Shown here: positions 1-64,000 of the stretch, piece by piece
Layout of the letters: the number at the start of each line of letters is the position of its first letter
Position numbering within the stretch: the stretch's first letter is position 1
IMG/VR virus record: IMGVR_UViG_3300035145_003993
Location: 124,001-188,000 of that record
Strand: one strand, 5' to 3'
Length of the DNA stretch: 64,000 nt
The notes under the pieces: generated by a model
Databases searched by the model: none
Told to the model about the DNA's origin: nothing
What the model saw: only the letters and a program-made list of their open reading frames with translations
Translations under genes and position numbers: made by a program

Positions 1-56
1 CATGATATTTTTCCTTAACTTATTTTTATGCTAATTATATCAAGTAAACTCATTTT

Positions 57-233
57 TTATATAAAACTTAAATTTTCTTTTTGAATACTTAAAATATGTT
101 TATTAACGTATATAGTACACCATTTAAGATTATCTGAGTTTATATAATCACTTTCAGAAAGAATTAAACAGATTTGACCTTTTAACTTTCCTTTTTTTAA
201 AATTCCAAGTTTATTAAATGCTTTACTATTCAT
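57..233 (-). CDS. Small hypothetical protein (58 aa), possible SH3/KOW-like beta-barrel
   Basis: Not in the ORF track; read manually as MNSKAFNKLGILKKGKLKGQICLILSE...LSFI*. Confidence 0.55.
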   Translation of the reverse strand: MNSKAFNKLGILKKGKLKGQICLILSESDYINSDNLKWCTIYVNKHILSIQKENLSFI

Positions 234-251
234 ACATTCTGTTTCGTCAAA
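222..251 (-). promoter_or_regulatory. Copy 1 of a 30-nt motif TTTGACGAAACA-N4-GTAT-N2-ATAGTAAA, possible sigma70-like promoter (TTGACG-N16-TAGTAA)
   Basis: Same motif and spacing as at 1778..1807; overlaps the ATG of the 57..233 ORF. Confidence 0.4.
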
Positions 252-257
252 TTTTCT

Positions 258-890
258 CTATCTTTTATTTCCTATAAATAAAAAAGATATTAATAATATA
301 AGTAAAGTCCAAATTGCATTTGGATTTTCTCTTTGATTACAACTATTATTATTTATTTCTTGAATATAATATTGATCTTTATCATAATTGTTTAATTCTT
401 TTTCATTATTATGTGATTCTAAATTGTTTTCATGTAATTTTTCTTTATTAATTTGACAACTTTGGCCCCATAAAGTTATACACTCATCTTCAAAATTTAA
501 AATTCCATCCCCATCAATATCATCATCACACATATCACCAAGTCCATCACCATCACTGTCTAATTGGTTTTCATTATAATCATATAGACAATTATCACAC
601 ATGTCACCAACACTGTCACCATCTCTGTCAAACTGATCTGTATTAGAATATCTCATACAATTATCAGAAGAGTCTTCTATTCCATCATCATCATAATCAT
701 CTGCATGTTGGTATGAGTCTCCTAAGTCTGTATTTGATATTAACACAGATCCTTTTCCGCCTCCACCTCCACCACTTTGCTCAGGTGTTCCACAGTCATT
801 ATAATTGTTATCGCATTCATAACTTTGGCTATATGATACATTATTAATAAAAATTAAAAAAGTTAAACAGACATAATTTAAATGATTCAT
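258..890 (-). CDS. Secreted thrombospondin type 3 (TSP3) repeat protein with MYXO-CTERM-like C-terminal anchor
   Basis: Signal peptide; DxDxDGxxDxxDNC repeats; C-terminal Cys, hydrophobic helix and basic tail (SCNQRENPNAIWTLLILLISFLFIGNKR). Confidence 0.8.
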   Translation of the reverse strand: MNHLNYVCLTFLIFINNVSYSQSYECDNNYNDCGTPEQSGGGGGGKGSVLISNTDLGDSYQHADDYDDDGIEDSSDNCMRYSNTDQFDRDGDSVGDMCDNCLYDYNENQLDSDGDGLGDMCDDDIDGDGILNFEDECITLWGQSCQINKEKLHENNLESHNNEKELNNYDKDQYYIQEINNNSCNQRENPNAIWTLLILLISFLFIGNKR

Positions 891-891
891 T

Positions 892-1719
892 TTAATATCC
901 TTTTATCAAGTGAATCCACCCAGGCAAATAAGAACTTCCATTTGAAGTAAATACTGCATTTTCGAATGCTTGTTTTGGATACTTCGTTACACCGTTATAA
1001 TCACCTGTACCATAGCCACATTTAAAACATCCACTCCATTTCCCTGCAGGATCATTGACATAATAGTTTTGACCATCAAATGATTTAACAACTAAAACAT
1101 GTCCTGAAGATGTGAAATAACCATGAACTATTGCGATATAGCCTTGAGACAAAGATATACGCAAATCTTCAGGAGAAGCATTTGTATATGTATTTATTGT
1201 ACTATTAGAAGCATAGTGTCTATAAATATAGTTTAAACCTGATGGTGATTGTGCCATATCTTTACCCCATCTAGAAAATATATCATCTGGATGAATATTA
1301 TATTGAAAGTAACTTAATACCATTGCAATTGAAGTATTTTGACATGTTGCATAAGGATAATGTTTATTGTTATATTGATTGTAATATGGAATAGAATTAT
1401 TATTTGAACTTTCTAATTGCTGTTGAGGTTGTTCTGACCAAAGTTGATGAGGCTTAGAATTTATATTACATAAAGTATATGCATCTCCTTCTTTAACACA
1501 CACACAAGGTCCTTCAACACAATCATATTGTTTTTCTTGAATATTGTATTCTACTGCATAATTTGAGTAAATACATTGATTATCGCATGAAGCTCCAACG
1601 TGTTTTGTTTCTGAATATGATTTATTTCTAAAATCAGTTTCATAACCTTGATAACTAGATAATTCATCTGAACAATTTAAAAGTAAAGATGAAAAAATTA
1701 ATAATAAAATATATTTCAT
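892..1719 (-). CDS. Lipoprotein with Cys-rich domain and C39-like cysteine peptidase domain
   Basis: Lipobox LLN-C; YYNQ...TCQNTSIAMVLSY (Cys), SGHVLVV (His), VNDPAG (Asp). Confidence 0.8.
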   Translation of the reverse strand: MKYILLLIFSSLLLNCSDELSSYQGYETDFRNKSYSETKHVGASCDNQCIYSNYAVEYNIQEKQYDCVEGPCVCVKEGDAYTLCNINSKPHQLWSEQPQQQLESSNNNSIPYYNQYNNKHYPYATCQNTSIAMVLSYFQYNIHPDDIFSRWGKDMAQSPSGLNYIYRHYASNSTINTYTNASPEDLRISLSQGYIAIVHGYFTSSGHVLVVKSFDGQNYYVNDPAGKWSGCFKCGYGTGDYNGVTKYPKQAFENAVFTSNGSSYLPGWIHLIKGY

Positions 1720-1741
1720 GATATCTCCTATATAACTACAA

Positions 1742-1749
1742 TATAAATA
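1742..1749 (-). promoter_or_regulatory. Candidate late-promoter motif TATTTATA
   Basis: About 22 nt upstream of the 1719 start; recurs at 9825, 15596 and 18216. Confidence 0.35.
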
Positions 1750-1777
1750 TATTCTTTAGTTTATAAACGTATTCTGT

Positions 1778-1807
1778 TTTACTATGTATACGTCTTGTTT
1801 CGTCAAA
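1778..1807 (-). promoter_or_regulatory. Copy 2 of the 30-nt TTTGACGAAACA...ATAGTAAA motif
   Basis: Intergenic, just downstream of a terminator, upstream of the C39 lipoprotein gene. Confidence 0.45.
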
Positions 1808-1831
1808 ATTCTGAGATCTTTTTTCGAATAC

Positions 1832-1856
1832 AAAAAAACCAGCAAAAAGCTGGCTT
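1832..1856 (-). terminator. Rho-independent terminator
   Basis: Minus strand AGCCAGC-TTTTT-GCTGGTT hairpin followed by a T run, immediately after the stop at 1861. Confidence 0.7.
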
Positions 1857-1860
1857 CTTA

Positions 1861-2058
1861 TTAAGTTGAAATTTTTTTTAAATTGTCTTTTAAAACAACA
1901 TCAATTCCTCCTGACGGGAAAAGTACAAAATATCTTTTTTGATTATTAACTATGTTTTTCTCAATTACTAATCTCTTAAACTCTGAAATGACTATGACTG
2001 GGCTTCCTCTAAAACTATAAAGATTTCCTATTATATTAGAATTTTCTTTTGCTTCCAT
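1861..2058 (-). CDS. Small hypothetical protein, SH3/KOW-like
   Basis: ORF track; IIGNLYSFRGSPVIVISE beta-rich pattern. Confidence 0.55.
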   Translation of the reverse strand: MEAKENSNIIGNLYSFRGSPVIVISEFKRLVIEKNIVNNQKRYFVLFPSGGIDVVLKDNLKKIST

Positions 2059-3328
2059 GAATAACCTTTATTACTGGAAAACGTAAAGAAAATTCTCCTT
2101 TTTGATTTTTAGACTCTTCAAAATATTGTACTGTAATTGTTTTGTTTAAAATATCATTTGGATTTTCAAATAAATGTTTTCTTTGTTCTATAGAGAATCC
2201 GCTACCTACTCTAACTATATTTCCTTTATGTTCAATAGATACCCCACTTAACATTTCTTCTTCTACTTCGACTCCATTTTTAATATATCTTATAGGACCA
2301 AAGAAAATGTCTTTTACTATGTATTCATTATCATAAAACGTTTTTATTTTTAAAATATCATTAGTTCTTTTTCCTTTATAAGGAGTACTTTTTCTAAGCA
2401 TTAAACCTTCCCAACCTTTTTCTGAAGATTTTTGTGTTAGCTCATTAATTTCTTCAAAACTTGAAACAGGTATTTGATCTAGAAAGTTTATATAGTTTAA
2501 TTTTTTACCTAAAAGAAGATTTTGTAAAGCAAAAACCCTTTGAGAAAAAGTACCTGTTTCACCATATCCTTTCGAAAACATTCGATAAGGAATAAAATCA
2601 AAAATTTGAAATAGACCGTTTTGAATAGTGTGATCTTTTCTTCCTATTTCTTTCATAATGTTTTGAAAGTCTTCATCACCATTTTTATCTACAATACACA
2701 TTTCTCCGTCATAAACAATGTTTTTAACACCTAAGTTTTCTAATTCCTTTTCTACCAAGGATAACGTATGAAATTGTTTTCCTGATCTTGCAAATGATTT
2801 TGCTTTCCCTTTTTCGTCCACAATAATAAGACAGCGAACACCATCGAGTTTTCTTGATACATACCAAACATCTTTCTTTAAATCTACTTTCTTTTTTGTT
2901 TTATCATTAAATTTATTAGCTAATGCCACGTTAAACGTAGGAATTAATCCTATATGAGCTTTATTAATTAATTTAACAGAAGCTCTAATTTTAAGATTTC
3001 TATTAAGTATTAAGTAAAGTAGATTTTTAAATTCAGGATTTTTTAAAATAAATCCGTTTGTTTCTTCTATTGCTTTATGACCTGTAATTAATTTTTCATT
3101 TAAAGAGTCTAACAGATTAAATATAGAATCAAATTTAGTATCTTTATTGCATAGATCTTTCCTTTTTTCTAAGTTTTTAGAAGTAATGTTATATTGCATA
3201 AAATTATTATACGTATAATATAAAATTCTTTGTAACTCTCTATCACAGTTTCTTAAAACTTTAATTTTATCATTAGTTGAATTAGAAGAATTCATTTCTT
3301 TAATAAAATCGTTAAATTTATTAATCAT
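2036..3328 (-). CDS. lig: ATP-dependent DNA ligase
   Basis: KLDGVR motif I, YDGE, FQIFD, EGLMLR, LKIK and C-terminal LRFP OB-fold motifs. Confidence 0.93.
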   Translation of the reverse strand: MINKFNDFIKEMNSSNSTNDKIKVLRNCDRELQRILYYTYNNFMQYNITSKNLEKRKDLCNKDTKFDSIFNLLDSLNEKLITGHKAIEETNGFILKNPEFKNLLYLILNRNLKIRASVKLINKAHIGLIPTFNVALANKFNDKTKKKVDLKKDVWYVSRKLDGVRCLIIVDEKGKAKSFARSGKQFHTLSLVEKELENLGVKNIVYDGEMCIVDKNGDEDFQNIMKEIGRKDHTIQNGLFQIFDFIPYRMFSKGYGETGTFSQRVFALQNLLLGKKLNYINFLDQIPVSSFEEINELTQKSSEKGWEGLMLRKSTPYKGKRTNDILKIKTFYDNEYIVKDIFFGPIRYIKNGVEVEEEMLSGVSIEHKGNIVRVGSGFSIEQRKHLFENPNDILNKTITVQYFEESKNQKGEFSLRFPVIKVIHGSKRKF

Positions 3329-3525
3329 GTTAATAACTCTATTATCTTTAATAAAGCAATATAAAATAATGTATATAATAATATTTCAGTTACACAAAGA
3401 ATTAATATTGCTGATATTATCATTAATGGGTTGTTTTTATAAAAATCATCATTCAGTTTTTTTTGATCGTAAAAAATAAATGAATTGATTAATAATATTA
3501 TTGTTATACCAATAAAATATAACAT
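3325..3525 (-). CDS. Small membrane protein (2 TM)
   Basis: Two hydrophobic stretches; start overlaps the upstream stop. Confidence 0.6.
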   Translation of the reverse strand: MLYFIGITIILLINSFIFYDQKKLNDDFYKNNPLMIISAILILCVTEILLYTLFYIALLKIIELLT

Positions 3526-3749
3526 TATTTAATTTTTGCTAAATCTGTTTCTGCTGATATTGCAACAGCTTCTAAAAATAGCTTTGAATTATAAGGAATT
3601 CTTTTATTAATTTTTTCACACTGAATATAGACATTCTCTACTCTTCTTAAAGCATCTTTTGGTGATGTAGATTTAAACACATCAAAAACAACACTCTTTT
3701 CGTATTCACCAAGTCCGTGTCTATCAATTGTTAACTTATAACGCATCAT
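3525..3749 (-). CDS. Hypothetical protein
   Basis: ORF track, with RBS. Confidence 0.6.
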   Translation of the reverse strand: MMRYKLTIDRHGLGEYEKSVVFDVFKSTSPKDALRRVENVYIQCEKINKRIPYNSKLFLEAVAISAETDLAKIK

Positions 3750-3766
3750 AATTTTTTTCCTTTTTA

Positions 3767-3898
3767 TTAGTTTGTGTATTGTTTTGCAGCGCTTTCTGCT
3801 TGATTAATAGTTTTATACTTTCCAATATAGGTCCAACCTTGTGACCATTTGTTTTGTGCTTTATGATATAATTTAAATTGATTATTTTCTTTAACCAT
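3767..3898 (-). CDS. Small hypothetical protein (43 aa)
   Basis: Not in the track; MVKENNQFKLYHKAQNKWSQGWTYIGKYKTINQAESAAKQYTN* fills the gap. Confidence 0.5.
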   Translation of the reverse strand: MVKENNQFKLYHKAQNKWSQGWTYIGKYKTINQAESAAKQYTN

Positions 3899-3955
3899 TT
3901 TAAATGTTTCAGTATTAAAATTATATAACATAAATATCTCTTTTATAAATAAAGT

Positions 3956-5227
3956 TTACATATTGATAACAATATCAGATTTATCATTATCAAAAGCTAG
4001 TTTGCAGTTTTTAGCTAATATCCAACATCTTCTCATTCTTTGTGAAGAAGGAGGTTTAGGTGCTCCTCCATCTGTTAGTATAATATAGCCATCGAATTTT
4101 TTTCTATTTTCTTGTGCATGTTTTGCAACAGCACTAAATGAAGTACCTCCTACCAAAGTTCTAGATATATTTGGTCTTTTGTTTTTCTTCCAGACAAATC
4201 CATTTTGATCATCTACCTTACTATCAAACTTGTATAAGAAAAAATCTGTTGACCTTGATAAATTATCTAATTCACTGTAGAATAAAGATAGTTCTTTATC
4301 ACTTACAGAACCACTTTCATCTATGTAAACTGCAATCATTGGTCTGTATATCTTTTTAGAACCGGGATGTATTCCGGGATATTTTCTATTTAATCTTCTT
4401 ATTGAAGATCTTCTTTCATCTTTTCTAGTAAATCCACAAAATCTTTTTAGTAAAGATTCCCAACTAATTTTAGAAGAAACAATCTTATAAATTTCAGATC
4501 TAGTTTCAGCTGGAATCGATCCCCAATTTCTTGATTCTGCTTCTTGTATTGCGTCTTTAATTAATTCTTTTAGTTTTCCTTTTAATAACTCTTTTTCTTC
4601 ATCAGACATATTATCCCATCCTTCATGATCATCGAAACCTATTTCAAATTTGTCTGATTCTTCTAAGAATTTTTTAATGTCTTTATTTTCCATTAATTTT
4701 TCAAAATAGTATTCTGAAGTTTTATTTCTTGGAAAACTTTCAATTAATGAAGATAGTTTTTCAAAATTATCTATTTCTTCTTGTGTTGCGTTTTTTCTTT
4801 GTGATTCATCTAAGAATAATTTTTTACCTGGAATTAGACCACCTTTTGGAAGTTCATGTTCAGGAATTGTAGAATTAATAGCTAAATCAGTTGAATAATT
4901 CCAGATTATATGAGGATCTTTTCTTCGGTCAGAAGTATGACCAAAAACTAAATGTAAACATTCATGTTTAAGTAATCCTGTTATTTCATGATTATTTAAG
5001 CCTGCTAGAAATTCTCTATTCCAATAAAGAGTTATATCATCATTTATACAAGTCACACCAGCTGTAGGTATTTGCGTTGTTTCTTCTTTATTTAATGACC
5101 TAAGAATTCTTGAGTAAAAAGGTTCATTCCAAAGAAAGTCAACAAGATGTTTTGTTAAATCAAATTTTTCAATTTCTAGTTCAGATACTTCGCGTTTTTT
5201 AAGAATGTTATTGTTATTTTTACTCAT
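3956..5227 (-). CDS. Metallopeptidase-like plus VWA-domain protein (MoxR partner)
   Basis: KHECLH HExxH motif; coiled-coil; IDESGS MIDAS, GGTSF, IILTDG. Confidence 0.85.
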   Translation of the reverse strand: MSKNNNNILKKREVSELEIEKFDLTKHLVDFLWNEPFYSRILRSLNKEETTQIPTAGVTCINDDITLYWNREFLAGLNNHEITGLLKHECLHLVFGHTSDRRKDPHIIWNYSTDLAINSTIPEHELPKGGLIPGKKLFLDESQRKNATQEEIDNFEKLSSLIESFPRNKTSEYYFEKLMENKDIKKFLEESDKFEIGFDDHEGWDNMSDEEKELLKGKLKELIKDAIQEAESRNWGSIPAETRSEIYKIVSSKISWESLLKRFCGFTRKDERRSSIRRLNRKYPGIHPGSKKIYRPMIAVYIDESGSVSDKELSLFYSELDNLSRSTDFFLYKFDSKVDDQNGFVWKKNKRPNISRTLVGGTSFSAVAKHAQENRKKFDGYIILTDGGAPKPPSSQRMRRCWILAKNCKLAFDNDKSDIVINM

Positions 5228-5237
5228 AATAATCCTC

Positions 5238-6320
5238 TTATTTGTTTAAAAGATTTCTGTTATTATTTACTATTTCAACAATATAGTTTCCAATTTCTTT
5301 GTGGAATTTTTGAATAGATTTAATATTCTTTCCTTTTGTTACACAAGACCAAAAATGAATCATCATCTCTTCAGAAATAATTTTTCCTAATTTTGCTGCA
5401 TTCTTAGCTTGAGATACTGTCCAATCATTAGTAGTAGAATGTTCACCTAATCTTTCAATTAAAGAGTTTATTCTATCATTAGACATTGCATCAATCTTTG
5501 GTTTACATTTATCGAAGCTTTTTAGCAATTCTTCGGGTGTTACAATAATTTCATATTTCTTAACAAAGTCAGTAAATTCAACTGCAGCTTCTTGACCAAT
5601 AAAACCAATTGATGTATTAAAAATATCAAATGTATCTTTATTAGATAAGAGATCAATATCATTATATTTTAAAACTTCGTCAAACCTTGCCCAAGAAGCT
5701 GGAGTTGGAAATACATTCCCAGGTTTAATTTTTTCTAAATTAACGTATAAATGAGAAGTTCTAGTTTTTAAAAATTCAATTATTAAATTATCTACATTTT
5801 TACTTTTTGCCCAATCAATCCAATCTTGTTTTGTTGGTTGTAAATCTATTGTCCAAAATCTTCTTAATAAAGCTGGATCCATTTCATTAACATCATATTC
5901 ATTACCATGATTAATAGCAGCAAATATTCTTGTTTCTGGGTGTATATCATAAGGGTTACCATTTTCATCATTTCCTAATTGTCTATCAAGAACAATTTGA
6001 AAGAAAGATTGTTGTACTGATGGTAATCCTCTATTAAATTCATCTAAGAATAATACAACTGGTTCATTACAAGCTCTTACAAACCAAGATGGCATGCAAA
6101 ATGTCATAATACCTTTTTCTTTCATTCCTTCAATATCAGGATAACCTTGAACATCACCTTCAGACATAATAGAAGCTCGAACATCTATTAAAGGTAGATT
6201 AATATCTTTAGATATTTGATTAACTAATGCTGATTTTCCTATGCCTGTACTTGCTCTCATAAGAACTGCATGGTGTGATGGTAGATTTTTAACAATTTTT
6301 AAAAAGCTTTTAATATTCAA
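5238..6320 (-). CDS. MoxR-like AAA+ ATPase
   Basis: Walker A ASTGIGKS, Walker B LFLDEFNR, AAIN, MDPALLRRF, PTPASW. Confidence 0.9.
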   Translation of the reverse strand: MNIKSFLKIVKNLPSHHAVLMRASTGIGKSALVNQISKDINLPLIDVRASIMSEGDVQGYPDIEGMKEKGIMTFCMPSWFVRACNEPVVLFLDEFNRGLPSVQQSFFQIVLDRQLGNDENGNPYDIHPETRIFAAINHGNEYDVNEMDPALLRRFWTIDLQPTKQDWIDWAKSKNVDNLIIEFLKTRTSHLYVNLEKIKPGNVFPTPASWARFDEVLKYNDIDLLSNKDTFDIFNTSIGFIGQEAAVEFTDFVKKYEIIVTPEELLKSFDKCKPKIDAMSNDRINSLIERLGEHSTTNDWTVSQAKNAAKLGKIISEEMMIHFWSCVTKGKNIKSIQKFHKEIGNYIVEIVNNNRNLLNK

Positions 6321-6365
6321 TTTAATGTCCTTTTTTAAAAGGTTAATGTTGTTTGATTACTTTTT

Positions 6366-6394
6366 ATTATACAATAAAATTTTTTAATTTACAC
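6366..6394 (-). promoter_or_regulatory. Phage promoter GTGTAAA-N16-TATAAT
   Basis: Exact consensus, upstream of the MoxR gene. Confidence 0.75.
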
Positions 6395-6402
6395 ATTTAA
6401 AA

Positions 6403-6738
6403 TTAAAATCTATATTGAACTGCGATTATTAATAGACTTAAAAAGATACATGTCAATGTTTTAAATGTAAATGGTGATTCACCTAAAAAGATGTATGACA
6501 ATACTGGATATACTAAATACGATAATCCAAAAAAAACAAATTTTGCAGACCAAACTGATCCTTGGTTTGAATTAACAAAATAAGTCCAAGAATAGAAATA
6601 AAGATAAGAAATAGGAATACTTAAAGTAACAATAAGAAAATGCATTTTATCTTTAAAAGCACTATTTATAAATTGAAGATTATGCTGAAAGAAAACAAGA
6701 GATGACCCAATAATATAAGCTAATAAAGCTTTTACCAT
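6403..6738 (-). CDS. Small 4-TM membrane protein, EamA/DMT-like
   Basis: Four hydrophobic segments; C-terminal LSYIFLGESPFTFKTLTCIFL. Confidence 0.65.
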   Translation of the reverse strand: MVKALLAYIIGSSLVFFQHNLQFINSAFKDKMHFLIVTLSIPISYLYFYSWTYFVNSNQGSVWSAKFVFFGLSYLVYPVLSYIFLGESPFTFKTLTCIFLSLLIIAVQYRF

Positions 6739-6740
6739 AA

Positions 6741-7490
6741 TTATTTAACACCCACTCTTGCGACTTCATTAAATCCTTCTTTTTTAAGATCAAGAAAGAA
6801 AGTCCAACCTGCTCCACCGAATCTATTTTTAATTGTTTCTAATACTCTTAAGCCTTTAAAATCTTCATCTTTTCTTTCAATAGAAAGATGTAACATTGCA
6901 TCAACCATATGTTTAAGTTTTTGAGATCCTGCCATGTTCCCGCTCTTATTAACTTGACCAATACAAATAATATTAACATAATGCTCTTTTGCATAGTCTG
7001 TTAAGATTTGTAAAGACCTTACAGCCGATTGTCCGTTAGTATGCTGTTCTCCGTATTTTCCATCATTTAAAGTTTGTAGCGAGTCAACTATTAAAAAGAA
7101 TGGTTTATTAGGAAATTTATTTCTTAAAGTATCACAATGTTTAATTAATCTAGGAACATAAGATTCTTGACCAGCAATAAATCCACTATTTAAATCAAGT
7201 CTTTCACAAGTCATTTTCACTTGATATAAACTTTCTTCTGCAGTATTAAATAAACATGTATAACCTTTTGATGTTAAAGCATTTGCAAGTGTTAACATCA
7301 AAGTTGTTTTACCTGCTCCTGGTTCACCAGTAAACAATGTCATTGTTGAAGGAGTAAAACCTTCTCCACCAAATGCTGCATCAATATAATCAATTCCACA
7401 AGGATGTCTTTCTCTCAATTTTGAGGGGATTGCAATATCTAGAATGTTTGTACCAAAAGTAATATTGTCTCTTTTGACATTAAGTTTCAT
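6741..7490 (-). CDS. radA: RadA/Sms-like RecA-family ATPase (core domain only)
   Basis: GEPGAGKT, IVDSLQ, GQVNKSG, LKHMVDAML and KNRFG motifs; no Zn finger or Lon domain. Confidence 0.8.
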   Translation of the reverse strand: MKLNVKRDNITFGTNILDIAIPSKLRERHPCGIDYIDAAFGGEGFTPSTMTLFTGEPGAGKTTLMLTLANALTSKGYTCLFNTAEESLYQVKMTCERLDLNSGFIAGQESYVPRLIKHCDTLRNKFPNKPFFLIVDSLQTLNDGKYGEQHTNGQSAVRSLQILTDYAKEHYVNIICIGQVNKSGNMAGSQKLKHMVDAMLHLSIERKDEDFKGLRVLETIKNRFGGAGWTFFLDLKKEGFNEVARVGVK

Positions 7491-7533
7491 TTTTTTATTC
7501 CTTATTGTTAGGATAAAGGTTTTGTATATTAAT

Positions 7534-7562
7534 ATTATAAATTAAATTAATTTATTTTGCAC
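7534..7562 (-). promoter_or_regulatory. Phage promoter variant GTGCAAA-N16-TATAAT
   Basis: One mismatch to the consensus. Confidence 0.65.
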
Positions 7563-7578
7563 TTTAAAAATCTTAAAT

Positions 7579-7899
7579 TCAAAATCTTCTTAAGAATTTA
7601 CCATCAATTTGTTTTACAGAATTTCCGATTAAGATAAAAAAACTATTTTTTTCTACTCTTTTAGAGAAATATTCAAAATTAGAAATGATTAAACCAATCT
7701 CGTTATTAGTTGTAACATTAACTAGTTCATTAACTTCAAAGTTCCATCTAATTACAGATGTTTTTTGTTTGAAGTTTTCTTTTTTAATTGTAGATTTAAT
7801 TACTTTAGGACTCTTTTTTCTAATGTTGTTAAGAGAATTTGAGTCTTTAGAAAGCATTTTCTTTTTAAGATCTCTAAGTTGATTTTTTGTTAATGACAT
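7579..7899 (-). CDS. Hypothetical protein, basic N-terminus plus SH3/KOW-like domain
   Basis: FEVNELVNVTTNNEIGLII. Confidence 0.6.
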   Translation of the reverse strand: MSLTKNQLRDLKKKMLSKDSNSLNNIRKKSPKVIKSTIKKENFKQKTSVIRWNFEVNELVNVTTNNEIGLIISNFEYFSKRVEKNSFFILIGNSVKQIDGKFLRRF

Positions 7900-7919
7900 T
7901 GTTTATTCTCCTTACATTA

Positions 7920-7948
7920 ATTATAACAATTTAATGTTGAATTTACAC
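7920..7948 (-). promoter_or_regulatory. Phage promoter GTGTAAA-N16-TATAAT
   Basis: Exact consensus. Confidence 0.75.
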
Positions 7949-8413
7949 AAATTTCCTCCTAATTGAATTAACATTAACAGTTTTTCCATATAAAGATAAA
8001 AGACCTTCTCTTACGTAAGACATAACACAGTCAGTCATATATTCTTCAAACTTATTTTCTTCAATTTTTAAATCTAATTCTTTAACTAATTGCCTTCCAT
8101 AATTCCAAGCTAATATTTCTTCATTGAGAGTATGAATATAAGACACTTTAGATTTAATTTTTTGAGGTGAATTTTTATTAAAACATGTGATATTTTGATA
8201 TCTTATGTTATTATCGATAATAGCATGTCCTGCTTCGTGTAGTAAACAAAATAATCTTTCACGATACCTTAAGTTTTTATTTATATAAATTAGATTTAAA
8301 CTTGGGTACCAAGCATCTTCAGCATTTGGCTGTTCAACAATACCTACATTGTAGTTATCTAATAAGTATGACGATAATTTTTTATAATATTCTTTATATT
8401 GCTTTGGAATCAT
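7943..8413 (-). CDS. HExxH metallopeptidase-like protein (ImmA/IrrE-like)
   Basis: LLHEAGH and EEILAW; likely start 8413 (GGAGG RBS) rather than 8458. Confidence 0.7.
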   Translation of the reverse strand: MIPKQYKEYYKKLSSYLLDNYNVGIVEQPNAEDAWYPSLNLIYINKNLRYRERLFCLLHEAGHAIIDNNIRYQNITCFNKNSPQKIKSKVSYIHTLNEEILAWNYGRQLVKELDLKIEENKFEEYMTDCVMSYVREGLLSLYGKTVNVNSIRRKFV

Positions 8414-8470
8414 GTTCCCTCCTGGGAGTATTATACAATAAAAAAAATTAAAATACATTTTAAATTTTTA

Positions 8471-8977
8471 TTATCTAATTGATTTTTTCTTAACAATCGA
8501 TGTTATTAATGATTTAAATTTATTTACATTTAAAACATAACCTGATTTGTAATTGTTGCTTTTTGAACATTTCTTTGAATTATTATAATAACATATAGCT
8601 TTATTCAAAGGCTTAAATTTATTAATATAATATTTTAAAGATTTTACACCATGATAATAAACGTCACATTTAGAAATCAATCCATCTCTTTTTGTCGCTG
8701 TAATTTTGTTCTCTTTATTTGGGCACCAAAACTCGTATTTTATTTGCATCGGTCCAATACATTTATATTTAGTTGGTTTTGACTGTTCAGTAAATCTAGA
8801 TTCTTCCCAAGCTACAGCTAAAGTAATTTCTACATTTAAATCATTTTTAATAGAAGATTCTATTAAAAGAGAACAAACAGTTAAGTTTTCTTCAGAAGGT
8901 TGTTTTCCTGTTAGTTTGTTGTAAATATCGTGACATAAATTATAATTTAAACTTGCTAATAGAATTAATTTAATCAA
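8471..8977 (-). CDS. Lytic transglycosylase (SLT-like)
   Basis: LAVAWEESRF catalytic Glu, GPMQI, AICYYN; N-terminal signal-like segment. Confidence 0.7.
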   Translation of the reverse strand: MIKLILLASLNYNLCHDIYNKLTGKQPSEENLTVCSLLIESSIKNDLNVEITLAVAWEESRFTEQSKPTKYKCIGPMQIKYEFWCPNKENKITATKRDGLISKCDVYYHGVKSLKYYINKFKPLNKAICYYNNSKKCSKSNNYKSGYVLNVNKFKSLITSIVKKKSIR

Positions 8978-9176
8978 AATATTTTTGTATATCTCCCTTA
9001 CGATATCTTACGGTTTCTGTTTTATTACCATCATTATATAAAACATCTATATAAACTCTTGCTTCAGAAGTTCCTCCGACTGTTAATTGGTTATTTCTTT
9101 CTGTTATGATATTAACAACAGTTCCGATCCTGTTCATAGTTTGAAAATAATAAACTTTATCACCTTTTTTTATCAT
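8970..9176 (-). CDS. Small SH3/KOW-like protein
   Basis: IKKGDKVYY...RIGTVVNI. Confidence 0.65.
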   Translation of the reverse strand: MIKKGDKVYYFQTMNRIGTVVNIITERNNQLTVGGTSEARVYIDVLYNDGNKTETVRYRKGDIQKYFD

Positions 9177-9202
9177 TGTGGTTCCTTTATAAATTATAGT
9201 TT

Positions 9203-9231
9203 ATAATAATATAAAAAAAATTAATTTACAC
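9203..9231 (-). promoter_or_regulatory. Phage promoter GTGTAAA-N16-TATTAT
   Basis: Consensus -35 with near-consensus -10. Confidence 0.7.
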
Positions 9232-9236
9232 TTTTA

Positions 9237-9803
9237 TTACCCAAATACACCACACTTAATTAAAGATTGTAATACATCAAGTAAAGCTTTTGTTGATGAT
9301 TCTTTACAAGTAGAACCAGTAAAATCCATTAAAGGACGCAAGCATTTTTCAATATCATCAGGATTAGTCATTAAATGTTGAGAGCAACTATCATATGAAT
9401 CTTTACAAGGCACATTTTGTATTGACTGTGATCTTATTTTATTATAATGGTCTAAAGACTCAGGGTGTGCGCAATGAAATTTAATATGGTCTACGTAATC
9501 CTGAGTTGTAACTTGATTATCGTTATCTAAATCAAAATGAGAATATAAGTCTTCAGGTGTAACATAGCCGTCATTATTAGGATCTAGATCATGATGTGTG
9601 TGTCCTTTTAATCCATCTAATTTTTTCGTTTCTAAATGATCATGATCATAATATTCTTCTTCAGAGTGTCCTGGACAATTACATGGATCACAATAGCATT
9701 CTCCACAAACTTCTTCACATTTACAAGGATTATATCCACATGCAAAACAAACATTTGAAGAAGCTTTGTCTAAAAATTCTTTTATAAGTTTTCTATCGTT
9801 CAT
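9237..9803 (-). CDS. Cys-rich, His/acid-rich, EF-hand-like protein
   Basis: CxxCxxxPCxC twice; DPNNDGYVTPED and DLDNDNQVTTQD loops. Confidence 0.65.
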   Translation of the reverse strand: MNDRKLIKEFLDKASSNVCFACGYNPCKCEEVCGECYCDPCNCPGHSEEEYYDHDHLETKKLDGLKGHTHHDLDPNNDGYVTPEDLYSHFDLDNDNQVTTQDYVDHIKFHCAHPESLDHYNKIRSQSIQNVPCKDSYDSCSQHLMTNPDDIEKCLRPLMDFTGSTCKESSTKALLDVLQSLIKCGVFG

Positions 9804-9814
9804 ATTAAAACCTT

Positions 9815-10990
9815 TCAGTATGAATATAAATATAACTTATCTTTGATCTTTTGTTGATTATCATGTGCTTGTTTTCTACTTAATCCTTTTTTAATACTTT
9901 CAGACATGATTCTTTGTGAATCTACAATATCTTCCATTAATTTACAATGACTTTCAGCATAATCTGTGATAAGATTAATATTTTTAATTACGTATTCTAA
10001 CCTTTTAATAGTAAAACATACAATATGAGCCGCATCTTTAAAAATAATTCTTTCTGAGGATGAGTGTGAAATATCTCTTTCAAGAAGTGTTGTACAGTTT
10101 TCAATTGCTGTTTGAAAATAAGATTTATATAACCTTGTAAGACCACAAATATTTTCTGTTAAGATAGGATTTTTTTTATGTGGCATTGCACTTGATCCTT
10201 TTTGCTTGGCTCTAAAAGGTTCAGCCATTTCATTTATTCCATCTAAACTGTAAATTCTTATATCATAAGAGATTTTTTCAATTGCAAGTACGAGCTGTAG
10301 TATGCCGTAAAAATAATCTAAGTAATGTTGTCTTGGAATAATTTGTGATGAAATAACAGGTTTAAGATCAAGTTGTTCTAAAGCTTTATGTTCACATTCA
10401 ACTGTATTAAAATAGTAATTCCCGGTAGCACCACTAAGTTTTCCTAAGCTTATTTTATCTTTAGATTCAAGTACTGAGTCATATCCTTTTCTCAAAAGAT
10501 GCAGCCAACGATATATTATATCATAATAAGTTTGTATTTCTGCAGCTTTTCCATGTGTTCTAGCAAGTATTCTGTTTTTCGATTCATCAGATTGTAACAG
10601 ATTTGACAAATGAAATATTAAACTACTTGCATAATCTAACACCACTTGTAGACTTTCTTTACACATTATTGATAAAGATGTATCAAGTATATCTGAAGAC
10701 GTTAAACCGTAATGAATCCATCTACCACTCTTGTCTGGAATAGACTCTTCTAACATTTGGACAAATGCTTGGACGTCATGATTAGTTTCTTCTTCTATTT
10801 CTTTCCAACGATTAATATTGATTTTAGCATTTTCTTTAATTACGTTGAATTCATCAGATGTAATTGTTGGATGAGTTATATTGTCTAATTGAGATTCAAG
10901 ATGAGCTAATTCTACTTTTAGCCAAGTGTTTAATTTATTTTCTGTTTTCCAAATATCATAAATTTCTTGAACTTTATATCTTGGTATCAT
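9815..10990 (-). CDS. purB: Adenylosuccinate lyase
   Basis: HYGLTSSDI, RTHGKAA, and the GSSAMPHKKNPILTENICGL signature. Confidence 0.93.
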   Translation of the reverse strand: MIPRYKVQEIYDIWKTENKLNTWLKVELAHLESQLDNITHPTITSDEFNVIKENAKININRWKEIEEETNHDVQAFVQMLEESIPDKSGRWIHYGLTSSDILDTSLSIMCKESLQVVLDYASSLIFHLSNLLQSDESKNRILARTHGKAAEIQTYYDIIYRWLHLLRKGYDSVLESKDKISLGKLSGATGNYYFNTVECEHKALEQLDLKPVISSQIIPRQHYLDYFYGILQLVLAIEKISYDIRIYSLDGINEMAEPFRAKQKGSSAMPHKKNPILTENICGLTRLYKSYFQTAIENCTTLLERDISHSSSERIIFKDAAHIVCFTIKRLEYVIKNINLITDYAESHCKLMEDIVDSQRIMSESIKKGLSRKQAHDNQQKIKDKLYLYSY

Positions 10991-11187
10991 TTTTCCTCTT
11001 TCGTTATTTTTTCTAGAAAGTCTGTAGGGATTTGTACTATTTCTTTATTTAATAAGATTTTAGATAGCGTTTTGCTTTCTTGATAAGAAGAATTTTTTCC
11101 ATAAGATATAAAAATCCCAACATCACATCTACTGTTTGAAAACTTATTTGTATTAAGAACAAGATCACCTTTAGTTAAGATGCCCAA
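10987..11187 (-). CDS. Small SH3/KOW-like protein
   Basis: LTKGDLV...DVGIFISY; sits between purA and purB. Confidence 0.55.
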   Translation of the reverse strand: MGILTKGDLVLNTNKFSNSRCDVGIFISYGKNSSYQESKTLSKILLNKEIVQIPTDFLEKITKEEK

Positions 11188-12371
11188 ACTATTTCTCCTC
11201 TTTTAGGACCAGTTGTAAAAGATATACGTTTTACACCAGTGTGGATTTCTATTGTATTTAATAATTCTTTAAATCCAGGATCAGTTGTTTTAACGCTGTT
11301 AATTCTAGTCATCGAATAGTTTCTTCCGTGTAAGAAGAAAGCAGGTTTCTCTATATGTGTCATCACGTCTGTTTTAACAACACACAAATGATCTACTCCA
11401 TTTTGTATAATAGCTAATTTAACTTCGTCTAAATCTAACCAACCACACTGTCTAGGACGCCCAGTTGTCGCACCAAACTCTTGACCAACTTCAGCTAATA
11501 TCTTTTCTTGACCATCTGTAATGATACTAGGAAAATTACCGCTACCTACCTTAGTTTTGTAAGATTTAATTACTCCTATTACTTCATCGATTTGCTTATG
11601 ATTTAATCCTGTAGAGTTGATTGCTCCACCTACAGAAGGTGAAGATGATGTAACGTCTGGATAGTTATCTGAAAATATGTTAAGGCCACTTCCTTGTGCA
11701 CCTTCTAAAAGAATATTATAATCTTTTTTATAATATTCGTGAAGAACATTTTCGTCACTTAGTTGATACATTCGCAAGATTGAAACCATATTTTCATATT
11801 CAGAAATCCAAGAATTAAATAGATCAAAGTCAGGTTTTAAGTCTTCTAAACTTTCACCGTCTTGTGCTCTTCTTTCTTGTAAGTCATAAAACCTTGATTG
11901 AATTTTAATGAGAGACTGTTCAGGCATATTTACAAAATCTTTAACCAAAATAGAGTCCCGAGCGTAAAAATCAGAGTATGCAGGACCAATTCCTTTTGCA
12001 GTCGTGCCTAGTCTTTTCTGATATTTGAGTCGATCAATTATTTTATGAGTTGGCTCAATTATAGGACAATATCCCGAAACTGAAAGATTTGAACCAGGTT
12101 TTACATTTAAGTCTGTTACTTCTTTGCAAAAGTCTTCTACATCTATAACACATCCTCTTGAAATAATGTTAATAACTTCTTTTGTTAAAACACCTACAGG
12201 AAGAATGTGTGTAACAAACTTATTACCTTTTCTATCGTAAACTGTATGACCAGCATTCCCTCCTCCTTGAAACCTTACAACGACGTCAGCCCAAGTTTGA
12301 ACTAAATCATCAACTACTCTACCTTTACCTTCGTCTCCATGTTGAAGACCTAAAACTAATTTTACTGGCAT
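11175..12371 (-). CDS. purA: Adenylosuccinate synthetase (canonical PurA, not PurZ)
   Basis: QHGDEGKG, RFQGGGNAGHT, GTTAKGIGPAY, LEGAQG, EFGATTGRPRQCGWLD. Confidence 0.93.
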   Translation of the reverse strand: MPVKLVLGLQHGDEGKGRVVDDLVQTWADVVVRFQGGGNAGHTVYDRKGNKFVTHILPVGVLTKEVINIISRGCVIDVEDFCKEVTDLNVKPGSNLSVSGYCPIIEPTHKIIDRLKYQKRLGTTAKGIGPAYSDFYARDSILVKDFVNMPEQSLIKIQSRFYDLQERRAQDGESLEDLKPDFDLFNSWISEYENMVSILRMYQLSDENVLHEYYKKDYNILLEGAQGSGLNIFSDNYPDVTSSSPSVGGAINSTGLNHKQIDEVIGVIKSYKTKVGSGNFPSIITDGQEKILAEVGQEFGATTGRPRQCGWLDLDEVKLAIIQNGVDHLCVVKTDVMTHIEKPAFFLHGRNYSMTRINSVKTTDPGFKELLNTIEIHTGVKRISFTTGPKRGEIVWAS

Positions 12372-12374
12372 AAT

Positions 12375-13436
12375 TTACTTTCTATTAAAAATATGTGGAT
12401 TACCTTCGATATGTGATGAAGAGCTTTGAACTCTAAAAACTGCATTTTCTCTAAGGTCATTTAAATTTTGAGCTCCGCTGTAAGACATTCCACTTTTAAC
12501 GTTTGACATAATTTCATTTAAAACTTCTTTAACAGATCCTTTAAAAGGTACATAAGAAGAAACGCCTTCAACTGAATTATATGTTCCTTTCCAGTCTTTT
12601 TGCGCTGCTTTAGAAGCCATACCATTATACTTTTTTGTTTTTTCACCTTCTTCGTTAAGAATCACTTCACCAGGTGTTTCTTCAGTTCCACTAAGAATAG
12701 AACCTAACATGACGAAATCTGCACCAGCGGCTAATGATTTAACAATATCACCACTATTTTTAATACCACCATCAGCAATAATATAAGAAGTTTTTTGATC
12801 TAATTTTTGTAACTCTAATTTAGCTTTGTAGCAATCAAGAACAGCTTGAAATGTTGGTATTCCGTGACCTGTTTGGATTCTAGTAGTACAAATACTACCA
12901 CTTCCGACCGAAGATCTTATTGCGTGAGCTCCAGCTTGAGTTAATCTTTTATATGCATGACCTGTTGCAATATTACCAGCAATTACAAACAAATGATCAT
13001 ATTCACTTCTGATAAACTCGATAGCATTTTCCATAAGTACATGATCACCATGTGCAATATCAATACAGACAATATTTAAATCATTTTTTACTAATTCAGA
13101 TAATCTTTCTTTATAATCTCCTGATGCTCCTATCGCTGCTGATTTGTAAAGATTATTATTTACTTTTGATAAAAGATTTACTTGATGATCTATAGAATTA
13201 TACCGATGTATAATTCCTAATCCACCTTGATCTATCATAGCATTAGACATATCATATTCTGTTACTGTAGACATAGGCGAACTAATAATTGGTATATTAA
13301 ACACTAAATCTTTTTTATTTTTATTTGTTGATACTTTAACAGATGTATCTATATTTTTCCTTGTTTTAAGGTTAGAATATTGTGGTTCTAAAATTACATC
13401 ATCAAAACTTAAAACTTTTTTATTTATAACTTTCAT
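12375..13436 (-). CDS. IMPDH/GMP reductase family enzyme without CBS domains; GMP reductase favoured
   Basis: [37 protein letters not shown]; no Arg-Tyr flap dyad. Confidence 0.85.
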
Positions 13437-13458
13437 TCATACCTCTTTAGTCTTAAAC

Positions 13459-13487
13459 ACTATAATAAATAAAATTTCTATTTACAC
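13459..13487 (-). promoter_or_regulatory. Phage promoter GTGTAAA-N16-TATAGT
   Basis: Upstream of the purine operon. Confidence 0.7.
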
Positions 13488-13494
13488 CAAAGAA

Positions 13495-14466
13495 TTACAT
13501 ATTAGTTAAAAAATCTTTTCTATATTTTAATAATGCTTTTTCTTTTGCTTTAGACTCTAACACTATATCAACTGTTTTCCCACAGCTGTTAAAAGGTTTA
13601 TAGTAATAGTTCGAATGTGCCGCTGCAGATCTTATTGATGGATCTTCAAATTCTTTTTTTCCGTTAGAATGATGACAAGTAGGTCTTATACTCTTTGGCC
13701 AAGAATCGTAAGCCATTTCGAAAGATTCTTGATAAGAAGCATCTTGAGGCCCTAATGAATAGTGATGAGAATCAAAAACGATTGGAACTTTTATTTTTTT
13801 ATAAATATTTTCATAAAGAAATTTTGCACTAAACATTGAAGGTCTATCATCATTTTCAACAGTTAGCCTTGATTGAACTGAAGGTGTGAGTTTTTTAAAA
13901 TTATTAATAAAGTTATTTGCAGCTAATTGTAAATCTCCACCACAAGAAGATCCTAAATGAATATTAATTTTCGACCAATGATTTTGATCTAAACCCATTA
14001 AATCGAATAACTCACCATGCATTTCTAAATCAACAATACAATTTTTTACTACATTTTCTTTTTCAGATGCTAAGCAATTAAATTGACCAGGATGAAAAGA
14101 AACTCTTTGATTAATAACTTTTGTATAATTACCTGCCATTTTAAGATAATGACAAATTTCTTCATAATCTGGTAAATCTTTAAGATTATATTCACTAGCC
14201 CATGGAGTTAAACAAGAAGAAATCCTAAAAACTTCAATATTATTTTTATAATTCCAATTAAAAATTGGAAGTAAGTCTTTAACATTTTGAAGAACAATTT
14301 TTGAAACGTATGGTAAACCTTTTTTTAAAAAGGTAGCTTTTCTCATTGTTCTAGAATTAAATATATCTTTTTCTCTTAATTCCATATTAAGACAAGCATA
14401 TCCAAACCTATTCATAATAAATGTTCCTTCGTTTAATAAAAATTTGAATTTTTTTATATTATACAA
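13495..14466 (-). CDS. uvsE: UV damage endonuclease
   Basis: RFGYAC, RVSFHPGQF, RLTVENDD, FDSHH, HSNYY, VLESKAKE; true start is probably the internal MNRFG. Confidence 0.9.
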   Translation of the reverse strand: MYNIKKFKFLLNEGTFIMNRFGYACLNMELREKDIFNSRTMRKATFLKKGLPYVSKIVLQNVKDLLPIFNWNYKNNIEVFRISSCLTPWASEYNLKDLPDYEEICHYLKMAGNYTKVINQRVSFHPGQFNCLASEKENVVKNCIVDLEMHGELFDLMGLDQNHWSKINIHLGSSCGGDLQLAANNFINNFKKLTPSVQSRLTVENDDRPSMFSAKFLYENIYKKIKVPIVFDSHHYSLGPQDASYQESFEMAYDSWPKSIRPTCHHSNGKKEFEDPSIRSAAAHSNYYYKPFNSCGKTVDIVLESKAKEKALLKYRKDFLTNM

Positions 14467-14487
14467 AAAAAAATTTATTATTTACAC
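14458..14487 (-). promoter_or_regulatory. Phage promoter GTGTAAA-N17-TATAAT
   Basis: Upstream of uvsE. Confidence 0.7.
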
Positions 14488-14496
14488 TAATTTTTA

Positions 14497-15564
14497 TTAA
14501 GGTTCTTCGTATATTTTTTTATCATATACAGGGTGATTATAAGATAAATCTAAAGCTTTAATACTCTTAGGACTAAGATTGTTATTCCTAAGATCAGCTT
14601 TATCGATTCCAACATTAGCCAAACTAAAGTCATGATATAAATTTTCTTTTGTGTGATTCACTAATCTATTAAGATCTTCGTATGTATTTAATAAAGATAA
14701 ATCTGATTCGTAATTAGGATTAAGATTATCAAACATGAAATATTCTGGATTTACATAATCTATAGTTCTTTTTTCTTTAATATTTTCAATCACGTCTATA
14801 AGTAATTCGTAATTAACTACATTTGTTGGAATCATAGAAAATCTAAATCTTTCTTCAATAAACTCTACTAAATATTTTAAAAAGTCGTCTGAAGCTCTGA
14901 CAAATCCTTCTGTATTATTTTGTAATTTAAAAATCGAACTTAATGTAGGAAAAATTTTCTTAATATCAGAAACAGAAAGACTTGAATCGAAGAAAGGAAC
15001 TTCGTTTTCATCAACACCATATATACGTTCAAGTTTTTCTGTAATGATCCATTCTGGATGAGGATCTAGATCGTATAAATAAGTTTTAGTAAAAAGTTGT
15101 GAAGATCCTTTTCCATACTGGCCTCGAGACACATTTAATTCTTTTAAATTAGAAATAGCACCTGCTTTATCCATGGATGCTTTTAATACAATATTATCAA
15201 CGTCGTTGATGTTAAAAACATATCTTTCCGCACCTTCAGCTATAAAATCTAATTCAAGTTCAGAAATTCCATATTTTTCAAGATAATATTGTCTATCTCT
15301 TAATCTATCTTCTCGATTGAATTCTAAATCCGGAATATTTTTTGTCTGTGAAAGAAGTAATAGTGTGTGTCCAAACTCATAAAAAGTATCTTGGCGTTTT
15401 TCATTTCCTTTATGCCAGTTTGAATATTCTGGGTCTAGAACTTCATTTTTTATCAACTTTAAATTTTCAGAAAGATTTTGTATAATACTATCATCTCTCA
15501 TATTAAGATCTTCATTTATATATTCTTTCCAAAGATTTATAAATACACTTTTATTATATATCAT
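14497..15564 (-). CDS. Protein-kinase-like fold protein with N-terminal leader
   Basis: AEGAERYVF (G-loop), IVLK, ELNV, WIITEKL, HDFSLANVG, KALDLSY. Confidence 0.6.
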   Translation of the reverse strand: MIYNKSVFINLWKEYINEDLNMRDDSIIQNLSENLKLIKNEVLDPEYSNWHKGNEKRQDTFYEFGHTLLLLSQTKNIPDLEFNREDRLRDRQYYLEKYGISELELDFIAEGAERYVFNINDVDNIVLKASMDKAGAISNLKELNVSRGQYGKGSSQLFTKTYLYDLDPHPEWIITEKLERIYGVDENEVPFFDSSLSVSDIKKIFPTLSSIFKLQNNTEGFVRASDDFLKYLVEFIEERFRFSMIPTNVVNYELLIDVIENIKEKRTIDYVNPEYFMFDNLNPNYESDLSLLNTYEDLNRLVNHTKENLYHDFSLANVGIDKADLRNNNLSPKSIKALDLSYNHPVYDKKIYEEP

Positions 15565-15595
15565 ATATTTTCCTTTTATAGTTATATAATAATTA

Positions 15596-15603
15596 TATTT
15601 ATA
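15596..15603 (+). promoter_or_regulatory. Candidate late-promoter motif TATTTATA
   Basis: 17 nt upstream of the + strand cluster start at 15620. Confidence 0.4.
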
Positions 15604-15619
15604 AAGTTAAAGAGATAAA

Positions 15620-15904
15620 ATGCTTCCATTTAAAGAAAAAATTATCGAAGAAAATGAAAATTTTATACTAGTTCAAAGAAACTTTATGTCAATGATGTCA
15701 GAAGAAGAATTAAATTGGCATAAGGATAAGGAAGAAAGAGAAGTATTTTTAGTTGAAGGCGATGGTTGGTATTTACAAATGGAAAATGAAATCCCTGTTT
15801 TAATGCAGAAAGGATCTGTTTTTAAAATACCTAAAGAAACATGGCATCGAATAATTAATAAAAACGGCACAAATTTAATAATCAATGTGAGAAAATATAA
15901 ATGA
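15620..15904 (+). CDS. Cupin-fold protein
   Basis: WHKDKEERE...IPKETWHRII. Confidence 0.7.
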   Translation: MLPFKEKIIEENENFILVQRNFMSMMSEEELNWHKDKEEREVFLVEGDGWYLQMENEIPVLMQKGSVFKIPKETWHRIINKNGTNLIINVRKYK

Positions 15905-16479
15905 GTTTTAATCTTTTAAAAGAAATGATAAAAGAAATTATTTTAGTTGAATCAAATAAACCTTCAAAAGAATTAGAAAAATCTAAGTATGCTTTACTTA
16001 ATGGTGAAAAAGTAGAGATTATTGCTGCTGATGGACCTGGTGAGTATTCGATTGTTAGAAAGAAAAATTCTGATAAGGGTGAAGATAAAGAAGAATTTGC
16101 TTTAATGAAAGATCTTAAACCTTTAAAAAACGTAAACGAAAGAAAAGATCCTAAAGTAGGAACAGGGAAAAAACCAAAAGGAAGTGACAGAAGATTATAT
16201 ACTGACGAAAATCCAAATGACACAGTAAGAGTAAAGTTTAGAACTGCTTCAGATATTAGAAAAACTTTGTCAAAAAAATCTTTTAAATCAAAATCTCACG
16301 CTAGACAGTCTCAAATTATTAATTTAATACATCAAAGAGTTAGAGCTGCTTATAAAAACGCTAAAGATCCTAAAGTAAAAGCTCGTCTTAAAAGGGCATA
16401 CGAATATGCATGTGAAAGAAAAGAAGCATCAAAAAGAAAAACTTTAAGAATTAAAAAGAAAAAGCGAGAATTAAATTGA
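15901..16479 (+). CDS. Basic phage protein with leader
   Basis: ATGA coupling; GTGKKPKGSDRRLYTDENP motif recalled from marine phage hypothetical proteins. Confidence 0.75.
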   Translation: MSFNLLKEMIKEIILVESNKPSKELEKSKYALLNGEKVEIIAADGPGEYSIVRKKNSDKGEDKEEFALMKDLKPLKNVNERKDPKVGTGKKPKGSDRRLYTDENPNDTVRVKFRTASDIRKTLSKKSFKSKSHARQSQIINLIHQRVRAAYKNAKDPKVKARLKRAYEYACERKEASKRKTLRIKKKKRELN

Positions 16480-16739
16480 ATTTTAAATTATTAGAAAACT
16501 TTATAAAAGAAGTAATTTTAGATGAAACTAAAAAGAAAAAATCTAAAAGAAAAAAGAAGAAAAAAAGACCTGGAAAAAAAGAGTATTATAAAGGGACTAA
16601 GGATAGTAATAAATCAATGGCTTATGAAATTAATAAGTGTAGTCCAAAAGGAAAACCAAAAGGTTGGAAAGCTCCTAAATCTTGTTATGATTATTGGGAT
16701 GCAGATAAAAAATACGACAAATCAAAAGGTAAAAAATGA
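16476..16739 (+). CDS. Small Lys-rich protein with leader
   Basis: TTG start overlapping the previous stop; leader shared with the next gene. Confidence 0.65.
   Translation: MNFKLLENFIKEVILDETKKKKSKRKKKKKRPGKKEYYKGTKDSNKSMAYEINKCSPKGKPKGWKAPKSCYDYWDADKKYDKSKGKK
16491..16559 (+). repeat. 69-nt direct repeat, copy 1
   Basis: 4 mismatches versus 16754..16822; encodes LENFIKE(V/I)ILDE(T/V)KKKKSKRKKK. Confidence 0.9.
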
Positions 16740-17077
16740 AAAACTTAATTATTTTAGAAAACTTTATAAAAGAAATAATTTTAGACGAAGTTAAAAAGAA
16801 AAAATCTAAAAGAAAAAAGAAGGAGAATTCTAAAAAATTATCTGAAAAGATTAAAACAACTTTAAGAAAAAAGGCAAAAGATTCAAATATGCCATTAGGT
16901 GCTTTAACTTCTGTATATAAAAAAGGATTAGCAGCTTGGCTAACAGGACATAGACAAGGAATTCCTCAACATCAATGGGCAATGGCAAGAGTTAATAGTT
17001 TTATTAGAGGAGGAAAAACTAGAAAAGTTGACAAAGCCGAATGGAAAAAGGTTCAGAATTTTAGAAAGAAGAAGTAA
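16736..17077 (+). CDS. Basic protein with leader and a conserved viral domain (DUF5824-like)
   Basis: LRKKAKDSNMPLGALTSVYKKGLAAWLTGHRQGIPQHQWAMARVNSF. Confidence 0.75.
   Translation: MKNLIILENFIKEIILDEVKKKKSKRKKKENSKKLSEKIKTTLRKKAKDSNMPLGALTSVYKKGLAAWLTGHRQGIPQHQWAMARVNSFIRGGKTRKVDKAEWKKVQNFRKKK
16754..16822 (+). repeat. 69-nt direct repeat, copy 2
   Basis: See copy 1. Confidence 0.9.
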
Positions 17078-17082
17078 AATAA

Positions 17083-17706
17083 ATGAAAAATTTATTGTTA
17101 GAAACAAATATAATCTCAGAAGGATTAAGATTTCATTTAATTGAAAATATAGGTGTTGAAAATAATATATATAGACCTGGTTCAATAAAATATTTTAATC
17201 TTTTTAGAGAAGTTAGAGACTTAAATAAAATAGGTTTATATAATCTTAGTTTAAAAGAAAAATACTATATTAATGAAACAGATATAGGTGAATGGGGATT
17301 TTATGGAAACAATTTAGTTCCTTTAGATTATCCTATTTTAGAAGGAGATGAGTCTTTAAAATCTAGTATTCCTGTTGAAATATTAAACGAAAAAAAGAAG
17401 AAAAAACCAAAGAAAAAAGGAAACTTCTATAAAGGAAAAAAAGTTCAATTAAATAAACCAAAAAGAGGTGGAAGAAAAAAATATTATGTATACGTCAGAA
17501 ACCCAGAAACAGGAAATATTAAAAAAGTAGAATGGGGAGCTAAAGGTATGTCTGTTGGTATTCATGATGAAGCAAGAAGAAAATCATTTGCAGCTCGTCA
17601 CAGATGTCATTTAACAAAAGATAAAACTACAGCAAGTTATTGGGCATGTAGAACGGGAAGATATCCGCATTTAACTGGCGGGAAAAAGAAATATACTTGG
17701 TGGTAA
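17083..17706 (+). CDS. Phage protein with leader and basic C-terminal domain
   Basis: KKYYVYVRNPETGNIKKVEWG...RRKSFAARHRC...YWAC motif recalled from large-phage hypothetical proteins. Confidence 0.75.
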   Translation: MKNLLLETNIISEGLRFHLIENIGVENNIYRPGSIKYFNLFREVRDLNKIGLYNLSLKEKYYINETDIGEWGFYGNNLVPLDYPILEGDESLKSSIPVEILNEKKKKKPKKKGNFYKGKKVQLNKPKRGGRKKYYVYVRNPETGNIKKVEWGAKGMSVGIHDEARRKSFAARHRCHLTKDKTTASYWACRTGRYPHLTGGKKKYTWW

Positions 17707-17707
17707 T

Positions 17708-18196
17708 TTATTCTTTGTCATATCCAACAAAATGTACACCTTTGAAATGATCTTTTAAAAATGAATTTAGTTTTTTATTCATATCGAAAGATTCAATAGG
17801 TTCATCATTTTTTTCATTTTGTATGTCTTTCCAAACATATGTTAAAAAATCTTCTTCTAGTTTATTGTCTAATATTTGTTGAATCTCTTTGTTAATTCTA
17901 AAGTTATCTAAAAAACTATTAGTCTTTTTTCCTTTTTTTGAAAAATTCCACATACCTAGTAGTATGTCTCCTACATTAGTAACAGTATCAACACCAGGTA
18001 ATACGCCTGCTATTGTTTTTGCTATTTTAAAAACTTGTTTATTTTTATTTTTTAGTTTTGCATTAGCTAAAAGAGCTCTTAAGTCTCCGTAAGTTTTTAT
18101 GTCTTCTATATTTTTAACTTTAAAATTAACTTTATTTTCTTCATTGATTTTTTGTATTTCAAGTCTTATATAGTTTTCTAATATATTTTTTTTCAT
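17708..18196 (-). CDS. Hypothetical protein with leader
   Basis: MKKNILENYIRLEIQKINEE; central amphipathic segment. Confidence 0.7.
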   Translation of the reverse strand: MKKNILENYIRLEIQKINEENKVNFKVKNIEDIKTYGDLRALLANAKLKNKNKQVFKIAKTIAGVLPGVDTVTNVGDILLGMWNFSKKGKKTNSFLDNFRINKEIQQILDNKLEEDFLTYVWKDIQNEKNDEPIESFDMNKKLNSFLKDHFKGVHFVGYDKE

Positions 18197-18215
18197 AAAA
18201 TAAAACCTTAATTTA

Positions 18216-18227
18216 TATTTATAAATA
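18216..18227. promoter_or_regulatory. Palindrome TATTTATAAATA, candidate bidirectional late promoter
   Basis: Perfect 12-nt palindrome between divergent genes 18196(-) and 18250(+). Confidence 0.4.
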
Positions 18228-18249
18228 AATATTACGTTTTAGGATAAAA

Positions 18250-18615
18250 ATGAAACCATATTATTACATTGCTGAAGTTGTTTCTGTTTATGATGGGGAT
18301 ACATGTACTTGTGTAGTTGATTTAGGATTTAAAACTTCAATAAGAATAAAGGTTCGTCTTATTGGGATTGATACGCCTGAAGTTAGAACAAAGGACAAAT
18401 CTGAAAAGGTGAGAGGATTAGAAACAAGAGACTGGCTCAGAGAAAAAATACTAAATAAAAAAGTTTTACTACATACTAAAGAAAGAGGAAAGTTTGGACG
18501 ATGGTTAGGAACTATTTGGTCTTTAGAACAAGATAAACCTGAGTTTGAAAACAGCTATAATAAAAAATTAATCAATGAAGGTTTTGCAAAAGAATATTGG
18601 GGTGGAAAAAGATGA
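18250..18615 (+). CDS. Thermonuclease (SNase family)
   Basis: VYDGDT, VRLIGIDTPE, GKFGRWLG. Confidence 0.9.
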   Translation: MKPYYYIAEVVSVYDGDTCTCVVDLGFKTSIRIKVRLIGIDTPEVRTKDKSEKVRGLETRDWLREKILNKKVLLHTKERGKFGRWLGTIWSLEQDKPEFENSYNKKLINEGFAKEYWGGKR

Positions 18616-19604
18616 AATATAGTTTAAAAGATCAATATAAAAGTTTGTTAAAAGAAGAACTTGCAATTGTAAAAAGATTAAGTCAAAATAATAAAACAGA
18701 ACTTTTCGATGTCGATCTATTTAAAAATGGTAATATTAAAGGTAAAAAAGTTGAAATATCAGATGAAGATAAAAATCTTTTAAAAATATATAATGATTAT
18801 TGTTCTGACTCTGATCTTAAATTAATTAATTTTATTAAAAATAACAAAGATAATATAAAATTTCGAATCAACATAAATGACATGAATGACAATAATATAG
18901 TGAATTATCTTAATCAAAATTTTAGTGAAACAATAAATTGGAATCCAAATAAAGTAAAAGATAAAGGCAGAGGAGAAGTTTCATTACATTTAGCATTTAA
19001 TTCTGATTTAAACTTTAAAGAGCCTGATTTTGTTTCTCACGATAATAAAAGAAAATTTTCTGTTAAATCATTTATAACAAACCAAGGAAACATTACTAAT
19101 GTTAGGTCTTCAAAAGACAATAGATTTATAGAAATATACGATAATAATAAAGAAATCAAATCTATATTTGATAATCAAAATTGGAACAACCTATTTTCAA
19201 TAACATCAGATTTTATAAAACAAAGTAGTAAAACTTATAATCCAATAGAATTTAAAAAAACAATTGAACATTTTGTTATAGAAAAAGATTTTTCAAAAGA
19301 AGAAATAATTTTAAAACTTAAAAAAATAAAAGAATTTTTAAACGAAATAAAAATAGAGTTAACAAAAGATCATGGTTCTGAATGTATTATTGGTATTGAC
19401 AAGAATAAACAATTTTTTATAGTTAATAGAGAAAATGCTATCGAAAAATTAGGTATATACAGAATTAATGGTAATGAAATTACTTACTATCATACAGATG
19501 ATACTAGAAGACTTACTTTTTCTAAGGTTATAGATATACTAATTAACGAAGTAAATCAACTTAAAGAGTCAAAGTTTAAAAGCGTATATAAACATTTATT
19601 TTAA
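18612..19604 (+). CDS. Hypothetical protein with leader, possible PD-(D/E)xK nuclease
   Basis: Start at the ATGA overlap, 18612; GRGE...EPDF...FSVKS. Confidence 0.55.
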   Translation: MKYSLKDQYKSLLKEELAIVKRLSQNNKTELFDVDLFKNGNIKGKKVEISDEDKNLLKIYNDYCSDSDLKLINFIKNNKDNIKFRININDMNDNNIVNYLNQNFSETINWNPNKVKDKGRGEVSLHLAFNSDLNFKEPDFVSHDNKRKFSVKSFITNQGNITNVRSSKDNRFIEIYDNNKEIKSIFDNQNWNNLFSITSDFIKQSSKTYNPIEFKKTIEHFVIEKDFSKEEIILKLKKIKEFLNEIKIELTKDHGSECIIGIDKNKQFFIVNRENAIEKLGIYRINGNEITYYHTDDTRRLTFSKVIDILINEVNQLKESKFKSVYKHLF

Positions 19605-19961
19605 AAGTCCCATATCTTTAAGATATTTTTCTGTAACTTTTCTATCTTTATCCCACGTTGTTAAGCCTTTTTTATTAAACCATTCTTTTTCAAAGTCATG
19701 CCATTCCATGTATTGTTCTTCTGGATGACTTCCGTTTAATCTTTTTTCTTTTTTTAAGTTTTCATACAAAAGCCTAATAAGAACTTTTTCTGCAATTTCT
19801 TGAATATCTTCATTTGCATATTTTGCTCTTACTGCAGAATCTGCTTTAGATTTTGATGTGTGACAAGATATTTTTTTATTACTATTCTTTTTAGTGATAA
19901 TATACTTACCTTTTTTACCTTGTGAGTTTTTGCATTTTCTTTTTTTAACTTTATAAGGCAT
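19596..19961 (-). CDS. Basic hypothetical phage protein
   Basis: Lys-rich N-terminus, SCHTSKSKA motif. Confidence 0.7.
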   Translation of the reverse strand: MPYKVKKRKCKNSQGKKGKYIITKKNSNKKISCHTSKSKADSAVRAKYANEDIQEIAEKVLIRLLYENLKKEKRLNGSHPEEQYMEWHDFEKEWFNKKGLTTWDKDRKVTEKYLKDMGLLK

Positions 19962-19962
19962 A

Positions 19963-20247
19963 TTAACACATCGATTTTTTAATAATATTTTTAATTTCTG
20001 TTATATTCATATTATTATCTAAACAAATTTTTGTAATTTTTGAAGTTAAATAATCATTTACAGTTGAAAGATCAGCACTACTTTTAGCTAGTTTATAATG
20101 ACACCATTGTGGTAAATCATCATGGTCACCTAAAATCATATATAAATTATATAAATCTCTTGACATAGTAATCAAAGTTGACTTTGCCATTTGGCCTTCT
20201 CTTGCATCAGATTTTTTATGTCCGTAATCTAAATTTATTCCTGTCAT
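19963..20247 (-). CDS. Hypothetical phage protein
   Basis: EGQMAKS...DDLPQWCHYKL motif recalled from large-phage hypothetical proteins. Confidence 0.7.
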   Translation of the reverse strand: MTGINLDYGHKKSDAREGQMAKSTLITMSRDLYNLYMILGDHDDLPQWCHYKLAKSSADLSTVNDYLTSKITKICLDNNMNITEIKNIIKKSMC

Positions 20248-20262
20248 TATATTTCTCCTTTT

Positions 20263-22017
20263 TTATTCTCCACAGGGTTGAATGATGCAAGAAGCATCAG
20301 GTAAATTTGAGTTGAGAACTTCTTCACAAGAATTACCTATTTTAAGATCTGGTGCCCAACTCCAGTTATTCATAATTATATATCCCGCATGTATAGGAAA
20401 ACCATTTAAATCGTAAGAAACTATTTCAGATAATTTTATATATCTACTAGTTTGTCTGTGAAACATTCCAAACCTTCCTCTAGGAATATATCCACTATAA
20501 CTAAATGTTGTTGATGAAGTATTTGAATTTACAATGGTTTGAGAAATACTTTCACTATTCCCTACAGAAACAACCTTTCCACTTGATATACTTTCTGACA
20601 TGTTCCATACACGTCCAGAAGATAATGAATTTGATTCTGAAAGGGTGTTCGAAGTATTATTTGATAAAATATATGAACCACTTAAAGAATGACTTCTAAC
20701 ATCATTTTGAACACTTCCAAATGTTTTTCCACTTTGATTAGATCCACTAGTTGAATATCCTCTAGAAGAAGAGTTAGACTCACTTTCAGAAGAAGAATTA
20801 GAATTACCCCATCCTTGAGAAACTCCAGCAGAAACTTCAACTTTCCCACTTGCTTTTGCTAAAAATGGTAAAGATCCTTCTCCACTTACACCGACTGTTG
20901 TTGATCCATTAACAGAAGTATTAGAGTTATTAGATTGACTTTGACTAGAAGATTCAGAATTAGATTCTCCTAAAGACCAAGACCAAGATTCTCCGTCTGT
21001 AGTATTAAAAGAAATATTATTACTTTCACCGCTAGATTCTGAATTGGTGAATGATTCACTTTGTGTTTCTGATTGAGATAATGAAGATGACAATACTGTA
21101 TTTTGAGTTTCACTTACACTAACACCTTCAGATATACTAGAAGAAGTATTAGAAGTAAAGCTATCACTCCAGTTTTTATTTATTGTAATTGAAACACTAT
21201 TTTGTTTAGTTTCTGATTGTGACTCTGAATAGTTTACTGTGTTACCAACAGATCCAGGTATACATCCAGTTACAGGAACAGGTTCATATGTTTCTGCTAA
21301 TTCATATTTTCCATAATGTTTAACTTCAATAGGATTAACTACTTTAATTGGTATAGCATTTTCTATATATTCATTATTGTCATTATAGGCAGTAATTCTT
21401 ATTAGAGCTATGTAAGATGAAATATCTTTAGGTACTTCTAAAAAAACATGTTCGATATAATCATTAGAGACAGCGGAACTAAATTCATTTGTATAACTTA
21501 AACTAGTATAAGGACTTGTTATATCATAATGTAATTTAATAGGAGAAAACTTAAAAGAATCAACATTAATATAAGTCTTAACTCCACCTAAAACATTTCC
21601 AGAAAGTGAATTACAATTTTCTTGATTACAAATTCCGCTAATAATAATAGATTTTTCTATATTTATCGGCAAACTTACAATAATTCTTTCATCTGATTCA
21701 AATGATAATTTATATCGTTTATAGAAAGGTATTTTTTTATTTAAAAATCTTTTTAATATTAATTTATCATTTAAAAGAAGAGGAGAATATTTTTCAATAA
21801 CATTATTATTACTGTCTTTTAGTTTTATTGTTTTTATGATTTTATTATTTTCTTTATTTTGTAAAGAATATTTTATTACTTCTCCTGATGTAATACTATT
21901 TTTTCCTATAATTTTTTCTTCTTTATCATAAGAAGATTGTGCACAGGAAGTAAAAAATAAATAAAAGATAAAGTAAAAAATTAATCTATTCATTTTCATG
22001 TGTATTTCTAAATTCAT
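20263..22017 (-). CDS. Lipoprotein with giant Ser/Thr-rich beta-hairpin, aerolysin/ETX-MTX2-like
   Basis: Lipobox FTS-C (likely start MNRLIF); 250-aa alternating S/T region centred on VGVSGEGSLPFLAKASGKVEVSAGVS. Confidence 0.65.
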   Translation of the reverse strand: MNLEIHMKMNRLIFYFIFYLFFTSCAQSSYDKEEKIIGKNSITSGEVIKYSLQNKENNKIIKTIKLKDSNNNVIEKYSPLLLNDKLILKRFLNKKIPFYKRYKLSFESDERIIVSLPINIEKSIIISGICNQENCNSLSGNVLGGVKTYINVDSFKFSPIKLHYDITSPYTSLSYTNEFSSAVSNDYIEHVFLEVPKDISSYIALIRITAYNDNNEYIENAIPIKVVNPIEVKHYGKYELAETYEPVPVTGCIPGSVGNTVNYSESQSETKQNSVSITINKNWSDSFTSNTSSSISEGVSVSETQNTVLSSSLSQSETQSESFTNSESSGESNNISFNTTDGESWSWSLGESNSESSSQSQSNNSNTSVNGSTTVGVSGEGSLPFLAKASGKVEVSAGVSQGWGNSNSSSESESNSSSRGYSTSGSNQSGKTFGSVQNDVRSHSLSGSYILSNNTSNTLSESNSLSSGRVWNMSESISSGKVVSVGNSESISQTIVNSNTSSTTFSYSGYIPRGRFGMFHRQTSRYIKLSEIVSYDLNGFPIHAGYIIMNNWSWAPDLKIGNSCEEVLNSNLPDASCIIQPCGE

Positions 22018-22246
22018 TTCTAATTTTTCTTTGACTTAACAAACACCAATTTAGAACTTGTTTAGATTGTTCATCTGTTAAACCATGCTCTTCAATTAAT
22101 TTTACTAAAGATAAATCCTGACAGAATTGTAATTCATCTTCTTCTATAAATTGACTTGATAATGATTTAGCAATTATTAAATTAATCGCGTCTATATTTT
22201 TGTTTCTTTTTGCCATAATAATTTGTTCTTTCTTGATTTTTCTCAT
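21986..22246 (-). CDS. Hypothetical protein
   Basis: ORF track; start may be internal (MAKRNK). Confidence 0.55.
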   Translation of the reverse strand: MRKIKKEQIIMAKRNKNIDAINLIIAKSLSSQFIEEDELQFCQDLSLVKLIEEHGLTDEQSKQVLNWCLLSQRKIRNEFRNTHENE

Positions 22247-22359
22247 ATTTATCTTGATTATAATTATTATAGCAATTATTACTTTTATTTATACTTTCTA
22301 CTTTTCTTTCCTTTTTAATAAAAAAAATATTCTTTACATAAAAGAAAAAATCAACCCAA

Positions 22360-22638
22360 TCAGCTTTGTTCATTTTTTGATTTCTTTTTTCTATTATATT
22401 TTCTTCTTTTTTTACTTTTCACGGGTTCTATAATATTTTTTTTTACATCTAATTCTTGGTTTACTTTATTTAATGCTATATCAAAAAAATCTTTTGGAGG
22501 TGGAAAAACTTTTCTTTCTCTTAAGAGAGAGCAAAATTCTTCATAAGTAATTTTATTGTTAGATTTTAAAAACAAATGTAAATTAAATTTTTTTCTTAAA
22601 CAAAATAAATTAAAATTAATTAAGTGATGATCCTTCAT
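22360..22638 (-). CDS. Hypothetical protein with basic C-terminus
   Basis: ORF track. Confidence 0.55.
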   Translation of the reverse strand: MKDHHLINFNLFCLRKKFNLHLFLKSNNKITYEEFCSLLRERKVFPPPKDFFDIALNKVNQELDVKKNIIEPVKSKKRRKYNRKKKSKNEQS

Positions 22639-22891
22639 TTTTTCTCTTCATTAATTCAATAACTGACTCCTGAAACTGGGGAGACTTAGCAATATTAAAT
22701 ATGTCTTCACTAGAGTGTTCCATTCCGTATTTTTTCGAAATGTTTGCTGCAATTTTAACAAAAGACCTATTAATTATATTTCTAACTGTTGAATGGTTCA
22801 TTTTATGACCACACTTTGTCATAATATTTGCAATATCGTATAAACCTAGACCTTCTTCATTTTTAACTGTTACATATTTTTTATTTTTCAA
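22616..22891 (-). CDS. HTH protein resembling detached sigma region 4.2
   Basis: [11 protein letters not shown]...[17 protein letters not shown]; TTG start overlaps the sigma stop by 11 nt. Confidence 0.65.
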
Positions 22892-23633
22892 GATATTTTC
22901 TCATTTCTTTAGTCACAGGAAAGTTTTTAATATTATTGTCGTTATTGTTAATTCCAAATCTAAGTCTAATTATTTTTTCTTCTTTAGGAGTTAATAAAGA
23001 TAAACTTTCTTCAACAATTTGATTTAGTTCTTTATGTTCTAAAGATTTTTCAGGATTCGAAAATATTGACTCATCTTCTATTTTATTTAAAACACTGAAT
23101 GTATTCGAATCACTATCTTCTCTTTCAATAGAAGAAATATTTTTATTTGACTTTAATGTGTATTTAACTTTTTTAGATGGTTCATCAACTAATTCAGATA
23201 TTTCTTCTATTGAAGGATTTCTTCCATTTTCTTCTTCAAATTTTAAAATTTCTTTTTTAATTTTAGAATTTAATAACCTTGAGTGAGTAGGAACTTTTAT
23301 ATTTGAAGATTTTTCATTTATATATTGTAATGCTGATTGTTTTATCCACCAGCAAGCGTATGTGCTAAATTTGTAACCTAACTCAGGATCAAATTTGTCA
23401 ACAGCTTTAAGAAGTCCTATTGTACTTTCTTGAATAAGATCATCAAAATCTAAACCATTTCTATGATATTTTTTTGCAATTGAAATAACTAATCGATAAT
23501 TTGACTCAATTAGCTTTTTTCTTGCTTTTTCATCACCTTTTTTAATTCTTCTTGATAATTCAATTTCCTCTTTTTTCTTTAATAAGGGATTTTCTTTAAT
23601 AACTTTAGAGAAACTAGAGTGAATATTAACCAT
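22881..23633 (-). CDS. Sigma-70 family factor (regions 1.2-4.1), lacking the region 4.2 HTH
   Basis: [55 protein letters not shown], then stop after 21 residues. Confidence 0.9.
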
Positions 23634-23672
23634 TAATTGTCCTTTAATTATATAGGTTTTTTGTTAATTATA

Positions 23673-23873
23673 CTATATATCAATTATAATTACACGCGAT
23701 TTTTCTTTTTCTTTTAATCTTTCATTAGGTACACGATCATAGTCGTATGGATTAGGAATTTCAATTCTTAACATTCTATCATTTTCATCATAGAAATTTT
23801 CTTTTTGTTTTTCATAAATAGATTTTTTAATTAAAAGGTCATCTATAATACTGATTTCAATTTTAGAATTCAT
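23673..23873 (-). CDS. Small hypothetical protein
   Basis: RMLRIEIP...SRVIIIDI. Confidence 0.55.
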   Translation of the reverse strand: MNSKIEISIIDDLLIKKSIYEKQKENFYDENDRMLRIEIPNPYDYDRVPNERLKEKEKSRVIIIDI

Positions 23874-23896
23874 AATTTTCCTTTCATGACTCTATA

Positions 23897-25528
23897 TTAA
23901 TACATATCATCTGATAGTTGAACTAATTGAACTCCTCCATGACCGTCATTACTATTTAAAACAATACACCCTACTGATATTAGACTATTACATACACTAA
24001 CTGCGTTTGATATTGCAGTTGCAGTAACTTTTTGTGGATCAATAATTCCTTCATCAATCATATCAACATACGATTCAGTACGAACATCATATCCATAATT
24101 CCAATCTCTATTGTTTTTTATCATTTCAATAATATAATCAACTGGTTTATCTCCATTTTGCAAAATCTTTTTCAATGGAGACATACATGCGTCAGAAACA
24201 ATTTTTGAAACAGTGCTATCTAGCAAGGATTCTTCTTTGCTTTCTTCTAAAAGATTTATTCCTGCTCTTGCCAAAGCAATCCCACCACCTGGCAAGAATC
24301 CACTTTCAATAGCAGCTTTCGTTGCATGAAGAGCATCATCGATTCTATCTACTAATTCTAATAACTCAGATTCTGTATGAGCTCCAATTGAAAGAACAGC
24401 AACAATACCTTTATTAATAATAAGCCTTTGTTTATAAAAGACTTCATCTTCCTTTGAAAGAGTTTTATCTTCTAATTTTTTCTCAACAGCCTTCGAAATT
24501 TCATCAGAGTTTTCACAAGAAGCACATTCAACAAAAAGAGTTGAATTATGATTTGTTTCGATCTTTTTAGAATTCCCTAAGTCTGAAAGGAGAACATTAG
24601 ACATTTCTCTTTCATCTAAATCATAGAAAACTTTTGTTCCTAAAGCTTTAGCGAGATCATTTAAAATTTGATTTCTTTTTTCACCATAAAATGGAGATCT
24701 AACTGCACAAACTTGCAAAGTACCTTTTGAAACATTAGCTAACAAAGATTGAATTACTTCTTGTTCATAGTCATTTGCAATAATAAATAAAGATTTTCCA
24801 GTTTGATGTATTTTTTCTAAAATCGGAAGAATTTGTGAAAGACTATTTAATTTACAACTTAGGATTAAAATTAAAGGATCATCTAAAACTGTTTTTGATT
24901 TTTCATTGTCATTAATAAAATAAGGTGAAACATATCCACGATCAATTTTAACACCACGAACTAATTTAAGCTCTGTATTTGTAGTTTTAGATTTTTCGAC
25001 TGTAACTAGTCCAGAAGAACCTACTTCTGACATTGCGTTAGCAATCAAGTTACCAATATATTCGTCACCGTTAGCACTAATTGTTGCAACTTGCCTTATT
25101 TCTTCATTAGAAGAAACTTTCTTTGATTTTTTAGATAATATTTCAACAACATCAGAAACCTTTTTATTTAAGTAAGAAGTGATTTCTGATGGTGATCCTA
25201 TTCCTGTTTGCAAAGCTTGAGATGCTCTAAAATATAATTCTTTAGCTAAAACAGTTGAAGTTGTACTTCCATCACCCGCTACAGTTGCTGTATTTTCGCT
25301 AGCTTGTTTTAAAAGTTTTGCGCCAAGATCTTCAACTCTATTTTGTAGAACAATACTTTTAGCTACTGTTGCACCATCTTTAGTTAAATGAGGAGGTTCG
25401 TTATTTTTTTCTATTAATACTAATTTACCTCTTGGTCCCATTGTGATTGAAACAGCATCACAAAGTTTTTTTACTCCACTTTTTAGATGATTTTGTGCTT
25501 CTTCATCAAAGTATATTAAGTCTGACAT
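23897..25528 (-). CDS. groEL: Chaperonin GroEL
   Basis: ITMGPRG, TKDGATVAK, AGDGSTT, RIDDALHATKAAIESGFLPGGG, GIIDP. Confidence 0.95.
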   Translation of the reverse strand: MSDLIYFDEEAQNHLKSGVKKLCDAVSITMGPRGKLVLIEKNNEPPHLTKDGATVAKSIVLQNRVEDLGAKLLKQASENTATVAGDGSTTSTVLAKELYFRASQALQTGIGSPSEITSYLNKKVSDVVEILSKKSKKVSSNEEIRQVATISANGDEYIGNLIANAMSEVGSSGLVTVEKSKTTNTELKLVRGVKIDRGYVSPYFINDNEKSKTVLDDPLILILSCKLNSLSQILPILEKIHQTGKSLFIIANDYEQEVIQSLLANVSKGTLQVCAVRSPFYGEKRNQILNDLAKALGTKVFYDLDEREMSNVLLSDLGNSKKIETNHNSTLFVECASCENSDEISKAVEKKLEDKTLSKEDEVFYKQRLIINKGIVAVLSIGAHTESELLELVDRIDDALHATKAAIESGFLPGGGIALARAGINLLEESKEESLLDSTVSKIVSDACMSPLKKILQNGDKPVDYIIEMIKNNRDWNYGYDVRTESYVDMIDEGIIDPQKVTATAISNAVSVCNSLISVGCIVLNSNDGHGGVQLVQLSDDMY

Positions 25529-25537
25529 TATTGTTGT

Positions 25538-25756
25538 TTATCCTTTCAACAAAGTCTTTTGTGTGTTTTCTGACAAAGACTCGTTTTTTGTCATTGTTGC
25601 GATTGAAGATGCACTAAGCATCCTTTTTTCATTAGTCAATACATCCTTGGCAAAATATAAATCACCTGATTGGATTGCAACCTCATTTTCACTAATGATA
25701 TTTTTATTTCTTAATTCTAACAAAATACTATTTGATAATACACTTTCAGTCGTCAT
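25538..25756 (-). CDS. Hypothetical protein (not GroES-like)
   Basis: ORF track. Confidence 0.6.
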   Translation of the reverse strand: MTTESVLSNSILLELRNKNIISENEVAIQSGDLYFAKDVLTNEKRMLSASSIATMTKNESLSENTQKTLLKG

Positions 25757-26594
25757 TATTTATATTCCTTTCTAAAGATTTAAAAGTTTGTATATACTTT
25801 TCCCATGACTTATCTTTTCCTATTATAGAATTAAATTTAAAATTTATAAATTCTTTTTTTAATAAGTCCCAATTAAAAATTTTATTTTCACTTAATACGA
25901 AGTTTTTTTCTTCATCAACTAAATCATGAAATTTTATCATAAATTTGTTTTTATTAAATTTTTCTCTATTATTTTCTTCTGTTAAAAAATTCTCTAATAA
26001 TTCTTTATTAGAAAGAAGCTTTTGAGCTTTTTTATTACCGATCCCGTTAAATCCTATAATATTATCTGATTTGTCTCCTACAAGAGATTTCCAATCAACA
26101 TAGTTGTATTCTGTTTTTTCTAGAAAACACTTTCTTACTGGATTATATAGTTTTATATTACTTGAAATTATTTGTATAAAGTCAGTATCTGATGAAACGA
26201 TTGTGACATTTTCGTTATGATGTTTTTGTGTTGCAATATGTGCTATGACATCATCACATTCATAGTCATCATGTTTAATAATTTTAAAAGGAAAATATTC
26301 TTTTAAAAGTCTTATAATTTCTTTTTTTTGTGACTGAAAATTGTCTTTATCGTGATAAACTCTTTGTCCTTTATAATCAGGAGAAATTTCTAATCTTTTT
26401 TTAGGAATACCTTCCAAAACAAAATAACAAACATCAGGATCGAATTTTTCTACTAAAGGTCTTAAACTTCTAAAAAAATTAAATATAGTTGAATAATCTC
26501 CTTTATTCATTCTAGAATAACGCGATCTATAAATTAAATTATATCCATCAAGAAGTAGTACTTTCATTATTGATTTCTTCTTTTTCTTTACCAT
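25746..26594 (-). CDS. 5'-3' exonuclease / flap endonuclease (PolI N-terminal, T4 RNase H-like)
   Basis: LLDGYNL, YKGQR, YECDDVIA, IVSSDTDF, LVGDKSDNIIG; true start MKVLLLD. Confidence 0.92.
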   Translation of the reverse strand: MVKKKKKSIMKVLLLDGYNLIYRSRYSRMNKGDYSTIFNFFRSLRPLVEKFDPDVCYFVLEGIPKKRLEISPDYKGQRVYHDKDNFQSQKKEIIRLLKEYFPFKIIKHDDYECDDVIAHIATQKHHNENVTIVSSDTDFIQIISSNIKLYNPVRKCFLEKTEYNYVDWKSLVGDKSDNIIGFNGIGNKKAQKLLSNKELLENFLTEENNREKFNKNKFMIKFHDLVDEEKNFVLSENKIFNWDLLKKEFINFKFNSIIGKDKSWEKYIQTFKSLERNINNDD

Positions 26595-27033
26595 TAATAA
26601 TACTAGTATTTAAAATATTTGTATTGTCAATAATATTTGCTGTTTGACCATTATCTAAATTAATCTTTATTTGATTATTTTTTATAATACTATTATTTGT
26701 CTCATTTTTACACTTTAAAGAATCTCTATTTAATTTTTCTTCCACTATATTAAAGAATTCTTCTTCGAGATTAATTGCACTTTCAATCATTTTACTAATA
26801 GAAGATTTTGCTCTTTCTAAAATAAATTCATTAACTTCATCTAAATCTTCAAAAGTATTATCTAACTTATCTATACTAATTTTTTTACCTTTTTTATTAG
26901 GTAATAAAACTTTATAATTAGTTACTTCACCTTCTAGATCTTTTATGACAATTTGCTCTACTATCTTTACAGGTATAATAGCTTGCTTGTCTTTTAAAAT
27001 AGTATATAAAATTTGCCCTACTTCATATGACAT
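26548..27033 (-). CDS. Hypothetical protein
   Basis: YEVGQILY beta-rich N-terminal domain. Confidence 0.65.
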   Translation of the reverse strand: MSYEVGQILYTILKDKQAIIPVKIVEQIVIKDLEGEVTNYKVLLPNKKGKKISIDKLDNTFEDLDEVNEFILERAKSSISKMIESAINLEEEFFNIVEEKLNRDSLKCKNETNNSIIKNNQIKINLDNGQTANIIDNTNILNTSIINGKEKEEINNESTTS

Positions 27034-27035
27034 TT

Positions 27036-27362
27036 TTATTTCTCTTTTATGTTTTTATTTATTTTATCATTTATTTTATTTCCAAGTTTTGATGCTTTAT
27101 TTAAAGGCATTAATCCTAATGCCTCCCTAACTTGGTCGTATAATTCTTCGCTTAATTTGCTTTTTAATTGCATCATATTTGCGTATGAATGTAAAACTAT
27201 TTCTCTTTCAACATCATCTTCTTCAATTTTTCTAGATTCATACATAAACAAAACAGAAGGCATGTTTTCTTCATTATTTAAATTAACAAAAGGAAGTCCT
27301 CCAGTTATTGTTTCCTCACCTTTACTAAAATCTTCATAACATATTTCTGGCTGTCTTTTCAT
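27036..27362 (-). CDS. Hypothetical protein
   Basis: ORF track, with RBS. Confidence 0.65.
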   Translation of the reverse strand: MKRQPEICYEDFSKGEETITGGLPFVNLNNEENMPSVLFMYESRKIEEDDVEREIVLHSYANMMQLKSKLSEELYDQVREALGLMPLNKASKLGNKINDKINKNIKEK

Positions 27363-27411
27363 ACAATATCCTTTTTTTGTCTATTATATGAAATATAATG
27401 TCTTATTAAAA

Positions 27412-29835
27412 TTATAATTTCATTTTTTTAATTTTATCATCTATTGTATTTTTGACCTGGACTCTTTTGATACTGTCTTTTAAATAATTATCTTTTATAA
27501 CACTGTTATTTTTAAAAACATATTCATTAAAATCTTGAAGCATTTTTTTCGTTTCAGAAAATGACGAATTATTAATTTCTTTTAATTTTTTCCCGTATTC
27601 TGATTTTTGAAAATCTTTTGGATCATAATCTATATCAAATAAATTTGTGTCTGATAGATATTTTAATCCGTCGATTTTTTCTAAATCTTCATATCTTTTA
27701 TCAAGTTCGTCATTTAAATTATTATATTTTTGTTCTGTCATTTTTTTATTATCATCATATAATTTAAGAACATTTTGATATTCTTTTGAAAATAAAGACT
27801 GAAAGTATTCAATCACTTTAATATACGTTTCAGCAATTTCTTTTTGAATAAAACCTTCAATATTAGATATTTCATCGTCGTCAGTACTTAAAATTTCGTT
27901 AATAAAGTCTTCGTTATTTTCTAATTCATTTATTTTCATAAAATTTGTATTTAACCAATTAAATATAGCAATATATTTTTCTTGATAACTCATTTCAAAA
28001 AATTTAAGACTAAAAATAATTCTATCAGTAATTATCTTCTCTAATTCTTGAAGATAATTGCTATTCTCTATTGAGTCTTTAAAAGTTTTATATGAACTTT
28101 CATTTTTAAAGTCTTCAAAATTGTGATCAATATTTTTTTTAAATAAATTTTTATCTTTACTCTTAATTTTAATATCATCTAATAATAAATTATAATATTG
28201 TTTTATATACGAATCAGAATCTTCTTGTATACTTTTTTTAATATTACTAATTTCTTCTTGTTTTAATTTATCGTCAGAATTTTTTAAATCGTCTATTTTT
28301 TCTTCGAAATTTTTTAATTCTTTTTTATATATATCTTTTTCGTCAATAAATATTTGATCAGTTAGATAGTCATTTATGTAACCTTTGAGATCATTATCTT
28401 TGATGTAATTTAAAAAACCTCCAATGTTATCTTGAATTTTATTTTGAATTAGTTCATTAAAAGTTTTATCTTGAATTTTATTTACTTTTTTAAAATCTGT
28501 ATTAGAAACAAGGCTTTTGTCTACACCATAATCAAGATTATATTCATTAACAGCTTTTACTAAAAGTAAGTCAATTATAATGCAAGAAGCAAGTCTATAT
28601 TGATCTTTATAATATTTATTTATTTTATCTAAATCTTCATCAGATTTTTCTATTTCAAAAGTTTTATTATTTAAATCTTTTTTTTCTGATTCAGAACTGT
28701 TTTCAATCTTATCTCCTAGATCATTAAATTTTTTATTAGTTTTTTCGTTTTTATTAACTTGTTTTAAAGATTCTGTTTTAAAGTCAAATTTCCCATCATT
28801 GATAATCTTTTGAATTTCTTCATTTTCTAAAAGAACTGCTACAGCTATAGAATTGGATAATTCTAGAATTAAAGAAGCAAATTTATCAATTTCAAAATCA
28901 TTACCAATATTTTCTTTTAATATAATATTTTTATTATTAATTTGCAAAACTTTTTTTAATCTATATGAAGACTCGTTCTTTTTTGTGTCAACTAAAGAAG
29001 TTTTTTTTATCGATTTTAAATAACTTTTAAGTTTCTCTAAGAATTTTTTTGATGTTTTGTTTTTTATAATGTTATAAGAAGTATAAGTTCGATTTTCTAA
29101 TACTTTTTTTATTAAATTGAAAGTTTCTTTGTCTTTTTTCTTAAGAACCTCGTTGTTCATAATATCAAAAAATTCTGGGTGAGCTTTTTTACTTAAAAAT
29201 AAATTTAATTTAGGTTTAAGTTTATTAACTTTTTGTATGTTTTTTCTTAAAAGTTGATCAATAATAGTTTTTGTAGGTGATTCTATTTTATTATCTTCAT
29301 TAGATATAAGTTCAATTTCATAAATCATCCAAAAGATTATAAGTTGATACATATCATGGTCAATATTATTGTATTTTGCATATAAATTTTTATTATACAA
29401 TTTCCCAGTTAAAAGATCAGATAAATTAATTTTGTCAAATATTGTTACACCTGGAACACTTAAAGCAAAAGTAGATAATTCTGAATTTGATATTCCTGCT
29501 TTGTTTAACATAGACTTTGTTGTATTGTCTATATTAGATATTGTTCTATCACTTGAATCAACAAAACTTACTCTTGCGTCTTTTAATGCTCTTTTAAAAT
29601 CTTCATCTGACATGTTTTTTAATATTTTTGCTCTAAAGGTAAGCCATCCAGATTTTATTGTGAATTTTGCTAATTGTGATAAAAACTTAGAACTATCACC
29701 CATAAATGAACTAACATCTCCAACAACGTCGGTTGTTATACCTTTTAATAATTCCTTATCAGAGCTGTCTTCTAAAATAATTTTTTTATTAAAAATCTTT
29801 AATACTTTATTTTTCATAGTGTTTATCTTCTTCAT
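27412..29835 (-). CDS. Large hypothetical protein (807 aa), possible virion/internal protein
   Basis: Long ORF; amphipathic N-terminal segment; helical K/E/N-rich body. Confidence 0.7.
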   Translation of the reverse strand: MKKINTMKNKVLKIFNKKIILEDSSDKELLKGITTDVVGDVSSFMGDSSKFLSQLAKFTIKSGWLTFRAKILKNMSDEDFKRALKDARVSFVDSSDRTISNIDNTTKSMLNKAGISNSELSTFALSVPGVTIFDKINLSDLLTGKLYNKNLYAKYNNIDHDMYQLIIFWMIYEIELISNEDNKIESPTKTIIDQLLRKNIQKVNKLKPKLNLFLSKKAHPEFFDIMNNEVLKKKDKETFNLIKKVLENRTYTSYNIIKNKTSKKFLEKLKSYLKSIKKTSLVDTKKNESSYRLKKVLQINNKNIILKENIGNDFEIDKFASLILELSNSIAVAVLLENEEIQKIINDGKFDFKTESLKQVNKNEKTNKKFNDLGDKIENSSESEKKDLNNKTFEIEKSDEDLDKINKYYKDQYRLASCIIIDLLLVKAVNEYNLDYGVDKSLVSNTDFKKVNKIQDKTFNELIQNKIQDNIGGFLNYIKDNDLKGYINDYLTDQIFIDEKDIYKKELKNFEEKIDDLKNSDDKLKQEEISNIKKSIQEDSDSYIKQYYNLLLDDIKIKSKDKNLFKKNIDHNFEDFKNESSYKTFKDSIENSNYLQELEKIITDRIIFSLKFFEMSYQEKYIAIFNWLNTNFMKINELENNEDFINEILSTDDDEISNIEGFIQKEIAETYIKVIEYFQSLFSKEYQNVLKLYDDNKKMTEQKYNNLNDELDKRYEDLEKIDGLKYLSDTNLFDIDYDPKDFQKSEYGKKLKEINNSSFSETKKMLQDFNEYVFKNNSVIKDNYLKDSIKRVQVKNTIDDKIKKMKL

Positions 29836-30079
29836 ATAATTTTAAACTAATACCATAATTATCAGAACAGTAATTAATTAAGCTTATTTCGAAGTCATTT
29901 AATGTATGTTTATACGATTGACTATTCCTAGTAGAAAAATATTTTCTAATTTTAGGTTGCGAATATCTCATAATATATTTTTTAACAATTAACCAATTGT
30001 CTTCTTTATATATATCTAATAACTCTTCAAGAAGTTCTATAATTGTTTCCTTATGGTTTTGATCTATAGTGTTAAACAT
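29807..30079 (-). CDS. Hypothetical protein
   Basis: ORF track. Confidence 0.6.
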   Translation of the reverse strand: MFNTIDQNHKETIIELLEELLDIYKEDNWLIVKKYIMRYSQPKIRKYFSTRNSQSYKHTLNDFEISLINYCSDNYGISLKLYEEDKHYEK

Positions 30080-31038
30080 TAAAATACTCCAAAATAATTT
30101 AGTTCAATACAATTATTATTTGATAAATCATCTATTTGTTTATTACTTTGAGTTATTTTAAAGTCTTGTAATAAAATATTTTTTTCTAAACCAGGTTCAT
30201 AAATTAAAATCGACTCTAGATTAGTAAGACTTTTTAAATAAGAAACGAACTCTTTATATAGTAGATATTGTATTAAACTTTTACAATCATTTTTTTTATT
30301 TAAATGACTTTGATTAAGAATAATATCTTTGCAGTAATTTGAAGAAATTTTATATTCATATTTAACGTTTAAATAATCATACAATTTAAAATCAAACTTT
30401 TCTTCATTAGTATTAAAACTATATGATTTATTCATAATGATTGATTTAAAATCATTAAAACAACTTAAATAAGATTTTAATTGATAACTTTCTGGGATTT
30501 TTATAAAAGAATTATTTAAACAATCATAAATATTAGATTTTGTTTCGTAAGAATTGTCAATTAAAATAGACCTATTATTTTTATTTGTAAAAGTTCCTTC
30601 TCTATTTTTATAATGACAAAAATTATAAATTCCTTCTAAATAAATTATATCTAAGTTAGAATCCCATAATATCGGAATAAATTTGGTTTCATTTTTTTTT
30701 ATATTGATTTGTTGCCAATAATTTTTATTTTTTGATTTATTAAACAATTCTAATATTATAGAAATAATTCTGTAGATGTTCGAATTAGTTTTGTAAAAGT
30801 TATTGATATTTTCGAGACTAATTCCTTTTATATCTCTTAGTTTTTGTGTTCTAAAGTCTATAACAAATTCAGATCTTTCTTTAGACCATCTTACTGGAAA
30901 TAACATGTTTGATGTAAATTCATAGCACTTCTTTTTTGAAATGATTCTTAATAAGTTTTTGTAAAAAACTAAACTTTTATTAATTGTATTAATTTGATTT
31001 AAATGATATGGTTTTGTAACATTAATAATTTCAAACAT
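30079..31038 (-). CDS. Hypothetical protein
   Basis: ORF track; coupled to the next gene. Confidence 0.65.
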   Translation of the reverse strand: MFEIINVTKPYHLNQINTINKSLVFYKNLLRIISKKKCYEFTSNMLFPVRWSKERSEFVIDFRTQKLRDIKGISLENINNFYKTNSNIYRIISIILELFNKSKNKNYWQQINIKKNETKFIPILWDSNLDIIYLEGIYNFCHYKNREGTFTNKNNRSILIDNSYETKSNIYDCLNNSFIKIPESYQLKSYLSCFNDFKSIIMNKSYSFNTNEEKFDFKLYDYLNVKYEYKISSNYCKDIILNQSHLNKKNDCKSLIQYLLYKEFVSYLKSLTNLESILIYEPGLEKNILLQDFKITQSNKQIDDLSNNNCIELNYFGVF

Positions 31039-31044
31039 CTACAA

Positions 31045-31752
31045 TTAAGAATTAATTTTTTTTAAAAATTCAATTATTTCTTTTTTCTCTTGGATAGACT
31101 CTTCGACTTCTGTATCGACATTACCTACCTTTATTACTGAAATTGGTGATGCCAATTTTTCTTCTGCTTTCTCTTTTGGCATATCTTGTAAATCTTCTAA
31201 TTGATCTTTTCTACTTTGTGATCTTTTTAATTCACTTTTTGTTGCTTCTGATTTTCCAATAATAATTTTTAAATCTTTAGGGCTATAAGCTGCTTTTCCG
31301 TTTACGTCAAGTAAAGTTATTTGTACGAGACCTTTTAAGAATACGTGTAAAGCCTTTTTTTCGTCACCTGTAAGCTTGTTAAAATATTTTTCTAAATCTT
31401 CATGAACACTTTTCTTAGAAAGAGAATGCGACGCTCTAAACTGATTTAGAATACTTTTAAGTTTATCAAAATTATCAGCATCTGCTAAGTTAATAGTAGA
31501 AGGAGATTCATCTGGAGTATCATCAATCATTTCTTCTTTATCGTCAACTCTTTCTTCTTTATTATCATCTCCTATTTCAGATGAGTCATTAGATTCTTCT
31601 TCATCTTCTTTGAGATTTTTTTCTAAATCTTGATGATAAGTTCCTCTACTTCTAGAGTCAGCAATAAATTCATTTTGATTTTCTTTAACTTTTTCCCAAG
31701 AGTTTTCTTCTTTTAATATTTCTTCAAGTTTGTTTAAAATATCAAAATTCAT
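31045..31752 (-). CDS. Acidic hypothetical protein with leader-like N-terminus
   Basis: ORF track. Confidence 0.7.
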   Translation of the reverse strand: MNFDILNKLEEILKEENSWEKVKENQNEFIADSRSRGTYHQDLEKNLKEDEEESNDSSEIGDDNKEERVDDKEEMIDDTPDESPSTINLADADNFDKLKSILNQFRASHSLSKKSVHEDLEKYFNKLTGDEKKALHVFLKGLVQITLLDVNGKAAYSPKDLKIIIGKSEATKSELKRSQSRKDQLEDLQDMPKEKAEEKLASPISVIKVGNVDTEVEESIQEKKEIIEFLKKINS

Positions 31753-31922
31753 TATTTATCCTCCCAGACAATTCTGTTTTGCCATCTTTCATTATACTGA
31801 GCATTTCGAAGTCTTCTTCTTTCGTCTTCTTCTCTAATATGATTTTCAATTTGACGTCTTTGTTGATTATCAATTTGTCTTTTATCTAGATCTTTTATAA
31901 ACTTATCAAATTCAAATTCCAT
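31752..31922 (-). CDS. Small charged protein (56 aa)
   Basis: Not in the track; MEFEFDKFIKDLDKRQ...IVWEDK*, TAATG overlap with the next gene. Confidence 0.6.
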   Translation of the reverse strand: MEFEFDKFIKDLDKRQIDNQQRRQIENHIREEDERRRLRNAQYNERWQNRIVWEDK

Positions 31923-31936
31923 TGTTATTTCCTTAT

Positions 31937-32287
31937 CTATTTGTATATAATTATTTTAATTTTATAATTATTTTCAAAAACGTTATATAATTTATATTTT
32001 AATAATGATTTTTTACCATTAAATATAGATTCTTCAAAGTCTTCTAACCCAATTGAAATGTTAATTTCTTTATTTATAAATAACTTCTGTAAAGACTTTT
32101 TATTAATTTTGAATGTAACCTTATATTTACTTTTTGAATTAACGTATGATAAAATAGAAAACTTTTCATTAAATAACTTAATCCATAGATTATTGTTATT
32201 AATATTAGAAGAAGAAAGATTATCTAAATCAATTATATCTTCTAGATCCTTAGACAAAAATAATCTTTCTTCTTCACTATTCTGCAT
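31937..32287 (-). CDS. Hypothetical protein
   Basis: ORF track. Confidence 0.55.
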   Translation of the reverse strand: MQNSEEERLFLSKDLEDIIDLDNLSSSNINNNNLWIKLFNEKFSILSYVNSKSKYKVTFKINKKSLQKLFINKEINISIGLEDFEESIFNGKKSLLKYKLYNVFENNYKIKIIIYK

Positions 32288-32624
32288 AATAATACATTAC
32301 ATCTTTTTTGATTTTGTCTATATCTTTTGAAGCTTCTAATTCTAGTTCTGAAACTCTTCCTGAATAAGAATGGATAATAATTCCTACAGATAATTTTCTA
32401 AATCTCAATTCAATATCAGCATCACATTCATTAGTATATTTTAGTATTTCTACAATAAATGACTCAAAAAACTTTACACTTTCAAACAAATATACTTTTT
32501 TTAATTTCTTCTCTTCGACATTTATCCATTTAGACTTTTTTACTTTTAAAGGTTTAAAACTGTCTTGAACCTTTAAATTAGAATTTTCATTTAAATAGTT
32601 TTGCATCAGGTTTTTTAAATACAT
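32277..32624 (-). CDS. Pterin-4a-carbinolamine dehydratase-like fold protein with leader
   Basis: W...KLKKVYLFESV..F...I.......D.EL....V.I.IHSYSGRVSELELE pattern; catalytic His-His absent. Confidence 0.55.
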   Translation of the reverse strand: MYLKNLMQNYLNENSNLKVQDSFKPLKVKKSKWINVEEKKLKKVYLFESVKFFESFIVEILKYTNECDADIELRFRKLSVGIIIHSYSGRVSELELEASKDIDKIKKDVMYYYAE

Positions 32625-32639
32625 TATTATTCCTTGAAT

Positions 32640-35600
32640 TTACTTTGTCTTTTTTCTAGACTTTCTAGTTTTAGGCAACTTAATAGTTTCTAAACCAAAC
32701 TCAGAATCTAAATAATCTGCAAAGTCTTTTCCAATTAATAAACTTCCATATAATTCTTTGTAATTTTCAAGAGCTTCCTTTGAATCTTTACCAATTTTAT
32801 CAAATACTTTTGGAATTAATACATCGAAATCTGTTCTATTTTTAAATTCTGATGATGCAAATGCTTTAATAATTGATTCATCAATATCACTATCAGACAT
32901 AGAATAAATGTGATTTATTAATTCATCTGCTGTTGTTTTAGTTAATATTTTTAGATCTTCATATACTGATCCAATGATTCCATTTGGACTAAACATATCA
33001 TCTAATAATTTTTCAACGTCTTTTCTATTAAATTCGCCACCAAAAAAACTTTTAAGCTGATCATCTTCATCCCTATTAGAATTTAATTTTTCTACTTTAC
33101 CTATAAGATATCCTTTTCCTGGATTTAAAAAATAATCTCTTTGACTATCTCTTGTACTTTTTGCAGATGATTTTGATATCCCTTTAGATCCGGAAGATCC
33201 TAGTCCCGATAGTTTTTGAACTACATTAGCAATTGAAACAAAAATATTTTGTCCTTCATCTTTTTTGATTTGCTCAATTCTTGGACTAGATGGACTTAAT
33301 CCTGGTGCAAGAATATCTTTTCCATAATGAGTATCAAAATATTCTTTAGTTGCTTTAATAATACTATTTTTTGTTCTTCCTTGGATTTTTTTCTTATAGA
33401 AATTATCAAGTAAACCTATAACATATAAAGAAAAACCTGATTGATTTCCAAGAGAAGCTTCAAGAACTAAGTAAGAAGAAAAACCTTTATCATTTTTCGA
33501 TAAATCCTTTAGTAATTCATTATAACTAGCTTCATCATCATCTGATAGTATTTTAATAGAATTTATTTTTTCTGAAATTTCTTGTGCGACAGAATCATCT
33601 CTAGCTTCATCAAAATATCTTTGGAGTAATTTAGTATCTGTTAATATTTTACTAATTTCTGAAAAGTAATCTGAAACGTCTTCTAGTTTCTTTGATCTTT
33701 TGTATTTTCCTTGTAATTCTAATTGTTTTAATTGTGAAGAAGAAATAGCCACATCTGCTTCGTCTTCGTTTTTAGAAGGAACTCTTACGAATGATTTATC
33801 ATCAATCAAATCAAGCTTAACCAAACGTTCAGTCCATCTATCTGCTGCTGCAGAATATATTCGAGCTTTTTCATCTGGATTACATGAATAAAACAACTCT
33901 TGAGACCAAGCCTTTTGAGCTAATTGTCTAACACCTGCTCCACTTGCAAACTGGCCATAGGACATATGAGAAATATCAACGTCAGTAAGGTTTTCTTTTT
34001 TATCAAGACCAAACTTAGAAACATGTTCTTGTGTCTTTTTAATTACATCATCTATAGATGCATAATTGTCATATAAGTCTCTATAGAACTTTCTTTTTTT
34101 ATCTACATTAATAATATTAATTTTATCTTTGTATGATAGTCTTTCTAGAATTTCTTTAATTTCATTTTCTTCTTCTTCACTCAAATCTTCAGCAGGAATA
34201 GTGTCTGGTATATTAATAATATTACCAAATTCATCTTCTTCGATTGGATTAAAAATATCTGGATTAACTCTTTCTGTAGATTTCTTATATAAATCATTTA
34301 AACGTTTAATATCATCAGAAATTTGTTTCATATATTTCTGAAGTTCGAAAACAGTTAATGATAAATTTCTATTTTTACTAGAATAATCTTCTAATTCTTT
34401 TGTAACATTAATTTCTTCTTCAATATAAAAATTGTCATCTTGATCAGGATCATCAGATATTCTTTTATCAAATTCAATATTTTGCTGTTTAAGCTTTTCT
34501 AATTCATCGTCAGATAATCTAGGTTCTAAATCAAAATCAGCAGTATATTCTTGATTTAAAGGGTACATAATATCTAATTCTTGTTTGAGTTCTTGAATAC
34601 TTTTATTTCTAGAAGAACCAGATCTAGACCATAGTCTTAATAGTACTTGTTCTCTAATTAAATCACTTTCTAAGTCAAAGTCGCCTCTAGATAATTCTTC
34701 TTTAACATCTACAATAATTGATCTTATTTCTTCACTAGACAAACTTTTTCCAAGACCGACACTTCTTCTAAAACTCGAAACAGCGTTTTTAAGATTTAAT
34801 TTTTGCGCTTTGTCTAGGGAAGAAATCATTCTGTCTTTTTCTGAATCACTAATTCCTAACATCATATTAGACTGAGATTCGAGTGTTAAATAAACTTCTA
34901 TTGACATTATTATCCAAAGTTTTCTTTTTGCTAATAGAGATAAATCATTTTCTTGACTAACACCCGAATTTTTGAGCTTATTTGAAACATAAACAACTAA
35001 TTGATCCCAAGGTTGTAATACAGCAGACTTTTGACCGGCAACATATTTACCTGTTCCCGTAAAACCTAAAGCTTTTGCTATTTTGTTATTTGAAGGACCT
35101 TTTGAAAATCTTTTTTGTTCTTTAGATTTAACTTTTTTATAAATAGATTCAACAGGTTGTGATAAACTAGGTGCTGGTTTTAAATCACTATCAGGCAAAT
35201 CATCTAAATCTATTTCTGAAAAGTCTTCTTCGTCTTTTTTCTGTTGAACGCTATCTAAATCTTCAGATCCAAATTCATCGTCTAATTGTTGTTGAATCAT
35301 TTCTAGTTCTTCTTGAGAAGGACCCTCAATATTATCTAAACTTCTTCTTCTTCTTCTTGAAGTTCTTGATTCTAATAAATCAATTTTATCTTCTATTGAT
35401 TTAATTAATATATTCTCTAGTTTTAAATCTAATTCTTTGTTAACATAGTTAACTTTATCTAATTCTTCGTTAATTAAAGAGTCAAAGTCTCTAATACTTT
35501 TTGAATATTTTAAATCAATAGATTCTTTTATTTCTTTAATAAAATCATTCGTGATATTATTTTTCAAAAATTCAAAAATATATTTTTCATTTGGAAGATC

Positions 35601-35774
35601 TCCATTAGTTAAATTTAAAGATCTAACTAAACATTTGAATTCTTCAAAAAGAACTTTATTTTTATTTAAATCACTCTCGCTTAATCTTGAAAGAGCATAA
35701 AACTTTCTTTGATAATCTTTGTTTTTAAAAGAAAGAAGTTTATTAACTCTATATTTTAGTTTGTTATTCGTCAT
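32640..35774 (-). CDS. Large hypothetical protein (1044 aa)
   Basis: Long ORF; acidic blocks, SRRRRRS run and basic tail. Confidence 0.75.
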   Translation of the reverse strand: MTNNKLKYRVNKLLSFKNKDYQRKFYALSRLSESDLNKNKVLFEEFKCLVRSLNLTNGDLPNEKYIFEFLKNNITNDFIKEIKESIDLKYSKSIRDFDSLINEELDKVNYVNKELDLKLENILIKSIEDKIDLLESRTSRRRRRSLDNIEGPSQEELEMIQQQLDDEFGSEDLDSVQQKKDEEDFSEIDLDDLPDSDLKPAPSLSQPVESIYKKVKSKEQKRFSKGPSNNKIAKALGFTGTGKYVAGQKSAVLQPWDQLVVYVSNKLKNSGVSQENDLSLLAKRKLWIIMSIEVYLTLESQSNMMLGISDSEKDRMISSLDKAQKLNLKNAVSSFRRSVGLGKSLSSEEIRSIIVDVKEELSRGDFDLESDLIREQVLLRLWSRSGSSRNKSIQELKQELDIMYPLNQEYTADFDLEPRLSDDELEKLKQQNIEFDKRISDDPDQDDNFYIEEEINVTKELEDYSSKNRNLSLTVFELQKYMKQISDDIKRLNDLYKKSTERVNPDIFNPIEEDEFGNIINIPDTIPAEDLSEEEENEIKEILERLSYKDKINIINVDKKRKFYRDLYDNYASIDDVIKKTQEHVSKFGLDKKENLTDVDISHMSYGQFASGAGVRQLAQKAWSQELFYSCNPDEKARIYSAAADRWTERLVKLDLIDDKSFVRVPSKNEDEADVAISSSQLKQLELQGKYKRSKKLEDVSDYFSEISKILTDTKLLQRYFDEARDDSVAQEISEKINSIKILSDDDEASYNELLKDLSKNDKGFSSYLVLEASLGNQSGFSLYVIGLLDNFYKKKIQGRTKNSIIKATKEYFDTHYGKDILAPGLSPSSPRIEQIKKDEGQNIFVSIANVVQKLSGLGSSGSKGISKSSAKSTRDSQRDYFLNPGKGYLIGKVEKLNSNRDEDDQLKSFFGGEFNRKDVEKLLDDMFSPNGIIGSVYEDLKILTKTTADELINHIYSMSDSDIDESIIKAFASSEFKNRTDFDVLIPKVFDKIGKDSKEALENYKELYGSLLIGKDFADYLDSEFGLETIKLPKTRKSRKKTK

Positions 35775-36148
35775 TATTTTTGACCTTTATTAATAATTTG
35801 TGTTGCTGATTTCCAAATTTTTTCTGCTAAATCATCTGAAATGTCTTTATTATCATCTAATATTGATATCATAGCAGAAGATAACTCAACAGATTTCGGG
35901 ACATAATTTTTATCTCTTACATTATGATTTTTTTTTAACATTGATACAGAGACAAAGTCATCTGCTGTAAGAGGAGTATTTAATTCTAAGTCTAGTTCTT
36001 TTTGATCTCCGTTTAATTTAGATCCTGTAGTATCAAACATTGTTGTTCGACTGCTTGTAAATCCATCTGGAAACATTTCTTTTATGCTATTTTCAAACAA
36101 AATGTTTTTAACAATATCTCTAAGATCTTTTTTTGTCAAGTTACTCAT
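35774..36148 (-). CDS. Hypothetical protein with leader
   Basis: MSNLTKKDLRDIVKNILFEN. Confidence 0.65.
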   Translation of the reverse strand: MSNLTKKDLRDIVKNILFENSIKEMFPDGFTSSRTTMFDTTGSKLNGDQKELDLELNTPLTADDFVSVSMLKKNHNVRDKNYVPKSVELSSAMISILDDNKDISDDLAEKIWKSATQIINKGQK

Positions 36149-36195
36149 ATTACTATAGCCTTATTTTTATAATAATTATTTAATGTAAAAAGATT

Positions 36196-36513
36196 TTAGT
36201 GATATTTTATTTTATTTTCAAATCCTTCTTCATTAAGGACTATACTTTCTAAAACTAAATTAAGTATATTTATTGAATAAGAAAGACTTGATATATCTTT
36301 TTGTAATAAAAAGTTATTCTCTTCTATAGCATTAATTCTTTTTTTTAAAAAAATATTTTCTTCTTGAAGAGAATTTAATTCTTTTTTGTTTTCTTCTATT
36401 TGATTATTAAGATTATTAAGACTTTGTAATACTTCAAAAAAATTATTAATATTTTTTTTAATCTTTTTTAAATGGTGAATTTTCTTCGATTGCACTGTAC
36501 AAGTCCTTTTCAT
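36196..36513 (-). CDS. Coiled-coil hypothetical protein
   Basis: Heptad pattern; start uncertain. Confidence 0.5.
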   Translation of the reverse strand: MKRTCTVQSKKIHHLKKIKKNINNFFEVLQSLNNLNNQIEENKKELNSLQEENIFLKKRINAIEENNFLLQKDISSLSYSINILNLVLESIVLNEEGFENKIKYH

Positions 36514-36760
36514 TAATATCTTTAAGATTGTTTACTTTTTTATTTTTTAATTCATCAATTCTTTCGTGAACAAGTTCTTTTAAGTAAAGATCGTCATTAA
36601 CATATTTTTCGGCCATTAATCTAAAAAATTTTTGCATTGACATTTCATCTAAAAAAAGCTTTGTCCTAAGTTTCTTGTGTAATTCTCCAGGAAACTCAAC
36701 ATGAATTGTTTTATTATTAATAATTTTTTTGACTTGTTTATTTAATCGTTTATTTTTCAT
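36458..36760 (-). CDS. Ribbon-helix-helix-like DNA-binding protein
   Basis: KTIHVEFPGELHKKLRTKLFLDEMSMQKFFRLMAEKY. Confidence 0.6.
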   Translation of the reverse strand: MKNKRLNKQVKKIINNKTIHVEFPGELHKKLRTKLFLDEMSMQKFFRLMAEKYVNDDLYLKELVHERIDELKNKKVNNLKDINEKDLYSAIEENSPFKKD

Positions 36761-37548
36761 TATCCTTGTTTAACTGCACCTGTTGCTGTATTATGTTTTG
36801 TGTTGTCTAAAACATGTTCAGGATATTCAATACCAAATTTACTATAAAGTTCTTTGTGATATAAATCATCAAATTCTTGAACATTTTTTTCTATATTATC
36901 TCCACTATTTAATACTAATACATTTTTAGCTGCTTGTTTAACAATAAGTTCTTTAGCAAAAAGTTTATCAAAATTTTTATATGCTTTTATAGCTGCTTTA
37001 ACATACTCTTTGACATCTGCTTCTTTTTCACTTATTTTTTTTACTAATGATGTACCTTGAGAAACAACATTATCTAAAGATTTAATAGAACTCTCTAAAT
37101 TTTCTACAGAGTCTTCTAGATCTTTTTCTGATTCTTCAAATATAAAATAATTTTTTAATGAATTTTTTCCAATTTTGAAGTTTTCATCTAGTTGACTTTC
37201 TATATAATCTTCAATTTTATTTATTTCTTCACCATTGATATGCTTCTTTTGCTCTTTTTCTAATTTATTTATTTTTTTTGTAAGAGTTTCAACAGCTGCA
37301 ATACTATAACCAATATCTTGAGTTTCTTGTTCACTTTTGTCAACAGGGTCTTCAGTGATATCTTCGTTAGAAGTCTCAGAACTTTCATCGGGAGTCTCAG
37401 AACCTTCATCGGGAGTCTCAGAACCTTCACCATCTTCGTCAGGCATATCAAAAGAAGGATTTTCATCTTCTTCTACTAATAAACTTTTAAGACTTAAAAA
37501 ACTATTTTTTTCTGTTAACACTTTATCAACTTTATTTAAAAAATTCAT
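36760..37548 (-). CDS. Acidic hypothetical protein
   Basis: ORF track; contains a short tandem repeat. Confidence 0.7.
   Translation of the reverse strand: MNFLNKVDKVLTEKNSFLSLKSLLVEEDENPSFDMPDEDGEGSETPDEGSETPDESSETSNEDITEDPVDKSEQETQDIGYSIAAVETLTKKINKLEKEQKKHINGEEINKIEDYIESQLDENFKIGKNSLKNYFIFEESEKDLEDSVENLESSIKSLDNVVSQGTSLVKKISEKEADVKEYVKAAIKAYKNFDKLFAKELIVKQAAKNVLVLNSGDNIEKNVQEFDDLYHKELYSKFGIEYPEHVLDNTKHNTATGAVKQG
37372..37434. repeat. 3 x 21-nt tandem repeat encoding EGSETPD-EGSETPD-ESSETSN
   Basis: agtctcagaac(c/t)ttca unit seen three times. Confidence 0.85.
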
Positions 37549-37557
37549 TATAACACC

Positions 37558-38280
37558 TTACAATATTTGTGATATTTTATCTGCTTTTTTAATTCTATCT
37601 TCAATAACTGACCATTTAAGTTCTTTCATCATTGCGAATACATACATTTTTCTATTTTTTAAATAGTCCCTATAATAACTGTGTTCCCAACAATCCATTA
37701 CAATAACTGGTATCATTCCAATCATTACATTTAAACTATGTAAATCTATAATAGTATTAACATATCTTTTAAGATATATGTCATAATAAGTAACTGCCCA
37801 ACCATTTCTAGCTGAAAGACAACATGCAATAAAATCTTCTTGCCACGCATCAAAACTTCCAAAGTCTCTAGCAAGCCTCATATAGCTTAATGAATTCATA
37901 GTAATATTACTATTTAAATCAGAAATATTTTCAAAATATAATCCATGAAGAAATGCTGCATTGTGATTATATGTTTCGTCTACTTTTAAGCTTCTAAATG
38001 ATGAATGATTTAAATTAGCTAAAGATTTATCAACGCCATCAAGATTAGCAGAAATTTCATTTAATTGTTTAGCATAACCTTCTAATAATTCTTGATGAGA
38101 TTTTTTAGTTTTTGAAGATAAAAGTTCAGTCTGTAAATCAAACTTTCCTGCTTCAATAACATAAGCCTCTGATAGAAGACTTTTTGGATTACTTGTTTCT
38201 TTCTTATTGTTTTTATTCAATCCATTTTCGCTCAAAGATGAATCTACAGCTTCTTTAATAATTTTATCTAAATTTTTCAT
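37558..38280 (-). CDS. Fe/Mn superoxide dismutase-like protein with N-terminal leader
   Basis: SHQELLEGY, FLHGLYF, DFGSFDAW, GWAV and DCWEHSYY metal-ligand motifs. Confidence 0.8.
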   Translation of the reverse strand: MKNLDKIIKEAVDSSLSENGLNKNNKKETSNPKSLLSEAYVIEAGKFDLQTELLSSKTKKSHQELLEGYAKQLNEISANLDGVDKSLANLNHSSFRSLKVDETYNHNAAFLHGLYFENISDLNSNITMNSLSYMRLARDFGSFDAWQEDFIACCLSARNGWAVTYYDIYLKRYVNTIIDLHSLNVMIGMIPVIVMDCWEHSYYRDYLKNRKMYVFAMMKELKWSVIEDRIKKADKISQIL

Positions 38281-38738
38281 AAACTAAAATTGTCCTCAAA
38301 TTCTTTAATAGGTACGTCTAAATATTCTTCGTTAGAGTCTATATCATATACATTTGATTTTATATCAACATTAAAAGACTTTTTATATTTAACTTTTTTA
38401 TTAGGTGGAAAAATTTCACCTTTATTATTTTTACTAGGTTTCTTAGATTCTTTATCTTTTTCGTTTATTTGATAATAAGATTTTGACATTTCTAAACTAT
38501 CAAGGCCTTCACCCGGAAATAGTAATCTAACAAAAAATTCACCACCTTTTTCAATAACATTAATTACTGTATATAAAAAACCCGCTTTGTCTTTAACTTT
38601 TAAACCTCTAGCAGAAGCTATTAAGTCATTATCATCTTTGTCTCTAACTTCAATTTCATTTAAATTTAAATAATGATCAATTCTTTTTTCATATTCTTCT
38701 TTTAAAAGATCAAATATTTGATTACTATTATTTTTCAT
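38277..38738 (-). CDS. Hypothetical protein
   Basis: ORF track; ATGA coupling to the SOD-like gene. Confidence 0.65.
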   Translation of the reverse strand: MKNNSNQIFDLLKEEYEKRIDHYLNLNEIEVRDKDDNDLIASARGLKVKDKAGFLYTVINVIEKGGEFFVRLLFPGEGLDSLEMSKSYYQINEKDKESKKPSKNNKGEIFPPNKKVKYKKSFNVDIKSNVYDIDSNEEYLDVPIKEFEDNFSL

Positions 38739-38837
38739 TTAATTTATCTTTCTTGTGTAATACGCTAATAGAAAGCATACTAAAATTATATATATTATAT
38801 ATTAATTATATTTGTTTATTTAATCAATACAGGTAAA

Positions 38838-39254
38838 TTATTCTTTGTATTGTTCAACAATAATAGAAGACTGTTTAAGAATACAAACTCCTGACATATC
38901 TCTATATTCTTCTTTGTATACAACCTTCTTGATTCCACTATTAATAATTGCCATAGCACAGTTTTCGCAAGGACTTAATGTTATATACATTACCTTATCT
39001 TTTGGATTATTATAATCAAGTTTTAAAAGAGCATTTATTTCAGCATGCAACAATCCGCTACATCCAGGTTCACTAGATTTAGGTTCGTTTAGCATTCCAG
39101 AAGCTCGTCCATTATATCCTAAAGAAAGTACTTGTGTGTTATCTGACGTTACTATAAGTGCTCCAACTTTAAAATCTGGATGATGACTTCTTTGTGCAAT
39201 TGTTTCTGTCATTTTCATCCATATTTTATCCCATGAGGGCCTATTTATATTCAT
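38838..39254 (-). CDS. dCMP deaminase
   Basis: KVGALIV, GYNG, LHAEINA, SPCENC. Confidence 0.9.
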   Translation of the reverse strand: MNINRPSWDKIWMKMTETIAQRSHHPDFKVGALIVTSDNTQVLSLGYNGRASGMLNEPKSSEPGCSGLLHAEINALLKLDYNNPKDKVMYITLSPCENCAMAIINSGIKKVVYKEEYRDMSGVCILKQSSIIVEQYKE

Positions 39255-39275
39255 AACTATTTTCTCCGAGGTTTT

Positions 39276-39752
39276 ATGTCTTATTTGTTATTAGAAAATT
39301 ATATTAAATCTATTATAGAAAAAAATACAATTAAAGAACTACATGTTTTTGATTTTGATATGACTTTATACAATCATAATAAAAAAGATTGGTTTGAAGA
39401 TGTCATGTTAAATTTAAAAAAATCTTTAAAAGATCCAAGTGTAAGAGTTATTTTATGCACAGCAAGAGAAAAAAGCGAAAATTTTATATTAAAAACTGAG
39501 AAGTTGCTTTCTACACGTAAAATGTCTCTTGAAGACTTTAATGAGTGTTATTTTAAATCAATACATAGAAAAGAAAAAACTCCGATTTATAAATCTAATG
39601 TCATTTTAGATGAAGTTAGTTCTAACACTAATATTGTAAAAGTAAAGTTTTGGGATGATCGTGAAGATACTCTTAATCAAGTTAAAAAAGATTTAAAAAA
39701 ATATAACGAAAATATAATTTATATTCCTGTTAATCCTTTAAAAATTGCATAA
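39276..39752 (+). CDS. HAD-superfamily phosphatase with leader
   Basis: VFDFDMTL, LCTAR, FWDDR. Confidence 0.8.
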   Translation: MSYLLLENYIKSIIEKNTIKELHVFDFDMTLYNHNKKDWFEDVMLNLKKSLKDPSVRVILCTAREKSENFILKTEKLLSTRKMSLEDFNECYFKSIHRKEKTPIYKSNVILDEVSSNTNIVKVKFWDDREDTLNQVKKDLKKYNENIIYIPVNPLKIA

Positions 39753-40592
39753 ATCTTTTTTCCAAGATAATATTTTTCTTTCAAGTTTTAAACTTTTATC
39801 TTTTTCATTTGCGTCTTTCAAAGTTATTCTATTCCAAGGGTATAATTTTCCTGTATTAGAAGAAGTAGATATTGTTTCTATTCCTTTAATAGAATATAAA
39901 TAAATTTTACTGTCATCAATTTCAACGTTTCTTTTAAATTTTAAAACTTTTGGTGGTCTTCCCATTTCAGACATTTCACTATCTTGTATTAATAATTCTT
40001 TACTAGTCCAAGGAATTGCAAATTTAATTGCGTCTTCTTTATAAGGAGTTACATAAGAGTATTTATTTAAGCAATTAAATCTACTTTGACTTCCATGATA
40101 ATATACTCTTTTCGAAATTTCAGGTATATAATATTGAGGTTTTACTTTAAAAGGAATAAAAATATGGATTTCTTTTTTATCATCGGGACAAGAAAACCAT
40201 AGTTTGTAAGCATCTGCAAATCCTTGTATTCCTTTACAGAATATTTTTTCTTTTCTCGCAACGAATAAAAATAAACATTTTTCAATTTCATTAGGTAAAA
40301 GTTTAAAGTAATATGAATATTCTCTTCTCTGTAATATTTGATCAGGGCTAGATTCGTTTGTTGCATTAAAAAAAGAAGCTCTTAGAAAAGATGTATTTTT
40401 TTCATGATAAGGAAAATATTTTCTAATCTCTTTTTCAGCTAATTTAAGTCTATGTCCTTCTATGACTTTATCGTATCTTAAAGGTCTTAAAACTTTTTTA
40501 TATTTTTTGTCTTTTGAAATAAACCAAATATCTGATGTTAGAAACTTTGTACCTAAGTTTTTAATTTCAATAGGGACATTAATTTTTTTCAT
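39738..40592 (-). CDS. Possible ADP-ribosyltransferase-fold protein
   Basis: YYHGSQ...YSYVTP..EDAIKFA...IYLYSI. Confidence 0.5.
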   Translation of the reverse strand: MKKINVPIEIKNLGTKFLTSDIWFISKDKKYKKVLRPLRYDKVIEGHRLKLAEKEIRKYFPYHEKNTSFLRASFFNATNESSPDQILQRREYSYYFKLLPNEIEKCLFLFVARKEKIFCKGIQGFADAYKLWFSCPDDKKEIHIFIPFKVKPQYYIPEISKRVYYHGSQSRFNCLNKYSYVTPYKEDAIKFAIPWTSKELLIQDSEMSEMGRPPKVLKFKRNVEIDDSKIYLYSIKGIETISTSSNTGKLYPWNRITLKDANEKDKSLKLERKILSWKKDLCNF

Positions 40593-40637
40593 TATTTCTC
40601 TTTTTATTATGTTTTAATTTTATTTTAAATTATTATA

Positions 40638-41498
40638 TTAAGACAATATTGCTTTGACATAATCTTTAATTAATTTGTGAGCATTTATAACTGTTTTACC
40701 TTGTACTCTTGACATCGTTAAAGAGTTAATAATCATGTTTCTATTAGCCAAACTAAGTTGATCAGGTGAAAGTATAAACTGCCTAAAACATTCTGCAAAA
40801 AACTCTCTTTCATCTGTAGATCCATATTCTGAAGGCATGTGTTTCATAATTGACTCAATCATGTTTTCTATTTTAGATAATGGTGTAAACTTATCAGATA
40901 ACTCATAATCTTTACAAATTTGAGAAGAAATACTAGAAAAGCCACCTTCAGAATTATTATCAAGAAAGTCAGCAAAATCATAAAATGATTCTTCAGCATC
41001 GTTTAAAAGTTTTTCGTTTCTTTCATCATCATTATTGTTTTCTATTATATCTTTTATAGACTTAAGCTCTCTAATAATATTTGTATAAGTTTCTCCTATT
41101 AATGTTATATACTCACTTGAATCTGATGAAACAAAATTAACGTGTATACAATGACCTATTTCATGTACTAAAGTGTTTATAAGTTGTTCTTCATTTTTAA
41201 ATTTACTTAAATCAAAAACAATAGCTTTAATATCAGTTTCTAAAAAAGCTTTCCAGTTATGTAAAGCTGATTTAAAATTTTTATCAATTTCAGCTCTTTC
41301 TTTATTACCCTTAACAATGACAAGACTTTTAAACAATTCTGATAATGGTGTGTTTATTCTGAACTGTTTAAATTTAATATTAACGTTTTCTAACCCACTA
41401 ATCAAATTATTTGTCATATAAAAATCATCTTCTGCATTTTTTGAAAAATAAACTTTTATACCATAATAGTTTTCTATTCTCGTAAATTCAATATTCAT
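40638..41498 (-). CDS. Zincin metallopeptidase-like protein
   Basis: VHEIGHCIH and YGSTDEREFFAECF. Confidence 0.75.
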   Translation of the reverse strand: MNIEFTRIENYYGIKVYFSKNAEDDFYMTNNLISGLENVNIKFKQFRINTPLSELFKSLVIVKGNKERAEIDKNFKSALHNWKAFLETDIKAIVFDLSKFKNEEQLINTLVHEIGHCIHVNFVSSDSSEYITLIGETYTNIIRELKSIKDIIENNNDDERNEKLLNDAEESFYDFADFLDNNSEGGFSSISSQICKDYELSDKFTPLSKIENMIESIMKHMPSEYGSTDEREFFAECFRQFILSPDQLSLANRNMIINSLTMSRVQGKTVINAHKLIKDYVKAILS

Positions 41499-42103
41499 AT
41501 ATCACCTAACTTGATTAAATGTCTAATTAAATTATTATCTTTCTCTTTAAAAGTCGTATAATGTTTTGCACAACGTGGCTCGTACATTCCTTTTGAACCA
41601 ACTCTCTCTTCAGCAGATGCATTATTTATATCAAACATAGCTTCAGTAAAATAAGCATCTTGATCACAATCAGTACAGACTGCTGGGCATATTTCTATTT
41701 TTGTTGCCCAAGGCATTATATTTTTTATATTCTCAAAAGGTACCTCGTTTGCGTCTAATTGAATTGATGACACAATTATATTAATACCTTTACGATATAA
41801 AGAAATTAAAACAGAATCAATATCATGTATCATAAATGCTTCATCTACAGCAATCACTGTATTCGAATTATACATGTCTTCATTGACATAGCACAATATT
41901 TCTTCAGCATGATTAATACAAAATGCAGGATATGTTGCTCCTGTATGTGTGCTTATAGCTTCTTTCGTATAACGATTATCTCTTTTAGCTTTAAATGCTA
42001 TTACTTTACGACCTTTATATAAAGATCGGTCTATATCTGACATTAGTTTTGTCGTTTTAGATCCGAACATAGGCCCTGTATATATTTTAAATGTTGGATT
42101 CAT
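41495..42103 (-). CDS. tdk: Thymidine kinase (type II)
   Basis: GPMFGSKT, VDEAFM, CxxC...YEPRCxxH zinc site. Confidence 0.92.
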   Translation of the reverse strand: MNPTFKIYTGPMFGSKTTKLMSDIDRSLYKGRKVIAFKAKRDNRYTKEAISTHTGATYPAFCINHAEEILCYVNEDMYNSNTVIAVDEAFMIHDIDSVLISLYRKGINIIVSSIQLDANEVPFENIKNIMPWATKIEICPAVCTDCDQDAYFTEAMFDINNASAEERVGSKGMYEPRCAKHYTTFKEKDNNLIRHLIKLGDI

Positions 42104-42201
42104 CTTCTATTTCTACTATCTTTATCATTTTCAATAACTTCTAATATCTCATTTTTACTAAATTTTTCTGGATTTAAAATTTCTTTAGACACTTTTTCCT
42201 T

Positions 42202-43092
42202 TCAAGGTACGATATAAGCTGACCTAATATTAATTGTAAGTTCGATATCTACATCTTCTGGTAAAGAAATCTCACCAGCCGCTCTTACACTAAGTATCTT
42301 AAGAAATTCATAATCTGTCCATAAATCTTTTAAAACATTAGACTGTTTAAGAGTTACATCAACATTTAAAGATTGATTTCTCCAAAGAAGATGAACGAAT
42401 GAAATATTTTTATTTCCAGAATATGAAAAATTCCTATTATCTAATTTATTTTTTTTGCGTGAATTACTTAAACCTGATCTTTCTAGAAATATTCTATTAG
42501 ATAATTTATCTATAATTTGATTATAATATTTATTTTTTTCGGGATTATTTAATATTGTGTAATCAATATTATTGATGTCGATTTTTTCTTTACATTTTAT
42601 GTCTAATAGTTCATTTTTTCCGCTCTTTATCACTAAAGATTTTATTAATTCTTGCGTAGGAATTTCGTTTAAAGAATTAATAAAAGAAATAGATTTTTGG
42701 CAATTTTCTTCAAGATTTTCACTTTCTATAAGTAAAACATTTGGATAATATTTTAAATTTGATTTAAGCAAATCTTCATAATATTTTCTTACTATTAGTA
42801 TGCTATTTTCATCTTGACATTCATCACCTCTGATTTTTAATCTTTCTAAGATTGTTTTTTCACTAGGTAATAAAACAATATAAAGTATGTCAAGTCTATT
42901 TAGTTCTTTTAAAAGTTTATCATACCAAATCGATTCTATTCCTCTATCATAGAGTTTTGAATAAACAATCATTGACATACAACTTCTATCTTGAATATTA
43001 TAGATATAACCTGTTTCTTTATGAATTTTATTAAATAATGTAGTTTTACCACTACAGTCAGGTCCTTCAATAATAATATGTTGAAATCTCAT
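42202..43092 (-). CDS. Thymidylate-kinase-like domain fused to a degenerate thymidylate-synthase-fold domain
   Basis: IIEGPDCSGKTT, QDRS; C-terminus DNR...ISFVHLLWRNQSLNVDVTLKQSNV..DLWTD...IRSAYIV. Confidence 0.7.
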   Translation of the reverse strand: MRFQHIIIEGPDCSGKTTLFNKIHKETGYIYNIQDRSCMSMIVYSKLYDRGIESIWYDKLLKELNRLDILYIVLLPSEKTILERLKIRGDECQDENSILIVRKYYEDLLKSNLKYYPNVLLIESENLEENCQKSISFINSLNEIPTQELIKSLVIKSGKNELLDIKCKEKIDINNIDYTILNNPEKNKYYNQIIDKLSNRIFLERSGLSNSRKKNKLDNRNFSYSGNKNISFVHLLWRNQSLNVDVTLKQSNVLKDLWTDYEFLKILSVRAAGEISLPEDVDIELTINIRSAYIVP

Positions 43093-43112
43093 TTAAAACC
43101 TTTTTATATTTT

Positions 43113-43141
43113 ATTGTATTAACTAATATGTATATTTACAT
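43113..43141 (-). promoter_or_regulatory. Phage promoter variant ATGTAAA-N16-TACAAT
   Basis: Upstream of the kinase operon. Confidence 0.55.
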
Positions 43142-43155
43142 ACAAAGGAAAAACA

Positions 43156-43365
43156 ATGTACCAAATTTTAGAAAATTATATACAACTTGTATTTGAAAAC
43201 GAAAAAAATAAAAACAAAACGTTTAAAGATATACTTAATAGTTTAAAAAATAGTCAAAATCCTAAAAAGGTACTAAGAAATACAGATCCTATAGAAAGAA
43301 ATACAGATCAAATAGGATTTGACCAATTAATTAAAAAATCTAGTAATTCTAATCAAACGCGTTAA
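43156..43365 (+). CDS. Short leader-bearing ORF, possible remnant
   Basis: MYQILENYIQLVFENE; RBS present; overlaps the dnaE stop. Confidence 0.45.
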   Translation: MYQILENYIQLVFENEKNKNKTFKDILNSLKNSQNPKKVLRNTDPIERNTDQIGFDQLIKKSSNSNQTR

Positions 43366-46300
43366 TCTTTTTAAGCTTAGCTAAACTTGATGACATACCC
43401 CAGTTAACATCATTACTAATATCAGCCAACCAAGTTGTAAATTCAATTTCACCTTCCATATCTCCCCATACTCGAAGCCATCCACTTCGATTATCAATAT
43501 CGACGCATTTCCATCTCATAAATGATTTACCGTTTTTAGTTGTTTTTCTAATAACTTCTGTAACAGTAAACCATCCAATTCCACGCTCACCTTTTGGTAT
43601 ATCAAAAATACTATTGATTTGCTTCTGTTTTAGTTTTTTAACTAAGCTTGGTGGAAACAATAAATCGTCATTTGCATCATTACTGAGTTCAAAATAGTTT
43701 TTAATTTTAGTACTTCTTGACCAATCACTAACAACTCTGTATTGTGAGATTAACTTTTCGACAATTGGAATGATTTCTTCACCATTTTTATTTGCTTTTT
43801 TAATAGCAGTTTTTGTCATTCCAAAGCTTCCTTTCTTTAAAATCATATAATTATCCAAGATTAAATCATGCATTTGTTTGTGATTGTCTAGTGTTCCATC
43901 TTGAAATTCTTGGAGTGACTTAAATGCTTCCATCTTTGTTAGTGATGAAAAAGCTGTTTTATTCATTTTTGAATGTTTCCATTCTCCTTCTTTATTGTAA
44001 AAAAGATCTTGTAAATTATTATATGGTCTATTTACAAATATTTCTTCAACAGCTTTGTCACCTACTCCTTTAAGAGATGTCAACGGAGGAACAAACGATT
44101 TTAAATCTTCTGAATATTCCCATTGAGATCCTGAGTGATTTATATCAATTGCTGATATGTCATATCCTAGTGCCTTAATTTCTGCAATTACTTTGGACAT
44201 TCCTTTAGGATTACCATTTTCTGATTGTAAAACAGTTGCTAGCCAGTCTGTTTCGTAGTGTGTATGAAGCCACGCAGCGTAATATGAGTCGATTGCATAA
44301 GAAACAGCATGACTTTTATTGAAACCGTAAACAGCAAAACCTTCTATTTCTTCCCAAAGTTTTTTAGATATATGTTCGGGTACATCATTAATTTCTTTTG
44401 CACCTTTAATAAACTTTTCTCTTGCAATTGTTTTTTCATCTTTTTTATTTCCCATTGTTGCGAGATTATTCTTAACAAGGGTTTTTCTCAGCTTATCAGC
44501 TTCACCTGGATCAAAACCTGATAGTTTTTGTGCAAGTAACATAAATTGCTCTTGAAATACAACGTAAGAAAATGTTGGTCCTAAAACTTCTTCGATAATC
44601 GGATGATCGTATTTAATTTGTTCTGCGTTTTGTTTAGATTTAACATATTTTTTATGAACATTAGCTTTAAGAGGTCCAGGACGATAAATAGCAGTTAAAG
44701 CTGCTAATTCTTCAATACTTTCTGGTTTAGCTTCTAATGAAAAGTTTCTAGCTCCTGTATTTGTAAATTGGAATATTCCTACAAATCTTCCATCATGATA
44801 TACATGCTTCCAGACATCTTGATCATTTTGTTCGTGAAATCTACAATTTAAATGTTTATCAAAGAATTTTTTAGCATCACTAAATTGTGGATTATTATTA
44901 CCCTCCTTTTTAAGGATTCTATAAATACAATTTTCAATATCTTTTAATAAGGATAAACCTAAGAAATCAAATTTAATAAAACCATTATCTTCTAAGTTTC
45001 TAAAATTTAATCCTTCTGACCATGGTGTTTGTAATTCTCCTCTTACACCTACGATAGGCATAGTTGTTTCTAAATGTTCAGGATCAGCTACTAACACACC
45101 CCCTGCATGACGACCAATTGCTCTATTCTGCATAAACAAAGAAGCAATATGAGTTTCAACTTCAGGATATCTTTCCATAAAATCTTTATATTCTGGAGAA
45201 TACTTTTTACAATCTTCATGCTTAAGAACAAAAACAGATTTTTCTTGATCGTCACCTTTTGCCATTTTCATAACTTGATCGTGAAGAGGACCAGTTACTT
45301 TATTTACTTCATCATACGGAATATCATAAAACTTAGATATATCTTTAATAAGAGACTTAAGCTTTAAAGTATTAAAGTTAGAAACAGGAATAACAGCATC
45401 GTTTCCATATAATTCTTTTGCAGCATTAATTAACTCATCACGATCACCAGCATCTGTATCAATATCAGGCCATGAAACCCTATGCCTTCCTAAGAATCTT
45501 GCCCAAAGAAGATCGTATGGAAGAGGGTCAACTTGTGTAATGCCTAATAAATAATTAACTAAAGAGCCAGCTCCTGATCCTCTTCCTGGCCCTAATAAAG
45601 TTTTCTTTTCAGCCTTCTTAAAAATTTCATACATCGTAATAAAATATGCTTCGTGACCAAGATACTTTATATCTGATAATTCTTCTTTAGCACGATCAAC
45701 ATAAACTTGGTTTGTATGAAAACCATGGCTAACGAGTGAATCTTTAACTAAAGAAGATAAGTGTTGAAAAGGAGTTTTATTTGGAACGTTTATTGTAGGT
45801 AGTTTAACTCCTGTATCAATCCAAGTATCTTCAAATTCATTCCAAACGATATCATGAGTTCGATTAATAGCATCACGAACTAATTCTTCATTACCTTTAT
45901 AAAATTCATAAGTAGGATATGAATCAAGAAATTCTTCCCACATTTGAGAAGCATTTTTTGGATATAATTCACACTTAAGATCTTCAAATTCTGGAAGAGA
46001 AAGATTATCTCTTTTTCCTAACCAACCAAGTTTTTTATATAATTCTCGAGCTTGCCATTTTTCATTTGAAGGGTAATGTGAATCTGCTGTACAAATAAGA
46101 GGAATACCTGTTAATTTATGGTGTTCTATAAGATAATCATTAACAGTATGCTGTTTTTCTAATTTATTAAACTGTAATTCAAGTTTAAAATTGTTTTCTC
46201 CAACACAAGAAACAAACCTATCTGTTAGATTTAATAATTCTTTCTGAATTTGTTCACGTGATTGATTATGAACTTCACCTCTTAAAATACGATTACTATA

Positions 46301-46444
46301 AATACCACCAAGGCAGTTGTGCACTAAAATATTGTTAGCAAAAAAATTGTGATTACCTTCAACAGTAATGTCGTAAACGTCAGAAGTCTCATCTATTTCT
46401 TCAATAATTTCAACTTCAATAAATTTTGTTTGAATGTCTTTCAA
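43349..46444 (-). CDS. dnaE: DNA polymerase III alpha, C-terminal part, preceded by a C-intein
   Basis: IntC ending VHN|C; GPGRGSGAGS, PDIDTD, GRHAGG, KFDFLG, YGFNKSHA. Confidence 0.95.
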   Translation of the reverse strand: MKDIQTKFIEVEIIEEIDETSDVYDITVEGNHNFFANNILVHNCLGGIYSNRILRGEVHNQSREQIQKELLNLTDRFVSCVGENNFKLELQFNKLEKQHTVNDYLIEHHKLTGIPLICTADSHYPSNEKWQARELYKKLGWLGKRDNLSLPEFEDLKCELYPKNASQMWEEFLDSYPTYEFYKGNEELVRDAINRTHDIVWNEFEDTWIDTGVKLPTINVPNKTPFQHLSSLVKDSLVSHGFHTNQVYVDRAKEELSDIKYLGHEAYFITMYEIFKKAEKKTLLGPGRGSGAGSLVNYLLGITQVDPLPYDLLWARFLGRHRVSWPDIDTDAGDRDELINAAKELYGNDAVIPVSNFNTLKLKSLIKDISKFYDIPYDEVNKVTGPLHDQVMKMAKGDDQEKSVFVLKHEDCKKYSPEYKDFMERYPEVETHIASLFMQNRAIGRHAGGVLVADPEHLETTMPIVGVRGELQTPWSEGLNFRNLEDNGFIKFDFLGLSLLKDIENCIYRILKKEGNNNPQFSDAKKFFDKHLNCRFHEQNDQDVWKHVYHDGRFVGIFQFTNTGARNFSLEAKPESIEELAALTAIYRPGPLKANVHKKYVKSKQNAEQIKYDHPIIEEVLGPTFSYVVFQEQFMLLAQKLSGFDPGEADKLRKTLVKNNLATMGNKKDEKTIAREKFIKGAKEINDVPEHISKKLWEEIEGFAVYGFNKSHAVSYAIDSYYAAWLHTHYETDWLATVLQSENGNPKGMSKVIAEIKALGYDISAIDINHSGSQWEYSEDLKSFVPPLTSLKGVGDKAVEEIFVNRPYNNLQDLFYNKEGEWKHSKMNKTAFSSLTKMEAFKSLQEFQDGTLDNHKQMHDLILDNYMILKKGSFGMTKTAIKKANKNGEEIIPIVEKLISQYRVVSDWSRSTKIKNYFELSNDANDDLLFPPSLVKKLKQKQINSIFDIPKGERGIGWFTVTEVIRKTTKNGKSFMRWKCVDIDNRSGWLRVWGDMEGEIEFTTWLADISNDVNWGMSSSLAKLKKINAFD
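46316..46444 (-). mobile_element. Split intein C-fragment (43 aa) of DnaE
   Basis: VYDITVEGNHNFFANNILVHN followed by Cys+1. Confidence 0.93.
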
Positions 46445-46463
46445 AATTATTCCTTTTTATTAG

Positions 46464-46492
46464 AATATAATACAATTAGTTAATATTTACAC
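46464..46492 (-). promoter_or_regulatory. Phage promoter GTGTAAA-N16-TATATT for the dnaE C-fragment
   Basis: -35 lies in the last codons of the endonuclease gene. Confidence 0.65.
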
Positions 46493-47426
46493 TTTCATTA
46501 ATTAAATCAATTGTATTATCAATTTCATTTTCCCATATAATCAAGTAGTTATAGTTTCTTTTTTTTGCTATCTTCATTTTGTAAGAATCAGCATTCCAAA
46601 TATCACCTGCTTTTATTTTTCCTCTTGGGAAATCAAGAATGCTATTTTCATTATATAGAGAAGGGTGTGCGTGCCAAAATAGACCATGGCATTCAATGAT
46701 TAAATTAAACTTTGGCAGATAAAAATCATATATGTAACATCTTTTGTTGTATAATAATTCATCTTTTGTCAAATTAATTCGATATTGAATAGAATAGTCA
46801 ATGTTATTTTCTCTTAATAATCTTTCAATTCTTTTTTCTGTTTTAGGTTGTGATGTTTTTTTAAGAGCACCAATTGCACCTTTAACAGCTCTTTCTGAAA
46901 TTATTGCATTTGCATTATCCTTACTTAATCCTTTCTTAAGCCAAAACTCAATGCAAAATGGAGAATTTGATCGTTTATAGTTAGATAAACTTTCTTTTGC
47001 ATCTTCAATATTTTCCGTTTTTTCTATCCAATACTCTAAAGTTTGTTTTTGGTTGTAAGGTTTACCTGACTTTTTTCTAGTTTTAACTGTTCCTTTTTGT
47101 CCTTTTAAAGAAGTCTTCAAATAGTAACTTTCAATTTCTTTTATTGAAGTGTTTTTTGGAAATTTAAACTGACTTCTGAATGCTGTTGAAGTTTTTTGAT
47201 TATCTACATGAAGCTTAAAACCGATTTTGTCTTTTAAAAGAATAGAAAAAGTTTGCTGTGATATATTTAACTCATTAAAGCATTTTCTATTGTCACGATT
47301 AATCATTTGATATAACATTGAAAACGAGTAAAGTTTATTAATAAAACCTTGTATTTCTTCTTTTGAGTAATAAGAAAAAAGTATTTCTTCTCTAATTTTC
47401 CATATATTTGTTTTTTTTGTTTTCAT
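46476..47426 (-). mobile_element. Free-standing Vsr-like homing endonuclease between the dnaE halves
   Basis: C-terminal YDFYLPKFNLIIECHGLFWH...IIWE; repeated EYWIEK/EFWLKKG segments. Confidence 0.85.
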
Positions 47427-47463
47427 TATATTATCCTCCTAGGCACATATTATATATTCTGCT

Positions 47464-48381
47464 TCAGAGGTTAATATTAATAATTATATCACCTTTAACA
47501 ATATCTTTTGTATCAATCCATCCTTTGTCTTTAACAAGAACACGATGATCAGGTGTAAGTTTGATTTCGTTACCTTCTTTGTCTTTAATTCTCATAAGCT
47601 TAGCACCTCCTCGGGTTTTGTCACCCCAGATTACTTTTTTAAATTCAGCTTTGCTAGTATATTCATTATAAGAAAGAACTTGGATTTCTTCACCTTTATT
47701 AAATCTTTCTACAACTTCTTTAATAGATAGATTTCCAGATGAAGTTTGTAAAGTTGTGTCAGGATGAAGACAAGCTGTAGATATGTGTAATCCTTCACCA
47801 TGTTCTTGAAGCATTTGAAAATCAATACGTGGGTATCTATAAAAACCATATTTATACGATTTTTTAACTAAAGTAAATAAATTGTGAAGACCTTTTTGGT
47901 TTTTTGCTGTAACTACCAAATGATATCTTCTTTTCCACTCATCTTTAAGGATATCAACATTTTTTGTTTCATCTTCGTCTTCAACAACTAATCCGCCACT
48001 TTCATCATCTGCGTCAATATCAACTTTTTCTTTTGATTTCCTTTCAGCAGCAGCGGCAGATTTTGCGTCTTTTACTGCTTGTTTGTGAGCAGCATATTCT
48101 TCAGACCATTGTTGAAGTGAAGGAACAAAATAAAATTCAACTCCATAAATTTGTCTATAATTCCTTCCTGATTTTTGCATTCTAATTGTATGAGATCTTG
48201 CATGAGCAAGACCATTACCGTTACCATGGTCTGTTAGTGCCCATGCATCCATACCCTGAGATTCAGACAAAACAAAATCAATATGATCAGATGGGTATCC
48301 TAATCCATCGAATGTTGAAAACGTGCTGTGTGCATGAAGACCGACAAATCTATCTGGTGGTGTTATTAAATCAATAGACAA
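47464..48381 (-). CDS. dnaE: DNA polymerase III alpha, N-terminal PHP domain plus N-intein
   Basis: LHAHSTFSTFDG, ALTDHG, IYGVEFY, YHLVV, ISTA|CLHPDT. Confidence 0.95.
   Translation of the reverse strand: MSIDLITPPDRFVGLHAHSTFSTFDGLGYPSDHIDFVLSESQGMDAWALTDHGNGNGLAHARSHTIRMQKSGRNYRQIYGVEFYFVPSLQQWSEEYAAHKQAVKDAKSAAAAERKSKEKVDIDADDESGGLVVEDEDETKNVDILKDEWKRRYHLVVTAKNQKGLHNLFTLVKKSYKYGFYRYPRIDFQMLQEHGEGLHISTACLHPDTTLQTSSGNLSIKEVVERFNKGEEIQVLSYNEYTSKAEFKKVIWGDKTRGGAKLMRIKDKEGNEIKLTPDHRVLVKDKGWIDTKDIVKGDIIININL
47467..47772 (-). mobile_element. Split intein N-fragment (102 aa) of DnaE
   Basis: Block A CLHPDT, block B LTPDHRVL, GW...GD. Confidence 0.93.
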
Positions 48382-48409
48382 ATTATATACCTTTCTTTTT
48401 TTATTTATT

Positions 48410-48658
48410 TTATTTTTCTGATTTTAAAATGTTAATAACTTTTATATCACGAGTTTTAATATCATATATTTTATTACTATTTACATCAAGCATTTTATAA
48501 CTAAAAAATCTTTTATTTCCGTATTTTGTTTTATTTTCAAATAAAAAATTTCTATCTAAAACCAAAGCTGTTCTCGGACCTGAAAATTGATTTCTAAATA
48601 TTTTATGTTCAAATGTTACAAGATCAGAAACTTCTAATCCTTTTGAATAAGAAGACAT
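48410..48658 (-). CDS. Small SH3/KOW-like protein
   Basis: LEVSDLVTF...TALVLD. Confidence 0.6.
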   Translation of the reverse strand: MSSYSKGLEVSDLVTFEHKIFRNQFSGPRTALVLDRNFLFENKTKYGNKRFFSYKMLDVNSNKIYDIKTRDIKVINILKSEK

Positions 48659-48705
48659 ATAAATTCCTTATTTTTATATTTCATTTAAATGTTTTTTTAT
48701 AGTTT

Positions 48706-48734
48706 ATTATATTTATTAAATAATTAATTTACAC
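48706..48734 (-). promoter_or_regulatory. Phage promoter GTGTAAA-N16-TATAAT
   Basis: Exact consensus, upstream of the dnaE-N operon. Confidence 0.75.
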
Positions 48735-48758
48735 TTAAAAAATACAATAAGGTTTATA

Positions 48759-48857
48759 ATGAAAACTAAAGAAATATTAAGAGAATGGAATTTATTTTTA
48801 AAAAATATATTGAGACTCTTATTTCTTAAATATTGTATTATACTAATCGTTCAATAA
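48759..48857 (+). pseudogene. Leader-only stub (32 aa)
   Basis: MKTKEILREWNLFLKN..., runs into the photolyase 3' end. Confidence 0.3.
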
Positions 48858-50021
48858 TTTTAAAGTTCTTTCTTGATTAAATCTCATAACTTTTCCATAT
48901 TGTAATTTAAAACTTTCAACACAGTTTACAATATTATTTGGACTTTGAGCATCTTCACAGTGTGTATTAAAAAAATCAATTAAAGTTTCTAATGATTTTA
49001 AACCTCCACCAAGATTCCAATAACATTCTCCTGCGAACCACATTCTAGATCTATTAGGCATCCACCTATTTTTAATACACTGTTTTATTTCTTTGTTAAG
49101 GTAATCATTTTTTGTATTTCCATTCATAATATCTTTTTTTGATAAAACGGGAGTAAAAGTATTATTTAATAAATTGTTATAAGACTTTTCATCTAAAAGT
49201 TTTTTTGAAATACTATCTACACTATCTAAAAAACTTATTTCTTTAATTCTACATTTTCTAATACAAATTTCTCTAAATGCTAATTGTCTAAGAATAGGTA
49301 TAATTGGATTATCCTTTTCAATAAACCTTGGAGAAAGTGATAAAACTAAATGTGTTATTACCCTTGGATCAATTAAACCATGATGTAAAAATTTAGAAAG
49401 TTTTGTACTTCCTTCTCTTTCATTTCTTGTTTTATGATAAGATAAAACCTTTTCTTTGAATCTTTTTAAAATGTTACAAACATTTTTATGAGTTTTCAAA
49501 GATAAATTATGATTAATTTTATATAATTCGCCTATACTCCCAAAATCATTTATTTTATTATAATTACAAAATATTTCTTCTTTCTTTAGTCTATTTTTTG
49601 TCCAATAGATCCATCTACTTTTTGCTGTCATTTTTGTACAAGACTCAATATAAGAGTCAGAATCGACTTCTTCTACATTAATATTATTAAATTTTAATTT
49701 TTCTGAAAAAAGAGGTTTATCGTAATATACTTTTTCGATATTTTCATTTTTACAAAAATCTTCAATTAATGCAACAGGATTTTTTGATTTAATTATTTTA
49801 AGATTTAAATCATAATTTTCTTTTAATCTGCTTGAAAAATAATTTAATGATTCGTAATAAAATAGATTATTATTATTTTTATAATAATTTTTATTATTAT
49901 CATTTAAATAATAATTTGAAATATATACAACACAAATATTTTTATAAGAAGATATAGCTTTTTTAAAAATAAAACTGTTTGTTCTAAAAGAATGATCAAT
50001 TATAATTAGACATTTAGACAT
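48843..50021 (-). CDS. Divergent photolyase/cryptochrome-like protein, shortened C-terminus
   Basis: STKLSKFLHHGLI, LRQLAFREI, WMPNRSRM, EDAQSPNN. Confidence 0.75.
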   Translation of the reverse strand: MSKCLIIIDHSFRTNSFIFKKAISSYKNICVVYISNYYLNDNNKNYYKNNNNLFYYESLNYFSSRLKENYDLNLKIIKSKNPVALIEDFCKNENIEKVYYDKPLFSEKLKFNNINVEEVDSDSYIESCTKMTAKSRWIYWTKNRLKKEEIFCNYNKINDFGSIGELYKINHNLSLKTHKNVCNILKRFKEKVLSYHKTRNEREGSTKLSKFLHHGLIDPRVITHLVLSLSPRFIEKDNPIIPILRQLAFREICIRKCRIKEISFLDSVDSISKKLLDEKSYNNLLNNTFTPVLSKKDIMNGNTKNDYLNKEIKQCIKNRWMPNRSRMWFAGECYWNLGGGLKSLETLIDFFNTHCEDAQSPNNIVNCVESFKLQYGKVMRFNQERTLKLLND

Positions 50022-50055
50022 ATAAACTCTTTTTATTAATTATTATTTATTTTTT

Positions 50056-50084
50056 AATATAATCATTATTATTCTTATTTACAC
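50056..50084 (-). promoter_or_regulatory. Phage promoter GTGTAAA-N16-TATATT
   Basis: Downstream member of a tandem pair. Confidence 0.65.
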
Positions 50085-50089
50085 ATAAA

Positions 50090-50118
50090 ACTATAATTAA
50101 TTAATATTTAATTTACAC
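50090..50118 (-). promoter_or_regulatory. Phage promoter GTGTAAA-N16-TATAGT
   Basis: Upstream member of a tandem pair. Confidence 0.65.
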
Positions 50119-50136
50119 GCAAAAGTATGGTATAAG

Positions 50137-50367
50137 CTAAGTCTCAGATTTAGTTACCCACAGACCGTCTTGATTTTCTAAATCCATTGTTTCTCTAGAC
50201 GATCCATTTAAGTAAACAATTAGACCTTTAACAAAGTAATGATCTTGAATAATTTCTGTAACTAAACAGTTATTTTTTATCCTTTCACCATAAAAAAATA
50301 TATCAATCATGTCACCTTCTTTTAACTGTGATACTTCGTGTATTTCATTTTTATAATTACTGGACAT
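50137..50367 (-). CDS. Small SH3/KOW-like protein
   Basis: LKEGDMIDIF...CLVTEI. Confidence 0.6.
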   Translation of the reverse strand: MSSNYKNEIHEVSQLKEGDMIDIFFYGERIKNNCLVTEIIQDHYFVKGLIVYLNGSSRETMDLENQDGLWVTKSET

Positions 50368-51538
50368 TGATTTTAGGTTTTCCCCATCTAAGTGTTATTT
50401 GTGTATTGTTATTTAACATGTTTGTGCAAATATTAAAAGGTTCTACGTCATAGAATTTTAAAATCTTATAAAGATCATCATACAAATAATCTATTCCTTC
50501 TTCCAAGATTTGGGTACCATTAAAAACATTTAAATCACCTTCAGCAATTACAGGACCTATCCTACACATTATCTCTTCTATAATTGCATTAAATGCTGAT
50601 TCAACTTGATTTGCATTAACAACGAAAGAGAATTCATTAGGAATTGTATTGAGTGTGTTTCCGCTTATAGACTGTAGTGCGCTTGTATTTGCATTGTCTA
50701 CACCTAAAGTATATACAGTAATACAAGGATCTATTGCTGTAGAGTAAATGCAATTGTTATCATTAATATTTCTTATGTTGTTTTGAACAAAAGACTGAGA
50801 AGGCCCTGATCCTTCATTTGGCGATCCATCTGATATTAAGAGAATGTAATAAGACTCGTAGTTTGTCGTCTGTATTTGTGTCATTGCTTCTTGTAAAGGT
50901 GCTATAAAGTTTGTTCCACCTCCCGGACTTCTATTATTAACAATTGAAAGAACAGATTGCTTATGCTGTTGATTTTTTCCTATACTTGAAGAAACTATTA
51001 TATTACTATTGTATAATATAACAGAGTAACTTAAATTAAAATCAGAGTTAACAAATTGACTAACTGTATCTCTAAGTTGAACTATTCTGTTTCCACTCAT
51101 TGAACCACTATAATCTAAAAGCATTATTACAGCTGCATCTATTAAGTCAACGTCATGAACTTCTTCAGGGACAGTTATTATAACTGACTTGGTAGTTTGT
51201 CCGCGTCCTGGGTTATAAGAAGAAGTTATTCCGTATTTTCTATTACAATAGTTTTCAACACTACACTCTAGTCCTAGATCTATACATTGAAAGTTTGGTG
51301 TAACGTTAGTTGAAAGTGACGAAGCGCAATTATTTAAAAAATTAGGTGTACAAATTTCTTCAGTACTATTTGTCTCAATAATAGAAATTCCTAGATTTAC
51401 ACTACAAGAATCTAAAACTTGTTTTTCTTCCAATATGTTTAAAGATATTCTACCGTATTGTATTGTTATAAATGCTAAAGTTGATAACACAGCAGACAAT
51501 AACATAATAGTTAGTGCTGCAAATCCTTTGTTTTTCAT
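50357..51538 (-). CDS. TadG/PilY-like pilin-leader protein with VWA domain
   Basis: KG|FAAL prepilin-like N-terminus and TM helix; LDYSGSM MIDAS, GGTNF, LISDG, VYTLGV. Confidence 0.7.
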   Translation of the reverse strand: MKNKGFAALTIMLLSAVLSTLAFITIQYGRISLNILEEKQVLDSCSVNLGISIIETNSTEEICTPNFLNNCASSLSTNVTPNFQCIDLGLECSVENYCNRKYGITSSYNPGRGQTTKSVIITVPEEVHDVDLIDAAVIMLLDYSGSMSGNRIVQLRDTVSQFVNSDFNLSYSVILYNSNIIVSSSIGKNQQHKQSVLSIVNNRSPGGGTNFIAPLQEAMTQIQTTNYESYYILLISDGSPNEGSGPSQSFVQNNIRNINDNNCIYSTAIDPCITVYTLGVDNANTSALQSISGNTLNTIPNEFSFVVNANQVESAFNAIIEEIMCRIGPVIAEGDLNVFNGTQILEEGIDYLYDDLYKILKFYDVEPFNICTNMLNNNTQITLRWGKPKINVQ

Positions 51539-51581
51539 GATTTATCTCTCCATATATTATAATATAAGGATTTGTTTTAAA

Positions 51582-52352
51582 TTACAAATTAGACTTTTTT
51601 AGATAAATAAGATGTCTTGTACCATGATAATTTTTATTTTCTATATTATCAATAGTCCAGTAATGATTTGTTTTTTTAATGTTTCTATAAAAATCTTTCA
51701 TTAATAAAACGTCTATATTAACGCCTTGATTTTTTAATATATCAACAGCTAATAAGTTTGAATTAAATTTTCTATCTCTACGAATAGCCTTTAATTCAAC
51801 ATATTTATCTTCATCAGGATGGTAAAAATCTGGCGTATATTGCTTGTCTCTTCCTGCATAATTTACAGTAAAAGTTTTATGTTCATAAATATAAGGCTTA
51901 TTTGTTGCTTCGCACCATCTTGCATAATCTGCCTCTAATCCTGATTTGAAAAAATAATTACTTGGTAAATCTCTTCTAAATCCTAATCTTCCATTTGAAG
52001 GTATTTCGTGTAAACCACTACTTTGAGCTTTATATTGGCAATCTTTACTACAATATTTAGTAGCTTGTCCTATTGGCTTTTGATATGATTTTCCACAAAA
52101 ATTACAATTTAAATCGATTCTTTCATGACGATTTTCTTTTAAATAACATTCTCGTCTACAATATTTTTTATCTCTTTTAGCTTTAAATTTATTGTTACAA
52201 GAAAGACAATTTTTATAAACATATTTTGAAGAATTTTTGTCTTTACAGACCTTTGAACAAAACTTTGATGAAGAAGCTCTTGATGCTGGTTTTTTATAAA
52301 TAGATTTACACTCTTGACACGTTAACTCTACTTGATTACTTTTTCTAGGCAT
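51582..52352 (-). CDS. Zinc-finger-repeat PD-(D/E)xK endonuclease, probably free-standing homing type
   Basis: Three CxxC...(F/Y)CSxxC-type repeats; FKSGLE...YTPDF...VELK. Confidence 0.75.
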   Translation of the reverse strand: MPRKSNQVELTCQECKSIYKKPASRASSSKFCSKVCKDKNSSKYVYKNCLSCNNKFKAKRDKKYCRRECYLKENRHERIDLNCNFCGKSYQKPIGQATKYCSKDCQYKAQSSGLHEIPSNGRLGFRRDLPSNYFFKSGLEADYARWCEATNKPYIYEHKTFTVNYAGRDKQYTPDFYHPDEDKYVELKAIRRDRKFNSNLLAVDILKNQGVNIDVLLMKDFYRNIKKTNHYWTIDNIENKNYHGTRHLIYLKKSNL

Positions 52353-52417
52353 AGTTTATCTCCTTATAAAGTAATTATCTTACAGTACAGATAGTTGTCA
52401 TAACAAATTATTTATTT

Positions 52418-52627
52418 TTATAAGACATTAAAAGACATTATATTGTAAGGAACAATTTCAATTTCATTATTAATTAACAAGTAAATCATTGCATAAAAAT
52501 TATTATCTTTTTTAATGTCTATTACTAAACCTACTTTTTCTTTTTCGTTCGAATATAAAAAATTATATTTAATTATTTGACCTATTTTTAAATCTAAAAT
52601 TAATTTTTTATTATTCTTAAACTCCAA
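52418..52627 (-). CDS. Small SH3/KOW-like protein
   Basis: LKIGQIIKY...KVGLVIDI. Confidence 0.6.
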   Translation of the reverse strand: MEFKNNKKLILDLKIGQIIKYNFLYSNEKEKVGLVIDIKKDNNFYAMIYLLINNEIEIVPYNIMSFNVL

Positions 52628-53411
52628 TGACTTGTCTTTCTTTTACCCAATGTGTAGTTCTATTATCTGGAGTTATTTCTTTAATTACTTTATATTTGTT
52701 ATAATCTCTTTTTCTACCATAAACAACAAAACCTTGTGTAGCAGAACCAGATTCACCGTCAAAAGTATAATAGCTTTGAATTGTAGCTCCTTGCTGGTTG
52801 TATGACTTATTTATTACAAATCTAATTGCTTTGTCTAGTGTTACTAGGTTTTCGTCTGTTAAATCTTTTATAAAAGAATAAGGATTAATACATGAATACC
52901 ATAAAGACTCTGCTTTAATATAATTTCCAATTCCAGAAATTATATTTTGATTCATTAGAACACAACATATATTTTTATGATTATACTTTCTTAAAATATT
53001 GACAAAATTATTAGGTGGATTAGAAAGCATATCAGGACCTATAGACTTAAGTTTTTTTTCTAAGTCTAATCTTTTTTTAATTTGAAAAGTGCCAAAATTT
53101 CTGGTGTCATTAAAGTAAAGAGTATCATTCTCATAGAAAGTAAACTCTATTCTTGAATGTTTTGACTTTTCTCGAGACCAATTACCAGTCATTCCTAAAG
53201 TATTAAAAACAATTACATCACCTAAATCCATCCAGATGAACTTACCTTTGCAATTAAAGGATTCAATTTCTTTACCAAATAAAGATTTTATTCCTGGTAT
53301 TGGCTTTTTTACATATCGTCCACTCAATACATTAACAGATTTAATCATATAGTATCTAAAGTTTTGATTTAGTCTTTCAACAAATAGTTTAACTTCAGGT
53401 CCCTCTGGCAT
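52617..53411 (-). CDS. Fpg/Nei DNA glycosylase with zincless finger
   Basis: MPEGPEV, GKFIW, LGMTG, LYFNDTRNFG, GIGNYIKAE; no C-terminal Cys cluster. Confidence 0.92.
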   Translation of the reverse strand: MPEGPEVKLFVERLNQNFRYYMIKSVNVLSGRYVKKPIPGIKSLFGKEIESFNCKGKFIWMDLGDVIVFNTLGMTGNWSREKSKHSRIEFTFYENDTLYFNDTRNFGTFQIKKRLDLEKKLKSIGPDMLSNPPNNFVNILRKYNHKNICCVLMNQNIISGIGNYIKAESLWYSCINPYSFIKDLTDENLVTLDKAIRFVINKSYNQQGATIQSYYTFDGESGSATQGFVVYGRKRDYNKYKVIKEITPDNRTTHWVKERQVIGV

Positions 53412-53415
53412 ATTG

Positions 53416-53628
53416 TTAGTCCTTTAAAATAGATTTATTAACTTCTGGATCATCAATTTCAGTGTTTACAACATTCTTTTCAAAAACACCTTTTTTAGGT
53501 AATGTTTGATCATGAATTTTATTAGCTAAATCATTTTTACCTATCCAGCTTAAAATTTCCATTAAAGGATGAGCAATGATATTATGTACTGCATAATTTT
53601 TAAAAAATTTTTCATATTTAAGATTCAC
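53416..53628 (-). CDS. Small hypothetical protein
   Basis: VHNIIAHPLME...IHDQTLP. Confidence 0.6.
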   Translation of the reverse strand: MNLKYEKFFKNYAVHNIIAHPLMEILSWIGKNDLANKIHDQTLPKKGVFEKNVVNTEIDDPEVNKSILKD

Positions 53629-53938
53629 TAAATACCTCTAATATATCTTCATCTCTAAAATATACTTTTTCATTATTTTCTCCTAATGCAACGTAATAGC
53701 CTAAAGGAAAATTCTTTGTTTGAAAATGTATAGGAATTGCTGTTATTTTTTCATTAGATTCTTTATCAATAAATGATATTAAATAAGACTTTTCGAAAAA
53801 AAATCTTCTTTCAACCATTGTGTTATAAAGATCTTCGTATTTTGCTTTTTTATAGTGTTTTGTATCTTTAAAAGACCAAAATTTAAGTGTATCTTTATTC
53901 AATCGCGTCTTCATAAGGTTCTTCAATAAATTCACCAT
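53618..53938 (-). CDS. Hypothetical protein
   Basis: ORF track; start probably MKTRLN. Confidence 0.55.
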   Translation of the reverse strand: MVNLLKNLMKTRLNKDTLKFWSFKDTKHYKKAKYEDLYNTMVERRFFFEKSYLISFIDKESNEKITAIPIHFQTKNFPLGYYVALGENNEKVYFRDEDILEVFSES

Positions 53939-54344
53939 TTTCTACTATTCTGTCAAGGTAATCTTCTAATTGTTCAAATGAAGTACAGACCTTAATACCA
54001 CTTCTTGCTAACATTAAATTAAATTTAGCACCTTCAGGTAAACCTGCACAAAAATAAATAATAGGTTTGTTAAATGCAAAAGCATAACCAGCTTCCCAAA
54101 TTGTTCCAATATCTTTGTCTCTAGTGTTTACTAACAAAAAGTCAGCTGTTTGAATGTGGTGAAGATTACCTGTAAAAGTTTCGTCTTGCACACTTTTTGG
54201 TGCATTTGGAGGACAAATAAAAATTCTGCGAGGTGAAGCTAATTCAAAATTATTTGATCGATCATCAAAAATTTTTTCAAGTTGAGTAAGTTCTTCGTCT
54301 TGTGTAGGATTAAACCAACCACTAGCTAAATAAATCTTTTTCAT
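53895..54344 (-). CDS. Nucleoside 2-deoxyribosyltransferase / dNMP N-glycosidase family
   Basis: IYLASGWF, ADF...DIGTIWEAGYA...KP; start MKKIYL at 54344. Confidence 0.88.
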   Translation of the reverse strand: MKKIYLASGWFNPTQDEELTQLEKIFDDRSNNFELASPRRIFICPPNAPKSVQDETFTGNLHHIQTADFLLVNTRDKDIGTIWEAGYAFAFNKPIIYFCAGLPEGAKFNLMLARSGIKVCTSFEQLEDYLDRIVENGEFIEEPYEDAIE

Positions 54345-54425
54345 TAAAATATTCCTTTTATAATAATTTTTTCTAAGTTTGTAATTGTTTTTCAATAAAG
54401 TTTACTATTTTTAATAACTTTAAAA

Positions 54426-55391
54426 TTAATTGTTGAATTGTTTTTTAACTTGATTTATGGCTCTTACATCATCATTCCACATCCTTGTAAAGATTTTTTC
54501 TTCACCAGATTTATTGCCGTTTAATTCTTCGCGGCGACAAGGGTAAATTGAATCTTCTTCATTGAATTCAAACAAATCGTTTTTAGGCTCTGGATGATAT
54601 AAATTAGTTCCTTTTGAAGTAAAAGTACCATCTGCTTGTTTAACTCTAAATGTTCTAACATAATGCATGTCAGGTTTTTCAAAATCTAAGCAAGTTGCAA
54701 CTTCAGGAATTCTTTCAACAACTAGTCTTGCTATTTTAGTAGCAATAATATTATCAACCTCAGGCTGAATTTGTACATCTTGTCTTTGTTTAATAAGACC
54801 AATTAAATCTTTTAAATTAAACCTTGCAATATAAAATGTTTCGATAGATTTTGGCATAATAACTCTAGCGTCCATTAAAGAAATTAGTTTTGAATCTACC
54901 ATATCAGAATATAATTGTTTTGCAGCAGCAGCAACTTCAATAAATCTATGGTAAAAATCAGAATTTTCAATAGACTCTGGAACTAAAATATTATCGTGTC
55001 GTAGGTCTCTATCACCTGTGCATTGAGCAGCAAATGATCCTGCTCTGTGTCTAATTAAGTGTGTTACGGTTTGAGTATCAATACCACTTATCCTAAAAGT
55101 AAATCCTAAACATTCCATAGGCGTTGGTAAGGCTCTAAAATTTAGTACGTCTTGAAGGTTTTGTGAGGCCTCTTCAGGTGAAGCATTATTAAAGTCAGTT
55201 TCAAAAGGTCGATCAGCCCATGTTGCCTTGGTCATATTCCAAGCTATTTCTTGTGCTTGCTTTTGTGTTGGAGCATCAATCACTTCAATTTTAAGTGATT
55301 CTAAATTGTTAATATAGTTTGTAACAGGAACTTCGTTAAACTTTAAAAGCATAGGAAGTTGAATCTTATCTAAATCATTATTAATTGGCAA
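54426..55391 (-). CDS. Divergent ThyX-like flavoprotein
   Basis: RHRAGSFAAQC (Cys at the RHRx7S position), DARVIMP, NLKDL...QR. Confidence 0.8.
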   Translation of the reverse strand: MPINNDLDKIQLPMLLKFNEVPVTNYINNLESLKIEVIDAPTQKQAQEIAWNMTKATWADRPFETDFNNASPEEASQNLQDVLNFRALPTPMECLGFTFRISGIDTQTVTHLIRHRAGSFAAQCTGDRDLRHDNILVPESIENSDFYHRFIEVAAAAKQLYSDMVDSKLISLMDARVIMPKSIETFYIARFNLKDLIGLIKQRQDVQIQPEVDNIIATKIARLVVERIPEVATCLDFEKPDMHYVRTFRVKQADGTFTSKGTNLYHPEPKNDLFEFNEEDSIYPCRREELNGNKSGEEKIFTRMWNDDVRAINQVKKQFNN

Positions 55392-55418
55392 ATTTTTTCT
55401 CCTTGTTATTTACCATTC

Positions 55419-55447
55419 ATTATAAAATTAAAAATTTTATTTTACAC
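55419..55447 (-). promoter_or_regulatory. Phage promoter GTGTAAA-N16-TATAAT
   Basis: Exact consensus, upstream of the ThyX-like gene. Confidence 0.75.
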
Positions 55448-56116
55448 TAAATTATTCTTTTTACTAATCATATCTTCTAATTGTTCTAGTAAAACAATAT
55501 TTTCTTTAAAAATTAAATTTTCTTTTTTTATTTTTGCAACTGCTTCATCAAATGTTAATTTATTTAAATCTTGATATGTTTTTAACACTTCATAATCACT
55601 ATCTAATTCTGCTTTAATTGAATCAGACCTTTGTATGTCTATGTAAAAAATATTTCTATTAATTGCATATTGTATTTCTTTAACTAAATTTAAAAATATA
55701 TCTTTTTTAAATGAAAAAATATTTTCTATATTAAGATTAGTAATAGAAGAATATTCAATTATTCCTTCATCATTTTTTTTGTCTGACTGAAAATAGAGTT
55801 TGCAATATTTATTTTTAATAAAAAAGAAAGAATAAGAATTTACTATTTGTAAATCGATTTCAATTGTAAATTCATCGCAAAAATCTAAAGAGTGATTAAA
55901 GTTTGTTTGATATTTTTTACTAAATAACTGTGTATAGTTGCTTGTAAACGTTAAGTACATTATTCCTGGATCAATAACTAAAGTCATATTTCCAGTTTGA
56001 ATGAGACCTAAAGAATAAATAATATCGTATTCGATTGTGTCCCAAACTTTACTTAAAAATTCATAAGATCTAAATTTCTTGTTAGTATAAAAATCTAGAT
56101 CTTCATGAAAAAACAT
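55442..56116 (-). CDS. Hypothetical protein
   Basis: ORF track. Confidence 0.6.
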   Translation of the reverse strand: MFFHEDLDFYTNKKFRSYEFLSKVWDTIEYDIIYSLGLIQTGNMTLVIDPGIMYLTFTSNYTQLFSKKYQTNFNHSLDFCDEFTIEIDLQIVNSYSFFFIKNKYCKLYFQSDKKNDEGIIEYSSITNLNIENIFSFKKDIFLNLVKEIQYAINRNIFYIDIQRSDSIKAELDSDYEVLKTYQDLNKLTFDEAVAKIKKENLIFKENIVLLEQLEDMISKKNNLV

Positions 56117-56117
56117 T

Positions 56118-56504
56118 TTAATAACCTTTTTGTAGCCTTTTTCTAATTATTTCGTCTTTAATATTAAATGCATTATAAAATTCATTAACATCAACGCCGA
56201 TTAAAATCATTAATGAGAAAAAATAATTAAAAGCATCTACTATTTCTTCTAAAAATTCATCTCTATCAATTTCAGGCATATCTGTTTCTCGATGAGGCTT
56301 CCAATTTTTTAAATGTTGAAGTGCCTCAAACATTTCTTCAACTCCTTTTAAAGCTGTTTCACGTAATAAATTTTGATTTTCTTTTTTTGAAATATCTACA
56401 GGCCATTCGTTTGTATAAGAATCAGGAAACTTATCTTGAATAAGTTTCATAAACGATTGTCTTTTATTAAAGATTTCAACAAGTTTATCATTTTCTAATG
56501 TCAT
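56118..56504 (-). CDS. All-alpha NTP pyrophosphatase (dimeric dUTPase/MazG-like)
   Basis: EEMFEAL...WKPH...EEIVDAFNYF. Confidence 0.85.
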   Translation of the reverse strand: MTLENDKLVEIFNKRQSFMKLIQDKFPDSYTNEWPVDISKKENQNLLRETALKGVEEMFEALQHLKNWKPHRETDMPEIDRDEFLEEIVDAFNYFFSLMILIGVDVNEFYNAFNIKDEIIRKRLQKGY

Positions 56505-56506
56505 AT

Positions 56507-56737
56507 TTATTGTACTTTTTCTTCTTGAGTTTCGCTTAACTTTTCTTGTGAATTAGATAACATTTTATTAATTTGTTCGTTAAAAATTTCTTGATATTGT
56601 TCGTTAACTGTAAGTTTGTTTTCTTCATTAATTTCTAATGATACCATCCTGAGATGGTCAACAATGTCTGTTCCAGTTAAGATTGCCATTTGAATTAGTT
56701 TAGCAATATGTGCTATTGTAGTATCATGTAATAACAA
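56507..56737 (-). CDS. Hypothetical protein
   Basis: ORF track. Confidence 0.6.
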   Translation of the reverse strand: MLLHDTTIAHIAKLIQMAILTGTDIVDHLRMVSLEINEENKLTVNEQYQEIFNEQINKMLSNSQEKLSETQEEKVQ

Positions 56738-56747
56738 AATTTTCTCC

Positions 56748-57110
56748 TTAAATTACTACTGGTGATTTGCTTAATTTTTGTGTTATAATATCTGAATCGT
56801 GATCTAATGCTTTAAGCATAGAAATACCTTCTATCGTTTTAATTGATTTTAAAACTGTTATGAATTTATCTTTTCCTTCAACAAATTTTTCAATATATGA
56901 AACGTTTAATTCAATTATTCTATGACCATTTGAAGATACAATATCTGAAACTGGTCTTGTTTGTCTGACTGTTACGATTCCTGGTAAGGCCCTCATGTCA
57001 GTCATAATATCAAGAACTGTAGGGTCTTCTCTATCTTCTATTTTAATTCTACATCTAATTAAAGTATTAATTAAGTCTTCATGTCTTTCAACGAGTAATT
57101 TTTTCTTCAT
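56748..57110 (-). CDS. Hypothetical protein
   Basis: ORF track, GGAG RBS. Confidence 0.65.
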   Translation of the reverse strand: MKKKLLVERHEDLINTLIRCRIKIEDREDPTVLDIMTDMRALPGIVTVRQTRPVSDIVSSNGHRIIELNVSYIEKFVEGKDKFITVLKSIKTIEGISMLKALDHDSDIITQKLSKSPVVI

Positions 57111-57145
57111 TAATAATCTCCTTTATAATGTAGTAATTATTTCTT

Positions 57146-57868
57146 TTACTCGTGATTATTAATATAACTGTTAACAGTTTCTGGCCAAAGATCTTTAATA
57201 ATATCTAACATTCTAAATGCTAATTGTTGAATTTCCCATTGAGCTCCTTCATGTGTTCTTAAATTTATAAACTTTAATATGTTATTTAAATTCGCAGAAG
57301 CGTAATATTCTGTATAAAGATTTTGTGGTAAAATTCCACGCGCTTGTTCTCTGCATATACCATTGTTTACTAAATCATCAAATAATTTTAAAGAATTTTT
57401 GTGATAATTTTTAATAACATTCGATGCTTTAGTTTTAATTTTAACGCTACTTACTGCAGAGTCAATTTCTAATATAGGATCAATTAATTCATCTTGATTT
57501 GAAGATTGTCTATTTGATTTGTGTTGAGTTCTAAATTGATTAGGTTCATAAAATTCTATATTAGAATCTGTATATCTTCTAGAGATTTCGTTGTATGACC
57601 AAGTTCTGTGTCTATGATGTTGTGATCGAACAAATAATGGAACTTTAATTCTAAAAGTTGCAAAATTATGTTCTAAAGTAGATGTATGTTTATGTTTAAT
57701 TAAATAATTAATTAACTTTTTATCTTTATTATCAAGACTTTCTTTGTGAACTCCGAATGATACCCTTGCTGAATTTACTATTGTAATATCTTCGCCAACA
57801 TATTGAACTAATTCTATTTTTCCTATGCCATCTTCATACAGATTTTTTTCAATAGTATCTATTTTCAA
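57146..57868 (-). CDS. thyX: Flavin-dependent thymidylate synthase
   Basis: NSARVS, HTSTLEH, RHRTWSYNEISRRY, EQARGILP. Confidence 0.95.
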   Translation of the reverse strand: MKIDTIEKNLYEDGIGKIELVQYVGEDITIVNSARVSFGVHKESLDNKDKKLINYLIKHKHTSTLEHNFATFRIKVPLFVRSQHHRHRTWSYNEISRRYTDSNIEFYEPNQFRTQHKSNRQSSNQDELIDPILEIDSAVSSVKIKTKASNVIKNYHKNSLKLFDDLVNNGICREQARGILPQNLYTEYYASANLNNILKFINLRTHEGAQWEIQQLAFRMLDIIKDLWPETVNSYINNHE

Positions 57869-57873
57869 ATTTA

Positions 57874-58638
57874 TTATCCTTCACTTTTTTGATTATTTAA
57901 TGGCTTTTCAAAGTGATAAAAAGCTCCTCCTGTGTGACCGTCGTGAATTAGAGTTGCAAAACACCTTGCAACAGGACCACCTAATTTATCCTTAAGTTTT
58001 TTATAAAAAGGATGATTTTTAATTTCTTTTGGAATTCTCCACGAAGAAGATGTAGAATATCCTGTATCATATTTAATAAAGTCAAACCCTGTATCTGTAC
58101 CTAGCTTAATAAAATTTTCATGAACTGGAAAGTTAACATGTCCAATTTTATGTTCCTTTTCAGGTGAATGAAATTGTGTGTCTTGTGTATTCATTGGGAA
58201 TCCTAGTACCATTCTCCCACCAGGTCGAAGAACTCTATAAAGCTCTTTCATAATATATGGATAATTGTGGTCTTCAATATGTTCAAAAACTTCTGACGAA
58301 ACCATGATATCAAACATTTCGTCACTATATGGGAGTCCTGTTGTGATATCATGTTGCTTTAATTGAAATTTGTTACTTTGCTTAGACCAAGCCATATCGA
58401 TATATTTTTGTTGATAGTCAATACCATAATACTCAGTAAAAACAAAAAGACTTTTCATAAATGTCCAGAGTCTACCATTATAACATCCAATATCAAGAAG
58501 TTTTGGCTGATTTTTTCCATCATATCCATTTGAAGAGCACCACTTACGAACAGCTTCAACTAAATAATTTTGAGAAAAAACAATAAATTGACAATCAATT
58601 AAAGTTTGTGGGTGAGACTTTTTTTGTATCGCAGCCAT
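57874..58638 (-). CDS. Class I SAM-dependent methyltransferase
   Basis: LLDIGCYNG, FDIMVSSEVFEH, RVLRPGG. Confidence 0.88.
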   Translation of the reverse strand: MAAIQKKSHPQTLIDCQFIVFSQNYLVEAVRKWCSSNGYDGKNQPKLLDIGCYNGRLWTFMKSLFVFTEYYGIDYQQKYIDMAWSKQSNKFQLKQHDITTGLPYSDEMFDIMVSSEVFEHIEDHNYPYIMKELYRVLRPGGRMVLGFPMNTQDTQFHSPEKEHKIGHVNFPVHENFIKLGTDTGFDFIKYDTGYSTSSSWRIPKEIKNHPFYKKLKDKLGGPVARCFATLIHDGHTGGAFYHFEKPLNNQKSEG

Positions 58639-58688
58639 ATGGTTACATACCTTTCTTATTTTTTATAATTTTATTAATTTGTTTTATT

Positions 58689-58717
58689 ATTATATTAATA
58701 TTAGTTTTATTTTACAC
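58689..58717 (-). promoter_or_regulatory. Phage promoter GTGTAAA-N16-TATAAT
   Basis: Exact consensus, upstream of the methyltransferase-thyX operon. Confidence 0.75.
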
Positions 58718-58723
58718 TAAAAA

Positions 58724-59506
58724 TTAATCAATATTGTAATATAATTTTTCTGCCCAAGGTATAACATCCCATTTTTTTGCTGAAATGTTGTGGTGTCCTA
58801 CAATACTATATTTAGAAGCTTCTTTCACAGACATTACATCTAAACTTTCACAAACTGGTTTGTCTGTGAGATTAGTTGCTTCTCTTAATGATTGTAAAAA
58901 TTGTTTGCAAACATCTGCAAAATCGTCACCAATCATTACTAATTTTCTTCCTTTTACTCTATTATCTGGTATTTTACAAACTTGAAGTGATGCATCTGGG
59001 TACCAATTTTTAGTTTTTTCCCAATATTTTTCATCTGGATGCATGCAAATATCAATACCAATAGAGTATTTATTAAATTTTCCTGCATGATAAGCAGCTA
59101 AACCTGTATCTAAGCATTGTAAAATTTCATATTCACCTGTTTTATGATTTCTTCCAATTAAAAAATGTGAAGAAACGTGTCTTCCTCTTGCAAGATTAAA
59201 AACATTATAACAGTGTCTAGAATTTAATCCTCCCCAATGTACACAAATAGATGTAGGATCAGATTTTCTTTTATACCAATTTTTTGTACCATCATCAAGT
59301 TCGTATAAAGGCGCAGACCAATCAATTTCTAAAGGAGAATCAATTGGAACGACTTTTCCCATATGCATTATGATAGGCATCCCATAATATTGTCTAACTG
59401 CTCTATGAGTTGCTGGTCCATATATACCATCTGCTTTAACACCTACTTCTTGTTGAAGTGATATTACATATTCTTTGTTTTTATTTAAAGTACTAAACTG
59501 TTCCAT
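58724..59506 (-). CDS. Endolysin: PG-binding domain plus N-acetylmuramoyl-L-alanine amidase (type 2)
   Basis: LQQEVGVKADGIYGPAT; VHW, SSHFLI, YHAG, SIGIDI, GHHN...D. Confidence 0.88.
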   Translation of the reverse strand: MEQFSTLNKNKEYVISLQQEVGVKADGIYGPATHRAVRQYYGMPIIMHMGKVVPIDSPLEIDWSAPLYELDDGTKNWYKRKSDPTSICVHWGGLNSRHCYNVFNLARGRHVSSHFLIGRNHKTGEYEILQCLDTGLAAYHAGKFNKYSIGIDICMHPDEKYWEKTKNWYPDASLQVCKIPDNRVKGRKLVMIGDDFADVCKQFLQSLREATNLTDKPVCESLDVMSVKEASKYSIVGHHNISAKKWDVIPWAEKLYYNID

Positions 59507-59928
59507 TATCTATTATTACCTTCAATTCTATCTTTAATTCTATCTTTAATTATTTCTTCCTTGTTAGGATAAGATTTTATAACTATTTTAAGACATTTTT
59601 CTGTTAATTTTATTAAAGATTTTACATCATCATCAGTTATAGGTTCATTTTTATTTTTTTTAAAACTTTTTTTAAGTTTAAAAAGACTTTCATCATCTGT
59701 AGACATTTCTAAATATTCTAAATAAGAATTAATATTTAACAATAATGAATTAATCATTCTGTCTGCAGATTCTGGTGTTTTTAAACTTAGTTTAACAAAT
59801 CCTATAGCTTCATCATAGTCTAAATCCATCTGCTTTTCACTAATTTCTGTAATGATTTCTTTATTTGGCAAATTTTCATCTAGTAGAAATTGTCTCCATT
59901 GATTAAACATTTCGTATATATTTTTCAT
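59506..59928 (-). CDS. Hypothetical protein with leader
   Basis: MKNIYEMFNQWRQFLLDEN. Confidence 0.65.
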   Translation of the reverse strand: MKNIYEMFNQWRQFLLDENLPNKEIITEISEKQMDLDYDEAIGFVKLSLKTPESADRMINSLLLNINSYLEYLEMSTDDESLFKLKKSFKKNKNEPITDDDVKSLIKLTEKCLKIVIKSYPNKEEIIKDRIKDRIEGNNR

Positions 59929-59939
59929 AAATAATCCTT

Positions 59940-60926
59940 TTAATAATCTAAATTTTCTTCGTAATCATCATATTCATCAGAATCACCAAATTCAGTAAAT
60001 GCAGTTGCTGTATTTAAAACATATTTTCCTAAGACATTTTGTAAGTCTTCTGTTCCAACTTCATTTTTTGCTCTATTTATCATATCCTCATTGATATTAC
60101 TACCGTCGAGAGCGCCACAAATTTTCAAAGATCCAAGAGCTGTCATTAGATTTATTATTTCGTCACTTGCATTTTGAGTTCTTAGAAAATTAATTTTTTC
60201 TTGAACGCTATCTTTAATTCTTTTCTTTTCAGAAGGTTTTACATTATAGACACCTCCTTGAGAAAATAAATCGTTTTCATCTTCAGACTGCTCTAAATTT
60301 AGTGGCTGTCTAAAGAAACTAATAACATCATCATTTTTTCCTGAAATGACATTTTGACTCCACTCTTCTAGGCTATCAAATTTATTAATACCTAAATCAC
60401 CTTCAATATCATCTTTATTTAAGCTCAATTCTTCATAGACATCATCTGATAAGTTTAAAGAATTTGACAGTAATTCTTGAAATAAAAGAACTAAAGGATT
60501 TTCTTGATTTTCTTGATTTATAGGATTAGAATCGATTCCAAAAACAGATTTAATAGCAGATAATTCTTTGTCTGTAAGTTGTTTAAAATCATTATTATTA
60601 ATCCTTCTAGTAAAAGAATCTTTAACGCTATTAGGAATACTATTAGGATTGCCAATCTCTTTTGCTGTGTTTACTATAGCTGTTTCTTCGTTAGGTTTTA
60701 ATTTAGTATTTTTCCCTATTTGAGTTCCTAAAATACCTGTTGTTCCTATTGCTAATATTAATATTTTTTCTAATGGTGTTGTATTAGAAACGAATTTTTT
60801 TATATTTTTTAAAAAATTTTCGTCTATTCTATTATTTTTATTTAAAATACTTTCAAATATATAGTCTATTTCATCGTAGTAAAATATTTGATTTTTAATA
60901 TAACTTTCTAATAATTGATTTGTCAT
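59940..60926 (-). CDS. Hypothetical protein with leader and one hydrophobic helix
   Basis: MTNQLLESYIKNQI; ILILAIGTTGILG. Confidence 0.7.
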   Translation of the reverse strand: MTNQLLESYIKNQIFYYDEIDYIFESILNKNNRIDENFLKNIKKFVSNTTPLEKILILAIGTTGILGTQIGKNTKLKPNEETAIVNTAKEIGNPNSIPNSVKDSFTRRINNNDFKQLTDKELSAIKSVFGIDSNPINQENQENPLVLLFQELLSNSLNLSDDVYEELSLNKDDIEGDLGINKFDSLEEWSQNVISGKNDDVISFFRQPLNLEQSEDENDLFSQGGVYNVKPSEKKRIKDSVQEKINFLRTQNASDEIINLMTALGSLKICGALDGSNINEDMINRAKNEVGTEDLQNVLGKYVLNTATAFTEFGDSDEYDDYEENLDY

Positions 60927-60959
60927 ATAATATTCTTTCTATTAAATTTATAATAAATA

Positions 60960-61565
60960 TTATTCTAAATCAAAACTTACAGAAACTTTTCCTTTTAATC
61001 GTGGTATTCTTAATTGCTGGACTATATTGTGTTCTTTTGCCTCTTCAGCTTCTAAAAACCAATCTGCGTGACCTTTGTCATGAATTAAGTTTAAGAAATA
61101 ATCATCCGGCTTTCCACAATTTCGTGCCATCATAGTATATAATTTTTTATTTAATCGTTCAGACTCGCGTGCATCAGCTTTAAGTTCTTCAACTTTACCA
61201 AAAGCCATTGAAGAAACATCATGAATCATTAGTACAGAATCTTTGTCCATAAATCGTAAACCTTCGTCACCAAAAGAAGCTAATAAAGCTCCACATGACA
61301 TTGCTTTTCCTTTAACAATAGTTGCTACAGGAATTGTTGATGATTTAATTGTAGCTATCATTGATAATAGTGAATAAGCTTGACCTCCAAATGAATCAAT
61401 AACAATAGGTATAATTTTTTGCCCAGTATTTTGAGCAGCACTAACGAGAGTTGAAAATTCGCTAGCAGACTCTTCAGTAAATTCATTTACAGTTATAACT
61501 ACAGGATCGTTTCTTAGCTCAAGATCCTTGATTAGTGGAGATATCTCAGCAACAAAATTAATCAT
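60960..61565 (-). CDS. clpP: ClpP-family protease
   Basis: IDSFGG, AMSCG (catalytic Ser), LMIHD, DWFLEAEEA. Confidence 0.88.
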   Translation of the reverse strand: MINFVAEISPLIKDLELRNDPVVITVNEFTEESASEFSTLVSAAQNTGQKIIPIVIDSFGGQAYSLLSMIATIKSSTIPVATIVKGKAMSCGALLASFGDEGLRFMDKDSVLMIHDVSSMAFGKVEELKADARESERLNKKLYTMMARNCGKPDDYFLNLIHDKGHADWFLEAEEAKEHNIVQQLRIPRLKGKVSVSFDLE

Positions 61566-61809
61566 TTAACATTCCTCTCAAAGAATCAATTGTCATTAAT
61601 CCAACTTTTCTTGACACTTCTTTGTCATCAACTACCTTAATAAATGTAGGAACATTCATAACATGATATTTACATGACTTAACAGTATCTTCAGATATAT
61701 CAATAATCTCAATTGATAATTCGTTTTTAATATTTTCTGTTAGTCTATTTTTCATTTGCTTACACGGCCCACACCAAGGAGCACTAAAAAATAAAATTTT
61801 TGTATTCAT
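61558..61809 (-). CDS. trxA: Thioredoxin
   Basis: WCGPC, VPTF. Confidence 0.92.
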   Translation of the reverse strand: MNTKILFFSAPWCGPCKQMKNRLTENIKNELSIEIIDISEDTVKSCKYHVMNVPTFIKVVDDKEVSRKVGLMTIDSLRGMLND

Positions 61810-61866
61810 AAACCACCTTTTTAATTTTTATATATTATATTAATAAAAAGTTTTTTTTATTAATTA

Positions 61867-62832
61867 TTAAGCTATATTTTCCCAACCCCAACTGTCACCA
61901 CTCATACCATCAGCATTATAGTCTGTAACAGTTCCTTCGAAGAAGTTTTTAAAACTGTCACCATTAATAATCCAGTCTAACCAATCTAGCGGATTATGTT
62001 TGACTTTAAAATTAGGCTTTAAACCTAACTGAATTAAGCGACGGTCTGCAAGATATCTGATGTATTGCTTAACCTCTTCTTTGTCTAATCCTTCAATATG
62101 ACCCATTTCATAAGCTAAATCAATAACTTTGTCTTCTAATTTTACAGCTTGACGATACATTTTATAAATTGATTTTTTAAATTCGTCATTTACAATTCGT
62201 GGATGTTCTTTTACAAACTCTCTAAATAGATGAGTCATGCCTTGAACGTGCATCGTCTCGTCGCGGATAGACCATTCAACGATTTCACACATTCCTTTCA
62301 TTTTTCCAAACCTTTGGTAATTTAATAACATTACAAATGCTGAAAATAGACTCATTCCTTCATTACACGCAGACTGCGCAAGAGCTAGTCCTAGTCCTTT
62401 TTTAGTACTTACATCGTTTTGTTGCATGAACTCAATTTTATCACTCATTTCTTTATATTCAAGAAACGCGCCATATTCTTCTTCAGACAATCCTAGTGTA
62501 TCGTTCAAGAGAGCATAGCTTCTTTGATGTGTGCCTTCACGATTTGCAAAACTTAATAGCATACTCCTAATTTCATTATTTTTAAACTTAGGAATAAACA
62601 GATCACAATAATTACCACCTACTTGCACATCACTTTGTGTAAATAGTCTAAGAATTTGTGTAATATGGTTTTTTTCTTCTAAAGATATTTTTCCACCTTT
62701 CCACTGATTGACATCTTCAGCTAACTTTGCTTCCCAACTTCCCCAGTGAATCTTTTCATGACTTTCTGCGATTTCCATTGCCCAAGCATACTTGAAGGGC
62801 TTATATGTTGTATTGTATTTTAGTAATGACAT
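61867..62832 (-). CDS. nrdB: Ribonucleotide reductase class Ia beta subunit
   Basis: FTQSD, EGTHQRSY, EGMSLFSAF, DETMH, YIRYLADRRL. Confidence 0.95.
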   Translation of the reverse strand: MSLLKYNTTYKPFKYAWAMEIAESHEKIHWGSWEAKLAEDVNQWKGGKISLEEKNHITQILRLFTQSDVQVGGNYCDLFIPKFKNNEIRSMLLSFANREGTHQRSYALLNDTLGLSEEEYGAFLEYKEMSDKIEFMQQNDVSTKKGLGLALAQSACNEGMSLFSAFVMLLNYQRFGKMKGMCEIVEWSIRDETMHVQGMTHLFREFVKEHPRIVNDEFKKSIYKMYRQAVKLEDKVIDLAYEMGHIEGLDKEEVKQYIRYLADRRLIQLGLKPNFKVKHNPLDWLDWIINGDSFKNFFEGTVTDYNADGMSGDSWGWENIA

Positions 62833-62865
62833 ACGTTTAACCTTTGTAAAAACCTTGTATAATAA

Positions 62866-63927
62866 TTATCCTTGACAGCTTAAACATTCATCAGGATCAG
62901 CGAAATCTTGTAACTTATCTTGCTTAACCTTCTGACTAACCTTTTCAGCTGAAGCTCCTGCGTTTGTCCTTAGATAATATAATCCTTTTAACTTCTTTTT
63001 CCAAGCTCTAATATGTACTGCATTAACATAAGATTTATCAGTACCAGCGGGAAAGAATAAATTAACACTTTGACCTTGGCAAATAAATTCTTGTCTATCA
63101 CCTGCGTGATCTATAATCCATCTTTGATCTAATTCAAATGCTGTTTTAAATACTTCTTTATGCCAATCTGACATGTATTCAAGGTGTTGAACAGATCCTT
63201 CTGCTAAGATAATAGATTTCCATTGTTCATTCATCCAAGATTCAATATCAATTTTTTCTACATTGTCAGCATACTCTCTTAAAACTTTTTCTAAGTGATG
63301 ATTTTTCACTAAATAAGAACCTACTCTTGTTCTATGTGTATATGCATTACTTTTCCAAGGTTCAATAGATGGTGAAGTCCCTGCAATAATAGAAGAATTA
63401 GCATTTGGAGCAATTGCTAATAGATGAGAATTCCTAACTCCGTAACCAGATCCATCAGGACATTCACCTTTTTTAATCGCCAACTCTTTTGTACGCTGTT
63501 TTGCTTTTTCTTTAATTAATGAGAATATATTAATATTTGTTGCTTTTGCAATCCCTGATTCAAACGGAATATTTTTTGATTGAAGATAGGAGTGAAATCC
63601 CATTGCACCTAAACCAAGTGATCTTTCTCTCATAGCGGAAAATTTTGCTTTGTGCAAATAGTCAGGAGCATTTTCAATAAAAAATTGTAGGACGTTATCT
63701 AAATACTCTATTAAATCTTCAACAATATTTGTGTCTTTCCATTCATCAAACTTTTCAACATTTAGTGAGCTTAAACAACATACTGCACTTCTTTCAGGAG
63801 ATGTTGCCAAATGGATCTCATTACAATTGTGAACGAGCATGTTATTTGCAAAAAAATTTTTATTGTCTTTAACAGTTATGTCAAAAACAGGTTCTTTTGT
63901 TTCTCTTTTAATTATTTTTAATCCCAT
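62866..63927 (-). CDS. nrdA: Ribonucleotide reductase alpha subunit, C-terminal part, preceded by a C-intein
   Basis: VHN|CNEI, VCCLSSLN, RSLGLG, AIAPNANSS, ICQGQS, GLYYLR, C-terminal CxxC. Confidence 0.93.
   Translation of the reverse strand: MGLKIIKRETKEPVFDITVKDNKNFFANNMLVHNCNEIHLATSPERSAVCCLSSLNVEKFDEWKDTNIVEDLIEYLDNVLQFFIENAPDYLHKAKFSAMRERSLGLGAMGFHSYLQSKNIPFESGIAKATNINIFSLIKEKAKQRTKELAIKKGECPDGSGYGVRNSHLLAIAPNANSSIIAGTSPSIEPWKSNAYTHRTRVGSYLVKNHHLEKVLREYADNVEKIDIESWMNEQWKSIILAEGSVQHLEYMSDWHKEVFKTAFELDQRWIIDHAGDRQEFICQGQSVNLFFPAGTDKSYVNAVHIRAWKKKLKGLYYLRTNAGASAEKVSQKVKQDKLQDFADPDECLSCQG
63826..63927 (-). mobile_element. Split intein C-fragment (34 aa) of NrdA
   Basis: VFDITVKDNKNFFANNMLVHN|C, with its own ATG after an upstream in-window stop. 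Confidence 0.88.
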
Positions 63928-63940
63928 ATTTTCTACCTTT

Positions 63941-64000
63941 TATCCATTCTTCACTGTTAAGTGCATCGATTTCTTTTTTGCTCATTTGTTTTGAAACTTT
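63941..64000 (-). CDS. 3' end of an upstream ORF (endonuclease or NrdA-N/IntN), truncated by the window
   Basis: ...KVSKQMSKKEIDALNSENG*. Confidence 0.5.

Follow-up and report, generated by a model that had tools for sequence, protein, structure and literature searches.

The gene for the large subunit of ribonucleotide reductase (RNR), nrdA, in the virus record considered here is a fractured gene: its two parts, each fused to one half of a split intein, are separated by a free-standing gene for a putative homing endonuclease of the GIY-YIG type. I read this arrangement as a gene whose product is restored by protein trans-splicing and whose interruption is a mobile cassette, the gene for the DNA polymerase DnaE having been invaded independently by a different cassette, with a split intein that probably does not cross-react with the first. 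I put the probability of this reading at about 0.88. An earlier, sequence-only reading had recognized that the genome holds a second split intein, in nrdA, and both the NrdA pair and the DnaE pair were indeed found.

The window (the whole stretch of DNA analysed, 64,000 nucleotides) comprises positions 124001-188000 of a linear IMG/VR virus record of 211,364 bp from a wetland sample, estimated by CheckV to be ~84% complete. The region of interest runs up to the end of the window, and the next 13 kb were therefore also examined as locus L003 (G000:C1:186800-200000), in whose numbering position x is equivalent to window position x + 62799. The features are collected in Table 1. As judged by open reading frames and by matches to Pfam and PHROG families, the order of the nrdA cassette is NrdA-N::IntN, GIY-YIG ORF, IntC::NrdA-C, all on the minus strand (IntN and IntC being the intein halves). 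This is the layout by which fractured genes were recognized by Dassa et al. (2009, PMC2677866), and the DnaE locus has the same layout, with a Vsr-like ORF between the halves. In a Pfam intein scan of the whole record the half-inteins numbered exactly four, two in NrdA and two in DnaE. Apart from the fractured nrdA the record contains no gene for an RNR large subunit, and apart from DnaE no large polymerase of the replicative type was found in it. Because no family B polymerase was found in the record and the only PolA-like ORF is one of 349 aa, DnaE is the likely replicase.

Table 1. Features of the two fractured loci. Positions are those of the window except where another numbering is given.
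Feature	Position	Strand	Evidence and remarks
Thioredoxin-like protein, CGPC motif	61558..61809	(-)	phrog_22 thioredoxin domain, 5.2e-10
nrdB (RNR small subunit), directly downstream of nrdA-C	61867..62832	(-)	phrog_86, 7.7e-81
NrdA C-extein, 319 aa + stop	62866..63825	(-)	Pfam Ribonuc_red_lgC, 1.3e-58
IntC::NrdA-C ORF, 353 aa, ATG start	62866-63927	(-)	reads MGLKIIKRETKEPVFDITVKDNKNFFANNMLVHN/CNEIHL...
NrdA IntC, 34 aa, MGLKIIKRETKEPVFDITVKDNKNFFANNMLVHN, own ATG	63826..63927	(-)	Pfam Intein_splicing positions 125-155
GIY-YIG gene, 3' end, within the window	63908..64000	(-)	full 252-aa gene = L003 1109-1867, past the window end
NrdA N-extein, 282 aa, + IntN, 106 aa (388-aa ORF)	L003 1926-3092 = G000:C1:188725-189891	(-)	outside the window
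DnaE IntC (43 aa, TTG start, 46316-46444) + C-extein, 988 aa	43349..46444	(-)	Pfam; AAGGA RBS
Vsr-like putative homing endonuclease, free-standing, 316 aa, between the DnaE halves	46476..47426	(-)	Pfam Vsr (weak); PHROG
RNA hairpin, 3' arm with AGGAGG RBS of the Vsr-like gene	47405..47485	(-)	MFE -15.3 kcal/mol, z -4.24
DnaE N-extein, 203 aa (PHP domain), + IntN, 102 aa (CLHPDT...ININL)	47464..48381	(-)	Pfam PHP 9.2e-20, Intein_splicing 2.2e-10

The C-terminal part of NrdA begins, as the sequence-only reading had it, with its own ATG and a 34-aa IntC ending NFFANNMLVHN/C, in agreement with the ORF in Table 1. The Pfam Intein_splicing match occupies residues 5-34 and is followed by the RNR barrel domain; the half-domain alone scores 27.5 bits, and the end of IntC, FDITVKDNKNFFANNMLVHN/C, contains blocks F and G with the terminal His-Asn. 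In the adjacent DNA, where that reading had proposed to look for an IntN and an endonuclease, lie the 252-aa GIY-YIG ORF and then NrdA-N with an IntN that has its own stop. This IntN begins CLTGDT and contains CTPDH, as blocks A and B call for, and it is matched by Pfam Intein_splicing (36.4 bits against a cut-off of 35.8) and by a structure in PDB, the NrdJ-1 intein 8ubs (9.6e-17). The halves are separate polypeptides, IntN ending ...ELVFS before a TAA and the ATG of IntC lying 797 nt downstream. Between them they retain all of the catalytic splicing residues: Cys1, the TPDH of block B, the DITV...HN of blocks F and G, and Cys+1.

Taken together, the NrdA parts are matched by Pfam Ribonuc_red_lgN and Ribonuc_red_lgC, and among solved structures they agree best with the class Id alpha chains 6dqw and 6dqx. 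Removal of the intein leaves a collinear NrdA, whose exteins abut in frame at the same point as in the ~60 intein-less relatives described below. By alignment to 6dqw, the N-extein ends at Leu285, Cys+1 corresponds to Cys286, and the C-extein matches residues 284-574; Cys+1 aligns also with residue 322 of the Thermotoga maritima RNR (NrdJ) 1xje. These alignments uphold the earlier identification of the +1 Cys in CNEI as the thiyl-radical cysteine of RNR and place the predicted splice junction, SNL/CNEI, exactly at that residue of the N-x-C-x-E loop. The S-N-L-C-N-E-I loop corresponds to N437/C439/E441 of the E. coli enzyme, and a junction at this position means that the catalytic Asn is separated by the intein from the radical Cys and the Glu. 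Dassa et al. (2009) described fractured NrdA genes as cut "directly N-terminal to the ... thiyl radical active site", the most frequent site of inteins in RNR. Contiguous RNR inteins, such as those of phiCbK-like Caulobacter phages and of three loci considered below (L080, L083, and L084), lie at the same point before the radical Cys, but they are single-chain and cis-splicing, most with an embedded endonuclease domain, and no free-standing gene divides them.

How the locus would work may be described as follows. Three co-oriented ORFs would give NrdA(1-282)-IntN, the GIY-YIG protein, and IntC-NrdA (C-terminal 319 aa), with nrdB and the thioredoxin gene following. IntN, which is acidic, and the N-terminus of IntC, which is basic, would associate to form the HINT fold, and trans-splicing would join Leu282 to Cys+1, rebuilding the S-N-L-C-N-E-I active-site loop. 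The expected product is a class Id-like NrdA of ~601 aa, working with the adjacent NrdB and thioredoxin, the thioredoxin-like protein being the likely reductant of the RNR. Cys+1 would serve first as the splicing nucleophile and afterwards as the thiyl-radical cysteine, and given this dual role the unspliced halves could not make an active enzyme.

The ORF between the NrdA halves has the two parts expected of its family, an N-terminal GIY-YIG catalytic domain (Pfam GIY-YIG, residues 2-89, 35.7 bits against a cut-off of 22.6, 1.1e-08) and a C-terminal DNA-binding region, and is matched over residues 1-228 by the homing endonuclease family phrog_314 (1.1e-25). The start codon of its gene is a TTG that follows AAGGAG by 7 nt, and at the other end the gene overlaps the start of IntC by 20 nt. 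Upstream of the gene no significant regulatory hairpin was found (fold z = +0.86). Sigma-70-like sites at the nrdA locus are no commoner than in shuffles, and no T4-type late promoter (TATAAATA) occurs there, nor is this motif enriched. The putative enzyme most likely cuts the intein-less nrdA alleles of co-infecting relatives; empty alleles cut in this way would acquire IntN, endonuclease, and IntC together, copied in as one cassette.

At the DnaE locus, the ORF containing IntC and the C-extein is matched by Pfam Intein_splicing (2.3e-09) and DNA_pol3_alpha (4.3e-52), as well as by finger and HHH_6 domains. The ORF between the halves has a Pfam Vsr match of 16.4 bits, under the 27-bit cut-off, and matches PHROG families of homing/HNH endonucleases at 1e-7 to 1e-17 (phrog_22677, 1.9e-17). 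Its size and position agree with the description of DnaE-2 by Dassa et al. (2009), who described Vsr-like endonucleases in fractured DnaE loci and reported hairpins upstream of fracturing endonuclease genes. The hairpin found here is one that none of 200 shuffled sequences equalled in stability. The locus has in common with DnaE-1 to DnaE-3 of that study, and with the I-Bth0305I-type endonuclease family (PMC3239194), a split intein, a Vsr-like ORF of ~316 aa, and a hairpin that sequesters the RBS. The insertion point lies in the PHP domain and differs from the site of the cyanobacterial DnaE split inteins. The latter (Ssp, Npu) are like the inteins considered here in being naturally split class 1 inteins with Cys1 and Cys+1, whose assembly is electrostatically steered, but their halves are encoded at distant loci without an endonuclease gene, and they cross-react with one another, whereas the two pairs of this record are distant from each other and reversed in charge. 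DnaE would have been entered independently of nrdA, by a cassette combining a distant split intein with a Vsr-like endonuclease.

Two other candidates in the record were set aside. The DNA ligase (window 2036-3328) was considered as a possible third fractured gene, but this was rejected, since the ligase was found to be whole and the gene beside it to code for a DUF2201 metallopeptidase/VWA protein rather than for an HNH endonuclease, as PHROGs had suggested. A PurA-like gene was considered as a possible PurZ, the mark of a 2-aminoadenine genome, but it matches canonical PurA at ~1e-62 as against 2e-18 for a PurA-like phage enzyme.

To place the nrdA cassette among its relatives, the 80 closest nrdA loci in IMG/VR were surveyed. 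At ~60 of them there is no intein and the exteins are joined in frame at SNL/CNEI. The same cassette is found intact at L010-L015, L033, and L034 (the L009 sequence ends in the endonuclease), with an internally deleted endonuclease at L008, and with an endonuclease truncated at its 5' end, lacking the catalytic N-terminus, at L035. A homologous contiguous mini-intein, without stop or endonuclease, occupies the site at L041, and L080, L083, and L084 have there a LAGLIDADG intein of 319 aa. Since the relatives include empty sites, a mini-intein, intact cassettes, decayed endonucleases, and LAGLIDADG inteins, every stage of the gene-breaking model of Dassa et al. is represented at a single site. 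The relatives with decayed endonucleases (L008 and L035) retain both intein halves, as is expected only if splicing is still needed. An allele ~96% identical to that of the record, from a metatranscriptome contig, precisely lacks IntC, endonuclease, and IntN (L003 position 1026 is joined to 2248), and in one metatranscriptome read depth is zero over these three parts, only an intein-less relative being present. Among cultured phages, the best match to the exteins is Methylophilales phage Melnitz, 65% identical and intein-less; for DnaE and a RecA-like gene, no cultured relative exceeds ~30-39% identity.

The nrdA cassette (IntN, spacer, endonuclease, and IntC) is 88-92% identical in nucleotides to those of its relatives, as compared to 73-79% in the flanking exteins, and its dS of 0.33-0.62 is about three-fold lower than that of the exteins (1.2-1.7). 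The ratio dN/dS is alike for IntN, endonuclease, and IntC (0.05-0.15; 0.14-0.15 for the endonuclease and 0.09-0.15 for IntC against alleles), while that of the exteins is 0.07-0.10. Such high identity combined with low dN/dS marks the nrdA cassette as a selfish element that is mobile and functional. For the DnaE cassette the figures differ likewise, 93-98% identity as against 77-79% in the exteins. Only two of 39 DnaE loci among the relatives are fractured at this site. Judged by these comparisons, each cassette is younger than its host gene and appears to move as a unit of which all parts are kept functional, the signature expected of homing.

The sequence-only reading drew attention to a near-identical C-terminal block in the two inteins. 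The match is real: the DnaE IntC does end as that reading gave it (NFFANNILVHN/CLGG at window 46316-46444 (-)), and the blocks are identical at 10 of 11 residues. It does not, however, denote a special relationship between the NrdA and DnaE inteins, because the motif of blocks F and G is common to the HINT family as a whole and the IntN halves share only 36% identity. An unrelated intein, the DnaB mini-intein 4o1r, has the block as well (VFDLTVPGLHNFVANNIIVHN), and the published NrdA-2 intein ends NFFANNILVHN. The identity between the IntC halves (20 of 33 residues) lies mostly in blocks F and G.

Where the halves meet, the two inteins are of opposite charge in their inter-fragment strand regions. 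In the NrdA pair, IntN is acidic, with a net charge of -12 and a patch of -5 at EVLEIIDEETG, and the N-terminus of IntC is basic (+2), whereas the DnaE IntN has a +5 patch (KTRGGAKLMRIK) and the N-terminus of its IntC is strongly acidic (-6; FIEVEIIEEIDETSD). Two such polarity classes were described by Dassa et al. (2009). With the interface charges reversed, cross-reaction between the NrdA pair and the DnaE pair is improbable. Orthogonality is also the usual outcome between different split-intein lineages (15 of 16; Pinto et al. 2020, PMC7090010), and published charge engineering has yielded orthogonal split inteins, though not always, reversal of charge in the beta3/beta6 strands being sometimes insufficient. 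A predicted complex of all four chains, the two IntN and the two IntC halves, reached a score of 0.14, the mark being 0.34, and is evidence neither way. Reversed charge, the usual behaviour of separate lineages, and the properties of the NrdA-2 allele, to which I now turn, make it likely that the two pairs are orthogonal.

The closest known system is the NrdA-2 intein, the sequence of which was taken from the supplement of Pinto et al. (2020). A hand count gives 92 of 106 residues of IntN and 30 of 33 of IntC identical to those found here, with the same SNL/CNE junction, and the divergence of ~9-13% in amino acids marks the present intein as a new allele. NrdA-2 is one of seven NrdA loci (NrdA-1 to NrdA-7, from the Global Ocean Sampling) among the 26 metagenomic fractured loci, three of them DnaE, that Dassa et al. 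(2009) described, in each of which a free-standing gene of the GIY-YIG or Vsr-like type lies between the halves of a split intein. These NrdA loci agree with the present one in the host protein, the insertion point, the split point, and halves of 106 and 33/34 aa, and likewise in having an endonuclease gene that stands free between an acidic IntN and a basic IntC. They differ in context. The earlier source was guessed to be "cyanophage-like" from short reads, whereas here the full surroundings are seen, those of a phage of ~211-240 kb with a DnaE polymerase, and the same molecule carries another fractured gene. NrdA-2 splices in cis with 75-98% efficiency and in trans where it is naturally split, best at 21-30 C, and in vitro it gave a signal solely with its own partner among 12 inteins, that is, it was orthogonal to 11 others (Pinto et al. 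2020). Trans-splicing and orthogonality have thus been demonstrated in the literature for an allele 87-91% identical to that of the record, and by this likeness the same properties would be expected here.

Other accounts of the locus must be weighed against trans-splicing by a mobile cassette. A record that consists of a single metagenome-assembled contig invites the suspicion of an artefact, an intact gene or a contiguous intein broken by an error of sequencing or assembly, and the sequence-only reading had named such an error within a contiguous intein as what would overturn it. No broken contiguous intein was found upstream. What intervenes between the halves is a complete 252-aa endonuclease ORF under purifying selection, and the architecture recurs in 10 or more independent contigs of IMG/VR, as well as in a complete genome of 239.5 kb with terminal repeats (G002), where the nrdA cassette is intact and DnaE intein-less. 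Moreover, contigs from the metagenomes of two other studies carry identical pieces, with no mismatch across the 5' end of the endonuclease, IntN, and the N-extein junction. An artefact is already refuted by the recurrent layout and the matching contigs, and the chance of one is negligible. A different doubt is raised by Aeromonas phage Aeh1, whose NrdA is reportedly encoded by a gene in pieces as the result of a mobE insertion. As here, a phage nrdA is cut by a free-standing homing endonuclease gene and both halves lie in one operon, but there is no intein, and the halves assemble non-covalently, whereas the intein halves found here would restore a normal peptide bond. The introduction of Dassa et al. 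(2009) states that this endonuclease-split NrdA works as two polypeptides. That the NrdA halves considered here do likewise, with the intein halves as mere docking modules, is nevertheless very improbable: all of the splicing residues are kept, the intein halves are under strong purifying selection, and the near-identical NrdA-2 allele splices efficiently. Furthermore, the break falls inside the N-x-C-x-E loop, where an unexcised intein of ~140 aa would probably block the active site.

A phage RNR usually supplements the enzyme of the host, as known from T4 nrd mutants, and is often dispensable. For this reason "essential", which the sequence-only reading called both enzymes, is too strong a word for NrdA. 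It might then be supposed that the fractured nrdA is dead or dying, that the host RNR supplies the dNTPs, and that the cassette is the parasite of a dispensable gene, and the decayed endonucleases in many relatives could be seen in that light. Yet the exteins are full length, collinear with solved RNRs, and constrained in sequence; the genes for NrdB and thioredoxin still follow it; and the two parts of the intein remain conserved even in relatives whose endonuclease has decayed. I consider a dying gene highly improbable. At the other extreme, trans-splicing of NrdA and DnaE may have been co-opted as a redox, temperature, or concentration switch that times phage DNA synthesis, much as the sequence-only reading had suggested in proposing that splicing could gate replication. 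Both proteins do serve DNA synthesis, Cys1/Cys+1 chemistry is sensitive to redox, a thioredoxin gene lies two genes downstream, and the splicing of NrdA-2 in vitro depends strongly on temperature. Against this, the cassettes are sporadic among close relatives and have spread horizontally in recent times: five contigs that show both loci have neither cassette, G002 has that of nrdA only, and few DnaE loci are fractured. Insertion at an active site is explained also by the conservation of the endonuclease's target and the difficulty of imprecise loss, and no feature specific to regulation was found in the sequence. The sporadic distribution and recent spread speak for selfish elements, tolerated as they splice well, rather than for a regulatory device, and the proposal of a gate, unlikely on these grounds, was not borne out.

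The arrangement, the insertion site, and the intein lineage have all been published and are used in biotechnology, and the present analysis therefore mainly confirms known biology. What it adds to the mobile trans-splicing cassette is, to begin with, the full genome context of a fractured gene of the NrdA-2 type, in an uncultured lineage of aquatic phages of ~211-240 kb with a DnaE-type polymerase. It adds quantitative support for the joint movement and purifying selection of IntN, endonuclease, and IntC, and a set of relatives in which each proposed stage of gene breaking is seen at a single site. Finally, NrdA and DnaE are fractured on one DNA molecule with pairs reversed in charge, so that nature itself supplies a test of orthogonality. 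This co-residence is the one modestly new point. Beyond that, I would suggest, with considerable doubt, that the co-resident pairs offer a natural example of split inteins side by side in one cytoplasm with mirror-image electrostatics, and that, if opposite polarity should prove systematic in phages, co-residence itself may select or filter for orthogonality. If that is true, phage genomes would be a source of naturally validated orthogonal pairs.

The nrdA insertion site, which in this phage is taken up by a split intein with a GIY-YIG homing endonuclease gene between its halves, is found in several other states among relatives. One locus carries a contiguous mini-intein homologous to the split intein, three carry a LAGLIDADG intein (L080, L083 and L084), and in two others the GIY-YIG gene is damaged, by an internal deletion in one case and by loss of its 5' end in the other. 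All of these alternatives occupy the same site in nrdA as the split intein, and side by side they give an almost complete set of stages for the gene-breaking model.

Coordinates of features in the window, in L003 (the stretch that overlaps the window and runs past its end) and in loci from IMG/VR relatives (other L numbers)
Feature	Location	Strand	Details
DUF2201 metallopeptidase/VWA protein and adjoining AAA_5 (MoxR-like) ATPase	window 3956-6320	-	
Adenylosuccinate synthetase gene	window 11175-12371	-	
Phage-encoded GroEL-type chaperonin	window 23897-25528	-	phrog_5725, 3e-132
RNA hairpin	window 47405-47485	-	MFE -15.3 kcal/mol, z -4.24
Sigma-70-like site within nrdA IntN coding region	L003 2183-2212	-	11/12 match
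Family A DNA polymerase-like ORF, short (349 aa)	L003 9239-10288 (G000:C1:196038-197087)	-	Pfam DNA_pol_A, 44.6 bits
Contiguous mini-intein, 150 aa	L041 1616-2065		
LAGLIDADG intein, 319 aa	L080 4763-5719		
GIY-YIG gene with internal deletion	L008 3485-3830		
GIY-YIG gene, 5'-truncated	L035 2860-3100		

At the DnaE locus, the Vsr-like endonuclease gene is preceded by a hairpin whose stability none of 200 shuffled sequences reached; in its predicted fold the AGGAGG ribosome-binding site of the gene pairs with the end of the stretch coding for the DnaE IntN. Nothing comparable is seen at the GIY-YIG gene in nrdA (fold z +0.86). About 320 nt upstream of the start of that endonuclease gene lies a sigma-70-like site (TTGACA, an 18-nt spacer and TATCAT), which I do not take to be a promoter, because the number of such sites across the region is not above chance.

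Two PHROGs labels within the window were set aside. The adenylosuccinate synthetase gene belongs to a family named PurZ-like, but amongst solved structures its product matches canonical PurA (~1e-62) far better than a PurA-like phage enzyme (2e-18), and by this comparison the gene appears to be an ordinary auxiliary gene of the PurA kind. The label of HNH endonuclease given to the DUF2201 protein is without Pfam support. The window yielded no tRNA genes.

The lineage to which the phage and a complete relative (G002; 239,550 bp, with terminal repeats) belong is a common find in metagenomes of marine, estuarine and wetland origin. The phage collection holds no cultured relative above ~30–39% identity for either DnaE or the RecA-like recombinase, and the nearest match of the NrdA extein is Methylophilales phage Melnitz (65%).

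The genome has DnaE as its main polymerase and also carries the short family A-like ORF, but no polymerase of family B was found in it. In five relatives (L089, L099, L113, L114 and L115) the match to the DnaE C-extein ends near residue 279 and is followed by intein-like sequence, and up to four Hint matches lie inside the DnaE of another relative (G001; G001:C1:21781-22803 noted). The DnaE of this phage lineage therefore has at least one additional intein insertion site, empty in the record considered here.
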